Below are positions 1 through 64,000 of a stretch of 64,000 nt of DNA, piece by piece (positions within the stretch are counted from its first letter, which is position 1; each line of letters begins with the position of its first letter). A program made the position numbers and the translations under genes. The notes beneath the pieces were generated by a model. The model was not told where the DNA came from and searched no databases. It saw nothing but the letters and a program-made list of their open reading frames with translations. This stretch comes from Rebecca billardiae RCC1528 (lineage: Eukaryota; Protista; Haptophyta). The stretch covers positions 2,604,001 through 2,668,000 of the forward strand of contig OZ251226.1 in NCBI GenBank assembly GCA_965240325.2, in the 5' to 3' direction.

Positions 1-2
1 AC

Positions 3-569
3 CCGACCGAGCAGGGCTCGCTCCCGGGCCGGCTGCCGTCGGCCTCGCAGCCGGCGTACGCGCCGCGCCGCGTGTCCGTGTCTGTCAACTCGCACCGCAT
101 CCTGAAGGAGCGCTCGATGTTCGAGCGCCACGTGGTGTACGTGGTGGTCGTCGCGCTCGGCGACGAGCGCTGGGAGGTCGCGCGCCGCTTCTCCGACTTC
201 CGCCGGCTGCACGACGAGCTGACGCGCTCGTTCCCGCTCTCGATGCGCGCGGCGGCCGCCCAGATCCCGCACAAGGAGGTGCTGCCGACGCTGCGCGACA
301 AGGAGCTCGAGGCGAGCCGGCGCATGCCGCACCTGCAGCAGTACGTGCAGTGGCTCATGCTCAACGACGACACGCGCCGCTCGCCGCCGCTCATGCAGTT
401 CCTCGAGGTGCAGCAGCGCGGCCACTCGGAGACGTGGCTGCAGAGCGTCGGCTCGGTCGGCGGCCAGAACGCGGCGATGCTCTCGTGGTCCGGCTCCGGG
501 GCGGGCGCGTCCAACAGCGAGTCGCCCCGCCCTGTGAGCAACGCGCGAGCGCCGGCCTTGCTGACGTGA
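3..569 (+). CDS. PX (phox homology) domain protein, 3' part; 5' end lies outside the window
   Basis: Frame is open from the window start. PX hallmarks: HVVYVVVV, WEVARRFSDFRRLHDEL, Pro-rich IPHK, RRMPHLQQYVQWL...LMQFLE. Stop TGA 567-569. Confidence 0.85.
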   Translation, partial: PTEQGSLPGRLPSASQPAYAPRRVSVSVNSHRILKERSMFERHVVYVVVVALGDERWEVARRFSDFRRLHDELTRSFPLSMRAAAAQIPHKEVLPTLRDKELEASRRMPHLQQYVQWLMLNDDTRRSPPLMQFLEVQQRGHSETWLQSVGSVGGQNAAMLSWSGSGAGASNSESPRPVSNARAPALLT

Positions 570-900
570 CCGTGTCGTGCGTGTGTCGACATGTCGAGCG
601 TCGCACGCTTTCGCGGTCTAGCTCGCGAGGACGCCGCGCCGCACCGGGCCCGAGCCCCCGACTCCAGCCGTTTGCCTCCCGCTTGGCGGGTTGCCAGTGC
701 GGGTGCGCTGCGCGGAAGGAGTTTGCAGCGGAAATCAGAAATACGCGAAATTCGGCCGGCTGGGGTTTTCATTTCACGTGACGAATATGTTTTCGCGCCT
801 GCGCGAGGAGTCCGGGAGCTGCCCGTCCGGAGACTTCGGCCGAAAGTCCACGCACCTGGCGAGCGAGGCTGCCCCTCATCAGCAAGCCGGCCACGCGCTC

Positions 901-1644
901 ATGGAGCTCGCGCAGAAGCTCGCAGCGCTGCTGTGCGTGGCGGTTGGGCTGCTGGTGCCCGGCGCGCACAGCTATGCGCCGGTCGTGCGGCCTGCAGCTG
1001 CGCGCGTGCCGGTCGCGCGGGGGGCGGGGGTGACGATGGCGACGGTCAGCACAAACGCAAAGAACCTGGGAGATAAGCAGGCGATCGTGGACGAGGTGAA
1101 GGGAAGGCTCGAGGGTAGCTCGCTCATCTTCACCTTCCGCGCTGACGGCATCGAGGTGAACCAGCTGCGCACTCTCCGCGACGCCATGCCCGAGGGCTGC
1201 TCGGTGAAGCTGGTGAAGAACCGGCTGCTGAAGCGCGCGATCGAGGGGGACCCAAAGTGGGACAACCTTGACGAGCTCTTGCACTACTCGAACTACTGGG
1301 CATTTGTGACTGAGGACCAGATGAAGCCGGCGATCGATGCCGTGCAGAAGTTCCTCAAGGACACGGGTCGCCTCGACAAGGACCACCCGCTCGGCAAGGA
1401 GAAGGGCGTGCGCGGCGGCATCTTTGAGGGCGAGCCGCTCGATGTCGATGGCATCGTGAAGGTGTCGAAGCTCCCGACCAAGATCGAGCTGATCCAGAAG
1501 ATCGCGATCGGCATCAACATGGTCCCGACCCGCCTCGCGCGCTCCATCGACCAGGCGGCCGACGCCACGCCGATCGCGCGCGGCATCAAGCAGGTGCCGA
1601 CCAAGGTGGGCCGTGCCGTCAAGCTCGCCAAGGCGGAGGAGTAG
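901..1644 (+). CDS. rpl10: Plastid 50S ribosomal protein L10, nucleus-encoded with bipartite presequence
   Basis: Bacterial-type L10 motifs KQAIVDEV, LRTLR, KLVKNRLLKRA, GGIFEG, VSKLPTKIELIQKIA. N-terminal hydrophobic signal peptide ends AHS-YAP (ASAFAP-like), followed by an Arg/Ala/Val-rich transit peptide. Confidence 0.92.
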   Translation: MELAQKLAALLCVAVGLLVPGAHSYAPVVRPAAARVPVARGAGVTMATVSTNAKNLGDKQAIVDEVKGRLEGSSLIFTFRADGIEVNQLRTLRDAMPEGCSVKLVKNRLLKRAIEGDPKWDNLDELLHYSNYWAFVTEDQMKPAIDAVQKFLKDTGRLDKDHPLGKEKGVRGGIFEGEPLDVDGIVKVSKLPTKIELIQKIAIGINMVPTRLARSIDQAADATPIARGIKQVPTKVGRAVKLAKAEE

Positions 1645-2676
1645 ACGGCCGCCGCAGCCGCAGCCGCGCGCAGGTCCAGGGTGGCTGGCGCCGAATGTCG
1701 GAGGCTTCTTCGAAGCACCTGCCTGCCATATGGGGCGGAGACATGCGTCGGCGCCAAGATGACGCCGCTGTGGCTGCCCGTCTATCTGAGTTCTGACGAC
1801 CGGTCTGCCAGGGTAAGGGGCTGCACAGGCTGCGGTCTGGCCAGCCGATGCCAGATGGGCGTATGGCGACTGCCGGTGCATGGTGGCGGTGGCCCCGCCG
1901 GCGGTGACCGTGGCGCCTGCAGCTGTCTGCGGCGCGGCCCGGACTGCCCAGTGCGGGGTGTCCACGATCGCCGCACAGTTATTATGGCATGATGTTAGGT
2001 CTGTCGCACGCAGTCTAGACTTCGTAATGACCGCGACAGACGGAATCTCGGACCGCACTGAATCAGTATTTTAAAAAAAAATAAACTGGTAACTATTAGT
2101 ACGTAGTATTATGCGTATATGTTACATGATTATAATCCCGGATATCCGACTTATCATTGCGCCCGGGTCCGCGGCGCGCCGGACGGCCGCGAGCCGCCGG
2201 AGCACAGACTGAGGCTGAGACACTATAGCTATACTACTTTTTTCACTTTGTGAGCGAAGCCCGAGCTGGCTTTCCATTGGACGGATTGGTTGGTGGCTTC
2301 GCTACTTGACTCATCGACTCTCGAGGCCAAAACACTAGTCACTACAGCTTCACATCCCGCTTAAAATGCAAGTTTGGACAATAGGGCGAGGTACATTCTG
2401 ATCCATCAATGAAATGGCCTCAGCTAATCTCGTGACGAAACATTAAACAATACTGACGTACGTGAGTACGCCCGATCTCCGGGAGATATGGCCAATTCCG
2501 CCCACTGCGGGGCCATTCAAGGTGTCCCGGAGCGCCGCCGGAGCACAGACACTGCTACTCACTAGGAGCGATCGCTTTCACGCAGCAACGGCCAATTCCG
2601 CCGACCGCGGTGGCAGCAACGGGCAAGCGTCAGGCTCCGAGTGCAGCAGACCTATCTATCTATCTATCGTATCTGA

Positions 2677-2711
<35 letters not shown>

Positions 2712-2725
2712 CTCTGAGTCTCTCT

Positions 2726-2809
<84 letters not shown>
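2677..2809. repeat. (CT)n microsatellite, imperfect
   Basis: Seen directly in the sequence. Confidence 0.95.
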
Positions 2810-2814
<5 letters not shown>

Positions 2815-3567
2815 ATTATTTCAGTTTATTTAAAATATATAATACCGTGACTAAGTTATGTACTATTGAATTTGAATCGATGGTCAATTTTAATACTCGC
2901 GGATGAGTGTCGATGAATTATCATATATATGTGTAGTAGCTAGTTGTCATAGCTATAGCTGACAATAGAGGCGTCGGTCAACCGGCGGACCCGTCCGACC
3001 GCGCCGCGACCCGGTGCATCGGACGATGACCGCTCGGCGACCGTCGGCTCGATCGACGCGGGCGACAGGCCAGTCACAGTGGCAGTGAATTATATAGTGA
3101 GTGAGTCTCCGTGTCCGGCCAGATTGCGTCGGCTGCCGTGCCGGCGTACACGTGCGCTAGCTGTCTAGTGACCCGGTGTCGGCAACTAACCGTCAGCAGT
3201 ATTGACGTACAGTCGGTCCGGGCGCGGCAAGTTAGATACGTAAACCAGTTAAGCTAGTTAACCGGCTTATTTAATTAACTACTACTGCTACTCATCATCG
3301 CCACTCGGTCACCGCCGGACTCGGCGCGCGCCGACCGGCGGAGTGAGTTCCCGGTCTGACCGTAGACTGGCGCTGGCATCATATATGCATCAATGCCAAT
3401 ATGGTGTCAGCAAAACGGCGCCGCTGCTGACACTGCCACGCATCAGTCTACTGAGATCAGAGACAGAGTCTGCGGATGTCATAACGATCAACGCTGCGGT
3501 TCAACCGCAGACATTAGACCGAACGCAGCGGCGGGCAGCAGCAGAAGGCTTGAAGCCTGGGAAATCA

Positions 3568-4710
3568 TCATGACTCCGCCGTGCCAGCAGCCGCGGCACC
3601 CTCATCGATGTCATCATCGCCGGTGTCAACTGGGTCGACAGCTTTGCTGTTCAAGTCGATGAGCTTGTTCGATTCCGCAGCGAGCGCGGTGATCGAGACG
3701 CGCCCGCGCTTGGTGATAAACTTTGCGACCGCGTCCATCTCCTCTGTCGACACATAGATGAACTTGCCTCTGTCGTCCACGACGCCAGTGATGTACCTGC
3801 GCGCGTGTGGCGCGCCGCGAGAAGCACCCGCGCGGCCGAGCGGCTCAGCTCGCGGACGTGCCACTCGGCGCGCATCGCGCGCGCGCGCGCGCGCGCGCGC
3901 GCACCCCATCTGCTCCAGCCCCTGCACGCGGCTGATCACGTCCTGCACGCGCAGCTCAAACGCAGCCGCCAGGTCCTCCAGCACGACCACCTTGTGGTCC
4001 TTGATGTACGAGACGAAGTTGGCGAGGAGACCCTGGTCCTCCTCGCCCACCTCGGCATCGCCCGTGCCCTCGTCGTCCACCGTGATCAGGTCCTTCCACT
4101 TCTCGAACTCCTCCTGCGCCTTCTTCTCCTCCTCCGCCTTCTTGAGGGCGGCCGCCTCCTCCTTGGCCTTCCACTTGGCCTCGCGCTCCTCCTCCTGCGC
4201 GCGGCGCGGCCGGCGCGCGGCGGCGAAGGTCAGCGGGCGTACGGATCGCGCAGATCCACACGCAGGGCGACGCTCGCATACCCTCTGCTTGCGCGAATCG
4301 AGCTTGGCCTCCTCGCGCTCGCGCATCGCTTCGCGCATCTCATCGCGCTCGCGCGCCGCCTGCGCCTTCTCCGCGCGCTTGTCCACTTTCTTGAGCTCGT
4401 CCTTGGTGAGACCCTCGCGATCATCGTCATCGTCCTCATCGCCAGCCCCCGGCCCATCGCCGTCCCCAACGTCGCCACCATCGTCGTCTCGTCTGTCCTT
4501 GGCCTGCCGCATGCGGTCCATTGCGCGCTTCCCCTTCTTCTTGCCGCCCTCCTTGTCAGCCTTGTCCTTCCTCACCTTCGGCTGTGGCTTGTGCTCGTCC
4601 GCATCGGGAGGAGGCGCCTTCGACATCCGGAAGAGGAAGAACAGAGGGATCACGAGGGCCAGCAGCAGCACGCCGCCGGCCACCAAGGCCTGCATCTCGC
4701 TGGACGCCAT
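3568..4710 (-). CDS. DDRGK1: DDRGK domain-containing protein 1 (UFBP1, ufmylation adaptor), 3 exons
   Basis: N-terminal TM anchor, charged coiled coil, EEFEKWK, FVSYIKDHKVVVLEDLAAAF and GVVDDRGKFIYVS motifs. GT-AG introns at 4195-4281 (87 nt) and 3797-3904 (108 nt), both in frame and stop-free. Confidence 0.95.
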   Translation of the reverse strand: MASSEMQALVAGGVLLLALVIPLFFLFRMSKAPPPDADEHKPQPKVRKDKADKEGGKKKGKRAMDRMRQAKDRRDDDGGDVGDGDGPGAGDEDDDDDREGLTKDELKKVDKRAEKAQAARERDEMREAMREREEAKLDSRKQRVCERRPACGSARSVRPLTFAAARRPRRAQEEEREAKWKAKEEAAALKKAEEEKKAQEEFEKWKDLITVDDEGTGDAEVGEEDQGLLANFVSYIKDHKVVVLEDLAAAFELRVQDVISRVQGLEQMGCARARARARDARRVARPRAEPLGRAGASRGAPHARRYITGVVDDRGKFIYVSTEEMDAVAKFITKRGRVSITALAAESNKLIDLNSKAVDPVDTGDDDIDEGAAAAGTAES

Positions 4711-5230
4711 CGTGGCTACTTGCCTACTTCATTCCCGGTAGCTCGCAGGCGCGGAATATGCGGCACGAGGCAAGAAGAATTCCCACTCCGGCTCCACCGA
4801 GCGGGAGCCACCAGGGAGGCTCCCCACGGCCAGGACCGCTCCAGGACTGGGTGCTACAATCATCAGTTACTTCCCCGTGAGATGATAGAGCATGCTTTGA
4901 CCACTATTCGCGGCTGGTGTGCGAGCACGCTTTTCCTATTGCCCATACGAGACTGGGGCGATCTCCGACAGTGGCGAGATCACACGCCCCGCGCTTCGTC
5001 ATCCGGCCTCCACGGCTTGTGGTCGGCTGCGCGGAGGCACGCGAAACGTAGCAGCGACTCGTTACATCGCTGACACCCCCGGTGCGGCAGCGCCGCCTCG
5101 CGCGCCCGTGTGGGCGCGCCCCGGGGCGAAACCAGCCGCCTCGAGGCCAGCCTGCGCGCATGCCACTGCCCCTTCTCTCACACAGCGCCCCCCGTGCGCA
5201 GGCCGTCCGCACCGCAGGAGTTCGCCGAGC

Positions 5231-8200
5231 ATGCCGCGCACGGACATCATCCCGGGCGTCGAGATCCCAGAGGTGCTCGTCGGCAACCTCTACCCGAAAG
5301 ACGCGCCCGCAGACAAGAAGCTGATGAAGCAGGTGGCGCAGGAGAGCATCGTCTACGTGCTCGAGACGCGCGGCGGCGAGGGCAAGGACGCGTACGGCCA
5401 CGCGGAGGATGCGGTCGCGACTGCGAACAAGATCATTGACGCACAGATCAACTCGGTCCCGATCTTCTACAGCTGGAACAACGACGCCGAGCTCAGGAAG
5501 CTCGTGTTTGCGCCGAATGTGGTGGGTGTGGTCAAGAAGACGGGCGAGCTGCCCGCCTTCTCGCAGACCCAGCTGGACAAGCTGCTCATGGAGCTCGTGA
5601 CCTCGGGCAAGAAGGTCGGCGACGACATCTACAGCGCCGGCGTGCAGAAGCGCTTCAACACGCTGCTGGAGTCGCCGACCACCTCCGAGTACAAGCTCGC
5701 GGTGATCGAGTTCGTCGTGCCCGGCGCGAAGAACGGCGGCTCGGACAAGGGGCCCGACGGCCACCGCGTCGACTCCATCCCGATCGCGAACGGCATCGTC
5801 AAGGCCGGCGCGGCGTGCGAGCTCATCCGCTACGAGTTCGACAAGCACGACGATTTCGTCACCAAGGTCCAGGCGTACGACGCGGTGCTCGTGCGCATCA
5901 ACCCGGGCCAGCTGTCGCAGGGCACGTCCGAGGGCACGCAGGAGCGCTTCGACAAGGCGATGAACGACCTGCTCGCCGCGGGCAAGCTCGTGTGGTCCTC
6001 GCCGGGCGTGCAGACGTGCATGGGCGCCAAGGACGCGCTCGTCAAGATCGCCAACATGTCGTGCGGCCTGGTGGACACGTTCGCGTACTACGAGGCGTCC
6101 GAGCTGGAGGCGGGCTTCAAGAAGACGATGGCGTTCCAGCCGCGCGTGATCAAGCAGAACCGCGGCTCGGCCGGCGAGGGCATCTGGCTGTGCTGGCTCG
6201 AGGGCAAGGACTACTGCAAGAACTTTGGCGACGCGTCGCTGGAGGACGACGACAAGATCAAGCTGATGGAGATGAACGACAACCACGTCGAGCATCACAC
6301 CGTCAAGGAGTTCATCCAGTTCTGCGTTGGCGGTCCGGAGGCGGAGGGCGCCGGTGCGTGCGCGCCAGCGCGTGCCGAGCGTGCACACGCACCGCGCGTG
6401 CGTGCTCTCGCCGCGCTCACCTGGCCCGCCCCCCGCGCGCGCGTGCACGCTCGGCGCAGGCGAGTGGAAGTCGACGTTCCCGGGCAAGTACCTCGAGGGT
6501 GGCAAGGAGGCGGGCGGCCAGCTGGTGGACCAGCGGTTCCTGCCGCGCATCGAGGAGGGCGAGGTGCGCATGCTGATGGTCGGCCCGGTGCTGCAGATGA
6601 TGATCCACAAGAAGCCGGAGGGCGGCGGCCTCTCGGCCGTGGGCGGCAACTCGGCGTACACCTACTACAAGCCGGGCGACCCGCACTACGCCGGCCTGGA
6701 GAAGAAGTTCGTGCAGGAGGACATCCCGCAGCTGATGAAGGCGCTCGAGATCGAGAACGACCCGCTGCCCATCTTGTGGACGGGCGACTTCATCCCGATG
6801 GACGGCGCCGAGCCCGGCACCACCGAGTACGTCGTCGGCGAGTTCAACTGCTCGTGCGTCGGCATCTCCAAGTTCCAGGCGGTGTGCGGCGGCGAGAAGA
6901 CGCTCGCCGACGTGTCGGACGCCGACTACTACGACGCGTCGAAGCTGACCGACCTGATGGGCACGACCGCCATCAAGATGCTCCGCGCGAAGAAGTACCC
7001 GCGCAACAACACGCTGCTGCCGTCGCCGACCGACACCAAGTACAAGCTCGCGGTGATCGAGTTCGTCGTGCCCGGCGCGAAGAACGGCGGCTCGGACAAG
7101 GGGCCCGACGGCCACCGCGTCGACTCCATCCCGATCGCGAACGGCATCATCAAGGCCGGCGCGGCGTGCGAGCTCATCCGCTACGAGCACGACAAGCACG
7201 ACGATTTCGTCACCAAGGTCCAGGCGTACGACGCGGTGCTCGTGCGCATCAACCCGGGCCAGCTGTCGCAGGGCACGTCCGAGGGCACGCAGGAGCGCTT
7301 CGACAAGGCGATGAACGACCTGCTCGCCGCGGGCAAGCTCGTGTGGTCCTCGCCGGGCGTGCAGACGTGCATGGGCGCCAAGGACGCGCTCGTCAAGATC
7401 GCCAACATGTCGTGCGGCCTGGTGGACACGTTCGCGTACTACGAGGCGTCGGAGCTGGAGGCGGGCTTCAAGAAGACGATGGCGTTCCAGCCGCGCGTGA
7501 TCAAGCAGAACCGCGGCTCGGCCGGCGAGGGCATCTGGCTGTGCTGGCTCGAGGGCAAGGACTACTGCAAGAACTTTGGCGACGCGTCGCTGGAGGACGA
7601 CGACAAGATCAAGCTGATGGAGATGAACGACAACCACGTCGAGTACCACACGGTCAAGGAGTTCATCCAGTTCTGCGTTGGCGGTCCGGAGGCGGAGGGC
7701 GCCGGTGCGTGCGCGCCAGCGCGTGCCGAGCGTGCACACGCACCGCGCGTGCGTGCTCTCGCCGCGCTCACCTGGCCCGCCCCCCGCGCGCGCGTGCACG
7801 CTCGGCGCAGGCGAGTGGAAGTCGACGTTCCCGGGCAAGTACCTCGAGGGCGGCAAGGAGGCGGGCGGCCAGCTGGTGGACCAGCGGTTCCTGCCGCGCA
7901 TCGAGGAGGGCGAGGTGCGCATGCTGATGGTCGGCCCGGTGCTGCAGATGATGATCCACAAGAAGCCGGAGGGCGGCGGCCTCTCGGCCGTGGGCGGCAA
8001 CTCGGCGTACACCTACTACAAGCCGGGCGACCCGCACTACGCCAACCTGGAGAAGAAGTTTGTGCAGGAGGACATCCCGCAGCTGATGAAGGCGCTCGAG
8101 ATCGAGAACGACCCGCTGCCCATCTTGTGGACGGGCGACTTCATCCCGATGGACGGCGCCGAGCCCGGCACCACCGAGTACGTCGTCGGCGAGTTCAACT

Positions 8201-8358
8201 GCTCGTGCGTCGGCATCTCCAAGTTCCAGGCGGTGTGCGGCGGCGAGAAGACGCTCGCCGACGTGCCTGACGATGACTACTACGACGCGTCGGAGCTGAC
8301 CGACCTGATGGGCACGACCGCCATCAAGATGCTGGACGAGAAGAAGGCCGCAGCGTAG
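5231..8358 (+). CDS. Cj0069-family (ATP-grasp-like) protein with two near-identical full domains and a degenerate N-terminal partial domain, 3 exons
   Basis: Motifs GGSDKGPDGHR, RINPG, MGAKDALVK, DTFAYY, RVIKQNRGSAGEGIW, VDQRFLPRIEEGEVR, LWTGDF and GEFNCSCVGIS each occur twice. Introns at 6354-6459 and 7705-7810 (106 nt each). Confidence 0.8.
5657..8333 (+). repeat. Intragenic tandem duplication, period 1351 bp, including the intron
   Basis: tacaagctcgcggtg at 5690 and 7041. Introns at 6354 and 7705 appear identical; only scattered exon substitutions. Confidence 0.95.
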
Positions 8359-9489
8359 GCGCTCGCCTCAGCCACCCGTGCACTCACATCCTCCCCATCG
8401 CTGTCCTTTGGTGATCTCACCTGTGTCCTCGTGGATCTCGTGCTGCTGCTCTGCTCCGGAAGCCGGCGGCGCGAGCTGATCTGACTGTATTGCCGGAGCG
8501 CTCAGCACGCGGCGCGGGAGCCTCTCGGGCGTCAAGACGGAGCACGGCCGACCAACGTGATGCTCCCGGTCGAGCGGGCGTATGCGCAGCAGCAGTGCGC
8601 ATTCAACCTCCTGCTGCTGGCTTGTTGCCGGTGCCCTGAGTGTGGAGGGCCTACGACAGCTCGTTCCGCTGTCAGCCTGGCAGCGGCCGGGCAGGAAGCC
8701 ACCGGATGATGCGCCACGCCGCCGCACTTGCGGCGCGGCGGTGTGGCGGTATCGCCGGCGAGGATTTCTGAGCCGGCACCATCACGCTCTTTCAGACGGC
8801 TGAGGCCCACTGGCGCTGTCAATTAAGGGCCGTCTCTCGCCTGTGCTCATGAGACTGCTGATGCACGCTGCGATTAGCCGCCTCGCAGTGCAACTAAAAC
8901 TTCCCGACTACCGTACGAGTTTACACTACGGGCCGAGCTGCGTTTGAGACAGCCCTCGGGCTCGGGCTCGGCCCAAGGGGAGTCGTGCGGCTTCACAGTT
9001 CACGCCCGCAAGCCCGCTGAAGGGGAGCCGCTGAAGCCGGGCTGACGATTTACCGTATGGATGACGCGCCCGCGACTGTACGTGCTGCCCTCCGGCGGCG
9101 CCGTCGCCGACGATGCGGGTCACATGCTCACCAGCCGCCATTTCTACACTGACCCGTTTCCTAAAAATAATGAGGATACCCCCATAGGTCGTTGGAGAAG
9201 TGACGCGAACCAACAACCGGATATCATAAGACGAAAGTCGTCCACCGGCCGCCAGTCTGATCACCCGGCGGCGGAGCCCGTTATAAAGGGGATTTTTATA
9301 CGTTGCGCCCAAAAAGGCAGGCGAGATCAGTACAGTTTACTAATAAGAATAAGAGACGCACACAGCTCAGGCAGGCGAGATAGCTCCTCGAGATGTACAG
9401 CCGCACGGTTGGTGCCCCCTTGGGAGAGGGGCAACTCGCCAGGTGGCGCGAGAGGCGTGCGTCGCTGGCGTGGTGTCCGCCCGCCGCCA

Positions 9490-11952
9490 ATGAGTCTCCC
9501 GTCAGAGGACGCCGAGCCCGTTCCGCGCTCATATGTCGAGAACCCGCTCCGCCCGCGCTGGGGCACTGGCGCTGCTGGAGGTGGCGCGCGCCGGGCCTCT
9601 GACGCGCCGGCGCCGCCGGAGGTGCCCGTCCGGCAGAGCTCGCACTTCGCCTTCATGCAGCACCTGCAGAGGCATTTTAGCGGCGATGGTGGCGAATCGC
9701 GACCGCGCACGCCCGCGCGGAGGGACAGCCGGGGCGACCGGCCAAGATCTCCGCTCCTCGTCCGCTCTGGTACGCCGTCGTCGCTAGCCTCGTTGCTTCG
9801 CCGCCCGAAATCGCCCGCGACGCCCAAGCCGCGCATCGTGCAGCCCGCCGAGCCGGAGACGCCCAAGCCGCGCATCGTGCAGCCCGCCGAGCTGGAGACG
9901 CCCAAGCCGCGCATCGTGCAGCCCGCCGAGCCGGAGACGCCCAAGCCGCGCGCCGACGAGGAGCCGCAGCCAGTCCTCCAGTCACCATCGCCGGACGTGC
10001 GCACGCCTCAGCGCTCCCCCGGTCCCAAGGTGGCGGGACCGAACCGCGACGTGCCCGCGCCGCTCCCAGCGGATAAGCCCATGCCGCCACGGCAGGGATC
10101 GAGCGGCTCCGACTTCTTCGACGCCGGCAAGCGCGTGCGCAAGCCGACGTGGTTCAAGCAGGACGTGCGCGCGGAGCTGGCTCCGCCGCCGAGCACGAGC
10201 GCCGCGGCTCGAGGGTTCCTGCCCGGCACGCCGCTGTCGCTCACGGATGGCGAGCAGACGGGCTCCTCGGACGAGGCGATGCCAGCCGCGCACGCCCCCG
10301 CCGCGGCTGATCGGCAGCGTGCGCCGAGCGCCACGCCTGCTCCGCCCGAGGCGGCTCCGGCGGCCGCCTCGCGGCCCGTCTCTGCAGGCTCGGGCCGGCT
10401 CGCGTGGCAGTCCAACGACAAGGGCCGGCGGCTCGGCGCCGAGCGCGATGCGGACGCGGGTGACGCCGAGGCCGGCTCGAAGGACAACCTGTCCGATGCC
10501 GACATCGGCGTGGAGGTGCTCGACGGCGCGCGTCGGAGGTCGGCGCTCTGCACGGTGCTCGGCCTGCTCCTCGCCGCGCTCGCGCTCTGGGCGCTGGCCC
10601 ACGCCCTCGCGTACGCGCTCACGCTGCGCAGCGGCGAGGCCCTCGCCTCCGTCGGCCTGTGCTATCTCGAGCACCAGGGCGTGTACACGCTCGCCGGCGC
10701 GAGCCTAGGCGCGTGGCTCTGCGCAGGCGTGCTCGGGCTGATCGCGTGGCGTCGCTCGGCGCGCTGGCTCGTCGCGTGCGCGCTCGTCGGCGCGGCGCTC
10801 GCGTGCGCGTGCCACGGCCTGACGACTGCCGCGCTGATGGCGCTCACCGACGTCGAGGCGCGCGACCTCGAGTGCGCGGCCGTGTTTGGGGAGGAGGTGT
10901 GGGGCGGGTGCTCGGACGTCGCCTATGGCTGCGCCGACGAGCGCAGCGCGCCGTGCACCTGCGGCGTGATCGACCTGTCCGAGCGCGGCCTGCGCGAGGT
11001 TCCTGCTGGGCTGCTGCGCGTGCCCGCGGGCGTGCAATCGCTCGACCTGTCGGGCAACGAGCTCAGCGCGCTGCCCGCCGAGCTCGCGCTTGCTCTGAAC
11101 GAGTCACTGCGCGTGCTGGACGTGCACGACAACGCGCTCGACTCGCTGCCGGACGACTTTGCCCGGCTCGGCCAGCTCCTCACGCTCGATGCCAGGAGCA
11201 ACGTGCTCGAGAGCCTCCCTGATGCGCTCGGCGGGCTGCGCGCGCTGCGCGTGCTCGACGTTCGCAGCAACGCGCTGGCGGAGCTGCCCGAATCGATCGG
11301 CGAGGTGTCTGAGCTCGTCGAGCTGCGCTGCGCCGACAACAAGCTGGGCGGGCTGCCCGACGAGCTCGTCGGGCTGGGCAAGCTGCAGCTGCTCGAGGCG
11401 CAGTCCAACAAGCTCGCGGGCCTGCCCAGCGGCCTGCTCGGCGCCGACGGCCCGCCGCTCCGCGCCGTGATCATCGACGACAACGCGCTGACCGAGCTCA
11501 CGCTCACGGGCGGCTCGGCGGGCGCCGACAGCCAGCTGGAGGTGCTGCACGCGGCGTCGAACTCGATCGAGACGCTCGACGGGGCGCTGGTCGCCGCGCT
11601 CCCCAACCTGCGCGTTCTCGACGTCCGCAGCAACGCGCTGAACACGCTGCCTGAGGAAGAGCTGGTCAACAGCGCGCCCGCGCTGGAGGTGCTCGCCGCC
11701 GACAACAACCCTCTGAGCGCGGAGGGCGCGGCAGCACTGGCGAGCATCGGCGCGCGGCGCGACGTGGCCGTCACCGAATCGCAGCGCCAGGAATGCGAGG
11801 TCGCCCTCGGTGCAGGCTACGCGCCGCCGTGTATCGACGGTGATGCCGATGGCGAGGCGGATGCGGACCGGAGCGTCTTTGCTGGCGACGATGGCGGCTG
11901 CCCGAAAAGCCCGCGGCTGTCGTCGCTCTGCAAGGCAGATGGGGCGACGTGA
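9490..11952 (+). CDS. Membrane protein with disordered N-terminus, ~3 TM helices and a C-terminal Cys-capped leucine-rich repeat domain
   Basis: ~11 LxxLDxxxNxLxxLP repeats, an LRRNT-like CTCGVIDLS cap, and hydrophobic segments at ~10550-10850. Start ATG 9490 is chosen by codon bias and is uncertain. Confidence 0.85.
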   Translation: MSLPSEDAEPVPRSYVENPLRPRWGTGAAGGGARRASDAPAPPEVPVRQSSHFAFMQHLQRHFSGDGGESRPRTPARRDSRGDRPRSPLLVRSGTPSSLASLLRRPKSPATPKPRIVQPAEPETPKPRIVQPAELETPKPRIVQPAEPETPKPRADEEPQPVLQSPSPDVRTPQRSPGPKVAGPNRDVPAPLPADKPMPPRQGSSGSDFFDAGKRVRKPTWFKQDVRAELAPPPSTSAAARGFLPGTPLSLTDGEQTGSSDEAMPAAHAPAAADRQRAPSATPAPPEAAPAAASRPVSAGSGRLAWQSNDKGRRLGAERDADAGDAEAGSKDNLSDADIGVEVLDGARRRSALCTVLGLLLAALALWALAHALAYALTLRSGEALASVGLCYLEHQGVYTLAGASLGAWLCAGVLGLIAWRRSARWLVACALVGAALACACHGLTTAALMALTDVEARDLECAAVFGEEVWGGCSDVAYGCADERSAPCTCGVIDLSERGLREVPAGLLRVPAGVQSLDLSGNELSALPAELALALNESLRVLDVHDNALDSLPDDFARLGQLLTLDARSNVLESLPDALGGLRALRVLDVRSNALAELPESIGEVSELVELRCADNKLGGLPDELVGLGKLQLLEAQSNKLAGLPSGLLGADGPPLRAVIIDDNALTELTLTGGSAGADSQLEVLHAASNSIETLDGALVAALPNLRVLDVRSNALNTLPEEELVNSAPALEVLAADNNPLSAEGAAALASIGARRDVAVTESQRQECEVALGAGYAPPCIDGDADGEADADRSVFAGDDGGCPKSPRLSSLCKADGAT
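9820..9952 (+). repeat. Coding 39-bp minisatellite, ~3.4 copies (TPKPRIVQPAEPE)
   Basis: acgcccaagccgcgcatcgtgcagcccgccgagccggag repeated in tandem. Confidence 0.95.
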
Positions 11953-12414
11953 TGACACAGTAATCATGCGCGCAGTACGTATGTACGTATGGGGGTAGTA
12001 CGTAGTCTACTGCGCTGCGACATCAGCAACGACGAATAGTAGTTAGTAACTCACGCAGTACGGTATTTAAAAACTATATATATATATATATAGACCGTGC
12101 CGTAGCCTATTCCGCAGCCGATGCGACTACTGTCGGGTCTGTGCCGCTCCGCCGAGGACTGAAATGTCTGCTGAATCGTCGTTGATGAATTATAGAAAGA
12201 CTCTGACGACGAGTGATGACGACGGCTTGGTGCGGAGTCTCCGGCGGCGCCGAGTAGACAGTAGTTGCAGCGCAGCCCTACTTACTGATTCGGGGGCTGC
12301 TAACCAACCATATCCGATTTGCCGGTAGCAATTCACCGGGAACTACATACACCCTGTGAGTCAGGCCCTGTGAGCCACCTGCGTGCTGGCGCCTGGCGCG
12401 GAGACTCGACGACT

Positions 12415-12494
12415 GATGAATGAATGAATATGAATGAAATATGAATGAATGAATGAATGAATGAATGAATGAATGAATGAATGAATGAATGAAT
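12415..12494. repeat. (GAAT)n microsatellite
   Basis: Seen directly in the sequence. Confidence 0.9.
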
Positions 12495-13012
12495 ATACAT
12501 ATATATGTGGCGTTATAACGCAGTTATAACCGAATGTGTCGGGAGGCTGGAAGGTGATGCGTCGCAGTGTCGTGACAGCCAAGGCCAAGGGCCTCCATCG
12601 TCTACCTGATCCTGCAGGTAGTTGCTACGTGCTGGTACCCAATCCGGATAGCTGTACCAGCGCGTCCTTTCCCAAGACCATCCCTCGGACAAGCTTTCCG
12701 TTATCGTCATCACGGCCGCTGCCGCTTTTGTATATCTGCCAATCACGCTGGCTCCTTCTGCATCTGCTCCTCTTTCCATTCGGCGCTCGAGATCATATCC
12801 AAGATCATCTGCAGTCCGAGTGGCAGCTTTCCAGTTCATCAAGCAACTAACCAGTCGAGCTCACACATATCTGCACTTTACGACCTTTCGCGCCGAGCTC
12901 ACAAGCTGCTCATCAGTTACGGCCAGTCGGCCCCTTGCCTCATCATCAGCAAACGAGGCCCCATCTCCTTCGTCGTCGCGTGCTTCTTTGCTCGTGCTCG
13001 CTCGCTCGCTCG

Positions 13013-15227
<2,215 letters not shown>

Positions 15228-15300
15228 AGGAGCGCTGATCCTGGTGTTTGTCTCTGCTGCTCGATCTGCTGCTACAGCTTGCTGACTCTGACGCCTGCCC

Positions 15301-15446
<146 letters not shown>

Positions 15447-15626
15447 TATATAATATTATATATAATATTATATATAATATTATATATAATATTATATATA
15501 ATATTATATATAATATTATATATAATATTATATATAATATTATATATAATATTATATATAATATTATATATAATATTATATATAATATTATATATAATAT
15601 TATATATAATATTATATATAATATTA
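15447..15626. repeat. 12-bp palindromic minisatellite (tataatattata)n, ~15 copies
   Basis: Seen directly in the sequence. Confidence 0.95.
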
Positions 15627-17570
15627 TGGCCCGCGGTGCAGGGCGGAGCGCGCAGCGTGGAGCCCGCACCAGCGGGCCCGAACCACGTTTCAAAAAGATC
15701 TTTGATCAAAGAAAAAAGGGACGGGCCGGGCCGGACGATTTTCAGGGCTGGAGGAGACCGAGTTTCGAATTTTGAGACTCCCTTACAGGTGCATCCTCGT
15801 CGAAAAAGGTCGCGCCCGGCTCTTTTGTATTCAGAGGAATCAACGAAACCCGCGCCCAAGTGTGCCAGGCAGGGTAATTGTGGGTAGACTCTCGTTCATG
15901 TGTGACCATAGTAAAATAAATATGGCCTCGCCGGCCGCCGCCGCAACGACTCTCATCGTATTTATCTTCACCGCGGGCCATAATGTATCGTACCCGCGTA
16001 TGCCGAAAGCTGGGATTGCAGAGGAAGCGGGTCGCGTGTGACCGGACTCTTTACCACTCGTTACCTGATCGTCGCCATCTGACAAATGGTATTCATCAAG
16101 GAGCCATCAGGAGAACGAATCCACCGCTTCGTGACGACAAATGGTATTCATCAATGAGCCATCAGGAGAATGAATCCACCGCGTCGTAACCTACTGATCA
16201 GAGAGCTACCCGGCACGCAAGGCACCAGTTCTTGATCAGAGAGCTACAACAGGCACGTGCCGAGGTGAAAGAGGTCGTCAACTGCGGAGCCTGTCCAAGG
16301 GAGTGCCTTGCGACGCACATCGATGGGCGACACAGACCAGGACTGCGCTCTCCGCGTGTTGAACATGCTGCGCGACTCAGGGGCAGTGACGACGAAAGGG
16401 GGCAATAACACGCTCTCGAGCATTGCTGCTGCCATCTCAGTCGTGAGGCGCAAGCATGACGTGGGCTCTGCGGCGGTGAAGTACTGCGTGCCGCGCCGAT
16501 CGATCTACAACATCCTTGGCAAGGTCCGCACCGTGCTGGAGGACGATGGCTCACTCGGCAGGGGGAGCGCGGCGCGGCTGATCACCGACTTCACCACGCG
16601 CCCCGCAGGCCAGCCCCCTCCCTCCTCCTCACCCGGCCCAGCAGCCGGCAGCCGCTTCGAGGCCCTTGCCCGGCAAGCTCGGGGGCAGCGGCGCATGATG
16701 CCGGACTGATCGATCTCTGAGTCTCCGACTTCACCACACGCCCCCCTTGCCATGCCTCTCCGCCAGGGTCTCCCAGAACTCTTCTTCAGAGCAGGCGCAA
16801 GTCGAACTGGCCGCGGCCCCGGCGCCGTCGGCTCCCCGTGGCTGTCAGCTCCGCGTGGCCTGGGCGCCTGGCGTGCCCAGAGCTGGCCGTGCCTCTGCGA
16901 CGCGTGCCGAGCCTGACAGAGGTGTGTCACCCCGTGCACGCGCGGCGCGCGCAAGCACCGGTGCTGCATGGCTGCTCGCACCGTGCTCCCTGGCTCGGTC
17001 AGTCAGCTCAGGCCGCGTGTCGCCTGGTGTGCACGTAGAGTCGCGCTCATGCGTCGCTCACGCCTCGCGCCCGCCTGTCGGCCGTCGCGCAGGCGCGCAG
17101 GTCGAACCCTACTGACCTGCAGATCATCTACTCCTGCGCTGCTGGCGTCGCGGCGACGACGGTCAGCGGCAGGCCCGAACGAACGGTCGAATGCGCGGTC
17201 CCGCACCGTCGGCTCCCTGGCTGTCAGTCAGCTCCGCCGGTGGCCTGGCGTGCAAGAGTCGCGCTCGTGCGTCGATCACGCCGTGAGTCGCATCCGCCTG
17301 TCGGCCGTCGCGCACGCGCAGGGGGTCAGGTAAGGGCCGTCTGTGATGAGGGCAGCTCGGCCGACGACCGACATCCACACTCGGCGCACGCCAGCCGCCG
17401 ACGCGCCCGCGCCCGGCCGGCCGGCCGGGCCGGCGGCGGCGCGGCGCTGGGCGGCGCGCCGCTGGATGGAGTCTAGTTACGTACGGGACGACTGCGACGG
17501 AGGGTGCACCGCCACCGCGGGCCCCGAACTACGTTCGTTCTACGGAAAAGGACCGCGGAACGCGGTCATA
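15626..17570 (+). mobile_element. Helitron2/Helentron-like non-autonomous element E1
   Basis: 5' ggcccgcggtg (15628-15638) is inverted at subterminal 17513-17523. Terminal hairpin gaccgcg-gaa-cgcggtc at 17551-17567 is followed by ATA. Both ends are shared with the element at 40261-41545. Confidence 0.7.
16323..16709 (+). CDS. Small ORF with a putative pipsqueak/CENP-B-type HTH inside element E1
   Basis: SIAAAISVVRRKHDVGSAAVKYCVPRRSIYNIL resembles the HTH_psq pattern (A..AV....S...AA.KY.VP.ST.Y). Confidence 0.45.
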   Translation: MGDTDQDCALRVLNMLRDSGAVTTKGGNNTLSSIAAAISVVRRKHDVGSAAVKYCVPRRSIYNILGKVRTVLEDDGSLGRGSAARLITDFTTRPAGQPPPSSSPGPAAGSRFEALARQARGQRRMMPD

Positions 17571-17579
17571 TATAATATT

Positions 17580-20185
17580 ATGGCGCACGGCCCCCCCGAA
17601 AGGTCTGAGCGTGAGCGAAAGCCGGGGGGGGCGGCGCACGTGCTCCGCAAAATCAAAAAGAGGATGCGCGCAGGATTTTGGGTTTTTTTCGGTAGGTGGC
17701 CTAGCGTATGAGCATGGATATCGCTGCCAATGATTGCGTTTGTACTGCCCCTTAATTTTAACGATAGTAACACTTAGGGGAATGCAGGGTGGAATAGCAC
17801 ATGACACCAGCCGTGTGTTCGAACATTCCGTCATAGTAAGATGCCTGAATTGTAAGAGCCTGAAACAGCTCGCCAACCATAGAAAAGAGAAGTTGGGTCG
17901 GCTTTTATGTCGCTTGAATTAAAGTATTATGCCGGCATATGAAGTCATGAACCGTCAGCTTCTCAGTGGCGGGTTTAAGCCCCTTGATTACCCTTGATTC
18001 ATACACGCGAGATGTCATTGCGCGGGTAGCCCGAACCGGCGTTCCCGCCACGCTGATATTGCAGCATATTGAGTGATATACTCTTGGTCACTCTAGCTTA
18101 CTCGGATGCGCGACGTCAATGCGGGCGGCAATCAATTCTTGTATTTGCACAGGTACGATCTCTTTCAACCCCTACCGGGGTGCTGGTATATTCGATTATT
18201 CTTTGAAGCGAAACGCCATTTTTTGAGCTGCCGCACTAAAGGCGCACTTAGGGACAAGCGTGGTCGAAAAATACCCAGGTGCTTGCGCGGGCCGCGGCTG
18301 CGCGCGCGCAGACCGCGGAGGCGCGTCGTCACGTCGGGCTCCAGCGAGGACGGCGGCGCGAGCCGCTCGTTCGCGGCGCACGAGCACGAGGCGGTGCTTG
18401 AGGGCGGCGAGCGCGTGCGCTACTCCGCGCTGCTCTCCACGGTGAGTCTCCACCGCGCCGCTCGACACGCTTCTTGACTCTGACTCTGTCCTTTTTGGCG
18501 CAGATCGACTCGGGCGCTGACGCTGGCGGTGACGCTGGCGGTGACGCTGGCGGCTACCGTTACGGGTGCGCGACGCGGCTCGCGCAGCTGGGCGTGCCCG
18601 CGCTGCAGCTCGGCGGGCTCTCGGCGGCGGACGCGGAGGCGGTGGTGCGAGGCCGGCTCGGCGCGGCGGGGCGCACGCTCGACGCGCGGCAGGCCGAGGC
18701 GGTGCGCTCGGCACTCGGAGAGGCGCCGAGCGCGCTGCACGCCGTGCTGCTCGCCGACGCGGCGGCGGAGTGGCGCTCGGGCGAGCCGCCGCCCGCGCAC
18801 CTGCCCGCCGACGCGCGCGCCGCCGTCGCCGCCACCTTCGAGCGCGTCGAGCGGCTGCACGGCGCGATGCTCGTGCGGCGCGCGTGCGGCGCCATCTGCG
18901 CGTCGCGCCGCGGCCTCTCGAGTGCCGAGCTGGAGGAGGCTCGCTCTCTCTGCACGAGGACGTGCTGGCGTCCGTGTTCGAGTTCTGGGTGCCGGCGGTG
19001 GTGCGGCTGCCCGTGTGGCTCGCCGTGCGCGACGCGCTGGGCTCGCTGCTCGCCGCCGGCGGCGACGGCCCTTTGTTTGCGCTGGTACCACCGCCTCATC
19101 AGGTGGCCGAGGCGGCGGCGGCACGGTACGCCCGCGCGGCCGACGCGCACGCGCTCGCAGATTTCTGGGCTGGCACGTGGGCGGGCGAGGCCGCCAAACC
19201 GCTGCGCCACCCGAAGGCCACCGGCGGCGAGGACGGGCGGCGGCGCGTCGCGCCGCAGCCCCTGCTCCTCTCCGCCGCGCGCCTCGGCCTTCGCCGGCCG
19301 CGACGCCGCCGTGCTCAATGTGCGCCGGTGCGAGGAGCTAGTGCAAGCGCTGCTCGCGGCCGGGCGCGCGGCCGACGCGGCGCGCGAGCTCACCGACGCG
19401 GGCGCGGACGGGTGGGAGGCGCGCGCGCGGCACGGCCTCGAGACCGAGTACGTGCGCGACCTCGCGGACACGGCCGCGGCGCTCGCCGACGCCGACGCGC
19501 GCGGCGGCGGCGGCGGCGAGCCGGGCGCGGCCGCGCGCGCGGAGGCTGCGGCGCTGCGCGCGCGCGTCGCGGACTGGCTGCAGCTCGCGCGGCTGAGCGC
19601 CTCCGCCGCCGCCACGGCGCCGGGCCGCTGCCTCGCGCTGTGCCTCGAGCAGCCGGTTGGCTCGGCGCCGCACGAGTCCGCGACCGCGTGGGCGCGGCGC
19701 GCGCCGCGCGCCGCGCACCCGGCCGCCCGCGCCAGCTGGGCGCGCGGGCGCGAGCACTGCGCGCGAGCGCCCCTGCTCGCCGCGCGCGGGCCGTGCGAGG
19801 CTGTGCTGCTAGCGCACGCCGGCTGGGTGGAGGCGGTCGCACTCTCGGCCGACGGGCGCGTCGCGGCGAGCGCGGGCGACGACAGCGACGCGGTCGTGCG
19901 GCTGTGGGCGTGGGACACCGCCGAGTCAGAGTGCGTGCGCGCGCTCGAGGGGCACGCCGGCTGCGTGAAGACTGAATGAAGAGCCGCGACACGGCGCAGC
20001 CCCCCGAGGCCGTCGATCGCGTCGATTACTCGCGCCCGCGCCTCCTGCACGGCGACGCGCCCGGGGCGCGCGCATCGTGATTCGGCGGTGAAGAATGCGC
20101 GCACGACAACTACTAGACTCACAACTACCAGGGCCGTGCGCCCTCAACTTCGTTGTTTACTACCCGAAGATCGGCGTAGCCGATC

Positions 20186-20188
<3 letters not shown>
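17580..20188 (+). mobile_element. Helitron2/Helentron-like element E3 carrying a captured gene fragment
   Basis: 5' ggcgcacggccc (17582-17593) is inverted at 20131-20142. A conserved caact.cgtt spacer precedes hairpin gatcggc-gta-gccgatc (20169-20185) plus ATA. Confidence 0.7.
18290..19979 (+). pseudogene. Frameshifted fragment of a NACHT/WD40 (NWD1/NWD2-like) gene
   Basis: Motifs spread over shifting frames: FERVERLHG...ASRRGLSSAELEE / LSLHEDVLASVFEFWVP / WYHR / ALADFWAGTW / VAPQPL / NVRRCEEL, then WD40 repeats (HAGWVEAVALSADG, VRLW, LEGHAGCV). Intron at 18442-18503. Truncated at both ends. Confidence 0.75.
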
Positions 20189-20229
<41 letters not shown>

Positions 20230-20425
20230 AGTACGCTAGCTATAGTGAATTTGGGCACCGCCACAGCTAACTCAACACTCACCGTGGCACTTGGGTCGCA
20301 CCGGCCGTGCACTCGTGCAGCGTGTCACTCACAGAGTGTCAGTATTCATCATTAACGCTGCCGAGTGCCGGCGCTTCCCGGCGAGTTATAGACGGTAACT
20401 AACTGTACGGCCTCTCTCTCTCTCT

Positions 20426-20500
<75 letters not shown>

Positions 20501-20570
20501 ACTCTCTCTCTCTCGGCTCTCTCTCTCTCTCTGGCTCTCTCTAGCTCGATCTCTCTGCTCTCTCTCGTCT
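20189..20570. repeat. (GA)n (20189-20227) and (CT)n (20412-20570) microsatellites
   Basis: Seen directly in the sequence. Confidence 0.9.
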
Positions 20571-20807
20571 CTATCGTCTAGCTATATAGACGACTAGCTG
20601 TAGTATCATGCTGTCGTCGTCAGCATACTCTCCGTCCATTGTCACGGATCCGTGGGCCATTGAAGATTGATGGATTCGCCTCTAATTTAGAGTCTAATCT
20701 GAAGAGTACTGATTCCGAGACTCAGTAGTAGTAGCATATATTAATATATGATATACAGTGACTACTACTACGGTACGACGATCATCTCTGACACTGTCGC
20801 GGATGCG

Positions 20808-21842
20808 TCAGTGACAGTTGTCGAGCCCATGTCGTGATGGGGCGACCCACGTCGCGCTCATGCCAAGCTCGTTGCCATTGATGATCGAGCCCATGTAGGT
20901 GCGCAGGCCGGTGCGCAGCAGTGGCGGAATAAGGGCGGAGAGCGATTTGCGTGCGGCCGGCTTCGCGTCGACGGGCTCGAGCTCTGCGTCAGCATCGCAA
21001 AGCATCTGTGCAACGCTGTCACCGAGCACCTCCTCACTGAGCATGGCATCGGTGAGGGCGATGTGATGCGCATGGACATCGAGTCGGTTCTTCTCGTCAC
21101 TTTGCTCCACCTCCGAGCGCGACTCGGCAGAGGCATGCGGCATGTTGGCCTGCACCGCCACCGATCGTCGCCGCGGCGTCTGAACCACCTGGTCGAGCGA
21201 CCTGAAGAGGGGCGAGCAGGAGCTTGGCGCTTGAGAAGAAGACGTGGTCGAATCGAGTCGCGTGGAGAAGAGGCTTAGGCTCGAGCCCGATGGCGCGATG
21301 TGCCACGAGCCCTCGTCCTCCTCGTCCTCCTCCTCATCGTCATCCGTGTCATCGTCCGAGGAAGAGTCGTCCGCAGGAGCAGGTGGCTGGTTGAGCGCGG
21401 GCTTCACTTGTCCGAGCCGGTCAGCTGCGAATGGCGTGCACGGTGACGATGCAGGTGTTCCGTCATCGTCCTTGAAGAGCGCGAGCAGAGTGCCCCCAAC
21501 CCCGGCGGCCGCGCCGAAGATCGCTGTGGTCGGTGCCGTGGATGGAGGCGTGGAGTGCTGAACAGAGTGCTTGCGCGATGGCGCGATGTGCCACGAGCCC
21601 TCCTCCTCCTCCTCCTCCTCCTCGTCGTCGTCATCAGTGTCGTCGTCCGAGGACGAATCGTCCGCAGGAGCAGGCGGCTGGATGAGCGCGGGCTTCACTT
21701 GTCCGAGCCGGTCAGCTGCGAATGGCGTGCACGGTGACGATGCAGGTGTTCCGTCATCGTCCTTGAAAAGCGCGAGCAGGTCATCCCCGACCCCCGCGGC
21801 CGCGTCGAAGATCCCCGCGGTCGGTGCAGTGGATGGGGGCAT
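20808..21842 (-). CDS. Hypothetical acidic low-complexity protein with a ~97-aa internal tandem duplication
   Basis: 345-codon ORF with two copies (period ~291 bp) of PPSTAPT..IF.AAAGVG..LLALFKDDDGTP...DDSSSDDD..EEE..GSWHIAPS; indels between copies preserve the frame. Confidence 0.5.
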   Translation of the reverse strand: MPPSTAPTAGIFDAAAGVGDDLLALFKDDDGTPASSPCTPFAADRLGQVKPALIQPPAPADDSSSDDDTDDDDEEEEEEEEGSWHIAPSRKHSVQHSTPPSTAPTTAIFGAAAGVGGTLLALFKDDDGTPASSPCTPFAADRLGQVKPALNQPPAPADDSSSDDDTDDDEEEDEEDEGSWHIAPSGSSLSLFSTRLDSTTSSSQAPSSCSPLFRSLDQVVQTPRRRSVAVQANMPHASAESRSEVEQSDEKNRLDVHAHHIALTDAMLSEEVLGDSVAQMLCDADAELEPVDAKPAARKSLSALIPPLLRTGLRTYMGSIINGNELGMSATWVAPSRHGLDNCH

Positions 21843-22189
21843 GGAGCGTCGAGTCCACAGAGTGGCGGGCGCGAGTGGTTTGTGTGCCCGCGTGTGGGGC
21901 CGGGGTAATAACCCTTGTGCCGATTCGCCCTCCCTAATTGGCTCCCTAATGAGGTGCAGCGGGGGTCCAAGGTTTGTGTGTGTGCACCCCTTGATTCCTT
22001 TGGTGCACCCAAGCACCCATATCAATAATACGCAATCTGAACAAATCATGGAGATATCAGCTCACACAAACAATAAACGCGATTCCTTTCGGTTCAGAAT
22101 CTCGCGTCGAATCTTGGCCTTCCAGTGCGCACCCCAAACCACGGACCTTTCCCCAACTACCGAATGCCAGAAGAGTCACTACAAAAAGT

Positions 22190-23817
22190 CTCCGCCAGCG
22201 GAGCATCCGGGCAAGGGGCCCAGACCCTCCGCCGGCGGAGATTTTTGTGGCCACGAAAAATCCCCGCTGGCGGAGCATGGAATGCTCCGCTGGCGGAGCC
22301 TGGGCTTGCAGGAATGACACAACAAACTAGTTATTATGGTACCAGAAGTCTGTCAACCACCGAACAGCAGTCACCTCCGCTGGCGGAGCTCGCTAATGAG
22401 CCGTGCCTTTTGTAAACTAATACACTCGGCACTTGAACTGAGCTCCGCTGGCGGAGCTTCGGGGGCGCCGAATGCCATTCTTGATGACCCACCTGACTTG
22501 AACTGAGCTCCGCTGGCGGAGCGTCGGTGGTCAGCGCCGTGTGTCATATCGGAGAAATACTGCTAAGCCTTTCAACGCATTCATACTCTGCTGTGCCACA
22601 CATTCAACCTCCGCTGGCGGAGCTCACTGGCCTATTCGACTTGAACTGAGCTCCACTGGTGGAGCCTCGGCTGCGCCGAATGTCCTTAATCGATGACCCA
22701 CTCTCGACTTGAGCTGAGCTCCCCTGGCGGAGCTTTGGTGGCGCCGCATGTCATATTGGAGTAAAGCGGAAGCGTCAACCGTAGTCATATCTATATTGAG
22801 ACTCAACCTCCGCTGGCGGAGCTCGCGGACGACCTACTAGTATTCAACTTTAACTGAGCTCCGCTGGCGGAGCCTCGGGCTGTGTCGAATGTCCTTATCG
22901 ATGGCCGACGTCTTGACTTGAGCTGAGCTCCGCTGGCGGAGCTTTGGTGGCGCCGCATGCCATTTATGGGAATAATGTGAAGCCGTTAACCATAGTCATA
23001 TCCATATTGACACTCAACCTCCGCTGGCCGAGCTCACTGACCTATTCGACTTGAGCTGAGCTCCGCTGGCGGAGCTTTGGTGGCGCCGCATGTCATATTG
23101 GAGTAATGCGAAGCCGTCAACCGTAATCATATCCATATTGATACTCAACCTCCGCTGGCGGAGCTCACTGGCCTATTCGACTTGAACTGAGCTCCGCTGG
23201 CGGAGCCTCGGCTCCGCCGAATGTCCTTATCGATGGCCCACGTGGCACGTCTTGACTTGAGCTGAGCTCCGCTGGCGGAGCTTTGCTGGCGCCGCATGTC
23301 ATATTGGAGTAATGCAAAGCCGTTAACTACCGTAATCATATCCATATTGACACTCAACCTCCGCTGGCGGAGCTCGCGGGCCTATTCAACTTGAACTGAG
23401 CTCCGCTGGCGGAGCCTCGGCTGCGCCGAATGTCCTTATCGATGGCCCACTTGACTTGAGCTGAGCTCCGCTGGCGGAGCTTTGGTGGCGCCGAATGTCA
23501 TATTGGAGTAATGCAACGCCGTTAACTACTACCGTAATCATATCCATATTGACACTCAACCTCCGCTGGCGGAGCTCGCGGGCCTATTCAACTTGAACTG
23601 AGCTCCGCTGGCGGAGCCTCGGCTGCGCCGAATGTCTTTATCGATGGCCCACGACTTGACTTGAGCTGAGCTCCGCTGGCGGAGCTTTGGTGGCGCCGAA
23701 TGTCATATTGGAGTAATGCGAAGTCGTTAACCGTAATACTATATCCATATTGACACTCAACCTCCGCTGGCGGAGCTCACGGACGTATTCAACTTGAACT
23801 GAGCTCCGCTGGCGGAA
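22190..23817 (+). repeat. Left-arm array of ~26 palindromic CTCCGCTGGCGGAG motifs in a ~200-bp trimeric higher-order repeat
   Basis: Motifs counted by eye. Three spacer types recur in fixed order, with unit starts near 22605, 22803, 23013 (partial), 23145, 23353, 23555 and 23757. Confidence 0.95.
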
Positions 23818-24459
23818 GTCTCTGCTTGTGGTTTGCTGCAATTGGGTCTGGGCAGCCTGGGCTCAGCATGGGGCAGCTGTTCACAGCCCAGGCGGGGCGT
23901 CACCGCCTGTGAGCCGTCGGTGGGCAGGGCCGACGGCGTCGCAGAGCTCATGCGTGGGAGCAGCGCGTCGAGGAAGCGATCAAGGTCGAGAAGGAAGGGG
24001 CAAGCAGCAGGGGCTGCCTGTACGTTTGTACATGCCTCCACACCGGTGCACATCACCCTTGCTCACTGCAGTCGTGAACAGTGCTGCCACTCATCTCATC
24101 ATCGCTCACCATGCAGTGACGGCCGAGCTGCGGCGAACTCTCACAGGCACCGAACACGCATCGGCTGTGCCCGCTGGTGCTGGCATGCGCTGTCCTCTAC
24201 TTGCTGTCGGACAGCAAGGAGACGGCACAGCCGCATCTGCGAGCGGGCGAGGTGATGCTGTCCAGTGTCCTCTGCTCAGCGAGGCTGAGAGGCTGAGCAC
24301 GGATCACGGATAGTGAGCCCTGGTATCTCAACGCATCCAGGAGAGCAGTTGGTGCATGCCTGTGCTCAGACGTGCAGGACCAACCATCCGGTGCTGATTC
24401 AAGCACCCGCGCCAACAGCGGCGGCACTCAACTCCACGCTGCTGATGCGGCCGCACAGC

Positions 24460-27400
24460 TGCAGGGATGGTACCACGGCGGGCGACGGCGGGCGCTGCAG
24501 CTGGCAGCTCGGTGGTGCCTGCCCGAGGGGCCTGGGCGCCGGGCGCACCGAGCGCGATGACGCCTCTCGCATCGCCCAGCGCGCTGGAGCCGCTGTCATC
24601 CGACGCTGCTGTGCCCGCGCCCAGCTTGGGCTGCAGCAGCTGCGCTCGACTCCGCGCCGAGTGCGGCGGCAGCAGCGGGGACTTGGTGCCACCGCGGGCT
24701 GCGGCAGGCGCTGCAGCTGGCAGCTCGGTGGTGCGCGCCCGATGGGCCTGGGCGCTGGGCGCAGCGAGCGCGGTGACGCTGCTCGCCTCGCCCAGCGCGC
24801 TGGAGCCGCTGCCATCGCGCGCTGCGCTGCCCGCGCCCAGCTTGGGCTGCCGCAGCTGCACTCAACTCCTCGCCGAGTGCGGCGGCAGCAGCAGGGATGG
24901 TACCACGCGGGCGGCGGCTATCACTTTGGCTGGCAGCTCGGTGGTGCCTGTCCGAGGGGCCTGGGCGGTGGACGCACCGAGCGCGATGACGTTGCTCGCC
25001 TCGCCCAGCGCGCTGGAGCCGCTGCCATCCGGCGCTGCGGTGTCTGCGGCTCCGCGCCCCGCCGGGGCAGCTAGCTGTCACAGCTGGCAGCTGCGCTCGA
25101 CTCCGCGCCAGTGGGAGGGATGATGCCTCGGCGGGTGGTGGCGGTCGATGCAGCTGGCAGCTCGGTGGTGCGCGCCCGAGGGGCGTGACCGGCCTAGGCA
25201 GCAGCAGCTGCGCTCGACTCGCGCCGAGTGTGGCTGCAGCAGCAGGGAAGGCGCCACTGGCGGCGGCGGAGGTGGATGCAGCGATCAGCTCGGTTGTGTG
25301 CGCGCGAGGGGCCTGGGCGGCAGACGCGCCCAATGCGGTGACGCCGATGCACGCGTCCGATATGCTGGCCAGCAGCAGCCGTTGTGACACTTCTTCCGCC
25401 GGCTGACGGCAGCAGGCGGTACCATCGCTCACATTGGTGAATTCGAATCGGGGAGAACCCGGCAGGCCTCAGCCCCGGACACTGCTGCCTGCCAATGACC
25501 TGTGAGGGCCGCAGGCCTTCCGGGGCACGGGAGCCGCTGCGGTCAGCTCTTTGAGCTAGCCCGGCGCCGGGCGCGCGAACAAGTACGGCCCGGCGTCGGT
25601 GAGGCCGAGCAAGGCGCGCCGAAGTGCCGCGGCCCAGATCTCAGCGCACGCATCATCAGTACTACGACATCGCTGCGCCACGGATATGCATCAGATAGCG
25701 ACTGATGATGATGATGCGCCGCGCGCTCCCCGCTGACCGGAGCCCGACTACGAGTAGCAGGCGCGCATGATCTGAGCTGAGTACGTAAGTAGCCCGTGTC
25801 ATCCAGTGGCGGTGTCACACTTATGTGACTCAGGAGTCGGAGGAGTCGTTATCGTCATATCGTCATCATCATGAAGATGCGCAATAAAACGGTCATCAGG
25901 CGGACCTGCGCTACCATACGCCGTCAATGTAATGCTGAGGGCGAGGCCGGCAGCGTAGTCGTAACTTACTACCACTACGTACAGAAAAATGTATAGCGCC
26001 ATCATAATAAGAGTAGCTGCGTGTGACTCGTCACCGCGTTCTCAAAACTCCTGCGCTGCTGATCGGGACTCGGACGTACGCCGTCTTAAGCCTATACCGG
26101 CGTGCGTGCGGTCGCAAGTCATAATTCACGCGGCCCCTGCGACTCAGCGGCTCACTCACCTGGCTCATACGCAGCAACCGAGCAGTCACGGAGATCTGAG
26201 CAGCAGCTGTTAATTACCAGCCTGCTGCTGCTGCTGCCTGCGGCCGCACGCGGCGTGGAGTCGAGCGCTGAGTCCGCAGCTGCCCGAACGGTTCAGCAGC
26301 ATCAAATGGCAGCGGCTCGAGCGTGATAGGGGAAGCGAGGGGCGTCAGCTCGCTCGGCGCGTCCGTCGCCCAGGTCCCTTGGGCAGGCACCGCCGAGCTA
26401 CCAGCTGCAGCGACTGCCGCCGCTCGCCGTGGTACAATCCCTGCTGCTGCCGCCGCACGGGTGCGGAGTCGAGCGCATCTCGTGCTGCTCCGGCTGGGCG
26501 CGGACACCGCAGCGCCGGATGGCAGCGGCTCCAGCGCGCTGGGCGAGGCGAGCAACGTCACCGCGCTCGGTGCGTCCACCACCCAGGCCCCTCGGGCAGG
26601 CACCACCGAGCTGCCAGCCAAAGTGATAGCCGCCGCCCGCCGTGGCAACATCCCTGCTGCTGCCGCCGCACTCGGCGTGAAGTTGATTGAGCGGCCTGCT
26701 GCAGCCCAAGCTGGACGCGGGCGCAGCAGCGCCCGGTGGCAGCGGCTCCAGCGCGCTGGGCGAGGCGAGAGGCGTCACTGTGCTCGGTGCGTCCGTGACC
26801 CAGGCCCCTCGGGCCCGCTGCTGCTGCTGCCTGCGGCCGCACGCGGCGTGGAGTCGAGCGCAGACTGCGCAGAGTCTGCAGCTGCCCGAACGGCGCAGCA
26901 GCATCAAATGGCAGCGGCTCGAGCGTGATAGGGGGAAGCGAGGGGCGTCAGCTCGCTCGACGCGTCCGTCGCCCAGGTCCCTCGGGTAGGCACCGCCGAG
27001 CTACCAGCTGCAGCGACTGCCGCCGCTCGCGCCGTGGTACCACCCCTGCTGCTGCCGCCGCACGGGTGCGGAGTCGAACGCACCTCGTGCTACTCCGGCT
27101 GGGCGCGGACACCGCAGCGCCGGATGGCAGCGGCTCCAGCGCGCTGGGCGAGGCGAGCAACGTCATCGCGCTCGGTGCGTCCACCGCCCAGGCCCCTCGG
27201 GCAGGCACCACCGAGCTGCCAGCCAAAGTGATAGCCGCCGCCCGACGTGGCAACATCCCTGCTGCCACCGCACTCGGCGCGGAGTCGAGCGCAGCTGCGG
27301 CAGCCCACGCTCGACGCGGGCACAGCAGCGCCCGGTGGCAGCGGCTCCAGCGCGCTGGGCGAGGCGAGCAACGTCACCGCGCTCGCTGCGCCCAGCGCCC

Positions 27401-27700
27401 AGGCCCCTCGGGCGCGCACCACCGAGCTGCCAGCTGCAGCGCCTGCCGCAGCCCGCGGTGGCACCATCCCCTCTGCTGCCGCCGCACTCGGCGCGGAGTC
27501 GAGCGCAGCTGCTGCAGCCCAAGCTGGGCGCGGGCACAGCAGCGTCGGATGACAGCGGCTCCAGCGCGCTGGGCGATGCGAGAGGCGTCATCGCGCTCGG
27601 TGCGCCCGGCGCCCAGGCCCCTCGGGCAGGCACCACCGAGCTGCCAGCTGCAGCGCCCGCCGTCGCCCGCCGTGGTACCATCCCTGCAGCTGTGCGGCCG
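24460..27700. repeat. Degenerate ~215-bp GC-rich tandem repeats in the inner arms, in opposite orientations either side of a ~0.8-kb unique core (~25420-26210)
   Basis: cagctcggtggtg at 24505, 24721, 24934 and 25158; reverse copies over 26340-27700. A ~600-bp higher-order duplication starts near 26225 and 26820. Confidence 0.85.
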
Positions 27701-28328
27701 CATCAGCAGCGTGGAGTTGAGTGCCGCCGCTGTTGGCGCGGGTGCTTGAATCAGCACCGGATGGTTGGTCCTGCACGTCTGAGCACAGGCATGCACCAAC
27801 TGCTCTCCTGGATGCGTTGAGATACCAGGGCTCACTATCCGTGATCCGTGCTTAGCCTCTCGGCCTCGCTGAGCAGAGGACACTGGACAGCATCACCTCG
27901 CCCGCTCGCAGATGCGGCTGTGCCGTCTCCTTGCTGTCCGACAGCAAGTAGAGGACAGCGCATGCCAGCACCAGCGGGTACAGCCGATGCGTGTTCGGTG
28001 CCTGTGAGAGTTCGCCGCAGCTCGGCCGTCACTGCATGGTGAGCGATGATGAGATGAGTGGCAGCACTGTTCACGACTGCAGTGAGCAAGGGTGATGTGC
28101 ACCGGTGTGGAGGCATGTACAAACGTACAGGCAGCCCCTGCTGCTTGCCCCTTCCTTCTCGACCTTGATCGCTTCCTCGACGCGCTGCTCCCACGCATGA
28201 GCTCTGCGACGCCGTCGGCCCTGCCCACCGACGGCTCACAGGCGGTGACGCCCCGCCTGGGCTGTGAACAGCTGCCCCATGCTGAGCCCAGGCTGCCCAG
28301 CCCCAATTGCAGCAAACCACAAGCAGAG

Positions 28329-29819
28329 ACTCCGCCAGCGGAGCTCAGTTCAAGTTGAATACGTCCGTGAGCTCCGCCAGCGGAGGTTGAGTGTCAATAT
28401 GGATAGTATTACGGTTAACGACTTCGCATTACTCCAATATGACATTCGGCGCCACCAAAGCTCCGCCAGCGGAGCTCAGCTCAAGTCAAGTCGTGGGCCA
28501 TCGATAAGGACATTCGGCGCAGCCGAGGCTCCGCCAGCGGAGCTCAGTTCAAGTTGAATAGGCCCGCGAGCTCCGCCAGCGGAGGTTGAGTGTCAATATG
28601 GATATGATTACGGTAGTAGTTAACGGCGTTGCATTACTCCAATATGACATGCGGCGCCACCAAAGCTCCGCCAGCGGAGCTCAGCTCAAGTCAAGTGAGC
28701 CATCGATAAGGACATTCGGCGCAGCCGAGGCTCCGCCAGCGGAGCTCAGTTCAAGTCGAATAGGTCAGCAAGCTCCGCCAGCGGAGGTTGAGTGCCAATA
28801 TGGATATGATTGCTGTTGACGATTTCGCATTACTCCAATATGACATGCGGCGCCACCAAAGCTCCGCCAGCGGAGCTCAGCTCAAGTCAAGATGTGGGCC
28901 ATCGATAAGGACATTCGACACAGCCCGAGGCTCCGCCAGCGGAGCTCAGTTCAAGTCGAATAGGTCCGTGAGCTCCGCCAGCGGAGGTTGAGTGTCGATA
29001 TATATGGATATGATTACGGTTAACGACTTCGCATCATTACTCCAATATGACATGCGGCGCCACCAAAGCTCCGCCAGCGGAGCTCAGCTCATCAAGTGAC
29101 AAGTCAAGAAGTGGGCCATCGCGATAAGGACATTCGACACAGCCGAGGCTCCGCCAGCGGAGCTCAGTTAAAGTTGAATACTAGTAGGTACGCGAGCTCC
29201 GCCAGCGGAGGTTGAGTATCAATATAGATATGACTACGGTTGACGCTTCCGCGTTACTCCAATATGACATGCGGCGCCACCAAAGCTCCGCCAGGGGAGC
29301 TCAGCTCAAGTCGAGAGTGGGTCATCGATGAAGGACATTCGGCGCAGCCGAGGCTCCACCAGTGGAGCTCAGTTCAAGTCGAATAGGCCAGTGAGCTCCG
29401 CCAGCGGAGGTTGAATGTGTGGCACAGCAGAGTATGAATGCGTTGAAAGGCTTAGCATTATTTCTCCAATATGACACACGGCGCTGACCACCGACGCTCC
29501 GCCAGCGGAGCTCAGTTCAAGTCAGGTGGGTCATCAAGAATGGCATTCGGCGCCCCCGAAGCTCCGCCAGCGGAGCTCAGTTCAAGTCGGCCAAGTGTAT
29601 TAGTTTACAAAAGGCACGGCTCATTAGCGAGCTCCGCCAGCGGAGGTGACTGCTGTTCGGTGGTTGTCAGACTTCTGGTAACTAGTTTGTTGTGTCAATC
29701 CTGCAAGCCCAGGCTCCGCCAGCGGAGCATTCCATGCTCCGCCAGCGGGGATTTTTCGTGGCCACAAAAATCTCCGCCGGCGGAGGGTCTGGGTCTTGCC
29801 CGATGCTCCGCTGGCGGGG
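28329..29819 (-). repeat. Right-arm array of ~24 CTCCGCCAGCGGAG motifs, mirror of the left array
   Basis: Seen directly; the same variant motifs occur at mirrored positions. Confidence 0.95.
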
Positions 29820-30766
29820 ATTTTTTGTAGTGACTGCCCTGCGAATGCCTAGATTTCAGCAGCTGAGATTCAGCGCAGATCTGTCGTCCTACAGTTTACT
29901 AAGAATAAGAGACGCACACAGCTCAGGCAGGCGAGATTGTCGCCCGCCAATAGATTCAGCAGCCCTGTGTGCGGGCGGTCATCCCCGAGCCCGAGGCCCG
30001 TCGCCGATACAACCCACTAGAGACTACCTAGAGACTCCTACGGCCGCCTAGCTTACTTAAGCTTACAGACCAGTTCCAACGAGCGCTCCATATATATATA
30101 TATTCTTCATTCTTCATCTTCCAGTTCTTCCCTTCGGCTGGGGCTTAGGGCTACAGTAGATCAGTCGACGCGGCGTCGCTCACAGCGCAGGCAGGTGTTT
30201 GGCGCGGCTGCACTCTCGAGGTGGCTGGGATACAACATCCAGGTGCAGCACCCTCCCTGTGTGGTGTCAGAGCGCGCTCTCCGGAGCGCGTGCCTCCGAG
30301 CGCGGGGCGGCCGCTTGCTGCAATGGCCGCCTCGATGAGGTGCGGCAACGCGCCCCTCACCTGCCTGGCGCCGGTCTGTTTTGTGGCGGTGTCTTTTTGC
30401 AGCAGTGTTTTGGGATGGCGCCGTCAATCGCGCCGCCTTAACCAAAAGTGCACGTTAAAACATATATATAGTAAACTGTAGTAGCGTCTAACACAGGTCG
30501 ACGAGGGCGGAATGAGACAAAATCCAGGATCGTGTTTTGCGCTCGACTCCACGACTCTGGCGCTCACCGGCCCATCGGGCATCGGCGGCATCGCGCACGT
30601 CGTTGTGCCCTTGACTCATGCAAGGGTGAGCGAGGACGTGACGTCGTCTCGCCTCGCGCAGATCCTGAGATGATCCACCACACACTTACCACAGCAACCA
30701 TACTTTACTTTATTGAAGGGCTCACTCAGTGTAGTTCTACTTCTCTAGTGCCTGAATAAGTAGTCA

Positions 30767-32682
<1,916 letters not shown>

Positions 32683-32969
32683 TCGATATATATATATTCG
32701 ATATATATATATATATCGAATATAATTATAAGTTACGCGTCGTCACAATATACGGGGGCCGAGGGGGGGGGCGACCGTGCGAGGAGCGCTGCTCCTGAGT
32801 CCTGACAGTGCTTGCTAGTTGCTTGTCCCTGCTGACCGATCTGCTACATAGCTACCATAACCGTAGCTTTTTACTGACGCTGACGCCCTGCTGCGTTGCA
32901 TGCCACGACAAATATATGATTATTATAATAACATACTATATGACGCGAGACATGCAATATTGGCATCGC

Positions 32970-32972
<3 letters not shown>

Positions 32973-33067
<95 letters not shown>

Positions 33068-33090
33068 CTCTCTCTCTCTCTCTCTCTCTC
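32973..33090. repeat. (CT)n microsatellite
   Basis: Seen directly in the sequence. Confidence 0.95.
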
Positions 33091-33785
33091 AATAGCAGTT
33101 TACTTTCGGGTCGCGTGATCTTATAGCGCCGAGCCCGGACTCCGGAGGATCGCTTCTGAAGCGCGCAGCAGTGTGAAATGAGTGCCTGACTCTGACTGAG
33201 TGATATGCCGGCTGCATGGCCGAGCTGACCGTAGGCAGCTGCCATGTTAGATGCCGATGGTAATATAGTTACTATACGTGTGATATCTGCCAAGAACTAC
33301 GATGTCGACAGTTGACTTCTCCTGGCTATGATGAGCAGCAACGACTGCGTGTAATGACGATAATTGTTGTGGACGGCCAAATCAGCGGTCGTCCGGCGCA
33401 GGCAGCCGCCAGGCGCCAGCCCGCGGCTCGCGGACCTAGGTGGGCGGTGGGCGAGGTTATGAAGCGCGTGCGCCACTGCCTTGGCCGCAACAGAAGAGCC
33501 GGTTTGGCGGGCGCGGGGTGATCGAAGGTGAGGTGGACACCGGTATCGTGCGAGCCAGTGGGCACTCTCACCAGTGGCAGGCTCCACAGCGCGCGCTGCC
33601 GCCCGCTGCAGAGTGGTCGCGCGGCTGGATTTTCGGTGGCCTGCTGCTTCCTCGCGGTCCTGCAGAGCGCTCGCTGCTTTTTATTCCGCCGGAAAACGAA
33701 ATAAATCAGGCTTTCGTCGCGCGTTCAAAACCGAGCAGCAGGCTGTGAGGCTGTTGTCGGCCGGGCCGCCATCGCCCGCTGCGGA

Positions 33786-36700
33786 ATGGCGAGTAGTAGG
33801 CCGAGCCGACTGGTCGCCTTTGCGGCCTTGGCGCTGGCGGCGTCGGGCGCCAGGGTACGGCGCGCGCGACCGGATGATGCGCTCGACGCGCATCAGCTCG
33901 CGTCCGCCGGCCCGACGCTCCTCGGCAAGGCCGAGCCCCATCCTCGCGGGTACGAGGTCGTGATCGGCGCGCTCTTCGCAGAGGACCCGAATGCGGGCGA
34001 GGCTGCCAGCCAGGAGCTGCTGGCGATGCAGCTCGCGCTCGACCGGCTCAACGCGCTCCCGGTCGAGGAGCGGGCGGGCATCACCCTCCGCCTCGCGCCC
34101 GCGTGGCCCAGCGCGACGGCGACCATCCCCGACAGCGCGTACAAGCTGCTGAAGGGCAACGCGACGACCCCCGGCGCGGTCGCGCTCATCTCGGCCCTCG
34201 CCTCGGACGCGCTGTCGAGCGTGCTCGCGCTGACCGAGGTCTTCGGCGTGATGGCCGTCAGCTACATCCCGTGCGCCCCCATGATCGCCGGCGGCACCGA
34301 CGCCGCCGCGCACGCGCGCGGCATCTTCCAGCTGCAGTACTCCGACCACACGCGCATGCGCGCGCTCGCCGACCTCGTCGTGTCGCTGCGGTGGAAGTCG
34401 GTGAACATCTGCTACCAGGAGACGGTGGGGTTCAGAGAGCTCGCGCGCGAGCTGACCAAGATGCTCGGCGGCGGGTGCGTCGGCGTCGACGCCTCGATCA
34501 GCATCCCGGCGGTGATGGAGGGGCGCGGCGCGCTCAGCCGCGCGGCGCGCGCGCTCGGGCGGACGCCCTCGTGGGTGGTGGTCGTCCTCGCGGACGACAG
34601 GTCGGCGCGGCGGCTGATGGACGAGGCGGCGGCGCAGGGCCTGGGCTCGCCGCCCTTCATCTGGCTGGGCGTCGAGCCCTGGTCCGAGCCCAGCTGGCGC
34701 AGCGATGCGTGCAGGCGGCCGCTGCACGCCGCCAGGCCGGCGCGCCGCCCGCACCGGCTGGGCAGCCGCTCGCGGCGCGCCGGCCGGCACGGCGCGGCGG
34801 ACGCGACGCAGCCGCGCGAGGGCGCGGCCGAGCGCGAGTGCGAGCACGGCGAGTCCGCGCCGATCGGCCCGCCCGGCACCGTCAGCCTCGCCACCTCGCA
34901 GGCCTTCCGCTCGCAGCCCCTCTTTGGGCGCTGGGTGCGCGAGGCGTGGGACCTGGACGCGCGCGTGGTCGCCAATGGCTGGAGCTGCCTCCGGCTGCTC
35001 GGCGCGAACGCGACGGGCGGCGGGGGCGCGGCGCCGGACAGCTCGTGCGTGCTGGCGGACACCCCGTTCGCGTACGACGCCGCGTGGCTGCTCGGCCGCG
35101 CCCTCGTCTCGAGCTGCAACGAGGTGCAGGACCGGCTCGCGCCGGACGAGTGTCTGCTGCTGCTCGGCGGCGCCGCGCGCGGCGTGATCCAGCTCATGTT
35201 CGAGCGGCTGTGGCAGGGCGTGACCGGGATGATCTCGTTCAGCCCGCTGGGCGCGCGGCGCGGCGCGGAGCTCACGCTCGCCAGCGTCGTGCGCGCGCCG
35301 GGCGCGCGCGCCGCGTGGGCGATGGTGAACGGCACGTGGACAGGCTCGGAGCTCGCCTCGCCGCTCGCGCTGCTCGATGCGACGCACCTGCCGCCCGGCG
35401 AGTGGCGGCTGCCCGACGGCGTGGCGGGCTGGGGCGAGCTGCTGCGCTGGGCGGGGACGGAGCCCGGCCGGATCCCGCACTCGCGCGCCTACGCGCTCCG
35501 CATCGGCCGCTCGCTCACCCTCGCGCTCCGGCTGGCGGTGGGCGCGTGCGCGGCACTCACGCTCGGCCTCGCAGCAGCCATCCCCGGCATGCGCGCGTGG
35601 CGCGAGTTCGCCCACTCCGGCCCGATGGCGTTCAGCCTGATGCTGTGCGCCGCGACGCTGTGCGCGGAGGCGAGCCTGATGGTCTCCACCTTCCCCCGCG
35701 TGCCGATCGGCGTGGTGCGCATCCTCGACCTCGTCGCCGTGACGTTTGTGATCACGTCCCTCGTGTGCAAGGCGATCGCGCTGCACTGGTTCGTGCGCAC
35801 CAACAGCCTCACGCTGCGCATGCTCGGCAAGGGGCAGATCGGCGTGACGCTCGGCGTGGTCGGCGTGCAGCTGCTCTGCGTGGCGCTCCGCGCGTGCATC
35901 ATCCTGCACCCCGCCTTCGAGACGCCGCCGTGCATCTCCCTCTGGCGCGCGCGGCTGGTGCTGATGACAGACGTCGTCCTCTTTGTGTCGTGGTGGGTGA
36001 GCGCCGTCGTCGCGTTTGGGCTCACGCTGCACCTGCACCTCTCCTCGCTCGGCGCGGCGCTGTCGAGGACGTTCCTGCCCGACGCGCCGCTGCTCTTCCA
36101 CGCGTCGATCGCGGTCCTCGCGCACCTCGTGCTGCTCTCGCTGCTGCGCCTGCAGTCGCGCGGCTTGAACAGGGACGTCCTCGTCCAGTACTGTGAGCGA
36201 GCGCGCGCGCGCGCCCCGCGCGGAGACGGCGTGCGTGCGCGCGCGCGCGTACGCGCACCGCGCACCGCGCGCTCCCGCGCCGGGTGCGGTGGGAGGTCGC
36301 GCGACGCGCGCGAGCATGAGGCCGAGAGGGAGGGACGGGACGGGGGCTCGGCGGAGCGCGCGCAGTCTCTCGCCTGCCCAGTCGACCTGGCGCGCCGCCC
36401 CGGCCGAGTCCGCCGCGAGGCGCCGCGCTGCGCCACGCCTCGCACTGACCGCCCGCCCGCCCGCCCACGCCGCGCCGCGCCGCGCCGCGCCGCGCGCGGC
36501 TCTTCGCCCCCCGCGCGCGCACCGGCAGGCCCGCTGTGCCAGTTCTCCATGGCGCTGAGCGTGAACGCGCTCGTCTTCGGCCCGAAGATGCTGCCGCTGC
36601 TCCGCCGGCTGTGCGGCCGCGCCGACGCGCGCGACCCGCTCGACTACTCTGCGGGCGCGCTCGAGAAGCTCGTCGCCGCGCAGGAGGCGCTGCTGCAGCG

Positions 36701-39593
36701 CAGGCAGAGGCTGGTGCGCGAGACGGAGGAGACGCTCAAGAACTACCGCCGGCTGCGGCAGGCGAAGGGCACCGTGCTGCACGAGGGGTACGCTCGGCTC
36801 TCGGAGATCAGGCACCGAGAGCACGCGCGCCCCAGCGAGTACTGGCTCAGCCTGCTCGCCAACCGACAGCTCCTGTGCTACGCGCCGCGGCGGCGCGCGC
36901 GCTCCGGGCGGCTGCCAGGCGCGGGGCCGGCGCTCAAGCACGCGTCACGGATGGCGCGCGCCGCGTCGCGCTCGCTGCTGCCCGTGGCGAGCAGCGCGCA
37001 GCACCAGCCGATCGTGACGCGCGCCGGAGGCGCCGACTCGGACTCGGACCTGCAGCCAGCGCCGCGCACGCGCGCTGACTTTGCCGAGGCGCCGCGGCTC
37101 GTGCTTGACCTGCAGTCACTGGCGCGCGTGGCGGTCGAGGCGACCGCGCCATCGCTCGTGCTGCAGCTCGTCGACTCGAGCGAGCGCAAGATCGCGAGGC
37201 TCGAGGACGACACGGGCGGCTCGGAGTGGCGCGCGATGTTCGAGGAGCTGCTGGAGGCGCGGCAGCGCGGCGAGGCTCTCCGCCAGCGGCTGAGCGTCTG
37301 CGTGCTCAGCTGGAACATGGGCTCGACGCCGCCGCCGCCCGACCGCGTGAGCGCGACCGACGCGGGCTGGCTGCCGAGCGGCGCGCACGACATCTACGCG
37401 ATCGGGCTGCAGGAGTGCCACCTGGTGCGCAAGGCGGCCGCGGCGGACGGCACCGACGCGCTGCGCGACTACTTTGCGGCGCAGCTCGGCGATGAGTTCC
37501 GGCTGGTCGACAAGCCGATCCAGCTGTGGGAGCGGACGGCGGTGCTGCTCTTCTGCCACGCGCGCTGGCACGCGCACATCACCGACGTGCACGCGAGCAA
37601 GGAGAAGGCGGGCTTCAACGGGCTCGCGGGGAACAAGGGCGGCGTGTGCCTCAGCCTGCGCGTGGGCGAGACCTCGTTTGCCTTCCTCGCCGTCCACCTC
37701 GCCGCGCACGACGCGCACGCCGTGCTGCGCCACCACCACACGCGCATCCTGCTCAAGGCGCTGCGCCCGCCCGTCACGGTCGAGGCGGCGGGCGCCGAGC
37801 GCGCGTTCGCCAAGCACCACGACGTCACCTCGGTGTGCGACTACGTCTTCATGTTCGGCGACCTGAACTACCGGCTCGACGGGCTGAGCCGCGAGCAGGT
37901 GCTCGCGCTCGTCTCGCGCAACCAGCTCGGCACGCTGTACGCGCACGACCAGCTGCACGCCGCGATGCGCGTGGGCCGCGTGCTCTCGGGCTTCAGCGAG
38001 CTGCGGCCTCTCTTCCCGCCCACGTACAAGCTGCGGAGGCGCCGCCTCTCGATGGGGCGGCCGAGGGCGGCGGCGGGCGCGGAGCAGGGCGGCGCGCTCG
38101 ACGTGTCCTGCACCTGCTCGCCCGGCGGCGGCGCGCCGCCCAGCGCGACGAGCACGCCCGAGCACGGCCGCGCGGTCGGCTCGCCGCTCGTCTCGGCCAA
38201 GCGGCCCGGCTCGACGCCGGGCGAGCGCCGCGCGGGCGCGCCGCCGCGCCGCCGGCGGGAAGCCTTCTTCGACGCGCACGAGTTCCCGACGATCGTGGAG
38301 GGGGAGGTGGCCGCGAGCGCGCTGGGCGAGTCGGACTACGACCCGCACCGCACTCCGGCGTGGTGCGACCGCGTGCTCGTGTACGCGCGGCCGGGCGCGC
38401 GCGCGACCCAGCTCGGCTTCTGGAGCGCGCCGCGCTTGCTGCGCGAGCACGCGGCGAGCACGCTCGGCCTGCTGCCGAGCGACCACGCGCCCGTCGCCGC
38501 GTCGTTCGAGGTGGAGGTGCGCACGCTCAACGCGAGCGACGCCTCCGCGCGGATGTACGCCGCGTGGGCCGTCGCGCTGAGCAACGTGACGGTGCGCGTG
38601 TCGGCGAGCGCGGCGCACAGGCTCGCGCCCGCCTCGGCCAACATCGCCGTCACGGGCACGTGCCTGCGCGCGGGCGCGTCGCACGAGTCGGAGGAGGCGC
38701 GCGTCGAGCCGGGCGAGAGCGTGCTCGAGTTCCGCTGGGTCGGCGGCGCCGGCCCGGCGATCCGGCTCCTCGAGCGCCACTGCTGCTTCGAGCGCTCCTT
38801 CCTCTCGCACCACGCGGTCACGCTGCAGGTGCGCGCGCTCGCCTCGCCGGTCGTCGTGCTGGGCAACGCGGTGGTCAGCCTGCGCGACGCCGCGCTCTCG
38901 GGCAAGGCGGCGTTCGCCGAGCCGCTCCGCCTCTTCGGCGTGCACCACGGCGAGATCCGCGGCGAGGTGCACCTCTTCGACATGCTGCGCGAGCACACCT
39001 GCGGCCGGCAGCTCGACTCGAGCTCGACCGTGTGCCAAGTGAACGCGCAGCGGCTGAGCAACGCGAGCGCCGCCAGCGCCACCTCGGCCATCGCGCGCAC
39101 GCTCGGCATCAAGGGGCAGCAGCCGCCGAGCCCCGCGTCCGTCTCTGCGCGCTCCAAGTCGAGCGCGGGCGCCGCCGGCGCGGACGCCGCCGCCGAGATG
39201 CACGACGTGCAGGTGGAGACGCTCGACAGCGTGCCGATGGACGCGGACGCCTCCGCCTACCTCCACGACGACGACGACGACGACGACGAGAGCGAGTACC
39301 ACGCGATGCTCGCCTGGCGAGAGTTCTCGTCCGTCGTCTCGCTCTCGGCGGGCGGGATGACGGAGGAGCTCGGCGCGGACTCGAGCGTCGCGCCGACGAG
39401 CTCGGTCGATGGGGACTCGATGAACGCGACGGGCTCGAGCGTCGCGCGCTCCATGCGCCCGGAGGCGCGCGCGCTGGCAACGGCAGTAGCCGCGGCTGCC
39501 GCGCCGAGCAGGTCGACTCGGGCTGCGGAGCCTGGTGGCGCGAGCACCAACGCGCGCGAGGCCAGGCCGCTGCCGCCCGCCCACCCGCGGTAA
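33786..39593 (+). CDS. Class C (GABA-B-like) GPCR fused to PH, inositol polyphosphate 5-phosphatase and C2-like domains
   Basis: Signal peptide; Venus-flytrap/ANF-receptor motifs (VIGALF, LALDRLN, SDHTRMRALADLV..LRW, FAYDAAW, QGVTGMISF); 7TM region ending LVFGPK; coiled coil; PH-like region. IPPc motifs SWNMG, IGLQE, GNKGGV, HLAAH, FGDLNYR, FPPTYK, PAWCDRVL, SDHAPV. Probable in-frame intron at 36193-36528. Confidence 0.88.
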   Translation: MASSRPSRLVAFAALALAASGARVRRARPDDALDAHQLASAGPTLLGKAEPHPRGYEVVIGALFAEDPNAGEAASQELLAMQLALDRLNALPVEERAGITLRLAPAWPSATATIPDSAYKLLKGNATTPGAVALISALASDALSSVLALTEVFGVMAVSYIPCAPMIAGGTDAAAHARGIFQLQYSDHTRMRALADLVVSLRWKSVNICYQETVGFRELARELTKMLGGGCVGVDASISIPAVMEGRGALSRAARALGRTPSWVVVVLADDRSARRLMDEAAAQGLGSPPFIWLGVEPWSEPSWRSDACRRPLHAARPARRPHRLGSRSRRAGRHGAADATQPREGAAERECEHGESAPIGPPGTVSLATSQAFRSQPLFGRWVREAWDLDARVVANGWSCLRLLGANATGGGGAAPDSSCVLADTPFAYDAAWLLGRALVSSCNEVQDRLAPDECLLLLGGAARGVIQLMFERLWQGVTGMISFSPLGARRGAELTLASVVRAPGARAAWAMVNGTWTGSELASPLALLDATHLPPGEWRLPDGVAGWGELLRWAGTEPGRIPHSRAYALRIGRSLTLALRLAVGACAALTLGLAAAIPGMRAWREFAHSGPMAFSLMLCAATLCAEASLMVSTFPRVPIGVVRILDLVAVTFVITSLVCKAIALHWFVRTNSLTLRMLGKGQIGVTLGVVGVQLLCVALRACIILHPAFETPPCISLWRARLVLMTDVVLFVSWWVSAVVAFGLTLHLHLSSLGAALSRTFLPDAPLLFHASIAVLAHLVLLSLLRLQSRGLNRDVLVQYCERARARAPRGDGVRARARVRAPRTARSRAGCGGRSRDAREHEAEREGRDGGSAERAQSLACPVDLARRPGRVRREAPRCATPRTDRPPARPRRAAPRRAARGSSPPARAPAGPLCQFSMALSVNALVFGPKMLPLLRRLCGRADARDPLDYSAGALEKLVAAQEALLQRRQRLVRETEETLKNYRRLRQAKGTVLHEGYARLSEIRHREHARPSEYWLSLLANRQLLCYAPRRRARSGRLPGAGPALKHASRMARAASRSLLPVASSAQHQPIVTRAGGADSDSDLQPAPRTRADFAEAPRLVLDLQSLARVAVEATAPSLVLQLVDSSERKIARLEDDTGGSEWRAMFEELLEARQRGEALRQRLSVCVLSWNMGSTPPPPDRVSATDAGWLPSGAHDIYAIGLQECHLVRKAAAADGTDALRDYFAAQLGDEFRLVDKPIQLWERTAVLLFCHARWHAHITDVHASKEKAGFNGLAGNKGGVCLSLRVGETSFAFLAVHLAAHDAHAVLRHHHTRILLKALRPPVTVEAAGAERAFAKHHDVTSVCDYVFMFGDLNYRLDGLSREQVLALVSRNQLGTLYAHDQLHAAMRVGRVLSGFSELRPLFPPTYKLRRRRLSMGRPRAAAGAEQGGALDVSCTCSPGGGAPPSATSTPEHGRAVGSPLVSAKRPGSTPGERRAGAPPRRRREAFFDAHEFPTIVEGEVAASALGESDYDPHRTPAWCDRVLVYARPGARATQLGFWSAPRLLREHAASTLGLLPSDHAPVAASFEVEVRTLNASDASARMYAAWAVALSNVTVRVSASAAHRLAPASANIAVTGTCLRAGASHESEEARVEPGESVLEFRWVGGAGPAIRLLERHCCFERSFLSHHAVTLQVRALASPVVVLGNAVVSLRDAALSGKAAFAEPLRLFGVHHGEIRGEVHLFDMLREHTCGRQLDSSSTVCQVNAQRLSNASAASATSAIARTLGIKGQQPPSPASVSARSKSSAGAAGADAAAEMHDVQVETLDSVPMDADASAYLHDDDDDDDESEYHAMLAWREFSSVVSLSAGGMTEELGADSSVAPTSSVDGDSMNATGSSVARSMRPEARALATAVAAAAAPSRSTRAAEPGGASTNAREARPLPPAHPR

Positions 39594-40097
39594 TGTTGGC
39601 GCGGCGCGTGGCCGCCTACTGGCCTACTGCCGCCACTCCTCGCGGACGCACTCCACTCGTCGTGGCTCGTGCGCGCAGCAATACTGATGCCGCCAATCGT
39701 CATGAACAGCGCGCGCCCGTGTCAGTTTTCATCATCACTGCCATTGGCAGCCGCAGGCACGCCACGCACTACTCACGTACGAGACGAACTGTAACAGTTC
39801 TCGGCCGACGAGTCGCACTCACTTCGAGCGGCGGTACGCACAGTCTACTAGTACAGTTTATTTGTATTTTATTATATTATAACTAGCTACGTGCGTAAGG
39901 CTCACGGTTGCAGGTTGCCGCGCCATCCTTCATCGCACGCTCTCCGAAGAGAGACCTGGAAACTGGTTTTGAACGACCCATGACCTCAGACGCAAGAGCA
40001 CGCCAGTACTCCCACTCGACCACAGACCGTCGGCGTACTACTAGCAGTAGTACTTACTCTCAGTAGTCAGTCTCATACACGGTACGGTTCTTACGCG

Positions 40098-40255
<158 letters not shown>

Positions 40256-40260
40256 TAGTC

Positions 40261-41545
40261 ATGGCCCGCGGTGCAGGGCGGAGCGCGCAGCGTGGAGCCC
40301 GCACCAGCGGGCCCGAACCACGTTTCAAAAAGATCTTTGATCAAGAAAAAAGGGACGGGCGGCGGCGGAAAAAAAGGGACGGGGGGCGATTTTTAGGGCT
40401 GGCGGAGACCGAGTTTCGAGTTTTTGAGATCGCATTGAGAGGTCTATCAGGCCAAAAAAAACCGCGCCCAGCTGATTCCCTTAAGTAAAGTGCGATCTGG
40501 ACGTCAGCTGGACGTGACATTAGTGTAACGGTTCGTTACGAGCGAATCGTACTCGTCTTCCCGGATCGCGTGACGTCCGGACTGGGCCACATCCGGATCG
40601 TCGGAGGTGACGTGCCCCGGCACGATGGGCGATGGCGGATATGCGGGACGGCGCCTGCACGTGCCTCCGGACCCGCCTCCCGCTTGCTGCTCACGCAGTC
40701 AGCTGCGACCGTGGCGCATGATCGCAGAAGCAGTGCCGGCAGTACGGCCTGCATCAGCTAGTGCCGCGCCGTCGTGGCGCGCGCGGTACGGTTGCGCGTT
40801 TGCAGCGCTCGCAGCTCGGCGACGGCACGCGCGTGCGGCTCAGGTGTGTCAAATGCGGTCTCGTCGGCGCGCTTTCGCCTGCCACCTCGTGCACCCGTGC
40901 CGCCAGTTTCATCGTCTTCATGAGGACTGCTGCTGCTGTCGCCATCCGCTCTCCATCACCCCGAGTCGCCGGTCGCGCGGCGCGCGCGGTAGGCACTAGG
41001 CAGGGCGTACGGTCACTCACCCGTGCAACGGGTCAAGTGGCCAGAGTACGTCTGGTCGTTGGCTGGCACGGGCCGCAGCGCTAAAGCACCCTGCTGTCAC
41101 ACCCGACTCCTTCAGTACTCCGAGCTCCGCGGCACGACTCACTCGGCACGATCGCGGACGGGTCGGATCCGAGCTGATCAGCCAGAGTTGGACACAGTTT
41201 GGCAGCTACTAGTAGTAATTCCGATGCCGATGGCACGATCGCGGACGGGTCGGATCCGAGCTGATCAGCCAGTTGGACATTTGGCAGCTAGTTGTCAGAC
41301 GGACGTCCGATTTGACGACCGGTGCCGGGTGCGGTCTCAGGTCCGCTGCTGTGATTGTGTGAAGTGTGAATGAGTCTCGCGGTCGCGCAGGCAGGGCGAC
41401 GGTCGGACTAATATAGCTTCAGTCATCTCAGAACCGACTTCAACTGGCGAACTGCCACTACGGCGGAGAGCCGCGATTGCACGGCCACCGCGGGCCCCCA
41501 ACTGCGTTGATTCTATGCAGAAAAGGACCGCAGAACGCGGTCATA
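40261..41545 (+). mobile_element. Helitron2/Helentron-like non-autonomous element E2
   Basis: First ~100 bp are nearly identical to 15626 onward. Subterminal caccgcgggcc at 41486-41496; hairpin gaccgca-gaa-cgcggtc at 41526-41542 plus ATA. Interior appears unrelated to E1. Confidence 0.7.
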
Positions 41546-42854
41546 TATGTGGTATATATATAGGAGCAGCGCTGTCGTCTCAGCGAGTCAGAATCATCGA
41601 TGATCGATTAGTCCGGCCACCGGGCGCACGACTGTACTCTGTATAGTTAGCAGCAATGACTGACATTCACATTGCTGACAGCCGCCGGGAGGTGGCGTGC
41701 AGTGGCACATGCTTGGCTGTTATTGGACGACGGCGCGTTCTCCACAGGGAAACCACAGCCGGTGACAGCTGGCGGCGCAAGGGAGGTGGTGGCGCGCCTC
41801 CTGCTGCTCCACGGCTCCCCTGACTGCCCCGGCCCACAGCCCTGCGCGCAGCGCGCAAGCCAGCTCGGCCGGCGCGCCCACCCGCCGCTCTCAGAAGTGG
41901 AAGAAGACGCCTCGATGTGGGAAGCGCGGGCCACGGCGCGACGCGCAGGGACGACGGATTCGATCTGCATCGAGCCTTCGCTTCTCGACGCGCTGCGCCG
42001 TCAAGGAGCGTCAGGCGCACACTGCGTAACTGGCGGCGCGTCAAGTAGTGTCGACCGCTGCACCTACGCCAGCCCCTACCGCACACCTCCATCCACGCGG
42101 CCCCAGACTCGCCTTCGGACGACGACTTGGAGGACGACGAGGAGACGCTGCCCGGCGTGAAACGCTCCCCGCAAGCCACAGCAGCGCATGCCGCCGCCGG
42201 CCAGCCAACTCAGGGCAGAGCGGCAAGTGCGCACGCGACCGAGCAGGGCGCACGGGAGTGCCGAGTGGCGGGGGACGGCTGGACCAGCTGCCACCAGCGG
42301 CCAAAGCCTGCCATCTGACATCCGGTCATGCACCCACGCCCTCGACTGGAGCATAGCAGGCCGGTGCAAGCCGCGCAGCGCAGTTGGATCGTTAACGTGC
42401 ATAGCTGTCCTGCCAAGGCCACCTTGAAATCAAGACCTTGACCAGAGATTCTTTGAACATCGTTGCTATTGGAATGTGTGAAACTAGCTTGACGAGTTGA
42501 CGAATTGACCCCCCTTTATTCCTTTGAATTGACCATTTACCGGCGGGTATGTATGCCGTAGTTGAACGTGAGCACTGGAATACTACCCACGGTATTAATC
42601 GCAGGCAATACTGTATTGTGGCAATGTTGCCGGATCTTTCTCCTTCTCAGAGTGTGGCGGTCACATCGTATCAAAACCGCATGAATCTGCGAGGTATCTG
42701 CAGTACTTACCGATTTTAATTTCACCGCGGCTACCCGTTGAGTGCAACTCCTTCCCAACCAAATCGCTCGCGAATCGCAGGCGGGGAGCACCGCTCCTCC
42801 TGACCGCACCCTCCGCCGTCGCCCCTACATCGCAAGCTCGCAACGTGCCGCGCG

Positions 42855-45800
42855 ATGCATCGACTCGTTCTCGGCTCGCTCGCGCGGCTCGGGCGCATCC
42901 TCGAGGGCAAGACGAACGCCCCTGGCCTGAGGGGCGACTACTACCATGCGCAGCAGCTGGACGGACCGTCATCGTCGTCGTCGCGCCGCGCTCGCCGACG
43001 GGCGGCGCCGGACGCTCCCAAGGGCATCCTGCGCGCCAACGCTGGGCACGGCGGCGCGGGCGGGCGCTCGAAGCGCGTGAAGTGGCGCCCGGTGCTCGTC
43101 GGCGAGCACGCCGCCGAGGAGGCCGCGCGCGTGGCGGCCGCTCGCGACGCCGAGCGCCGCGATCTGCACCGCCGACTCGCGGAGCTCGCAAAGCTCGCCC
43201 GCATCCCCCTGCTCACATACGAGCTGGAGCTCATTCCGATGCGGGCCACCTTCGTCGATGTGACGCTGAACTCGCACATCATCACCGCGCTGGACGCGTT
43301 CGTTGACCTCTGCGAGCTCGTGTACCTCGCTGTCGAGACCAAGGCCTCCGTCGCAGCCGCGACTGGCGACGACGGCTCCTCGTCTGCTTCGACGATGGCG
43401 GGCATCCTTGGTGCCGCAGCCGACAAGCAGCAGCGCGAGGACGTCGAGCGCGCGCGAAAGCGGCAGCAGCGCGTGCGCATCTTCGTCGACGTCTTCCTCG
43501 TTGCCATCCTCTGGGCCGGGCGCGTGGAGTACTGGGTGCACCACGACGTCTACCTCTGGGAAATCGCCCAGATCTTCAGGCTCGCGCGCGCCTTTGAGCT
43601 CGTGTCGTATCTCCAGGTGCTCACGAACGACCTGCAGACGGACGTGAAAGGATTCAATGTCTTCAAGTTTGTGCTCGTGCTCTTCTCCGTGCCTCACTGG
43701 TGCGTGCGCGTCTCGGCCTTCGCGCATGCGCGCGCGCGCTTGGCTCGCCTACCGGAGACTCTCGTCATCACCAACTGCTGTGCCCGCGCGGCGGCGTCGG
43801 GCGCGTGTGCGTGCGCAGGGTGACGTGCATGTGGTGGGGCTTGGCCGAGCTGGAGGCGTACGCGGAGTCGGGCGACGAGTACGCGATGCACCTGCCCTCG
43901 TGGCCGGTGCAATTCGCGCACTTCACGGGCAACCCGACGTTCGAGCCGTTCTCGCTCACGGACGGCCATCACTATCTGATGGCTTCGTTCATGTCATGGG
44001 CTGGGATGACTGCGTTTGGGTATGGCCCGATTGTGCTCGCGAAGGACCTCGAGATCGCGCTTGCGATCTTCGTGATGCTCGTGCAGATCGTCTTCTACGC
44101 CTTCGTGCTGGGCACGCTCTTCCACTACGTCGTACGCGTCGACGAGAGCAAGGTGCAATTCAAGGAGCTGCTCAAGGCGGTCGACGACTTCTGCGCGCAG
44201 CGCAAGCTGCCGGCACACGTCGCGCGCCGCGTGCGCTCGTACTACGAATTCCAAAACAGGAAGCAAATGTCGTTCGCCAAGGAGAGGATCCTCGCGCAGA
44301 TGCCCATCTCGCTCAAGACGGAGGTAGCCGTCGCGCAGTACGCGCGCGAGGTCAGCGCGACGCCGCTCTTCGCGGGCGCCTCGCATCAGCTCGTTAAGAT
44401 GCTCACGCTCTCGATGAGCGAGCGGTTCGTCGCGCCGCGCGAGGTGCTCTTCAGCCGGCACGACGGCTCGATCGAGCTGAGCTGGTGCGTGGCCGGCTCG
44501 CTGCTCGTGCAGAAGGGCGACGTGCACATCGCCACCGTGCGCTCCGACATCGGCCCCGGCCAAGTCGTCGGTGAGATCGCCTTCTTCCTCGGCATCCCGC
44601 AGCCGTACACGGTGCGCGCAACCGCCACCGGTGAAGTCACGCTCGTCGTGCTGAAGCGCGAGCATTGGGAGCGCGTCGCGGCGGCGTACCCGGAGGAGGC
44701 GAGCGCGATCTCGCACAACCTGCTGCGCACGTTCCACCTGGGCCGGTTTGGCGAGGACCTGCCCAGCGCAGCGGCCGTCGGCGAGTCCGCCGACGCCGCC
44801 GAGCAGCGCGAGCTGGAGGAGCTGCGCGGGACCATCCGCGCCTCGATCATCTCGCGGCTCGACGAGCAATTCCTGCAGCTGCATGTGGCCATCACGCGGG
44901 GCGACGTCGAGGCGATCAGGACGATGGTGAGCACGCAGGGCTACGAGCTCACCGTGAGCTCGTACGACGGGCGCACGCCGCTCTACCTCGCCGCGGTCGA
45001 GGGCAACGCGAGCGTGTGCGCGCTGCTGTGCGAGCTCGACGCCGACCTAGGCGCGACGGACCGTTGGGGAAATCAGCCCATCCGCTACGCGGTCGAGCGC
45101 CGCCACGCCGAGGTGGCAGAGGTGCTGCAGCGCAACGGCGCGACGCTGCGAGTGGACGCAAGGACCGCTGCCAATTGGATGCTCGATGCCGCGCGCACGG
45201 GCGACACGGGCATGCTCGGCATGCTGCGCGCGCAGGGCATCGAGATCAACTCGGCCGACTTTGATGGGCGGACCGCTCTGCACCTCGCTGCGAGCGTTGG
45301 CGACACGCACGTCGTCGAGTACCTGCTCACCGCGCTCGCCGACGCGTCGAGCACCGATCGGTGGGGTGTCTCGCCGCTCGACGACGCGATCGCCGCCAAC
45401 CACGTGCTGACCGCGCAGCTGCTCGTGCGCAACTCGTCCAAGTCGAGCGAGCACACGCTCGCCGAGTACCTACGCCGCGCCGCGGCAGACGCGGACGCTG
45501 AGCGGCTGCGCTTCCTGCTCGACATGGGCGCCCAGATCGACGCGGTCGACTACGACCGGCGCACGGCGCTGCACTTTGCCGTGCGCGCGGGTGCGCTCGC
45601 TAGCGCGCACCTGCTGCTCACCGCGATGGCCGACGCCAACCTGACGGATCGATGGGGATCGAGCCCGCTCGCCGATGCGCTCGACCTCGGCGAAGCCAGC
45701 AGTGCCGCAGACGAACTTGCACTGTTGCTCGTGCACTGCTGCGGCGCGATGCTGCCCGCCGGCCAGCTCGACCCGGAGCGCGCGGCGCGCCTCGCCGCAC

Positions 45801-48800
45801 TCGCGGCCGACCCCACGCCGATGAGGGCGGTGCACGCGAGCCTCGCCGAGCACGCGCGGCGCACCAAGGAGCAGCGCGTGCTGATGCTGGCGACCGCGCG
45901 CGAGGCGGAGGTGTCGCTGCAGACGCTCGCCGACGGCATCGGCTATCTGATCGGCGGGCAGCGCACCTTCTTCAAGACGCTCACAAAGCACGTCGACCTT
46001 TGGATCAGCGAGTACGGCGCCGAGGACGACGACGAGGAGGAGACGGACGACGACGGCGAGCTCGACGCCGTGTCCGACAGCGACACCGATGAGAGCGCCG
46101 CGGGCGAGCAGCGTGGCGTCGGCGCGCCCACGTCGGCTGGCGAGGCCGAGCGTGCAGATGTTGCGCAGCAGGCGCAGCAGGACGGCGCGTCGTCGCGCAG
46201 CGGCTTCATCCGGCTGCTGCTCCGGCTGCCACGGGCCAGCCTCGCGCTCGCCGAGCTACGCGACGCCTTCGACCGCGCCATGGCCAGCCCGCGCGGCAGG
46301 CCAGGCGGTGTGCGCGGCGAGCCGTCGCGCAAGGCACGCGAGCACGGTGCGCTGCGCGCCCTCCTCGAGCGCGAGCTCAACGTGCCAGGCGCGCGCGTGG
46401 ACACGGTGCAGCGCGAAATCTACGCGGAGGTGTCGTGCATGATCGGCGTGCCCGTCAGCACCTTCGACCCGTCCGTCCCGGATGGCGACGCTCTGCGTGG
46501 CTCGGCGCGCACGCGCGGCGCGCACAGCGACAGGCGACGCGCCGTTCGGTCGAGCGTGTCGCGCAGCCAGGAGCTCAATCGGAGCCAAGGCTCTGTCGGC
46601 GCGTCGGACGATCTCTCGAGCTCGACCGGAGGGCTGAGCCAGCTCTCGCACTACTGGAGCCGGCGCGACAGCAGCCACCGAGCAGGCCCGGGTCGGCGCG
46701 GGTCGAACGCGGCTCTGCTCGAGCGCGCCAGGGGCGCGTCCATGGAGGTGCGCGCCAAGCGCACGTCTGCCGAGCACCGTCTCGAGGCCGCGCAGCCGCA
46801 CTCGCCCAACGTGGCAGAGGCGCTCAGCCGAGGTGCAGATGGCGCGAGCCTGGCAGAGCTCGGCTTTGTCGTGCTCTTCACCTCGCGCACGCTCGTCGAG
46901 CTGCTCGCCACGCGCCACGTGATGCGCTCAGCCGCCGCACCACGCCGGTCCTCGCCGGAGCCGCCGGCCGCCGAGCCGGACGAGGCGCACGACGAGGCGG
47001 CCAAGCGCATGAGCAGGTTCTCCAGCGGCTGCGTCTCCTCCGCGCTGCGCACGAGCACGGGCGGCTTGATCCTCGCGTCCTTCTCCCCCGCGGCACACGC
47101 GCGTCGGCCAGCGCGGCTTGGCGCTGGCTCGCTACCCATTGACGAGACGGCCGACACGCGGAGCGCGCTCGGCGAGTCTGCCGAGCACGGAGCTCAGGGC
47201 GACGGTGGTCACGGTGCCAAGCGCGCCGCCGCGCCGCCCGCCCGCGGCGCGCAGCAGCACAGCTTGAGCGACGAGGTGGACGCTGCGTATGCAGTGATGC
47301 ACGAGCTGTTCCGAGTGTTCGACCAGCGGGGCCTGGGCACCATCCGGCTGCGGGACGTGCGCCGGCTGCAGAAGAGCCTCGGCGAGTTCGGCACCGCCGA
47401 GGTCAAGGCCCTCTACACCGTGCTGCTCGACGCGGCGTTCGCGTTTGCGCGCGACGACGAGGCGGAGCCGGAGCAGTTGAACTCGGAAGGGCCGGCAGCG
47501 GGCAGGTCCGACGCTGCGGCCGCCACGGGCGAGAGGATCGAGACTGGCGGGCGCGGATTCGTCCCGATCGAGCGGCCGCCCGCTGCCGCGCTGGTTCCCA
47601 GCCTGACGGACTTGAGCGATGGCGCGGTGCCGGCCGAGGACGTGGCGGCCGCGCCTGCGGCAGACACCCCGCCGACCCGCGGCTCCGGCGCGCGGCGCGC
47701 GAGTGTGCCGATCACCGCCAAGCAGCGCCTCGCAGAACGCTCGCTCACGCAGCCGCAGTTCTTGGCGAGCGCTGTCGCGTGGGTCCTGCAGTCGCACCAC
47801 GCGGACGAGAACGACGAGGAGCACGGGCAGGGGGCGGCCGCCGAGCTCGGTGCAGACGAAGCGATGGCCGGCCCGAGTTGGGCGGAGGGCGCACACGTGA
47901 GCGTGCCGCCGCTCGTGCTGCGCAAGGCGACGCTCGCGGCGGCGACCACGCGTCCGGCGGCTGCCGGAGCGCAGGCCGACGGCCTCAGCGTCGGCCAGAA
48001 GCCCGCGCTCGGCAGCGGTGGACGCGCGGCCCAGGGGGGCGAGGAGGTCTACACGTCCTTTGACCAGGCAGTCGGCTCGGCCGCTGCGTACGCCGCCGTG
48101 GCCGAGGGCGTGCAGCAGCGCATCGACACGGGGCGGCTTGCCGCGGACGCGCCCGTGACGGCGGCTGAGCTGCTCGGCGTGATGGCGCACGCGCTGGTGC
48201 TGCCAGCGAGCGCGGACCCAGCCACGGCTGCCGCATGGTGCGAGCGGCGCCTCGGGCGCGCGCTCGACGCGCGCGCGGTTGCGCGCTCGGAGCGCGGCGA
48301 GGCCGACAGCAACGGCCACGCGCTGATGTTGGCGGGCGACCCAGCCGAGGATGACGCGGCCGAGGGCGGCGGCGGCGGTGGCGGCACGCTCACGTGGGAG
48401 GCTCTTTCGGAGGCGCTGCTCGAGCGGGCGGTGAGCTTCGAGCCTCGCGCGGCGACCGCCAAGCCGGGCAGCGTGCGCTGGCTGGCGCAGCTCGCGCTGA
48501 GCGCGCTCGGGATGGGCACGGCCGGGCCGGCAAGGGTGTCCCCCGAGCCTGCGGGCGGCGCGGCAGACGGCAGCCCCGCAGCGGACGACAGCGGCGCCAA
48601 GGCGCACAGCCGCTGGACCCTCTCGGTGCACTCGCGCGCGCACGCGTCGCTGCACGCCCTCTTCCTCGGGCTGACCGTCGTCGACCTCTTCCTGATCCCG
48701 CTGCAGCTCTCCTTCCTCGACGAGGCGCTGCGCACGCCGTGGCTGCTGCAGCTCAACCTCGGCGTGGACGCCTTCTACTTGGCTCGGATCGCGCTGCGCT

Positions 48801-51800
48801 TCCGCACGACGTACGTGAACGAGCGCTCCGTCGAGGTGCTCGACCCCAGGCGGATGCGCGACGCCTACCTCAAGGGCGACTTTGCGCCCGACGTCTTCGC
48901 GGCGTGGCCGCACGACCTGCTCGCGCTCGCGCTCGGCGCACACCCGATGTGGCGGTTCATCCTGCGCGCTGTGCGGCTGCTCAACCTGCGGTACACGCTG
49001 CGCGCGTACCTGCGCTGGGGCCGCTCGCTGCGCGACGACCAGCTGATCTTGGGGCTGTGCCACTACAGCCTCGTGCTGCTGCTCGTCTCGCACCTCCTCG
49101 CCTGAGTGTTCCACGTGCTCGGCGAGACCGACTTTGCGCGGCAGCGCGCGCGCGTCACGTGGGAGAAGGCGTACAACGAGGCGCGCGCGTCCGTGGACGG
49201 CGAGTTCCGCAAGTTCGACTCGGCGGAGCTGGAGGCGCTCGACCACTACCTCGCGGGCTCGTACCTCGTGCTCTCGATGGTCACCACCCTCGGCGCGTCG
49301 CAGCTGCCCGCCAACTACGCGGAGATCGGCTTCGCCATCTTCGCGATGGTGCTCAACATGACGGTGTTTGCGTGGGTGGTCGGCCAGGTCTCCGGGCTCG
49401 TGATGAAGCAGGACGACGAGATCGTCAAGAAGCGCGGCCAGCTCGAGGTGGTGAGCGCGTACGTCGAGCAGATCCGCGTGCCCGCCTCGCTCAAGGGGCG
49501 GCTGACCAAGTTCTTCCAGCTGCGGCTGCAGAACGCGTCGCTCTCCGCCACGTCGGGCGAGGCGATCTACGCGGGGCTGCCCATGTCGCTGCAGATCGAC
49601 GTGTCCGCGCACACGAACCGACACCTTGTCGGCGCCGCGCCGCTCTTCTCCAAGTGCTCCGAAGGCTTCAAGGACCGGCTCTCCTCGCTGCTGCGCGAGC
49701 GCGTGCTCGAGGCGGAGAGCGTGCTCTTCCGCGCGGGCGAGGCGTGCACCGACCTCGTCTTCGTCGCGTCGGGCGCGGTCGAGGTGTTCGACGAGGACGA
49801 GGCGCGCGGCCACGGCGCCGCCGAGCTGCTCTCCGAGATGGTGGACACGCTGGGGCCCGGCTCGACGCTCGGCGACGTGCCCTTCGTGTTCGGCGTGCGG
49901 CACGTGAAGACGGCGCGCGCCGCGCTCGGCCTGAGCAGCACCAGTCTGTTTGTGCTCTCAGCCGAGCAGTACAAGGAGCTGCTCAAGACGTTCCCCGGCG
50001 AGGAGGAGCACGTGATGGACGCGGCGCTGCGCGCGTCTGAGGGTGCGCGCGCCCTGCCCGCGCGCCGCCCCCGCCCCGCCCGCGCGCCGCCCCCGCCGCG
50101 CCCGCGCGCCGCCCCCACCGCGCCCGCGCGCCGCCCCCGCTCCGCACGCGCCGCGCCATCCGCACGCGCTGGCGCTCGCGCGCGCCGGGCGCTCACTCGG
50201 CCGCGGCGGTGTTCGGCGGCGCGCGGCTCGCGCTCTCGGCGCAGGGTTGACAACGATGCGCTCCGCGCGCTCCGCGCTCTCAGCGCGCTCGGGCGTGAGC
50301 TCGGCGGCGGCCTCCGAGTCCGAGTATGCCGCCTCAGTCTCGCCGAGCGCCGCCCCGTCCGAGTCGACGACGGCACACCACCAGGACTCGATGCATCGGC
50401 TCAACTCGGTGCGGGTCGCGCGCGCGCGCCCGAGCGAGCCCGGCCGCGCGTGCCGCGAGCCTCGCGTGCGGCGCCGCGCGACAGCCCCGCTCAGCCTCCT
50501 GCTCGCCCGACCGCACGCCCTCGGCACCGCGCGTGCGCGCGCACGCGTGGCACGCAGGTCCTCGCGCTCGCGCGGCAGCAGCGCGCCAGCCTGCAGCACG
50601 CGCGGCTGTGCTCCGCGTGCGCGCACGCCGACTACGCCAAGGTGCGGCGCATGCTCTTGGCTGGGAGCGTCGACGTCGACCGCGGCGACTATGCGGGCCG
50701 GCGCGCGCTGCACCTCGGCGCGTGCGCGGGCAGCACGCGGCTGATCGAGCTGCTGCTCTCGGCGCGCGCCGACGTGAACGCGGAGGACGAGCGCGGCAGC
50801 ACGCCGCTCGCCGACGCGCTACGCGCCAACCAGCCCGAGGCCGTGGAGCTGCTCGCGCGGCACGGCGGCGTGCTCTCGGCCTCGCACGCGGCGGACGATC
50901 TGATCAGCGCGGTCACGGACGCGGACGGGCTCGAGGCGCTGCAGCGGCTCATCCGCTTCGGCGCGAGCGTGAACGCGGCCACTGGCTTTGGCCGCACCGC
51001 GCTGCACCTCGCCGCGGCCGAGGGGCGGGTCGACTGCATCGCGCTGCTGCTGGAGCACGGCGCGGACGCCAACGCGGTGGACAAACGCGGCAACACGCCG
51101 CTGCGCTCCGCGCTCACGCATGCGCAGCTCGGCAGCGCGGACGCGCTGCTCGCCGCCGGCGCCCACCTCGGCGGCCTCGACCACGCGGCGCGGCTCAATG
51201 AGGCGGCCGCGGCGGACGACGCGCCCGCGCTCGAGCGGCTGCTCTACTTCCGGTGCGACGTGAACGCGGCCGATTCGTTCGGCCGCACCGCGCTGCACGT
51301 GGCCGCGTCGCACGGCGCGCTCGGCGCCGCGAGCTGCCTGTGCAAGGCAGCTGGCGTGGACGTGAACGCGGAGGACGACCACGGGCACACGCCGCTGGAG
51401 GACGCCGCGCGCGAGGAGAGCGCGCACATGGCGGTGGTCAGCGCTCTGCTCAACGCCCACGGCGCGCGGCGCGGCTCGGGCCAGCCGCGCGCCGCGCTCG
51501 CGCGCGCCAAGGAGTCGAAGCAGCAGCGGCGGCAGGAGCGGCTTGAGGCCGAGCTGCACTCGCGCGAGCAGCTGCTGGGCTCCGTGCGCGCAGCCCAGCA
51601 GTGGGTCGACGCCGAGCGCGCGGCGGTGGGGCGAATGCGCAAGGCGGTGGAGGCCGCCCTCCAGACACAGCGCAAGCACGGGGCCGTGCTGCTCGAGCGC
51701 CACCCCGGCCTCTGGGAGGAGCTCAAGGACTTTGCCGAGGCGCACCGCGAGCAGCAGGTGCGGGTGCAGCAGCTGCTCGCGCCGGAGCTGCACACGCACG

Positions 51801-52220
51801 CCCACTCGGCCGCGGGCTACGCGCCGGGCGCTGCCAAGGCGATGATCAAGTCGGTACGTCACGACGCACTGCGCGCCGCGGCGCGCGGCACGCGTGCGAC
51901 CCCTGCCGCACCACCCCCACACGCTTGATGCACGCTGGTTGCCACGTCGATCTTGCGATCTCACAGCAGCAATATGTGCTGCGCGCCCCGGCCTCGCGCC
52001 CGCGGCCGTGCAGGTGACTGACCTGATCAAGCAGCATGACAAGATGGCCTCGCGACCGCTCGAGCGCATATACGAGACGCGCTTTCGGCGGCATCAGCAT
52101 ACGCAGGATCATTATCAGGCAGCAGCTTCTGACGACTCTGCCCTGCAGGCTCAGAGTCAGGCTGCGGACGAGCCACACCGTCACCCACAGTACTATCACA
52201 CCCGGCCATCCGCCGCCTGA
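42855..52220 (+). CDS. Tandem two-module cation channel: 2x (6TM-pore + CNBD + ankyrin repeats) with an EF-hand-like linker and an in-frame TGA at 49103-49105
   Basis: Module 1: pore MTAFGYGP, C-linker RVRSYYEFQ, CNBD VVGEIAFF, ankyrins DGRTALHLAA. Module 2: FRTTYVNE..EVLDP..MRDAYLKGDF, pore VTTLG, CNBD, ankyrins. Introns at 43700-43818, 50043-50244, 50409-50557 and 51854-52013. Confidence 0.85.
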
Positions 52221-52322
52221 TGCTCGACCGCCGATGATGATGACGACGACGACGAGCAGTATATATATATATAGTAGTGATAGCAGTCGTCGTAGATGCG
52301 ATGCATCATCAGCCGCAAGCTA

Positions 52323-53339
52323 TCATCGGCGCCATCCCGAGAGCAAATGAGACCAGCTCATGCGAGCAGCAGCTTTGCCAAGCAGCTGGTCGACCAGGTC
52401 GGAGCCATCGATCACGAGGCGCGCCCTCTCCTGCACTCCACTGTCTCTGGGATGCGCGTCAAGGGCTTGCTGGGCAGCTTCCCGGGCGCCCAGCTTCATG
52501 GCCAGCTGGTATCGCCCCAGAGCTGCGTGGTCGGTGCCGTAGCACACCGTGCAGATCGCCCAGGAGCCATGCTCTTGGACGCCGGCGCTCTGGAGGTGGG
52601 CGCGCATGCCGGAGAGAACGGCTTGCAACGCGCCGTGCTTCGACGCGACGGCGGCCCTGGCGCGCGCCGCAGCGTCGTCGCCGGCGCAAATGTTGTGCAC
52701 AGCCCACGCGCCATAGAGCTGCACTGCCTCGTCGCGCACGTGCACTCTCAGGGCGTCGCATATCATGCGCAAACCGCCCGCATCGACCACGGCCTGCGCG
52801 CGCGCACGGCCATCGGCGTCGTCACCGATACTGAGGGTGTTGAGCGCACGGCATGAGAGGCCCTGCACACCCGCGTGGTCCGCGTGGGCCTGCATGGCGC
52901 CAAGCAGCGCACGCACGACACCTGCATCGAGCCCAGCCTGCTTTCGAGAGGAACCGACGGGGTCAGAGCCCTGGCACAGGACGAGGATGGCAAGCGCCCC
53001 GTGCTCCATCATGCTAGCACTGCCCCGATGAGTCGCCATCGCATCGACCACGATCGGAAGGGCTCCAACTGTCACGGCCGATCTCTTCACGTCGATGCTG
53101 TTCGAGCAGAGGCTGGTGAGTGCGCCGACGCCCATCGTCTGCACGCGCAAATCGGTGCGGTGCGCGCGCATGCACGACAGCACCGGCTGCAGCGCGCCTT
53201 CCCTGGATGCAGCAGAGCTCGGTTGCTCGGGCGTGCGCGTGGCGTAATCTCGCAGAGCCTGCAGCGCGCCGGCGGCGTCACTCGGCGAGGCGCCCGCCGT
53301 CGACTGTGAGCGCACTGCTGCGATGAGCGCATCCGCCAT
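52323..53339 (-). CDS. Armadillo-repeat protein (aardvark/LRRK2-N-like repeats)
   Basis: ~6 repeats of GAL..V...MRAH....VQ..G..AL..LC. Confidence 0.85.
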   Translation of the reverse strand: MADALIAAVRSQSTAGASPSDAAGALQALRDYATRTPEQPSSAASREGALQPVLSCMRAHRTDLRVQTMGVGALTSLCSNSIDVKRSAVTVGALPIVVDAMATHRGSASMMEHGALAILVLCQGSDPVGSSRKQAGLDAGVVRALLGAMQAHADHAGVQGLSCRALNTLSIGDDADGRARAQAVVDAGGLRMICDALRVHVRDEAVQLYGAWAVHNICAGDDAAARARAAVASKHGALQAVLSGMRAHLQSAGVQEHGSWAICTVCYGTDHAALGRYQLAMKLGAREAAQQALDAHPRDSGVQERARLVIDGSDLVDQLLGKAAARMSWSHLLSGWRR

Positions 53340-53365
53340 TGTTGATGGAAGAAAGCGGCCCCGGC

Positions 53366-56004
53366 CGGGGAACTTACAGTCAGACGCTCTGAATCGGCCC
53401 CCTCGCTCAGAGCGCTCTGAGCGAGGGGCCGATTCAGAGGGTTTTCCGCCCGCCCCACTGGCGAGCGCGGTGCGGGACGCACATCGTACTGGGGCGGTGC
53501 TCAGCGCTGCACTCACGGCGCGCCGCGATGTGTTCGGGCGGTGGACGGGGCTGAATCGGCCGAGAGTGACGGTGCGATGGGCCGTGGTGACTCTGCCATC
53601 ACCCAGTGATCTCGTGCGGTGCCAGCTCGCCCTTCGCTTCGTCGCCACTCGCACTCGCACCAGTCGCGTGCGCCCATGGCTTGCCTTTCGCGCGCTGTGT
53701 TCCCGCGCAGTGTGTGCTTGGTAGCAGGGTGCTGGTGGCCGGTGGTTGCCGGCGCGGAGGAACGAAATGTTTGCAGCTACGCTACATCCCAGACGCCATG
53801 TGCCCGTCCTCGTCGAGCGATGGACAGACACGCGTGTCGCGCATGCGCTCGCGGAAGCAGGCTGCACAGCGGCGCGCGGGCCTGGCTGCACGCGCAGGAC
53901 AAGCTGCACCACACAGCTGCCCCCGCCATGAGCCCCAGCTGCGTACGCACACCTCTTCCGTGTTGTCTGATCCGCCAGGCCGACACCGCGCGGAGACTGC
54001 GTGAGACACCGACAGTCAGCGGCCACGGCGCACACAGGTCACTGGCACATGCGGCGGCGCGCAGCAGCTGATGCAGCCGTTGCTTCGATTGATGAAACAG
54101 CAACAGCGCCGGTGGCAGTCGCCCCATCGCTGCCGCTGGCACACCCGCACTTGCTGACATATCGCCAACAGCACTCGCAGCCCTTGCACCTCCGGCAGCT
54201 GTGGCTCGACGATCGGCTGAGCGGCGGCAATCTGAGGACACAGTCGTCCGAGCAGCCGCGCGGGAAGGTGCTTCGGGGGGTCGCTGTCGCGGGAGTCCTG
54301 CTCCAAGCAGCTGCTGCAGATGCTGCGGCTGGGACAACAACTGTTGTGGCTCGCGTTGGCAGCTTCAACGCAGCCGTACCAGCGTTATGAGGGGAGATGA
54401 CTTGTGGATTGGGATTTTATGCAGCCTCTTTTTCATTCCGCCTTGCAGGGATTTTAATTAAAATAAAAATCCAGCTTGCGCAGAGTCCGAGACTTGGCGT
54501 TTGCAGAAGCTGTGCAGCAGGGCTCAACTCGTCACCGCGTACAGCGTCGGCGCTCGGAGCCTTAGGAGGACTTCGTACCCGCCGGGCGTGGTGGGCGTGT
54601 CCCGCCCGGCGCGCAGCTTAGCACTGTACGTGGGCGAGACAGCCCCTTCCGCGTCTGGCACTTCGGCGGCGGTGCCGATGGTGGAGGCCGCTCGCCGCGC
54701 GCGCCTGACGGCAGCACCTCAAGCAGCGCTGACCCATGCGCATGCGGACGGGTGCGGCAATGGCGGTGGGTTTCGCAACATGCACAGCGTCAGACGCTCG
54801 GCACCAGGTCCGCTCAGCTGCAGCAATAGCACCATCGGTGCGGCGCCTGGCGCTCAGTGGGCGGCGTGTCGGGCGGATGCAGATGCACTTGCCGTCTGAA
54901 TCAGGACGCCGGGCATGCCGAAGCAGTTCGCCCCAGCGCGCGCACTCGCAGAGTGAGAACGGCCGCCCTGCCGGCCGGAGGCCAATGCACTCGCCTGGCG
55001 GCTGCCGGCGCACGGTAGGCCAGGGCAACGTAAAGCACCCGAAAGCACCACGGCGGTGGTGACCGAGCTCACTACCACGGGCGGTGGCGCGGCCGATGTC
55101 GCGAGCGTGAGCGCAAGCGTGGCCGTGAGCAATGCGAGCAGCGCGAGGGAGGCGTGGCGCGGTCGCGCCCGCCCTTCCGACGAGGAACGAGGGCTTTCTT
55201 GCGCGAGGGGTCCCCAACGGCAGGTAGCAGCGATGTCGCGCCATCGCTTAGCGCACCGACGTTGCCAGCCGGTCGACGTGGCCATCGCTTCCGAGAGAAA
55301 GCTGTAAGCCAGATTGCTGCCGCACGCAACCGTGTGCGCTGTGGCCGCTGACTGTTGGTGTCTCACGCACGCAGTCTCCGCACCGTGTCGGCCTGGCGGA
55401 TCAGACAACACGGAAGAGGTGTGCGTACGCAGCTGGGGCTCATGGCGGGGGCAGCTGTGTGGTGCAGCTTGTCCTGCGCGTGCAGCCAGGCCCGCGCGCC
55501 GCCGTGCAGCCTGCTTCCGCGAGCGCATGCGCGACACGCGTGTCTGTCCATCGCTCGACGAGGACGGGCACATGGCGTCTGGGATGTAGCGTAGCTGCAA
55601 ACATTTCGTTCCTCCGCGCCGGCAACCACCGGCCACCAGCACCCTGCTACCAAGCACACACTGCGCGGGAACACAGCGCGCGAAAGGCAAGCCATGGGCG
55701 CACGCGACTGGTGCGAGTGCGAGTGGCGACGAAGCGAAGGGCGAGCTGGCACCGCACGAGATCACTGGGTGATGGCAGAGTCACCACGGCCCATCGCACC
55801 GTCACTCTCGGCCGATTCAGCCCCGTCCACCGCCCGAACACATCGCGGCGAGCCGTGAGTGCAGTGCTGAGCACCGCCCCAGTGCGATGTGCGTCCCGAC
55901 CGCGCTCGCCAGTGGGGCGGGCGGAAAACCCTCTGAATCGGCCCCTCGCTCAGAGCGCTCTGAGCGAGGGGGCCGATTCAGAGCGTCTGACTGTAAGTTC
56001 CCCG
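53366..56004. mobile_element. MULE-like non-autonomous element (~2.64 kb) with ~670-bp TIRs and a 9-bp TSD
   Basis: 53366-54035 is a near-perfect reverse complement of 55332-56004. Direct repeat ggccccggc at 53357-53365 and 56005-56013. Confidence 0.88.
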
Positions 56005-56079
56005 GGCCCCGGCCGGGGCGGCGGCGCGCGCGCGAGGAGCCGCCGACAAGGCTCGACTCCACAGCGAGCGCGCCGCGCG

Positions 56080-56967
56080 ATGATCGCCCGCCTCACACGG
56101 CTCGCCGTGCGGAGGCCATCGAGCCCGGGCGTGTTGCTGGGGCGGCAGCCAGCCCCCTGCCGCCCTTGGAGCCGCCCCGTCCACCTCGCCGTGCCCGGTG
56201 AGCACGCCGCCGCGACGCACGGCATACCGGCTCCCGCTGACCATCAGGGCAAGGGCGAGGGCCGCGGTGGGCGCGGGCCACCCTGGAGCGCGGCGGCGCT
56301 GGTGCCTGGCGCTGTGGCGGCTGTTACGGTGGCCGCATGGAGCAGCGTGTGTTCCGACACGCGCCCTGCATGCGCGCCTCTGGGCGAGGTGGCGCCGTCG
56401 GACGACACGACTGGTGCGGGCACCGGCACGACGGGTGCCGCTGGCCCGACTGAGTGGCCCGAGATCTTCCAGGGATTCCTCGACCAGGCGCTTCGCAAGT
56501 CCAGGGCGGGCGGGGGCGCTGGCCAGCGCGGCTCGTGCGCAGCGGAGGCGGACCCGAGCGCCGAAGCTCGCGAGCTGAACGCACTCATCGAGGAGACAGC
56601 GGCTTTGCACGAGACTGGCGGCTCTGGCCGCACGGGAGGTGGCAGTGGCCGGCGCGCGGGTGCAGGGGGCACCGGGTCGGCCATGGAGGACGACGCGGGT
56701 GGCGTGGTCGGGGATGGTGACGACCGCGACTGGCAGGTGCTCGGAGCGTCTCCATCGCGACGAACTGCGCGCGAGCCTGGCGTCCATGGCCTGATTTACT
56801 TTGAACTATGGAGTGCCCCGCGCGGCTGCTGGTACGCACCACCAAAACCATACCGTTTGACAACTGGCGAAGCTGGCAAAACCATCGACGAGGTATTCAG
56901 CACTCGGGACGAAGCACTGGCGGCACAGGCGTGGTTTTACGGCTCGTCTCGTGCAGTCACTGAGTGA
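56080..56967 (+). CDS. Hypothetical protein, possible mitochondrial presequence
   Basis: 296-codon ORF with an Arg-rich acid-free N-terminus (MIARLTRLAVRRPSS), a short hydrophobic stretch and an aromatic-rich C-terminus. No family recognised. Confidence 0.45.
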   Translation: MIARLTRLAVRRPSSPGVLLGRQPAPCRPWSRPVHLAVPGEHAAATHGIPAPADHQGKGEGRGGRGPPWSAAALVPGAVAAVTVAAWSSVCSDTRPACAPLGEVAPSDDTTGAGTGTTGAAGPTEWPEIFQGFLDQALRKSRAGGGAGQRGSCAAEADPSAEARELNALIEETAALHETGGSGRTGGGSGRRAGAGGTGSAMEDDAGGVVGDGDDRDWQVLGASPSRRTAREPGVHGLIYFELWSAPRGCWYAPPKPYRLTTGEAGKTIDEVFSTRDEALAAQAWFYGSSRAVTE

Positions 56968-57273
56968 GTCGTGCCTTGACGTCACAGGATGTTGAGCGCA
57001 GGCGTGCGCGCGCACGCGATGGTGGGCCATCAAGCACATCAACAGAGTGAATAGACTATATGACGGTCACCGATAGTATAGTCCGACATGAGACTGTTAT
57101 CATGAGACCGAATGACGCGGCGCGCTCATCACCGCGCGGCTCAGACTGCATACAGCATAAAGGCCGGTACTCACTACGCGTCTACGGTCCGGATCGCATA
57201 TCGTCGGACGAGGGGGCGGCCGCGATGAGAATGGGGCGGATGCCGGCGCCGAGCAATGTAGGCCGCGCGAGGC

Positions 57274-58143
57274 TCAGCCGCGGAAGCCCGCGGCACTGCG
57301 GTTGCAGAGAAGCCACTGGGCGGACGAGCCGTAGGCAGGCTCGATCGACAGATGGTCGTTCGCATCCAGCCCGTTCGTGCCGAGCGCCGTGTGCGCGGCC
57401 GCGGGAGCTGCCAGCCACTGGTCAGACATCGGGGCGGCTGCGAGCGCGAGGCTGTGCTCGACTCTCCGCTGTTCCATGCCCACCCATCCGAACGGCTGCC
57501 GATCGAAGGCCTCCTCCTCGCCGATGTCGATCGTGACCACGTGCGCAGCCTTGCCGATCGGGATGCGAAAGCCCGGCCGCGGCGCAAACGCCGCCTGGAG
57601 CGGGTCCTCAGAGGGCAGCTCCACGGCCTTGCCGTGGACAAGTAGCCACAGCTTCATGGGGCGGCTGACTCCGTCGAATTCCGCCTCCACCTCGCTCACG
57701 AGCTTGCGCAGCATGCGCCGCGTGCAGTCCTGTGCGACAGGCCTGTCGACCGGGCCGCCGAGCGACGGCGGCGATGTCGAGGCGAACCGCAGGACGTACA
57801 CCTCCTTGGGGAGGGTTGGGGAGTGGCCGAGCGCGAGCGCAACGAGCCCTGGCGGCGACTCGGCCACGAGTGCACGCAGGGCACCGAGCATGCCGTGCAC
57901 GGCCTCGACACACCTCTCGCGGCGCCTCGCAGCCATCACGACGCCGGCAGTTGGCGTCGCGCTCGTTCGCGTGTCGCTGACGAGCTCGTCGAACTGCTTT
58001 GGGACCTGCCGTCGCACGAAGAGGAGGTACTTGACGAGCGCCTCGACCAGCACTGCGCGCAGCTCCGTCCCACCGGTGCCCAGGCTCCGCTTCAGAGGCA
58101 CCTCAACATGTGTGTGTGTCGCACGCTTCCTCGACGGCGCCAT
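57274..58143 (-). CDS. MAD2L1BP: p31comet / MAD2L1-binding protein (HORMA fold)
   Basis: LVKYLLFVRRQVPKQFDEL, LALGHSPTLPKEVYVL, CTRRMLRKLV and FAPRPGFRIP match the p31comet pattern. Confidence 0.75.
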   Translation of the reverse strand: MAPSRKRATHTHVEVPLKRSLGTGGTELRAVLVEALVKYLLFVRRQVPKQFDELVSDTRTSATPTAGVVMAARRRERCVEAVHGMLGALRALVAESPPGLVALALGHSPTLPKEVYVLRFASTSPPSLGGPVDRPVAQDCTRRMLRKLVSEVEAEFDGVSRPMKLWLLVHGKAVELPSEDPLQAAFAPRPGFRIPIGKAAHVVTIDIGEEEAFDRQPFGWVGMEQRRVEHSLALAAAPMSDQWLAAPAAAHTALGTNGLDANDHLSIEPAYGSSAQWLLCNRSAAGFRG

Positions 58144-58371
58144 CGTTACCACCGAGAGTTATTTTGATGAGTTCATCCGGCTGGCGACGACCGTTCAAAA
58201 TCAGATGTGGTGATGCCGGCCCACCGCCCTTGCCGGACTCCATGGCGGGACCGCAATCGGCCAGGCGCGGCACTCGCGGCAGCAGTGCTAAGCACATGCA
58301 TGTTGATGTACTACAGTCTCAGTATGATCAGACAGTAATCAATCAAGCCGCGCGCGCTGCGCGCAGCTCAG

Positions 58372-60111
58372 TCACGAGCCAGCGGGACCGCCGTCCGCAG
58401 GGCTGCCGGCGCCGCGCCCTCCTGCACTCCCCTCGTCAATCGGCGACATCTGGCTCTGCGTGCTGGCAGGGCCTGCCGAGCTGCCGCCGCCCGACGGGCT
58501 CGCGCCGGGCTTGTCCGCCGCGCCCAGGCCAAAGGACGCGCCGGAGCGCGCGCTGGCGCCCCCGCCGCTCGGCGAGCCGTTCGCCTCGCGCAGCGGGCCG
58601 GGCTGCACGCGCACGCCGCTCGGCTCGCCCGCGCCGCCCGCGCCGCGCGGCCCCTGCGGCCCCTGCGGCCCCTGCGGCACGCTCATCCTCAGTCGCCACT
58701 CGCCTGCGACCACGTCGTACAGGTTGATCGAGGTGAGCCCGCCGCCCGGACCGGCGTCGAGGTCCGGGTCGCGCAGCAGGACCTCGAGGTTGTGGTGGTA
58801 CCGGCGCAGCGCCTCCACCGCCTGCTGCTTCGAGATCAGCCGGCCGAACGACTGCCCTGAGCGCGCGCGCTTCTGCAAGAACTCCCAGTTCTTGAGCGGC
58901 GAGATGAGCGTACCGTACACGTGCACCTCGTACCCCGCGCCGCGCAGCGTGCGCACCTGCTCGACGATCTGCGGCACGTTGTACAGCGTCTTCTCCAGCC
59001 TGCGGGCGGCGGCGGAGCGGTGCGGTGCGGTGCGGTGACGGCGTGAGAAGCCGGGCGGGCAGTGCTCCGCCGGGGCGCGTGCGGGCGGGCGGGCGGGCGC
59101 GCCGGGCTCCGCGCGCCGCTGCCCGCGCCGCGCCGCCAGCGCGCCGCGCGCACATGAAGGGCAGGCGGAGCTCGACGGCGCGCTCCACCACCTTGCGCAC
59201 GATGTAGATCGACTCCCTGTGCAGGTACTGCGCGTGCAGCAGCTGCTTCGAGTAGCCTGAGGGCGGGAGGGGGGCGCGCGCCGCGCGCGCCGCGCCGTGC
59301 GTGCGTGTCAGCCGTGCGTGCGTGTCAGCCCAGCACTGGCGGGCGCAGGGCATCGGCGGCGCCCCGCCGCCTCCCGCCCCCCCCCTCCCGCGCGCGCGCA
59401 CCGTGCTGCTCGCAGTGCGTGCGCACGTCCTTGCACAGCTCGTCCTCCGCCCACTGCGCCAGGTAGCCCTTGAGGCGGTCAGCGCTCGCGTCGATCAGCT
59501 CGATGCCGACCGGCGAGTGCTGCCTGCGCAAGTACTTCTTGAGTACGGAGTCCTTGCCCGAGCCGGGCACGCCGACGACGATGTACGCGCGGCGCAGCCC
59601 CGGGCCGTGCGCGGCCGACGCGGAGGGCGGCGCGCCGAAGCCGCGCCTGCCCGCGCCGGCCGGGAGCATGTGCGCCATGATGCGCTCATGCAGCGCGGCG
59701 CGCTCAGGCGTGAACGCGCCGTCCGAGCACGTGTACTCGTCGCCGATGACGCGGGGGGACTCGCACGCGAGCACGATCGAGTCGCGCGTGTTCGCCGGGT
59801 CCGCCCAGTCGCCGAAGTAGTCGAGCGCCGCGATCGCGCGCTCGTACAGCCCGCGCTCCTCCGCGGTGAGCTCGAGGCTCATGTCGGGCAACCGCTGCAG
59901 CAGGCGCACTTCGATCTCGTCGAGGGAGATCAGCTTTGCGAGCTCGTTGGCGAGGGCGTCGTCCTGCGCGTACGCGGCGTCGCCGACGAGCGGCCGCCCC
60001 GCCGCGTCGAGCGCGTCCATCATCGCCGCCTCGGGCATCATCACCTCCCACGAGCGCCCGCCAGGAAATGTCTCGGAAGCGGCGCGGCCGCTCGTGCCGT
60101 TGCGCTCGGCT

Positions 60112-60144
<33 letters not shown>

Positions 60145-62552
60145 AACGCGCTGCCCGCCGCGGCGGTCATGCCGGGCTGCGAGGAGCGGCGGCGCGCGCG
60201 TAGGCGCACGCGCTGGCGGAACGCGCCGCGCGCCGCCGCGCGCGCGCCGCCGTCGCGCTCCGTCGGCTCCGCGTCCGCGCGCGGCGCGCTCGGCGGCGGC
60301 GCGGCGCCGGGCGGCGCGCCGTCTGCGCCCGCGTTGTGTGCAGCTCGCTCGGAGTGCGCGACGCGCGACGCGGGCGCGCGCCGCTGGATCGCCGCGCCGC
60401 TGGCGCGCAGCCGCTGCGCCGCGCCGCTCGCCGCCACGCCGCCGCGCCACCGCGCTTCGCTCGGCCCCGCGCGCGCGACGCGCGCGCCGGCGTCTCGATC
60501 GCCGTCGCCGTCGCCGTCGCCGCCGCCGCCGCCGGGGCGCGCCGCGGGGCGCGCCGTGCGCACGCCCTGGTCTGCGCGGCCGTCCGCGCCGCCCTGCGCC
60601 GCGGCGGGCCCAGGCTCGCGCCGCGCGCCGGGGCCGGCCGACGGCGGCGACGCCCGCGCGACGCCGTGCGCGCCGCTCCCGCTCACCAGGTCGCCCACGG
60701 CGAGGCACAGCGGCACGAGCATGGCCGCGGGCGCGCGCGCCAGCTGCACGCGCTGCCCGCTTGCCGGAAGCTGCAGCGGCGCCTCGTCGCCGCGCCACGT
60801 CTCGGCGGGCGCGGCGGGGGGCTCGCGCGCGGGGCGCGCGTCGGCCGGGCTCCACGCGTCGGTTGGCGCCGCGCGCAGCGTCACCGAGAGCATCCCGTGG
60901 TCCGACAGCGCGTACGACTCGGGCCAGTGCCCGGCCATCAGCGCGCTCGGCTGCAGCTCTGCGCCGGTCGCGCGCAGCGCCCACGCGGCGCGGGCGCCCG
61001 CGCGCGGCGCGGCGTGCGGCGTGAGCGCGAGCGCCCAGCGGGAGAAGAGCTCGACGTACTGCCTGTACGCAACGCACGTGCACGGCGAGAGCGCCGCCGT
61101 GCCGCGCACACCCGCGCCGCCCTCCGCCGCGCCCGCCGCCGCCGTGCGCAGCAGGCAGCCGTCCAGCCCGGCGATCGCGTAGCCGCGCTCGCGCAGCAGC
61201 CGGCGGTACGCCTCGCGCTCGCGGGCGGACTGCTCGGGCGTGCGCGCCGTGCCGCCGGCGAGCAGCCGCTCGCTCGCCGTCTCCCTGAACACCGTGTGCA
61301 CCAGCACGTCGATGAACGCGTCGAGCGGGATCGTGCCGCCCGGCGGGCACGGGCACGCGGCGCCGCCAAAGCACGCCGCGCCGGGCGCGCAGCCGTTCAG
61401 CTCTTGCTCAATCTGCTCGCAGTGGGAGAGGAGGGCGCGGGCGAGGCGTCCGACGTGCACGTCGCGCGCCGCGAGCAGCCGCGCGTCCCACGCCGCCGAG
61501 CGCGCCTCGCTCAGCCACACGTAGTCCACGCCCGAGCAGCGGCCGGTGTGGCAGCGATGGGTGACCCAGGCGGCCGAGCCGTCGAGCGCGCGCAGCGGTC
61601 GCTCGCGCGCGTCGGCCGGCGCGGTGGCGAGGGGGCCGGCGGAGGACGGGAGGCGGCCGAGGTGCCTCGGCGCGTACTGCACGCACCCGCGCTGCTGGTC
61701 CACCGCCGACGCGAAGCCGTGCGCCACCATCGCCTTGTACACGTGCCCGGCGGGCGAGCCGTTGAAGTCGCCGCACACGACGACCGGCGTGTCGTCTGGC
61801 AGCATCTGCTCGCGCTTCAGCGAGTCGATGGCGGACATGATGCAGCGCACCTCGTCGAGCCGGATGGCGGAGAAGAAGGGCGCGTGCGGGTACGTCAGGT
61901 GCGTGTTCACCAGCAGGAACCGCGCGCACGCGCCCTCGCGCCCCGCCGCGCCGCGCTCGAGCGCGCCGCCGCGCCCGCCGGCGCCGGCTGCCGGCGCCAC
62001 CTCGACGTGCATGAGGTGCGCGACGCGGTCGGCGAAGTCGCCAAAGTGGACGACGGTCGGCGGGCCGACGACGCGCGCCCTCGGCCCGAGCAGCGTCAGG
62101 CAGCCGTCCCCGCGCCCCGGCCGCGTGCACAGGTGCGCCGTGTACCCGCCGTCGAGGCAGAGCTCGCGCTCGTACAGCTCTCGATACGCGTCGGGCCCGC
62201 CCGCCCAGTACTCCTGCAGGGCGATGATGTCCGGGCGCGAGCGCTCGAGCTGCCGCACGATCGCCTGGTGCCGCGGCATCCACAGCCCCTCGTCCGTGCT
62301 CTCGCGCACCCCCTCGTTGTTGATGCGGTTGAAGATCGGGTTGAGCACGTTGAACGATGTGATCTGCAGGTCGACCGCGCCCGCCGGCACGGCGGCGCCG
62401 TCGGGCGCGCCGAGCACGGCCATAGGGCCGGGGGCGGTCGCCACGTGGCTCCGCGGGCCAACGCGCCATGCCACGGGGAGCAGCCGCCCGCCGCGGCGCA
62501 CGGGGGCGGCGTAGGAGAGCGCCAGCAGGCACCACGCCTCGGAGAGACCCAT
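58372..62552 (-). CDS. EEP-family phosphatase/nuclease (CCR4/nocturnin superfamily, At1g02270-like) continuous in frame with a zeta-toxin-like P-loop kinase
   Basis: EEP motifs TSFNVL, DIIALQEYW, RGDGCLTL, NTHLTYPH, CGDFNG, VTHR, VDYVW, SDHG. Kinase motifs TPERAALHERI, GVPGSGKD, SADRLK, LHRES, MLEKT, GYEVHV, RARSG..GR. Introns at 59257-59401 and 59000-59153. Confidence 0.75.
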
Positions 62553-62785
62553 CCCCCCGCGATGGCAGCTCCGCTCGGCGTGCGTGCTGACGAAATGAGC
62601 TGTCTCCGCTCGACAGACGAATTCTTCGTCGCGAAAACATCAGCGCGCCATCGTGGCATCGTCGTCGTCGTCAATGCTGATCGAAAGTCCGGTGCTGCGG
62701 GCCTTACAACGTTGAAATTACGAGCCTTTGGCGTCCCTGACGACTGACGGCCAGGCGCGCCCCGGCCCGAGCCCGGCGTGGCACG

Positions 62786-64000
62786 ATGGCGAAGCTACAG
62801 CGCATCCACTCGATGACGAAGCGGTCGATCGCAATGGGTGACACGGACATTGAGCGCGTCGCCGTCGAGCTGGAGGCCATCATGTCCGATGAGCACTTTG
62901 CCGGCCACCCGGCGCTGCGCGAGTGCATGCTGCCGGGCGGCTGGCTCCCGATCGCGTCCGTGCTCAACTACACGCCGCTCGGCCGGGCCGTCTGGCCTTA
63001 CGGCGGCGTGGGCGTGGTCGGCGACTGCCTCACCACACGCGGCTCGCTCGTCGTCGAGCTGAGCGGCGACCGCATGTGCGTGCGCAGCAAGCCGCTGCGC
63101 GTGCAGCTGCGCGAGCAGCTCGAGTTTGTCTTCTCGGACACCAACTACCCGAAGGACATGCACCTGCAGCTGCTCGAGGACGCGGAGGGGTTCGCGAAGC
63201 TCGACGTCGTGTGCTCCACGTACACGCAGACGCGGATGCTCCTCAACCCCGTCCCGACCGACGCGCAGCGCGCGGTGCTCGTGCGCGAGGCGGTCGAGTC
63301 GAGCTCCGAGCTGATCTTCAAGCCGCCGTCCAAGCCGCAGGACGGGATGGGCTTCGTGCGCCGGATGACGCTGAGCGAGAAGATCCGCTCGCAGGTCGAG
63401 TTCTACCTCGAGCAGGAGCGCATGGCCTCCGACCGCTTCCTCATCGAGCAGGCGCGCGACCACGACGGGTACGTGCCGATCGCGACGATCCTCTCGTTCC
63501 CGCGCATGCGCAAGCTGGTGCACCCGCAGGTGGCGGCGGTGGCGCACGTGCTCTCCAAGTCGGCCAAGGTGGAGGTGTCGGCGGACCGCACGCTCGTCCG
63601 CCCGCGCGTCGCGCCGCCCGAGTCGCCCGCGCGCGCCAGCGTGCCCACGGGCACGGCGCGCGCGCAGGTGCTCTTAGTGCTCGAGCGGCTGCTGTCCGAT
63701 GCGTCGCTCACGCTCGACCGGCGAATGCAGGCGGCGATCGTGGCGCACTCGCCGGCGGACGCGCTGCGCAGCGGCGGGTCGGGCGTGCGCCTGCCCGTCG
63801 AGGAGGTGCTGCTGCACCCCGACGTCGCGCGCGTGCTCGGCGCCGCGGGCGCGATGGGCGACGGCGCGGCCGAGCTGCTTGGCCAGCCGCACCCGCCCGG
63901 CTCGTCGGCGGGCGCGGCCGCGGCGCTGCTGCGCAAGAAGCTGGTCGGGCTGCTGCCGCAGGTGGGCGAGTCGTCGCTGCTGTGCCTGTCGGCCGACGGC
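62786..64000 (+). CDS. La-motif (LAM) repeat protein with at least 4 tandem La-like winged-helix domains; runs off the window
   Basis: Absent from the ORF track because there is no stop in the window. Translated by hand: ELEAIMSDEHF..GWLPIASVLNY; QLEFVFSDTNYPKD..GFAKL; IRSQVEFYL..DRFL..DGYVPIATILSFPRMRKL..VEVSADRTLVR; LERLLSDASLTLDRRM..LPVEEVL..LCLSADG. Confidence 0.8.
   Translation, partial: MAKLQRIHSMTKRSIAMGDTDIERVAVELEAIMSDEHFAGHPALRECMLPGGWLPIASVLNYTPLGRAVWPYGGVGVVGDCLTTRGSLVVELSGDRMCVRSKPLRVQLREQLEFVFSDTNYPKDMHLQLLEDAEGFAKLDVVCSTYTQTRMLLNPVPTDAQRAVLVREAVESSSELIFKPPSKPQDGMGFVRRMTLSEKIRSQVEFYLEQERMASDRFLIEQARDHDGYVPIATILSFPRMRKLVHPQVAAVAHVLSKSAKVEVSADRTLVRPRVAPPESPARASVPTGTARAQVLLVLERLLSDASLTLDRRMQAAIVAHSPADALRSGGSGVRLPVEEVLLHPDVARVLGAAGAMGDGAAELLGQPHPPGSSAGAAAALLRKKLVGLLPQVGESSLLCLSADG

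What the first reader, a model, noticed from the sequence alone, without database searches (positions are those of the whole stretch)
22168..29841. 7.7-kb foldback element with mirrored arrays of ~50 palindromic 14-mers and a 7-bp TSD
Seen: ~2.8-kb inverted arms, each with a terminal CAG...AGTCACTACAAAAA, then ~1.6 kb of (gag)CTCCGC-TG-GCGGAG(ctc) palindromes in a 3-spacer ~200-bp higher-order unit, ~640 bp of near-identical unique DNA, and ~215-bp repeats around a non-coding core. The flanks carry cgaatgc (8 bp cgaatgcc if one C is shared). Known: long internally repetitive TIRs with 7-bp TSD and CA..TG ends characterise Galileo/P-superfamily foldback elements, while 8-bp TSDs with subterminal repeats characterise hAT. 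Inference: a possibly undescribed algal foldback family whose palindromes are multimerised transposase-binding sites and a potential hairpin-RNA/siRNA source. It mimics a CRISPR array superficially.
Basis: partly seen in the sequence, partly recalled or inferred. Interest (0 to 1): 0.8.

Follow-up and report, generated by a model that had tools for sequence, protein, structure and literature searches.

The report
Foldback transposon with palindrome-array arms
This is a real, very recently active, protein-less hairpin-shaped jumping gene (16 full copies in a 72-Mb GC-rich alga) whose arms are arrays of one private 14-base palindrome; it is a new family of a known kind, probably moved by a Shanks/hATv-type enzyme.

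Summary
Window 22168-29841 is a 7,674-bp foldback element with CAG...CTG ends and an exact 7-bp duplication (cgaatgc). It carries 48 copies of CTCCGC-YR-GCGGAG, against 0.3 expected.

It is a mobile family. The genome has 16 full copies (7.0-9.4 kb) and 2 truncated ones. Seven of 15 assessable copies have exact 7-bp duplications. Six 6,987-bp copies differ by only 2-9 bases. No copy encodes a protein.

The palindrome is private to the family: 401 of 410 genomic 18-mers lie in it. Between subfamilies it is 96-97% conserved, against 83-84% for the spacers.

The inner body (640-bp segment, 214-bp satellite, core) is shared with a sibling family that has different tips but also CA...TG ends and 7-bp duplications.

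The enzyme is not shown. I favour the haptophyte hATv group ("Shanks" of Tisochrysis lutea). It has 7-bp duplications and unequal 26-bp ends, and its end matches 9 of this family's first 11 bases. The main rival is a P-type transposase: I found one intact gene of that type, in a single copy, on another contig.

The scan has already described related 7-bp foldback families on other DNA of this genome. Interest is moderate.

The parts
22161..22167 (.). left copy of the 7-bp target-site duplication (cgaatgc)
   Evidence: Read directly. Seven other-locus comparisons show that exact 7-bp duplications are the rule for this family.
22168..22189 (+). left ('A') terminus, CAGAAGAGTCACTACAAAAAGT
   Evidence: Every copy in the genome carries one A-type end.
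22190..22298 (+). left tip: four palindromic sites that form a nested local hairpin
   Evidence: One search gives the sites. The DNA fold gives -46.9 kcal/mol, z = -6.7.
22168..23817 (+). left arm array: 25 CTCCGC-TG-GCGGAG sites in units of about 200 bp with three sites each
23817..24456 (+). left copy of the ~640-bp unique body segment
   Evidence: It is 99% complementary to the right copy and is shared with the sibling family in L048.
24416..25039 (+). left block of the 216-bp satellite (2.9 copies)
   Evidence: The same satellite forms arrays at many other loci in the genome.
25040..26305 (.). unique non-coding core
   Evidence: No long ORF and no Rfam family. It is present in all 16 copies at 89-100% identity.
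26306..27684 (-). right blocks of the 213-214-bp satellite (2.4 + 3.6 copies)
27692..28331 (-). right copy of the ~640-bp unique body segment
   Evidence: pair I1
28322..29841 (-). right arm array: 23 palindromic sites (centre read as CA on the + strand)
29820..29841 (-). right ('B') terminus, CAGGGCAGTCACTACAAAAAAT on the - strand
   Evidence: It shares 9 of its first 11 bases with the Shanks TIR.
29842..29848 (.). right copy of the 7-bp target-site duplication (cgaatgc)

Best explanation
What it is. The element is one copy of a non-autonomous, foldback-type cut-and-paste DNA transposon family. It has two slightly different ends (CAGAAGAGTCAC... and CAGGGCAGTCAC...). Each end is followed by a small nested hairpin of four palindromic sites. 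Then comes 1.5-1.7 kb of the same 14-bp palindrome in a three-site unit of about 200 bp. Inside that lies an older body (640-bp segment, 214-bp satellite, non-coding core) that it shares with sibling families.

Shown:
- The family is mobile and makes 7-bp duplications.
- It was active very recently.
- It encodes nothing.
- Its arms change length by whole repeat units.
- One lineage has flipped its core.

Inferred:
- It is moved in trans by a transposase encoded elsewhere, most likely of the haptophyte hATv (Shanks-type) group.
- The palindromes are multiplied docking sites for a dimeric DNA-binding part of that enzyme. This would give a protein-less element high avidity for it, as proposed for the tandem repeats in Galileo's long ends.

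My odds: mobile non-autonomous foldback family 0.97. Enzyme: hATv-type about 0.55, P-type about 0.2. Palindromes are binding sites about 0.55.
For: Family and mobility:
- The 14-mer end has 34 genomic hits, which make 16 paired copies plus 2 solo ends; the reversed control gives 0.
- Every copy has one A end and one B end.
- Exact 7-bp duplications occur in 7 of 15 assessable copies, and a 6-of-7 match in one more. Chance is about 6e-5 per copy.
- Six 6,987-bp copies differ by 2-9 bases.
- All copies consist of the same modules and contain no transposase.

Palindromes:
- 401 of 410 genomic 18-mers lie in this family, and none lies in the sibling families.
- Between subfamilies they are 96.3-97.5% identical, against 83.4-84.5% outside them.
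- The first site sits 22 bp from each end in all copies.

Sibling family: same body, different tips, CA...TG ends, exact 7-bp duplication in 2 of 2 copies.

Link to hATv:
- Shanks of T. lutea has 7-bp duplications and non-identical 26-bp TIRs beginning TAGGGCGGTCAAAC (PMC10138859).
- The B end here is CAGGGCAGTCAC, identical at 9 of the first 11 bases.
- Shanks, this family and the sibling family all fit the terminal pattern YA-N4-RGTY.
- Earlier scan notes report Shanks-type copies and a 6.76-kb hAT-like autonomous element with 7-bp duplications in this same genome. I did not check these notes.

Analogy: Galileo's THAP domain binds repeated sites inside its long ends (PMC3688188).
Against: - No transposase was tied to the family by sequence. 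The end comparison therefore rests on a published T. lutea sequence, and I did not verify that this genome is T. lutea or a close relative.
- The first base is C here and T in Shanks. The A end (CAGAAG) matches Shanks less well than the B end does.
- Eleven bases is a short stretch to argue from.
- Eight of 15 copies lack an exact duplication: one is a 6-of-7 match, five have shorter in-register matches of 3-6 bp, and two have none.
- The higher conservation of the palindromes could come partly from alignment anchoring on the repeated sites, or from gene conversion between self-complementary sites, rather than from selection for binding.
- A P-type transposase gene with an intact catalytic triad exists in the genome. 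P/Galileo elements also make 7-bp duplications and start with CA.
Confidence: 0.55

Rival explanations
1. It is a Galileo-like member of the P superfamily. The single-copy P-type transposase gene on contig 21 moves this family, and perhaps the other CA...TG foldback families with 7-bp duplications.
For: - PF21787 hits C21:1533970-1534365 (-) inside a 1,322-codon open frame without stops.
- It is the only copy in the genome.
- The protein has 578 relatives, and the best of them carry PF21787 + PF21788.
- Columns matching the catalytic triad (FDE, DGA..N, D.LEH.FG) are invariant.
- A profile of the family hits the Drosophila P transposase 6p5a at E = 6.5e-43.
- Galileo makes 7-bp duplications and has long, internally repetitive ends holding multiple THAP sites.
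Against: - tblastn of the P-like ORF against all foldback copies finds nothing.
- No palindrome lies in the 3.4 kb held around the gene.
- No end-like sequence appears in the 370 bp downstream of its stop.
- No THAP or P HTH domain was detected, although those searches were silent in the controls too.
- A single-copy gene may be domesticated.
- The end sequence resembles Shanks, not P or Galileo.
Confidence: 0.2
2. The family is moved by some other or unknown transposase, for example a Mutator-like one (these are abundant here) or a superfamily not yet described.
For: - No enzyme is linked by sequence.
- Earlier scan notes report giant Mutator elements in this genome.
- Several foldback families of this genome have unexplained duplication lengths.
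Against: - As I recall, Mutator-type elements usually make 8-10-bp duplications.
- The CA...TG ends and the YA-N4-RGTY pattern shared with Shanks point elsewhere.
Confidence: 0.12
3. The palindrome arrays are not functional sites. They would be a private satellite that grew by unequal exchange inside the arms and is kept uniform by conversion between arms.
For: - Copy number varies by whole units between arms and between copies: 37-53 exact sites per copy.
- Whole higher-order units, spacers included, are 90% or more uniform within a subfamily.
- The inner 214-bp satellite behaves the same way and is plainly not family-specific.
Against: - Between subfamilies the sites are far better kept than the spacers.
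- The site forms part of the terminal 36 bp at both ends in every copy and recurs three more times in the tip.
Confidence: 0.35
4. It is an assembly artefact or a non-mobile inverted duplication.
For: None, apart from the general risk of chimeric reads at long palindromes.
Against: There are 16 copies at different loci with their own 7-bp duplications. The arms differ by indels of whole units, and six near-identical copies exist.
Confidence: 0.01

Closest known systems
Shanks / Repbase hATv elements of haptophytes (Tisochrysis lutea; PMC10138859)
   Same: Both make 7-bp target duplications and have non-identical terminal repeats of about 26 bp. The ends are similar: TAGGGCGGTCA in Shanks and CAGGGCAGTCA here. 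Both have many non-autonomous derivatives and recent activity. By earlier scan notes, Shanks-type elements occur in the same genome.
   Different: Shanks is 6.77 kb with two ORFs and short ends, and its known non-autonomous copies are 0.5-3 kb. This family is 7-9.4 kb, protein-less and foldback-shaped, with 2.8-kb arms of palindrome arrays and satellites. Its first base is C, not T. No internal similarity was tested.
Galileo (P superfamily, Drosophila)
   Same: Both have foldback-like long ends with internal tandem repeats, 7-bp duplications and CA-type ends. Galileo has repeated transposase (THAP) sites inside its ends, and its ends vary in length between copies (PMC3688188, PMC4168063).
   Different: Galileo has autonomous copies encoding a P transposase, and its duplication has a palindromic GTANTAC consensus. 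Here no copy is coding and no target consensus is visible in 9 sites. The end sequence looks hATv-like, and the repeated motif is itself a palindrome.
Drosophila Foldback (FB) and Tetris elements
   Same: All are non-coding hairpin-shaped elements whose arms are tandem repeats, and arm repeats can also occur as satellite DNA elsewhere (Tetris, PMC4079207). Here the 214-bp satellite is likewise found in arrays outside the family.
   Different: As I recall, FB makes 9-bp duplications and is linked to Mutator-type enzymes. The tips and the repeat motif here are unrelated.
Subterminal transposase-binding repeats of classical hAT elements (Ac, Hermes)
   Same: Short motifs are repeated many times near both ends, and the two ends are not equivalent. 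This comparison is from my own knowledge.
   Different: Those motifs number about 10-25 over about 250 bp and are not palindromes, and the duplication is 8 bp. Here there are about 20-27 palindromic sites per arm over 1.6 kb.

Membership tests
Foldback-type non-autonomous class II transposon (descriptive class) | Long inverted arms that make up most of the element, internally repetitive, with no coding capacity | tested here: met
   The arms are about 2.8 kb of 7.67 kb. There are arrays of 14-mers and of 214-bp units, and no transposase in any of the 16 copies.
Foldback-type non-autonomous class II transposon (descriptive class) | Mobility: several copies with the same ends and target-site duplications | tested here: met
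   There are 16 full copies. Seven have exact 7-bp duplications, and six copies are over 99.8% identical.
hATv / Shanks group | 7-bp target-site duplication | tested here: met
   The Shanks reference has the 7-bp duplication GCGGCTG.
hATv / Shanks group | Terminal repeats similar to TAGGGCGGTCAAACAG..., non-identical between the two ends | tested here: inconclusive
   The B end matches at 9 of the first 11 bases and the A end at fewer. The two ends are non-identical, as in Shanks. The stretch is short and no statistics are available beyond a rough chance estimate.
hATv / Shanks group | Mobilised by, or derived from, an element encoding the Shanks ORF1/ORF2 proteins | not tested
Classical hAT superfamily | 8-bp target-site duplication | tested here: not met
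   The duplication is 7 bp. An eighth matching base appears in only 3 of 7 copies.
P superfamily (P, 1360, Galileo) | 7-8-bp target-site duplication and CA...TG ends | tested here: met
P superfamily (P, 1360, Galileo) | A P-type (THAP9-like) transposase that shares ends with the family | tested here: inconclusive
   One intact P-type gene exists. It shows no shared sequence with the family, and its flanks could not be fetched.

The most novel reading that the evidence does not exclude
The arrays of about 40-50 palindromic sites are a 'transposase sponge'. A protein-less element would have multiplied the dimer-binding site of its helper enzyme along both arms and so out-competes the autonomous element. 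This would explain a burst of six near-identical 7-kb copies. The same body has swapped tips between families, so body and tip evolve as separate modules. A bolder variant is that the single-copy P-type gene, rather than Shanks, is the shared helper of all the CA...TG foldback families of this genome with 7-bp duplications.
Probability: 0.2. Interest if true: 0.6.

Novelty: new member of a known kind. Interest (0 to 1): 0.4.

Why it matters
- It gives a clean, young and countable family (16 copies, two subfamilies, one core inversion) for asking how foldback elements recruit a transposase they do not encode.
- The repeated site is unusually well defined: a 14-bp palindrome private to the family. 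Binding is therefore directly testable.
- It suggests one explanation for the many unassigned CA...TG foldback families of this genome with 7-bp duplications. They may share the terminal pattern YA-N4-RGTY with the catalogued Shanks/hATv elements.
- It puts on record a rival helper that no scan note retrieved here mentions: an intact P-type transposase gene present in a single copy.
- Long near-perfect hairpins next to genes may also matter for genome stability and silencing. That remains untested.

Tried and rejected
- Transposase inside the family. ORF lists of the longest copies, a module map and tblastn with the P-like protein found nothing. The extra length of longer copies is repeat units, except for a foreign 2.4-kb insert in L045.
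- Autonomous partner through the ends. The end pattern with up to 3 mismatches gives only this family plus noise no higher than the reversed control.
- P HTH domain (PF12017) and THAP (PF05485) in the genome. No match, but the control genomes were silent too, so this says nothing.
- Word-based protein search with the P-like ORF. Blank. The full HMMER search then found 578 relatives.
- The 55-nt similarity between the window's right flank and the 3' side of the P-like gene. It is an unrelated small repeat with about 1,017 genomic copies.
- Ectopic-recombination explanation for the copies without duplications. Flank 7-mers of copies on the same contig do not pair up (read by eye).
- Rfam on the element. 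Nothing.
- JGI metagenome scans with the end and with the palindrome. Nothing, apart from one chance single site.
- Organism identity. The protein atlas was uninformative, and T. lutea motifs were not found in the window or loci, where few were expected. I did not establish the species.
- Fetching the flanks of the P-like gene and any Shanks-type copy. Three protein searches failed on the server and still counted against the cap.
Full report
**1.

Window 22168-29841 is a 7,674-bp element. Its outer 2.7-2.9 kb on each side are inverted copies of one another.
- The outer 900 bp are 93.5% identical and the next 2 kb 96.5%. One 865-nt stretch is 99% complementary.
- The 14-mer AGTCACTACAAAAA occurs only at the two ends, in opposite orientation.
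- The palindrome CTCCGC-YR-GCGGAG, allowing one mismatch, occurs 48 times: 25 in the left arm and 23 in the right. It occurs nowhere else in the 64-kb window, against 0.31 expected.
- The sites sit in a unit of 199-207 bp with three sites each, about 42, 65-75 and 89-95 bp apart.
- Further in lie a 640-bp unique segment, blocks of a 213-216-bp tandem repeat, and a 1.27-kb centre with no long ORF and no Rfam match.
- The flanks carry cgaatgc on both sides, at 22161-22167 and 29842-29848.

**2. It is a mobile family, and a young one**

The window lies at C8:2,604,001-2,668,000 of a 72-Mb, 41-contig genome.
- The terminal 14-mer has 34 hits there. They form 16 pairs 7.0-9.4 kb apart plus two solo ends. 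The reversed control gives none.
- Every pair has one end beginning CAGAAG and one beginning CAGGGC, so the two ends are distinct and both are conserved.

Target duplications in the 15 copies whose flanks can be read:
- Seven have an exact 7-bp duplication: cgaatgc, gcgcgcg, agccacc, gtcggaa, tgatgta, ccctcgc, gttcagc.
- One matches at 6 of 7 positions.
- Five have shorter in-register matches of 6, 5, 4, 3 and 3 bp. These would fit small deletions at the junction. In L044 a full ctgaaga can be read if four bases of the element end were lost.
- Two have none, and both of these also have a mutated terminal triplet.
- An eighth matching base appears in only 3 of the 7 exact cases, so the duplication is 7 bp, not 8.

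Six copies are exactly 6,987 bp long and differ pairwise by 2-9 bases. That marks a very recent burst.

**3. Anatomy across copies**

- All copies are built from the same modules. Length differences are whole repeat units.
- The exception is one copy (L045), which has taken up a foreign 2.4-kb element.
- No copy contains anything like a transposase.
- There are two subfamilies, about 85-90% alike.
- The core is oriented the same way relative to the A and B ends in 14 copies. It is flipped in the near-identical pair L035/L037. This is what one recombination between the inverted arms would produce.
- Each tip consists of 22 unique bases followed by four palindromic sites that pair with one another into a nested hairpin. 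The DNA folds give z = -6.7 and -6.2.

**4. The palindrome**

- The 18-mer GAGCTCCGCTGGCGGAGC has 410 hits in the genome. Of these, 401 lie in the 16 copies and two fragments. None lies in the sibling families or near the P-like gene.
- Between subfamilies, bases inside the sites are 96.3-97.5% identical, against 83.4-84.5% outside them.
- Caveats apply. The repeated sites anchor the alignments. Self-complementary sites can also be homogenised by conversion. Within a subfamily whole units are uniform, spacers included.
- The first site lies 22 bp from each end in every copy.

I therefore regard "multiplied docking sites for a dimeric DNA-binding domain" as the best reading, at about 0.55. The neutral private-satellite reading is a serious alternative. 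[quoted passage not shown]

**5. Shared body, different tips**

- The 214-bp repeat and parts of the core occur at hundreds of other places (551 matches).
- Two such loci (L048, L049) are foldback elements with the same 640-bp segment, satellite and core. Their 227-bp tips are quite different: hairpin-rich and without the palindrome.
- Their ends are CAATAAGGTCTGGCGC and CAGCCAGGTTTGGCGC. Both copies have exact 7-bp duplications, cgtcaaa and gcacatc.
- The family under study is therefore this body with another tip, and that tip has been expanded by the palindrome array.
- Earlier scan notes on other DNA of this genome describe the same theme: one body with different ends, and CA...TG foldbacks with 7-bp duplications and no known enzyme.

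**6. Which enzyme?**

Two candidates emerged.

(a) *A P-type transposase.*
- PF21787 hits one place, C21:1533970-1534365 (-), inside a 1,322-codon open frame without stops. It is the only copy in the genome.
- It has 578 relatives in the 1.84-billion-protein library, the best at 44% identity. The top hits carry PF21787 and PF21788.
- An alignment keeps the FDE, DGA..N and D.LEH.FG columns invariant. Its profile hits the Drosophila P transposase structure 6p5a at E = 6.5e-43.
- Nothing ties it to the family. It shares no sequence with the copies, no palindromes lie in the 3.4 kb I hold, and no end-like sequence lies downstream. I could not fetch its flanks.

(b) *hATv / Shanks.*
- A paper on Tisochrysis lutea describes Shanks: 6,770 bp, two ORFs without recognisable domains, 7-bp duplications, and non-identical 26-bp ends beginning TAGGGCGGTCAAACAG. 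Repbase files it in a small haptophyte-only group, hATv (PMC10138859).
- The B end here, CAGGGCAGTCAC, agrees at 9 of the first 11 bases.
- Shanks, this family and the sibling family all fit YA-N4-RGTY.
- Scan notes report Shanks-type copies, and a 6.76-kb hAT-like autonomous element with 7-bp duplications, in this very genome. I did not verify them.
- A Shanks subterminal motif (CTACGAAAATCTTCGCCA, present in 40 of the listed sequences) resembles the terminal CTACAAAAAGTCTCCGCCA here. I treat this only as a lead.

On balance I favour hATv (about 0.55) over P (about 0.2) and over other enzymes (about 0.12). The remainder is unassigned.

**7. Verdict**

The family is mobile and young, and I found no paper in the held library that describes it.
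- Its kind is known: a non-autonomous foldback DNA transposon with internally repetitive ends, as in Galileo, FB and Tetris.
- Sibling families in the same genome have already been noted by this scan.
- Three things are distinctive: the clean private palindrome array, the tip-on-shared-body build, and the probable tie to the little-known hATv group.
- I did not establish the species. I found no relatives in JGI metagenome contigs.
- The hairpin-RNA/siRNA idea and the chromatin effects could not be tested.

Noticed in passing
G000:C21:1532845-~1536810 (-); L053 holds 1532470-1535865: A single-copy, intact P-superfamily (THAP9-like) transposase gene. It has a 1,322-codon open frame and an invariant DDE-type triad, and a family profile hits Drosophila P transposase 6p5a at E = 6.5e-43. 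No retrieved scan note mentions it. Its flanks and N-terminus were not seen.
   Followed up: partly
window 29890-29948; L053 129-187; window ~9331-9381: A small repeat containing TACTAAGAATAAGAGACGCACACAGCTCAGGC has about 1,017 copies genome-wide. One copy lies 50 bp from the right end of the foldback element and another just 3' of the P-like gene. It is probably a MITE or a common 3' module.
   Followed up: partly
L045 (G000:C27:645337-655132), element coordinates 6275-8680: A nested 2.41-kb insertion sits inside one foldback copy. It has perfect 38-bp inverted ends (AGACCCCTTCAGGGACGG...), and only AT is duplicated at the site. This is a different, unidentified transposon family.
   Followed up: partly
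L048 (C19:189500-199400), L049 (C36:61000-70990), L051 (C32): A sibling foldback family has the same 640-bp segment, 214-bp satellite and core but 227-bp hairpin-rich tips. Its ends are CAATAAGGTCTGGCGC and CAGCCAGGTTTGGCGC, and 2 of 2 copies have exact 7-bp duplications.
   Followed up: partly
L035 (C5:1580509-1589894) and L037 (C6:771-10159): In these two near-identical copies the core is inverted relative to the asymmetric ends, compared with the other 14 copies. This is evidence of a flip by recombination between the arms.
   Followed up: partly
window 20808-22049 (-): A 413-codon ATG-started ORF without a Pfam match begins 119 bp from the left end of the element. The copy may therefore sit just upstream of a gene, as earlier notes report for related families.
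   Followed up: no
G000:C10:1717625 and G000:C12:593396 (L046, L047): There are two truncated copies of different subfamilies. One has the A end plus 1.65 kb of arm only. The other has the B end, the right arm and the core, but no left arm.
   Followed up: partly

What the first reader, a model, noticed from the sequence alone, without database searches (positions are those of the whole stretch)
33786..39593. Receptor-enzyme chimera: Venus-flytrap class C GPCR fused to PH and inositol 5-phosphatase
Seen: one reading frame joins signal peptide, VFT, 7TM, coiled coil, PH, an intact-looking 5-phosphatase (GDLNYR, PAWCDRVL, SDH) and a C2-like domain. Known: GPCR-PIPK and GPCR-INPP 'bigrams' are described mainly in oomycetes; I do not know of a characterised GABA-B-like VFT receptor fused to a 5-phosphatase. 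Inference: a ligand-gated phosphoinositide phosphatase coupling extracellular small-molecule sensing directly to PI(4,5)P2/IP3 turnover, conceptually parallel to voltage-sensing phosphatases.
Basis: partly seen in the sequence, partly recalled or inferred. Interest (0 to 1): 0.8.

Follow-up and report, generated by a model that had tools for sequence, protein, structure and literature searches.

The report
Flytrap receptor fused to lipid 5-phosphatase
A very GC-rich alga has one intact gene that joins a glutamate/GABA-B-type "Venus flytrap" seven-helix surface receptor to a complete SHIP-like phosphoinositide 5-phosphatase, a receptor-enzyme design related to the oomycete "GPCR-INPP" proteins but built from different parts, found nowhere else in my searches, and so far without evidence of expression or activity.

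Summary
Window 33786-39593 (+) is one 1935-codon ORF with third-position GC of 0.97, and no GC-poor spacer separates the receptor from the enzyme.

Confirmed parts:
- A Venus flytrap domain (Pfam ANF_receptor, E 3e-14).
- Seven hydrophobic helices.
- A 5-phosphatase (Pfam E 6e-41) that keeps every catalytic and near-invariant residue.
- A C2 domain packed on the phosphatase as in SHIP1/2 (Foldseek E 1e-31).

Not confirmed:
- The PH domain has no sequence or fold support.
- The class C identity of the helices rests on language-model features and motifs. Pfam 7tm_3 gives no hit.

New here: a 336-nt stretch (36193-36528) between helices 6 and 7 lacks codon periodicity and has GT..AG ends. It is probably an in-frame intron, so the single open frame is partly luck.

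No protein with this architecture appeared in three large protein searches, a metagenome scan or the papers searched. The known GPCR-INPP "bigrams" (oomycetes, Nannochloropsis) lack a flytrap; the one relative I retrieved has a cAMP-receptor/secretin-type 7TM.

Verdict: a new variant of a known kind. Direct ligand control of the phosphatase is inference. No RNA run was listed. Earlier notes of this scan report other receptor-enzyme fusions elsewhere in the same genome, one of them 7TM plus an INPP4-type phosphatase; I did not check them.

The parts
33786..33851 (+). Start codon and signal-peptide-like N-terminus (aa 1-22; hydrophobic core aa 9-22)
   Evidence: First ATG after an in-frame stop. 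The hydrophobic segment was read from the translation. No signal-peptide predictor was available.
33948..35420 (+). Venus flytrap (ANF_receptor/PBP1) ectodomain, aa ~55-545. Pfam covers aa 77-303. A low-complexity coding insert lies at aa ~305-365. There is no cysteine-rich domain before TM1.
   Evidence: Pfam PF01094 E 3e-14. mGluR6/8/4 VFTs E 1.5e-7 to 3e-5. GC3 is 0.98 through the insert. Atlas feature hits are 7tm_3+ANF_receptor clusters at 0.95.
35511..36158 (+). Transmembrane helices 1-6 (aa 576-791)
   Evidence: Kyte-Doolittle peaks of 1.9-2.35. Atlas features of aa 560-802 alone are nearest to 7tm_3 clusters at 0.88. Pfam 7tm_3 gives no hit.
36193..36528 (+).
   Evidence: Codon periodicity is lost: GC by phase is 0.87/0.82/0.84 against 0.72/0.55/0.97 in the exons. 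The donor is ACT|GTGAGC and the acceptor GGCAG|G. Clear introns of a neighbouring gene have the same GC-rich GTG(C/A)G...GCAG style. Removing it leaves an 18-aa loop before TM7. There is no transcript evidence.
36543..36608 (+). Transmembrane helix 7 (aa 920-941) with a class-C-type Pro-Lys motif (P933-K934)
   Evidence: Read from the sequence. PMC3727952 describes the PK motif in TM7 as conserved in class C GPCRs.
36648..36761 (+). Heptad-patterned helix directly after TM7 (aa ~955-992), a candidate coiled coil
   Evidence: Leu/Val recur at 7-residue spacing over about 5 heptads. Not tested with a coiled-coil predictor.
36774..37265 (+). Unverified.
   Evidence: Only a strand pattern and a C-terminal Trp helix (W1148), by reading. 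The AF2 model of its second half shows a beta hairpin plus a helix at pLDDT 51-67. No Pfam, PDB or pairwise support.
37281..38510 (+). Inositol polyphosphate 5-phosphatase catalytic domain (aa 1166-1575), with a 95-aa low-complexity coding insert at aa 1419-1513 (nt 38040-38324)
   Evidence: Pfam PF22669 E 6e-41. PDB INPP5B/SHIP2/OCRL/synaptojanin E 1e-20 to 1e-11. N1177, E1210, H1304, D1359, N1361, R1363, D1528, R1529, D1566 and H1567 are conserved; only N1316H and T1275A differ from near-invariant columns. Homologues skip the insert. GC3 is ~1.0 inside the insert. The AF2 core has pLDDT mostly >85.
38565..38981 (+). C2-type beta sandwich packed after the phosphatase (aa ~1594-1732), as in SHIP1/SHIP2
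   Evidence: AF2 model mfd9922154ada. The top 25 Foldseek hits are SHIP1/SHIP2 Ptase-C2 structures, E 1e-31 to 1e-25, TM by target 0.78-0.84, ~580 aligned columns. They rank ahead of phosphatase-only structures. Homologues that align here carry Pfam C2 and C2_SHIP1-2_2nd. The ORF itself has no direct Pfam C2 hit.
38982..39593 (+). Low-complexity C-terminal tail (aa 1733-1935, with a poly-Asp run at aa 1828-1834) and the stop codon
   Evidence: Translation. No Pfam hit. GC3 falls to 0.85 over the last ~50 codons.

Best explanation
This is one real gene of at least two exons. It encodes a type-I-oriented receptor, in this order: signal peptide; Venus flytrap ectodomain joined directly to a divergent class-C-type 7TM core; a cytosolic tail made of a heptad helix and a poorly defined PH-like linker; a catalytically competent SHIP-type 5-phosphatase with its C2 domain. 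Seven helices place the phosphatase on the cytosolic face, permanently tethered next to its likely substrates PI(4,5)P2 and/or PI(3,4,5)P3. Proposed mechanism (inferred): ligand closure of the flytrap rearranges a receptor dimer, as in class C GPCRs and in ANF-receptor guanylyl cyclases. The helix after TM7 passes this movement to the Ptase-C2 module and changes its access to the membrane. Binding of an extracellular small molecule is thus turned directly into 5-dephosphorylation of phosphoinositides. Shown: gene continuity, the domain identities (VFT, 7 TM helices, 5-phosphatase, C2) and an intact catalytic site. Inferred: class C identity of the helices, dimerisation, the coupling, the substrate and the ligand.
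For: Continuity: the single ORF has GC3 of 0.97 across the TM7-to-phosphatase junction, and no GC-poor spacer lies inside it. VFT: Pfam E 3e-14 and mGluR VFT hits. 7TM: seven hydrophobic segments spanning ~250 aa after intron removal. The nearest language-model feature clusters are all 7tm_3 with or without ANF_receptor, at 0.95 for exon 1 and 0.88 for TM1-6 alone. The sequence also shows a PK motif in TM7, an acidic D766 at the inner end of TM6 and a basic K662 at the inner end of TM3, features that PMC3727952 lists for class C. Phosphatase: Pfam E 6e-41 and all catalytic residues kept. SHIP-like Ptase-C2 fold: E 1e-31. Precedent for receptor-enzyme logic: GPCR-INPP and GPCR-PIPK bigrams (PMC5784254, PMC6033456).
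Against: No transcript evidence: no RNA run was listed. No orthologue or paralogue with the same architecture was found, so nothing shows that selection maintains the fusion. Pfam 7tm_3 gives no hit even at E<=10, and a single-sequence AF2 model of the 7TM was too poor (pLDDT 51) to give meaningful fold matches. The PH domain and the coiled coil are unverified. Haptophytes are reported to have most G-protein signalling components (PMC3971589), so ordinary G-protein coupling is not excluded. The 95-aa insert inside the catalytic domain and the N1316H change could affect activity.
Confidence: 0.5

Rival explanations
1. It is a conventional G-protein-coupled class C receptor with a tethered phosphatase. 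The 7TM signals through heterotrimeric G proteins as usual. The constitutively active 5-phosphatase tail only localises lipid turnover near the receptor, as feedback or termination of PIP2/PIP3 or IP3 signals, or for trafficking. The ligand does not gate it.
For: Haptophytes are reported to keep most GPCR pathway components, with lineage-specific G-alpha expansions in Emiliania (PMC3971589). The inner ends of TM3 and TM6 keep K662 and D766, residues described as important for GABA-B activation (PMC3727952). A long disordered linker (aa ~1035-1100, pLDDT <45) lies between the membrane and the enzyme, which argues against rigid mechanical coupling.
Against: Nothing here tests G-protein coupling. 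The heptad helix directly after TM7 and the authors' own reading of bigrams as possible G-protein bypasses (PMC5784254) leave direct coupling equally open.
Confidence: 0.3
2. The fusion is not a functional unit. It could be a recent, lineage-specific gene fusion or an assembly join that is not expressed as one protein, for example through an internal promoter or alternative splicing that gives separate products. It could also be a young pseudogene that is still open because stop codons are rare at 75% GC.
For: No homologue with the architecture exists in any database searched. No RNA run was listed. Antisense ORFs of 1086 and 822 aa over the same DNA show that long open frames arise by chance in this composition. 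An 85%-GC intron has roughly even odds of staying open (my estimate, about 0.56).
Against: GC3 of 0.97 with GC2 of 0.55 is kept in one frame for 5.4 kb, including the junction. All catalytic and near-invariant phosphatase residues are intact. No GC-poor intergenic spacer of the kind that flanks the gene is present inside it.
Confidence: 0.1
3. The seven helices are not a class C GPCR core. They are another polytopic membrane module that merely anchors a flytrap sensor and a phosphatase. The protein would then resemble the single-pass flytrap receptors of this genome more than a GPCR.
For: No Pfam 7tm_3 hit and no PDB sequence hit. The fold searches returned only generic helical bundles. No Cys in the first extracellular loop is available to pair with C716 in the second.
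Against: All top language-model neighbours are 7tm_3 families, even for TM1-6 alone. The span is the ~250 aa expected of a 7tm_3 domain, the loops are short, TM7 has the PK motif, and a VFT sits directly upstream as in GABA-B-type receptors.
Confidence: 0.1

Closest known systems
GPCR-INPP 'GPCR-bigrams' of oomycetes and Nannochloropsis (van den Hoogen et al. 2018, PMC5784254; PMC6033456)
   Same: One polypeptide carries an N-terminal 7TM receptor and a C-terminal inositol polyphosphate phosphatase domain that faces the cytosol. The same idea was proposed for them: a receptor acting directly on phosphoinositide turnover. They are likewise biochemically uncharacterised.
   Different: Those proteins are drawn as a bare N-terminal 7TM without a flytrap. 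The one metagenomic relative of that type that I retrieved (P0109) has a 7tm_2/Dicty_CAR-type 7TM and shares only ~28 bits with this phosphatase domain. In the tree it pairs with another protein, not with this ORF, though the tree is unresolved. Here the receptor is VFT plus a class-C-type 7TM and the enzyme is a SHIP-type Ptase-C2. The published distribution is oomycetes plus Nannochloropsis only; for haptophytes only GPCR-PIPKs were reported.
SHIP1/SHIP2 (INPP5D/INPPL1) phosphatase-C2 core
   Same: The 5-phosphatase is followed immediately by a C2 domain packed against it. These are the best structural matches (E 1e-31, TM by target ~0.8). The catalytic residues are conserved. A possible PH-like element lies upstream, as with the SHIP PH-R domain (that parallel is from my knowledge and was not tested).
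   Different: No SH2 domain, no NPXY or proline-rich tail, and ~20% identity. The enzyme is anchored by a 7TM receptor instead of being recruited through phosphotyrosine. There is a 95-aa insert in the catalytic domain.
Class C GPCRs of the GABA-B layout, and the divergent class C receptors of diatoms and other microeukaryotes (PMC3727952; PMC3971589)
   Same: The VFT joins the 7TM directly, without a cysteine-rich domain. TM7 has the PK motif and a heptad helix follows it. The nearest language-model clusters are diatom 7tm_3+ANF_receptor families.
   Different: The 7TM is too divergent for Pfam 7tm_3. The best VFT sequence matches are group III mGluRs. In that alignment the mGluR motif SYAST lines up with SYIPC here. 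The diatom paper says the C-termini of its receptors resemble no known protein, whereas this one carries an enzyme.
Voltage-sensing phosphatases (Ci-VSP) and ANF-receptor guanylyl cyclases
   Same: These are analogies of mechanism only: a membrane sensor domain coupled through a short linker or helix to a cytosolic enzyme. In VSP the enzyme is a phosphoinositide phosphatase. In the cyclases the sensor is a VFT and the linker a coiled coil. (From established knowledge, not tested here.)
   Different: There is no homology of the sensor (VSP has a voltage sensor) or of the enzyme (VSP has a PTEN-type phosphatase; the cyclases have a cyclase domain). Coupling is unproven here.

Membership tests
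Class C (Glutamate, 7tm_3) GPCR | Extracellular Venus flytrap (ANF_receptor/PBP1) ligand-binding domain | tested here: met
   Pfam PF01094 E 3e-14, aa 77-303. mGluR6/8/4 VFTs E 1.5e-7 to 3e-5. Only profile positions 2-219 of 353 are matched, and a 60-aa insert follows.
Class C (Glutamate, 7tm_3) GPCR | 7TM domain recognisable as 7tm_3 (PF00003) by profile or fold | tested here: inconclusive
   No Pfam hit at E<=10 on the pieces or E<=1 on the whole ORF. No PDB sequence hit. The single-sequence AF2 model has pLDDT 51 and its fold searches are meaningless. Language-model neighbours are all 7tm_3, at 0.95 and 0.88. The spliced 7TM was not searched as one piece.
Class C (Glutamate, 7tm_3) GPCR | Seven helices with the N-terminus outside and the C-terminus inside, and short loops | tested here: met
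   Seven hydropathy peaks at aa 576-791 and 920-941. The loops are 5-18 aa once 36193-36528 is removed.
Class C (Glutamate, 7tm_3) GPCR | Motifs listed in PMC3727952: PK in TM7, an acidic residue at the inner end of TM6, Lys/Arg at the inner end of TM3, and an ECL1-ECL2 cysteine pair | tested here: inconclusive
   P933-K934, D766 and K662 (and R671) are present, by reading without an alignment. C716 is in ECL2 but there is no Cys in ECL1.
Class C (Glutamate, 7tm_3) GPCR | Coupling to heterotrimeric G proteins | not testable with these tools
   Needs experiment.
GPCR-INPP bigram (van den Hoogen et al. 2018) | A 7TM receptor domain followed in the same protein by an inositol polyphosphate phosphatase catalytic domain | tested here: met
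   Continuity of coding across the junction.
GPCR-INPP bigram (van den Hoogen et al. 2018) | Common descent with the oomycete/Nannochloropsis GPCR-INPP genes (related 7TM and related phosphatase domain) | tested here: inconclusive
   The only representative retrieved (P0109) has a 7tm_2/Dicty_CAR 7TM and a weak phosphatase match of 28 bits, against >100 bits for soluble Ptase-C2 proteins. The tree does not join them, but the ORF sits on a long, unresolved branch.
Inositol polyphosphate 5-phosphatase (IPPc / Exo_endo_phos2) | Family profile match and conserved catalytic residues (WN, QE, HLAAH, GDLNYR, PAWCDR, SDH) | tested here: met
   PF22669 141 bits. All invariant columns of 88 sequences are kept; the only differences from near-invariant columns are N1316H and T1275A.
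Inositol polyphosphate 5-phosphatase (IPPc / Exo_endo_phos2) | 5-phosphatase activity and substrate (PI(4,5)P2, PI(3,4,5)P3, IP3) | not testable with these tools
   Needs an enzyme assay.
SHIP-type 5-phosphatase | A C2 domain directly after the catalytic domain and packed on it | tested here: met
   AF2 plus Foldseek: SHIP1/2 Ptase-C2 E 1e-31, TM by target 0.79-0.84. Aligned homologues carry Pfam C2/C2_SHIP1-2_2nd.
SHIP-type 5-phosphatase | N-terminal SH2 domain | tested here: not met
   No SH2 in the Pfam scans. A receptor occupies the N-terminus. It is therefore SHIP-like in its core only and not a SHIP orthologue.
PH domain | Seven-strand sandwich capped by a C-terminal helix, or a profile match | tested here: inconclusive
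   No Pfam, PDB or pairwise hit. The model began at aa 1030, so only a hairpin and a helix were seen, at pLDDT 51-67.

The most novel reading that the evidence does not exclude
A chemically gated phosphoinositide phosphatase. An extracellular small molecule closes the flytrap, and the class-C-type dimer transmits this through the post-TM7 helix to a SHIP-like Ptase-C2. The receptor would then alter PI(4,5)P2/PIP3 directly, without G proteins. That would be a ligand-operated counterpart of voltage-sensing phosphatases, assembled independently of the oomycete GPCR-INPPs.
Probability: 0.3. Interest if true: 0.85.

Novelty: new variant of a known kind. Interest (0 to 1): 0.58.

Why it matters
Whether GPCR-bigrams signal by driving their own catalytic tail instead of G proteins has been an open question since they were described, and none has been characterised biochemically for the INPP type. 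This protein offers a favourable test case. Its sensor belongs to the best understood receptor class (VFT closure and dimer rearrangement). Its enzyme is a SHIP-type Ptase-C2 for which structures, assays and lipid biosensors exist. It also suggests that the receptor-to-lipid-phosphatase design may have arisen more than once, since it is built from different receptor and phosphatase subfamilies, and it extends that design to a GC-rich alga that earlier notes of this scan call a haptophyte. If the coupling is direct, it would be a natural ligand-controlled PIP2/PIP3 phosphatase, which would also be of interest as a tool. The case is limited by the lack of orthologues and of expression data.

Tried and rejected
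- Word-based protein search of the whole ORF and of exon 1: no hits at all. Neither could supply an MSA or an architecture match.
- Word-based search of the phosphatase region among proteins of 1064-3386 aa: 117 hits, none with VFT or 7tm_3. One (P0109) is a 7tm_2/Dicty_CAR + phosphatase protein.
- Exhaustive HMMER with aa 570-1565: 4131 hits. All of the top 150 are phosphatase-driven, at 44% identity or less. The six long hits I checked are fusions with PDZ, zf-DNL, coatomer/PH_29, ankyrin, cNMP/RGS or PIP5K/EF-hand domains, not receptors. Only 150 hits are visible, so a weaker-scoring fusion could have been missed.
- Metagenome locus scan: pattern matches, none confirmed.
- Exact look-up of the ORF product: not on record.
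- RNA runs: none was listed, so read laying could not be used.
- PDB sequence searches of TM1-6 and of the PH-like region: nothing.
- Single-sequence AF2 of aa 555-960 (pLDDT 51), followed by Foldseek/PDB, VIA-wide and Atlas shape searches: only generic helical bundles. I treat these as uninformative, not as evidence against a GPCR fold.
- Phosphatase-domain tree: the ORF sits on a long branch (1.6) in an unresolved group of 62 that also holds SHIP2, the protist Ptase-C2 proteins and P0109. No origin can be read from it.
- Considered and rejected: that the Arg-rich stretch at aa 803-914 is a real extracellular loop (no codon periodicity, canonical splice sites).
- Considered and rejected: that the inserts at aa 305-365 and 1419-1513 are introns (GC3 stays at ~0.98-1.0, so they are coding).
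- Considered and rejected: that the antisense ORFs of 1086 and 822 aa are genes (by-products of GC content).
Full report
**Observation**

Window 33786..39593 (+) is one ATG-initiated ORF of 1935 codons. The DNA is ~75% GC, and antisense ORFs of 1086 and 822 aa overlap the same stretch, so length alone proves nothing.

Codon statistics show that it is real. Third-position GC is 0.95-1.00 in nearly every 60-codon window, and GC by position is 0.72/0.55/0.97 overall. GC in 150-nt windows never drops below 0.66 inside the ORF, while the flanks fall to 0.18-0.55. No intergenic-type spacer or frame change separates the receptor half from the enzyme half.

Between nt ~36170 and 36530 (aa ~803-914, an Arg/Ala/Pro-rich translation) the periodicity disappears: GC by phase is 0.87/0.82/0.84. 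The stretch starts with ACT|GTGAGC and ends with GGCAG|G.

Among GT..AG pairs whose length is a multiple of three, 36193-36528 (336 nt) has the strong GTGAGC donor. It joins ...VQY-C-PLCQFSM..., which leaves an 18-residue loop before the seventh helix. A neighbouring gene has unambiguous frame-changing introns of the same style: GC-rich, G|GTGCGT ... GCGCAG|G.

By my estimate, an 85%-GC intron of 112 codons has roughly even odds of containing no stop. The single open frame is therefore partly luck. The fusion does not depend on the splice, because the exons are in frame either way.

**Domains**

- **Flytrap (VFT).** Pfam finds ANF_receptor at aa 77-303, E 1e-12 on the whole ORF and 3e-14 on the piece. 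PDB sequence search finds mGluR6/8/4 flytraps at 1.5e-7 to 3e-5. No cysteine-rich domain lies between the flytrap and TM1, which is the GABA-B layout. In the mGluR alignment the receptor motif SYAST lines up with SYIPC here; from memory that motif contacts the amino-acid ligand, so the ligand cannot be assumed to be an amino acid.
- **Seven helices.** Hydropathy gives six helices at aa 576-791 and a seventh at aa 920-941. With a signal-like N-terminus, this puts the C-terminal half in the cytosol.
- **Class C identity is only partly supported.**
  - For it: language-model feature searches put exon 1 next to 7tm_3+ANF_receptor clusters (0.95, diatoms first) and TM1-6 alone next to 7tm_3 clusters (0.88). 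The sequence has P933-K934 in TM7, D766 at the inner end of TM6 and K662 at the inner end of TM3, features described for class C in PMC3727952.
  - Against it: there is no Pfam 7tm_3 hit and no PDB sequence hit. A single-sequence AF2 model (pLDDT 51) gave only generic helical-bundle matches.
- **Phosphatase.** The match to Pfam Exo_endo_phos2 is strong (E 6e-41), as are the matches to INPP5B, SHIP2, SHIP1, OCRL and synaptojanin structures. In an 88-sequence alignment, all invariant and nearly all near-invariant columns are kept: N1177, E1210, H1304, D1359, N1361, R1363, D1528, R1529, D1566 and H1567. Only N1316H and T1275A differ. A 95-aa low-complexity insert (aa 1419-1513) lies in the loop before PAWCDR. 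Homologues skip it, its GC3 is ~1.0, and the model leaves it disordered.
- **C2.** With that alignment, AF2 gives a confident catalytic core followed by a beta sandwich at aa ~1594-1732. The top 25 Foldseek hits are SHIP1/SHIP2 phosphatase-C2 structures (E 1e-31 to 1e-25, TM by target 0.78-0.84, ~580 aligned columns), ahead of phosphatase-only structures. Homologues that align over this part carry Pfam C2 and C2_SHIP1-2_2nd. The C2 claim is confirmed.
- **PH domain: not confirmed.** Nothing appears in Pfam at E<=10, in PDB, or in pairwise comparison with a PH_29-bearing relative. My model started at aa 1030 and so cut the putative first half. It shows only a hairpin and a Trp-bearing helix at low confidence.
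- **Coiled coil.** This is a heptad pattern at aa ~955-992, by reading only.

**Relatives and literature**

- Three large protein searches found no protein combining a flytrap or 7tm_3 receptor with a 5-phosphatase. Pfam checks of six long hits, a search with exon 1 and a metagenome scan found none either.
- The nearest phosphatase domains among the top ten hits are 31-40% identical. The ones with a source name come from scattered protists such as Thecamonas, Rhizamoeba and Ploeotia.
- One metagenomic protein (P0109) is a 7tm_2/Dicty_CAR + phosphatase fusion of the oomycete bigram type. It matches this phosphatase only weakly (28 bits) and does not group with it in an otherwise unresolved tree.
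- Papers describe GPCR-INPP bigrams only in oomycetes and Nannochloropsis. They are drawn as a bare N-terminal 7TM and are uncharacterised. For haptophytes only GPCR-PIPKs were reported (PMC5784254, PMC6033456).
- Class C receptors with flytraps are known from diverse protists, including a haptophyte (PMC3971589, PMC3727952). I found no enzyme-tailed example in the passages I read.
- My paper searches for a flytrap-phosphatase fusion found nothing relevant.

**Mechanism**

- **Shown:** a receptor-type ectodomain, seven helices and an intact SHIP-like Ptase-C2 lie in one coding unit, with the enzyme on the cytosolic side.
- **Inferred:** the receptor dimerises like class C GPCRs, and flytrap closure is relayed through the post-TM7 helix to the phosphatase. 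This would parallel voltage-sensing phosphatases and ANF-receptor cyclases.
- **Rivals:** the main one is a normal G-protein-coupled receptor with a constitutively active tethered phosphatase. A long disordered linker between membrane and enzyme and the reported G-protein toolkit of haptophytes keep it alive. A non-functional or mis-modelled fusion is less likely given the codon bias and the intact active site. It cannot be excluded, because no RNA run was listed and there are no orthologues.

**Context from this scan (unchecked AI notes)**

Other agents read this genome as a very GC-rich haptophyte, one of them as a pavlovophyte. They report many receptor-enzyme fusions in it, including a first-reader note of a 7TM fused to an INPP4-type 4-phosphatase on another piece. 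I did not test these notes. They suggest that this gene belongs to a lineage habit of wiring receptors directly to effectors.

**Verdict**

The gene is real and intact-looking, and its architecture is rare. It is a new variant of the GPCR-bigram idea: a class-C-type flytrap receptor plus a SHIP-type Ptase-C2. Its function, expression and conservation are untested.

Noticed in passing
window 5270-8349 (+), especially 6320-6460 and 7670-7810: A neighbouring gene changes frame twice across two nearly identical ~100-nt GC-rich introns. The exon ends before them are also identical (…GGCGCCG|GTGCGTGC…GGCGCAG|G). This indicates a tandem duplicated exon-intron unit about 1350 nt apart.
   Followed up: partly
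window 40050-40350: A sharp AT-rich island (GC 0.18-0.39 in 150-nt windows) lies ~450 nt downstream of the gene's stop codon, in a window that is otherwise 55-80% GC.
   Followed up: no
window 33681-36941 (-) and 37116-39584 (-): Antisense ORFs of 1086 and 822 aa lie over the receptor-phosphatase gene. They are by-products of the extreme GC3 of the sense strand and should not be read as genes.
   Followed up: partly
window 38040-38324 (+) and 39267-39287 (+): A 95-aa Pro/Ala/Gly/Arg-rich coding insert lies inside the phosphatase catalytic domain. A run of seven Asp lies in the C-terminal tail. Their function is unknown.
   Followed up: partly
another piece of the same genome (note s1-343793): A first-reader note reports a 7TM receptor-like domain fused to an INPP4-type phosphoinositide 4-phosphatase. 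If real, this genome holds more than one receptor-lipid-phosphatase fusion.
   Followed up: no
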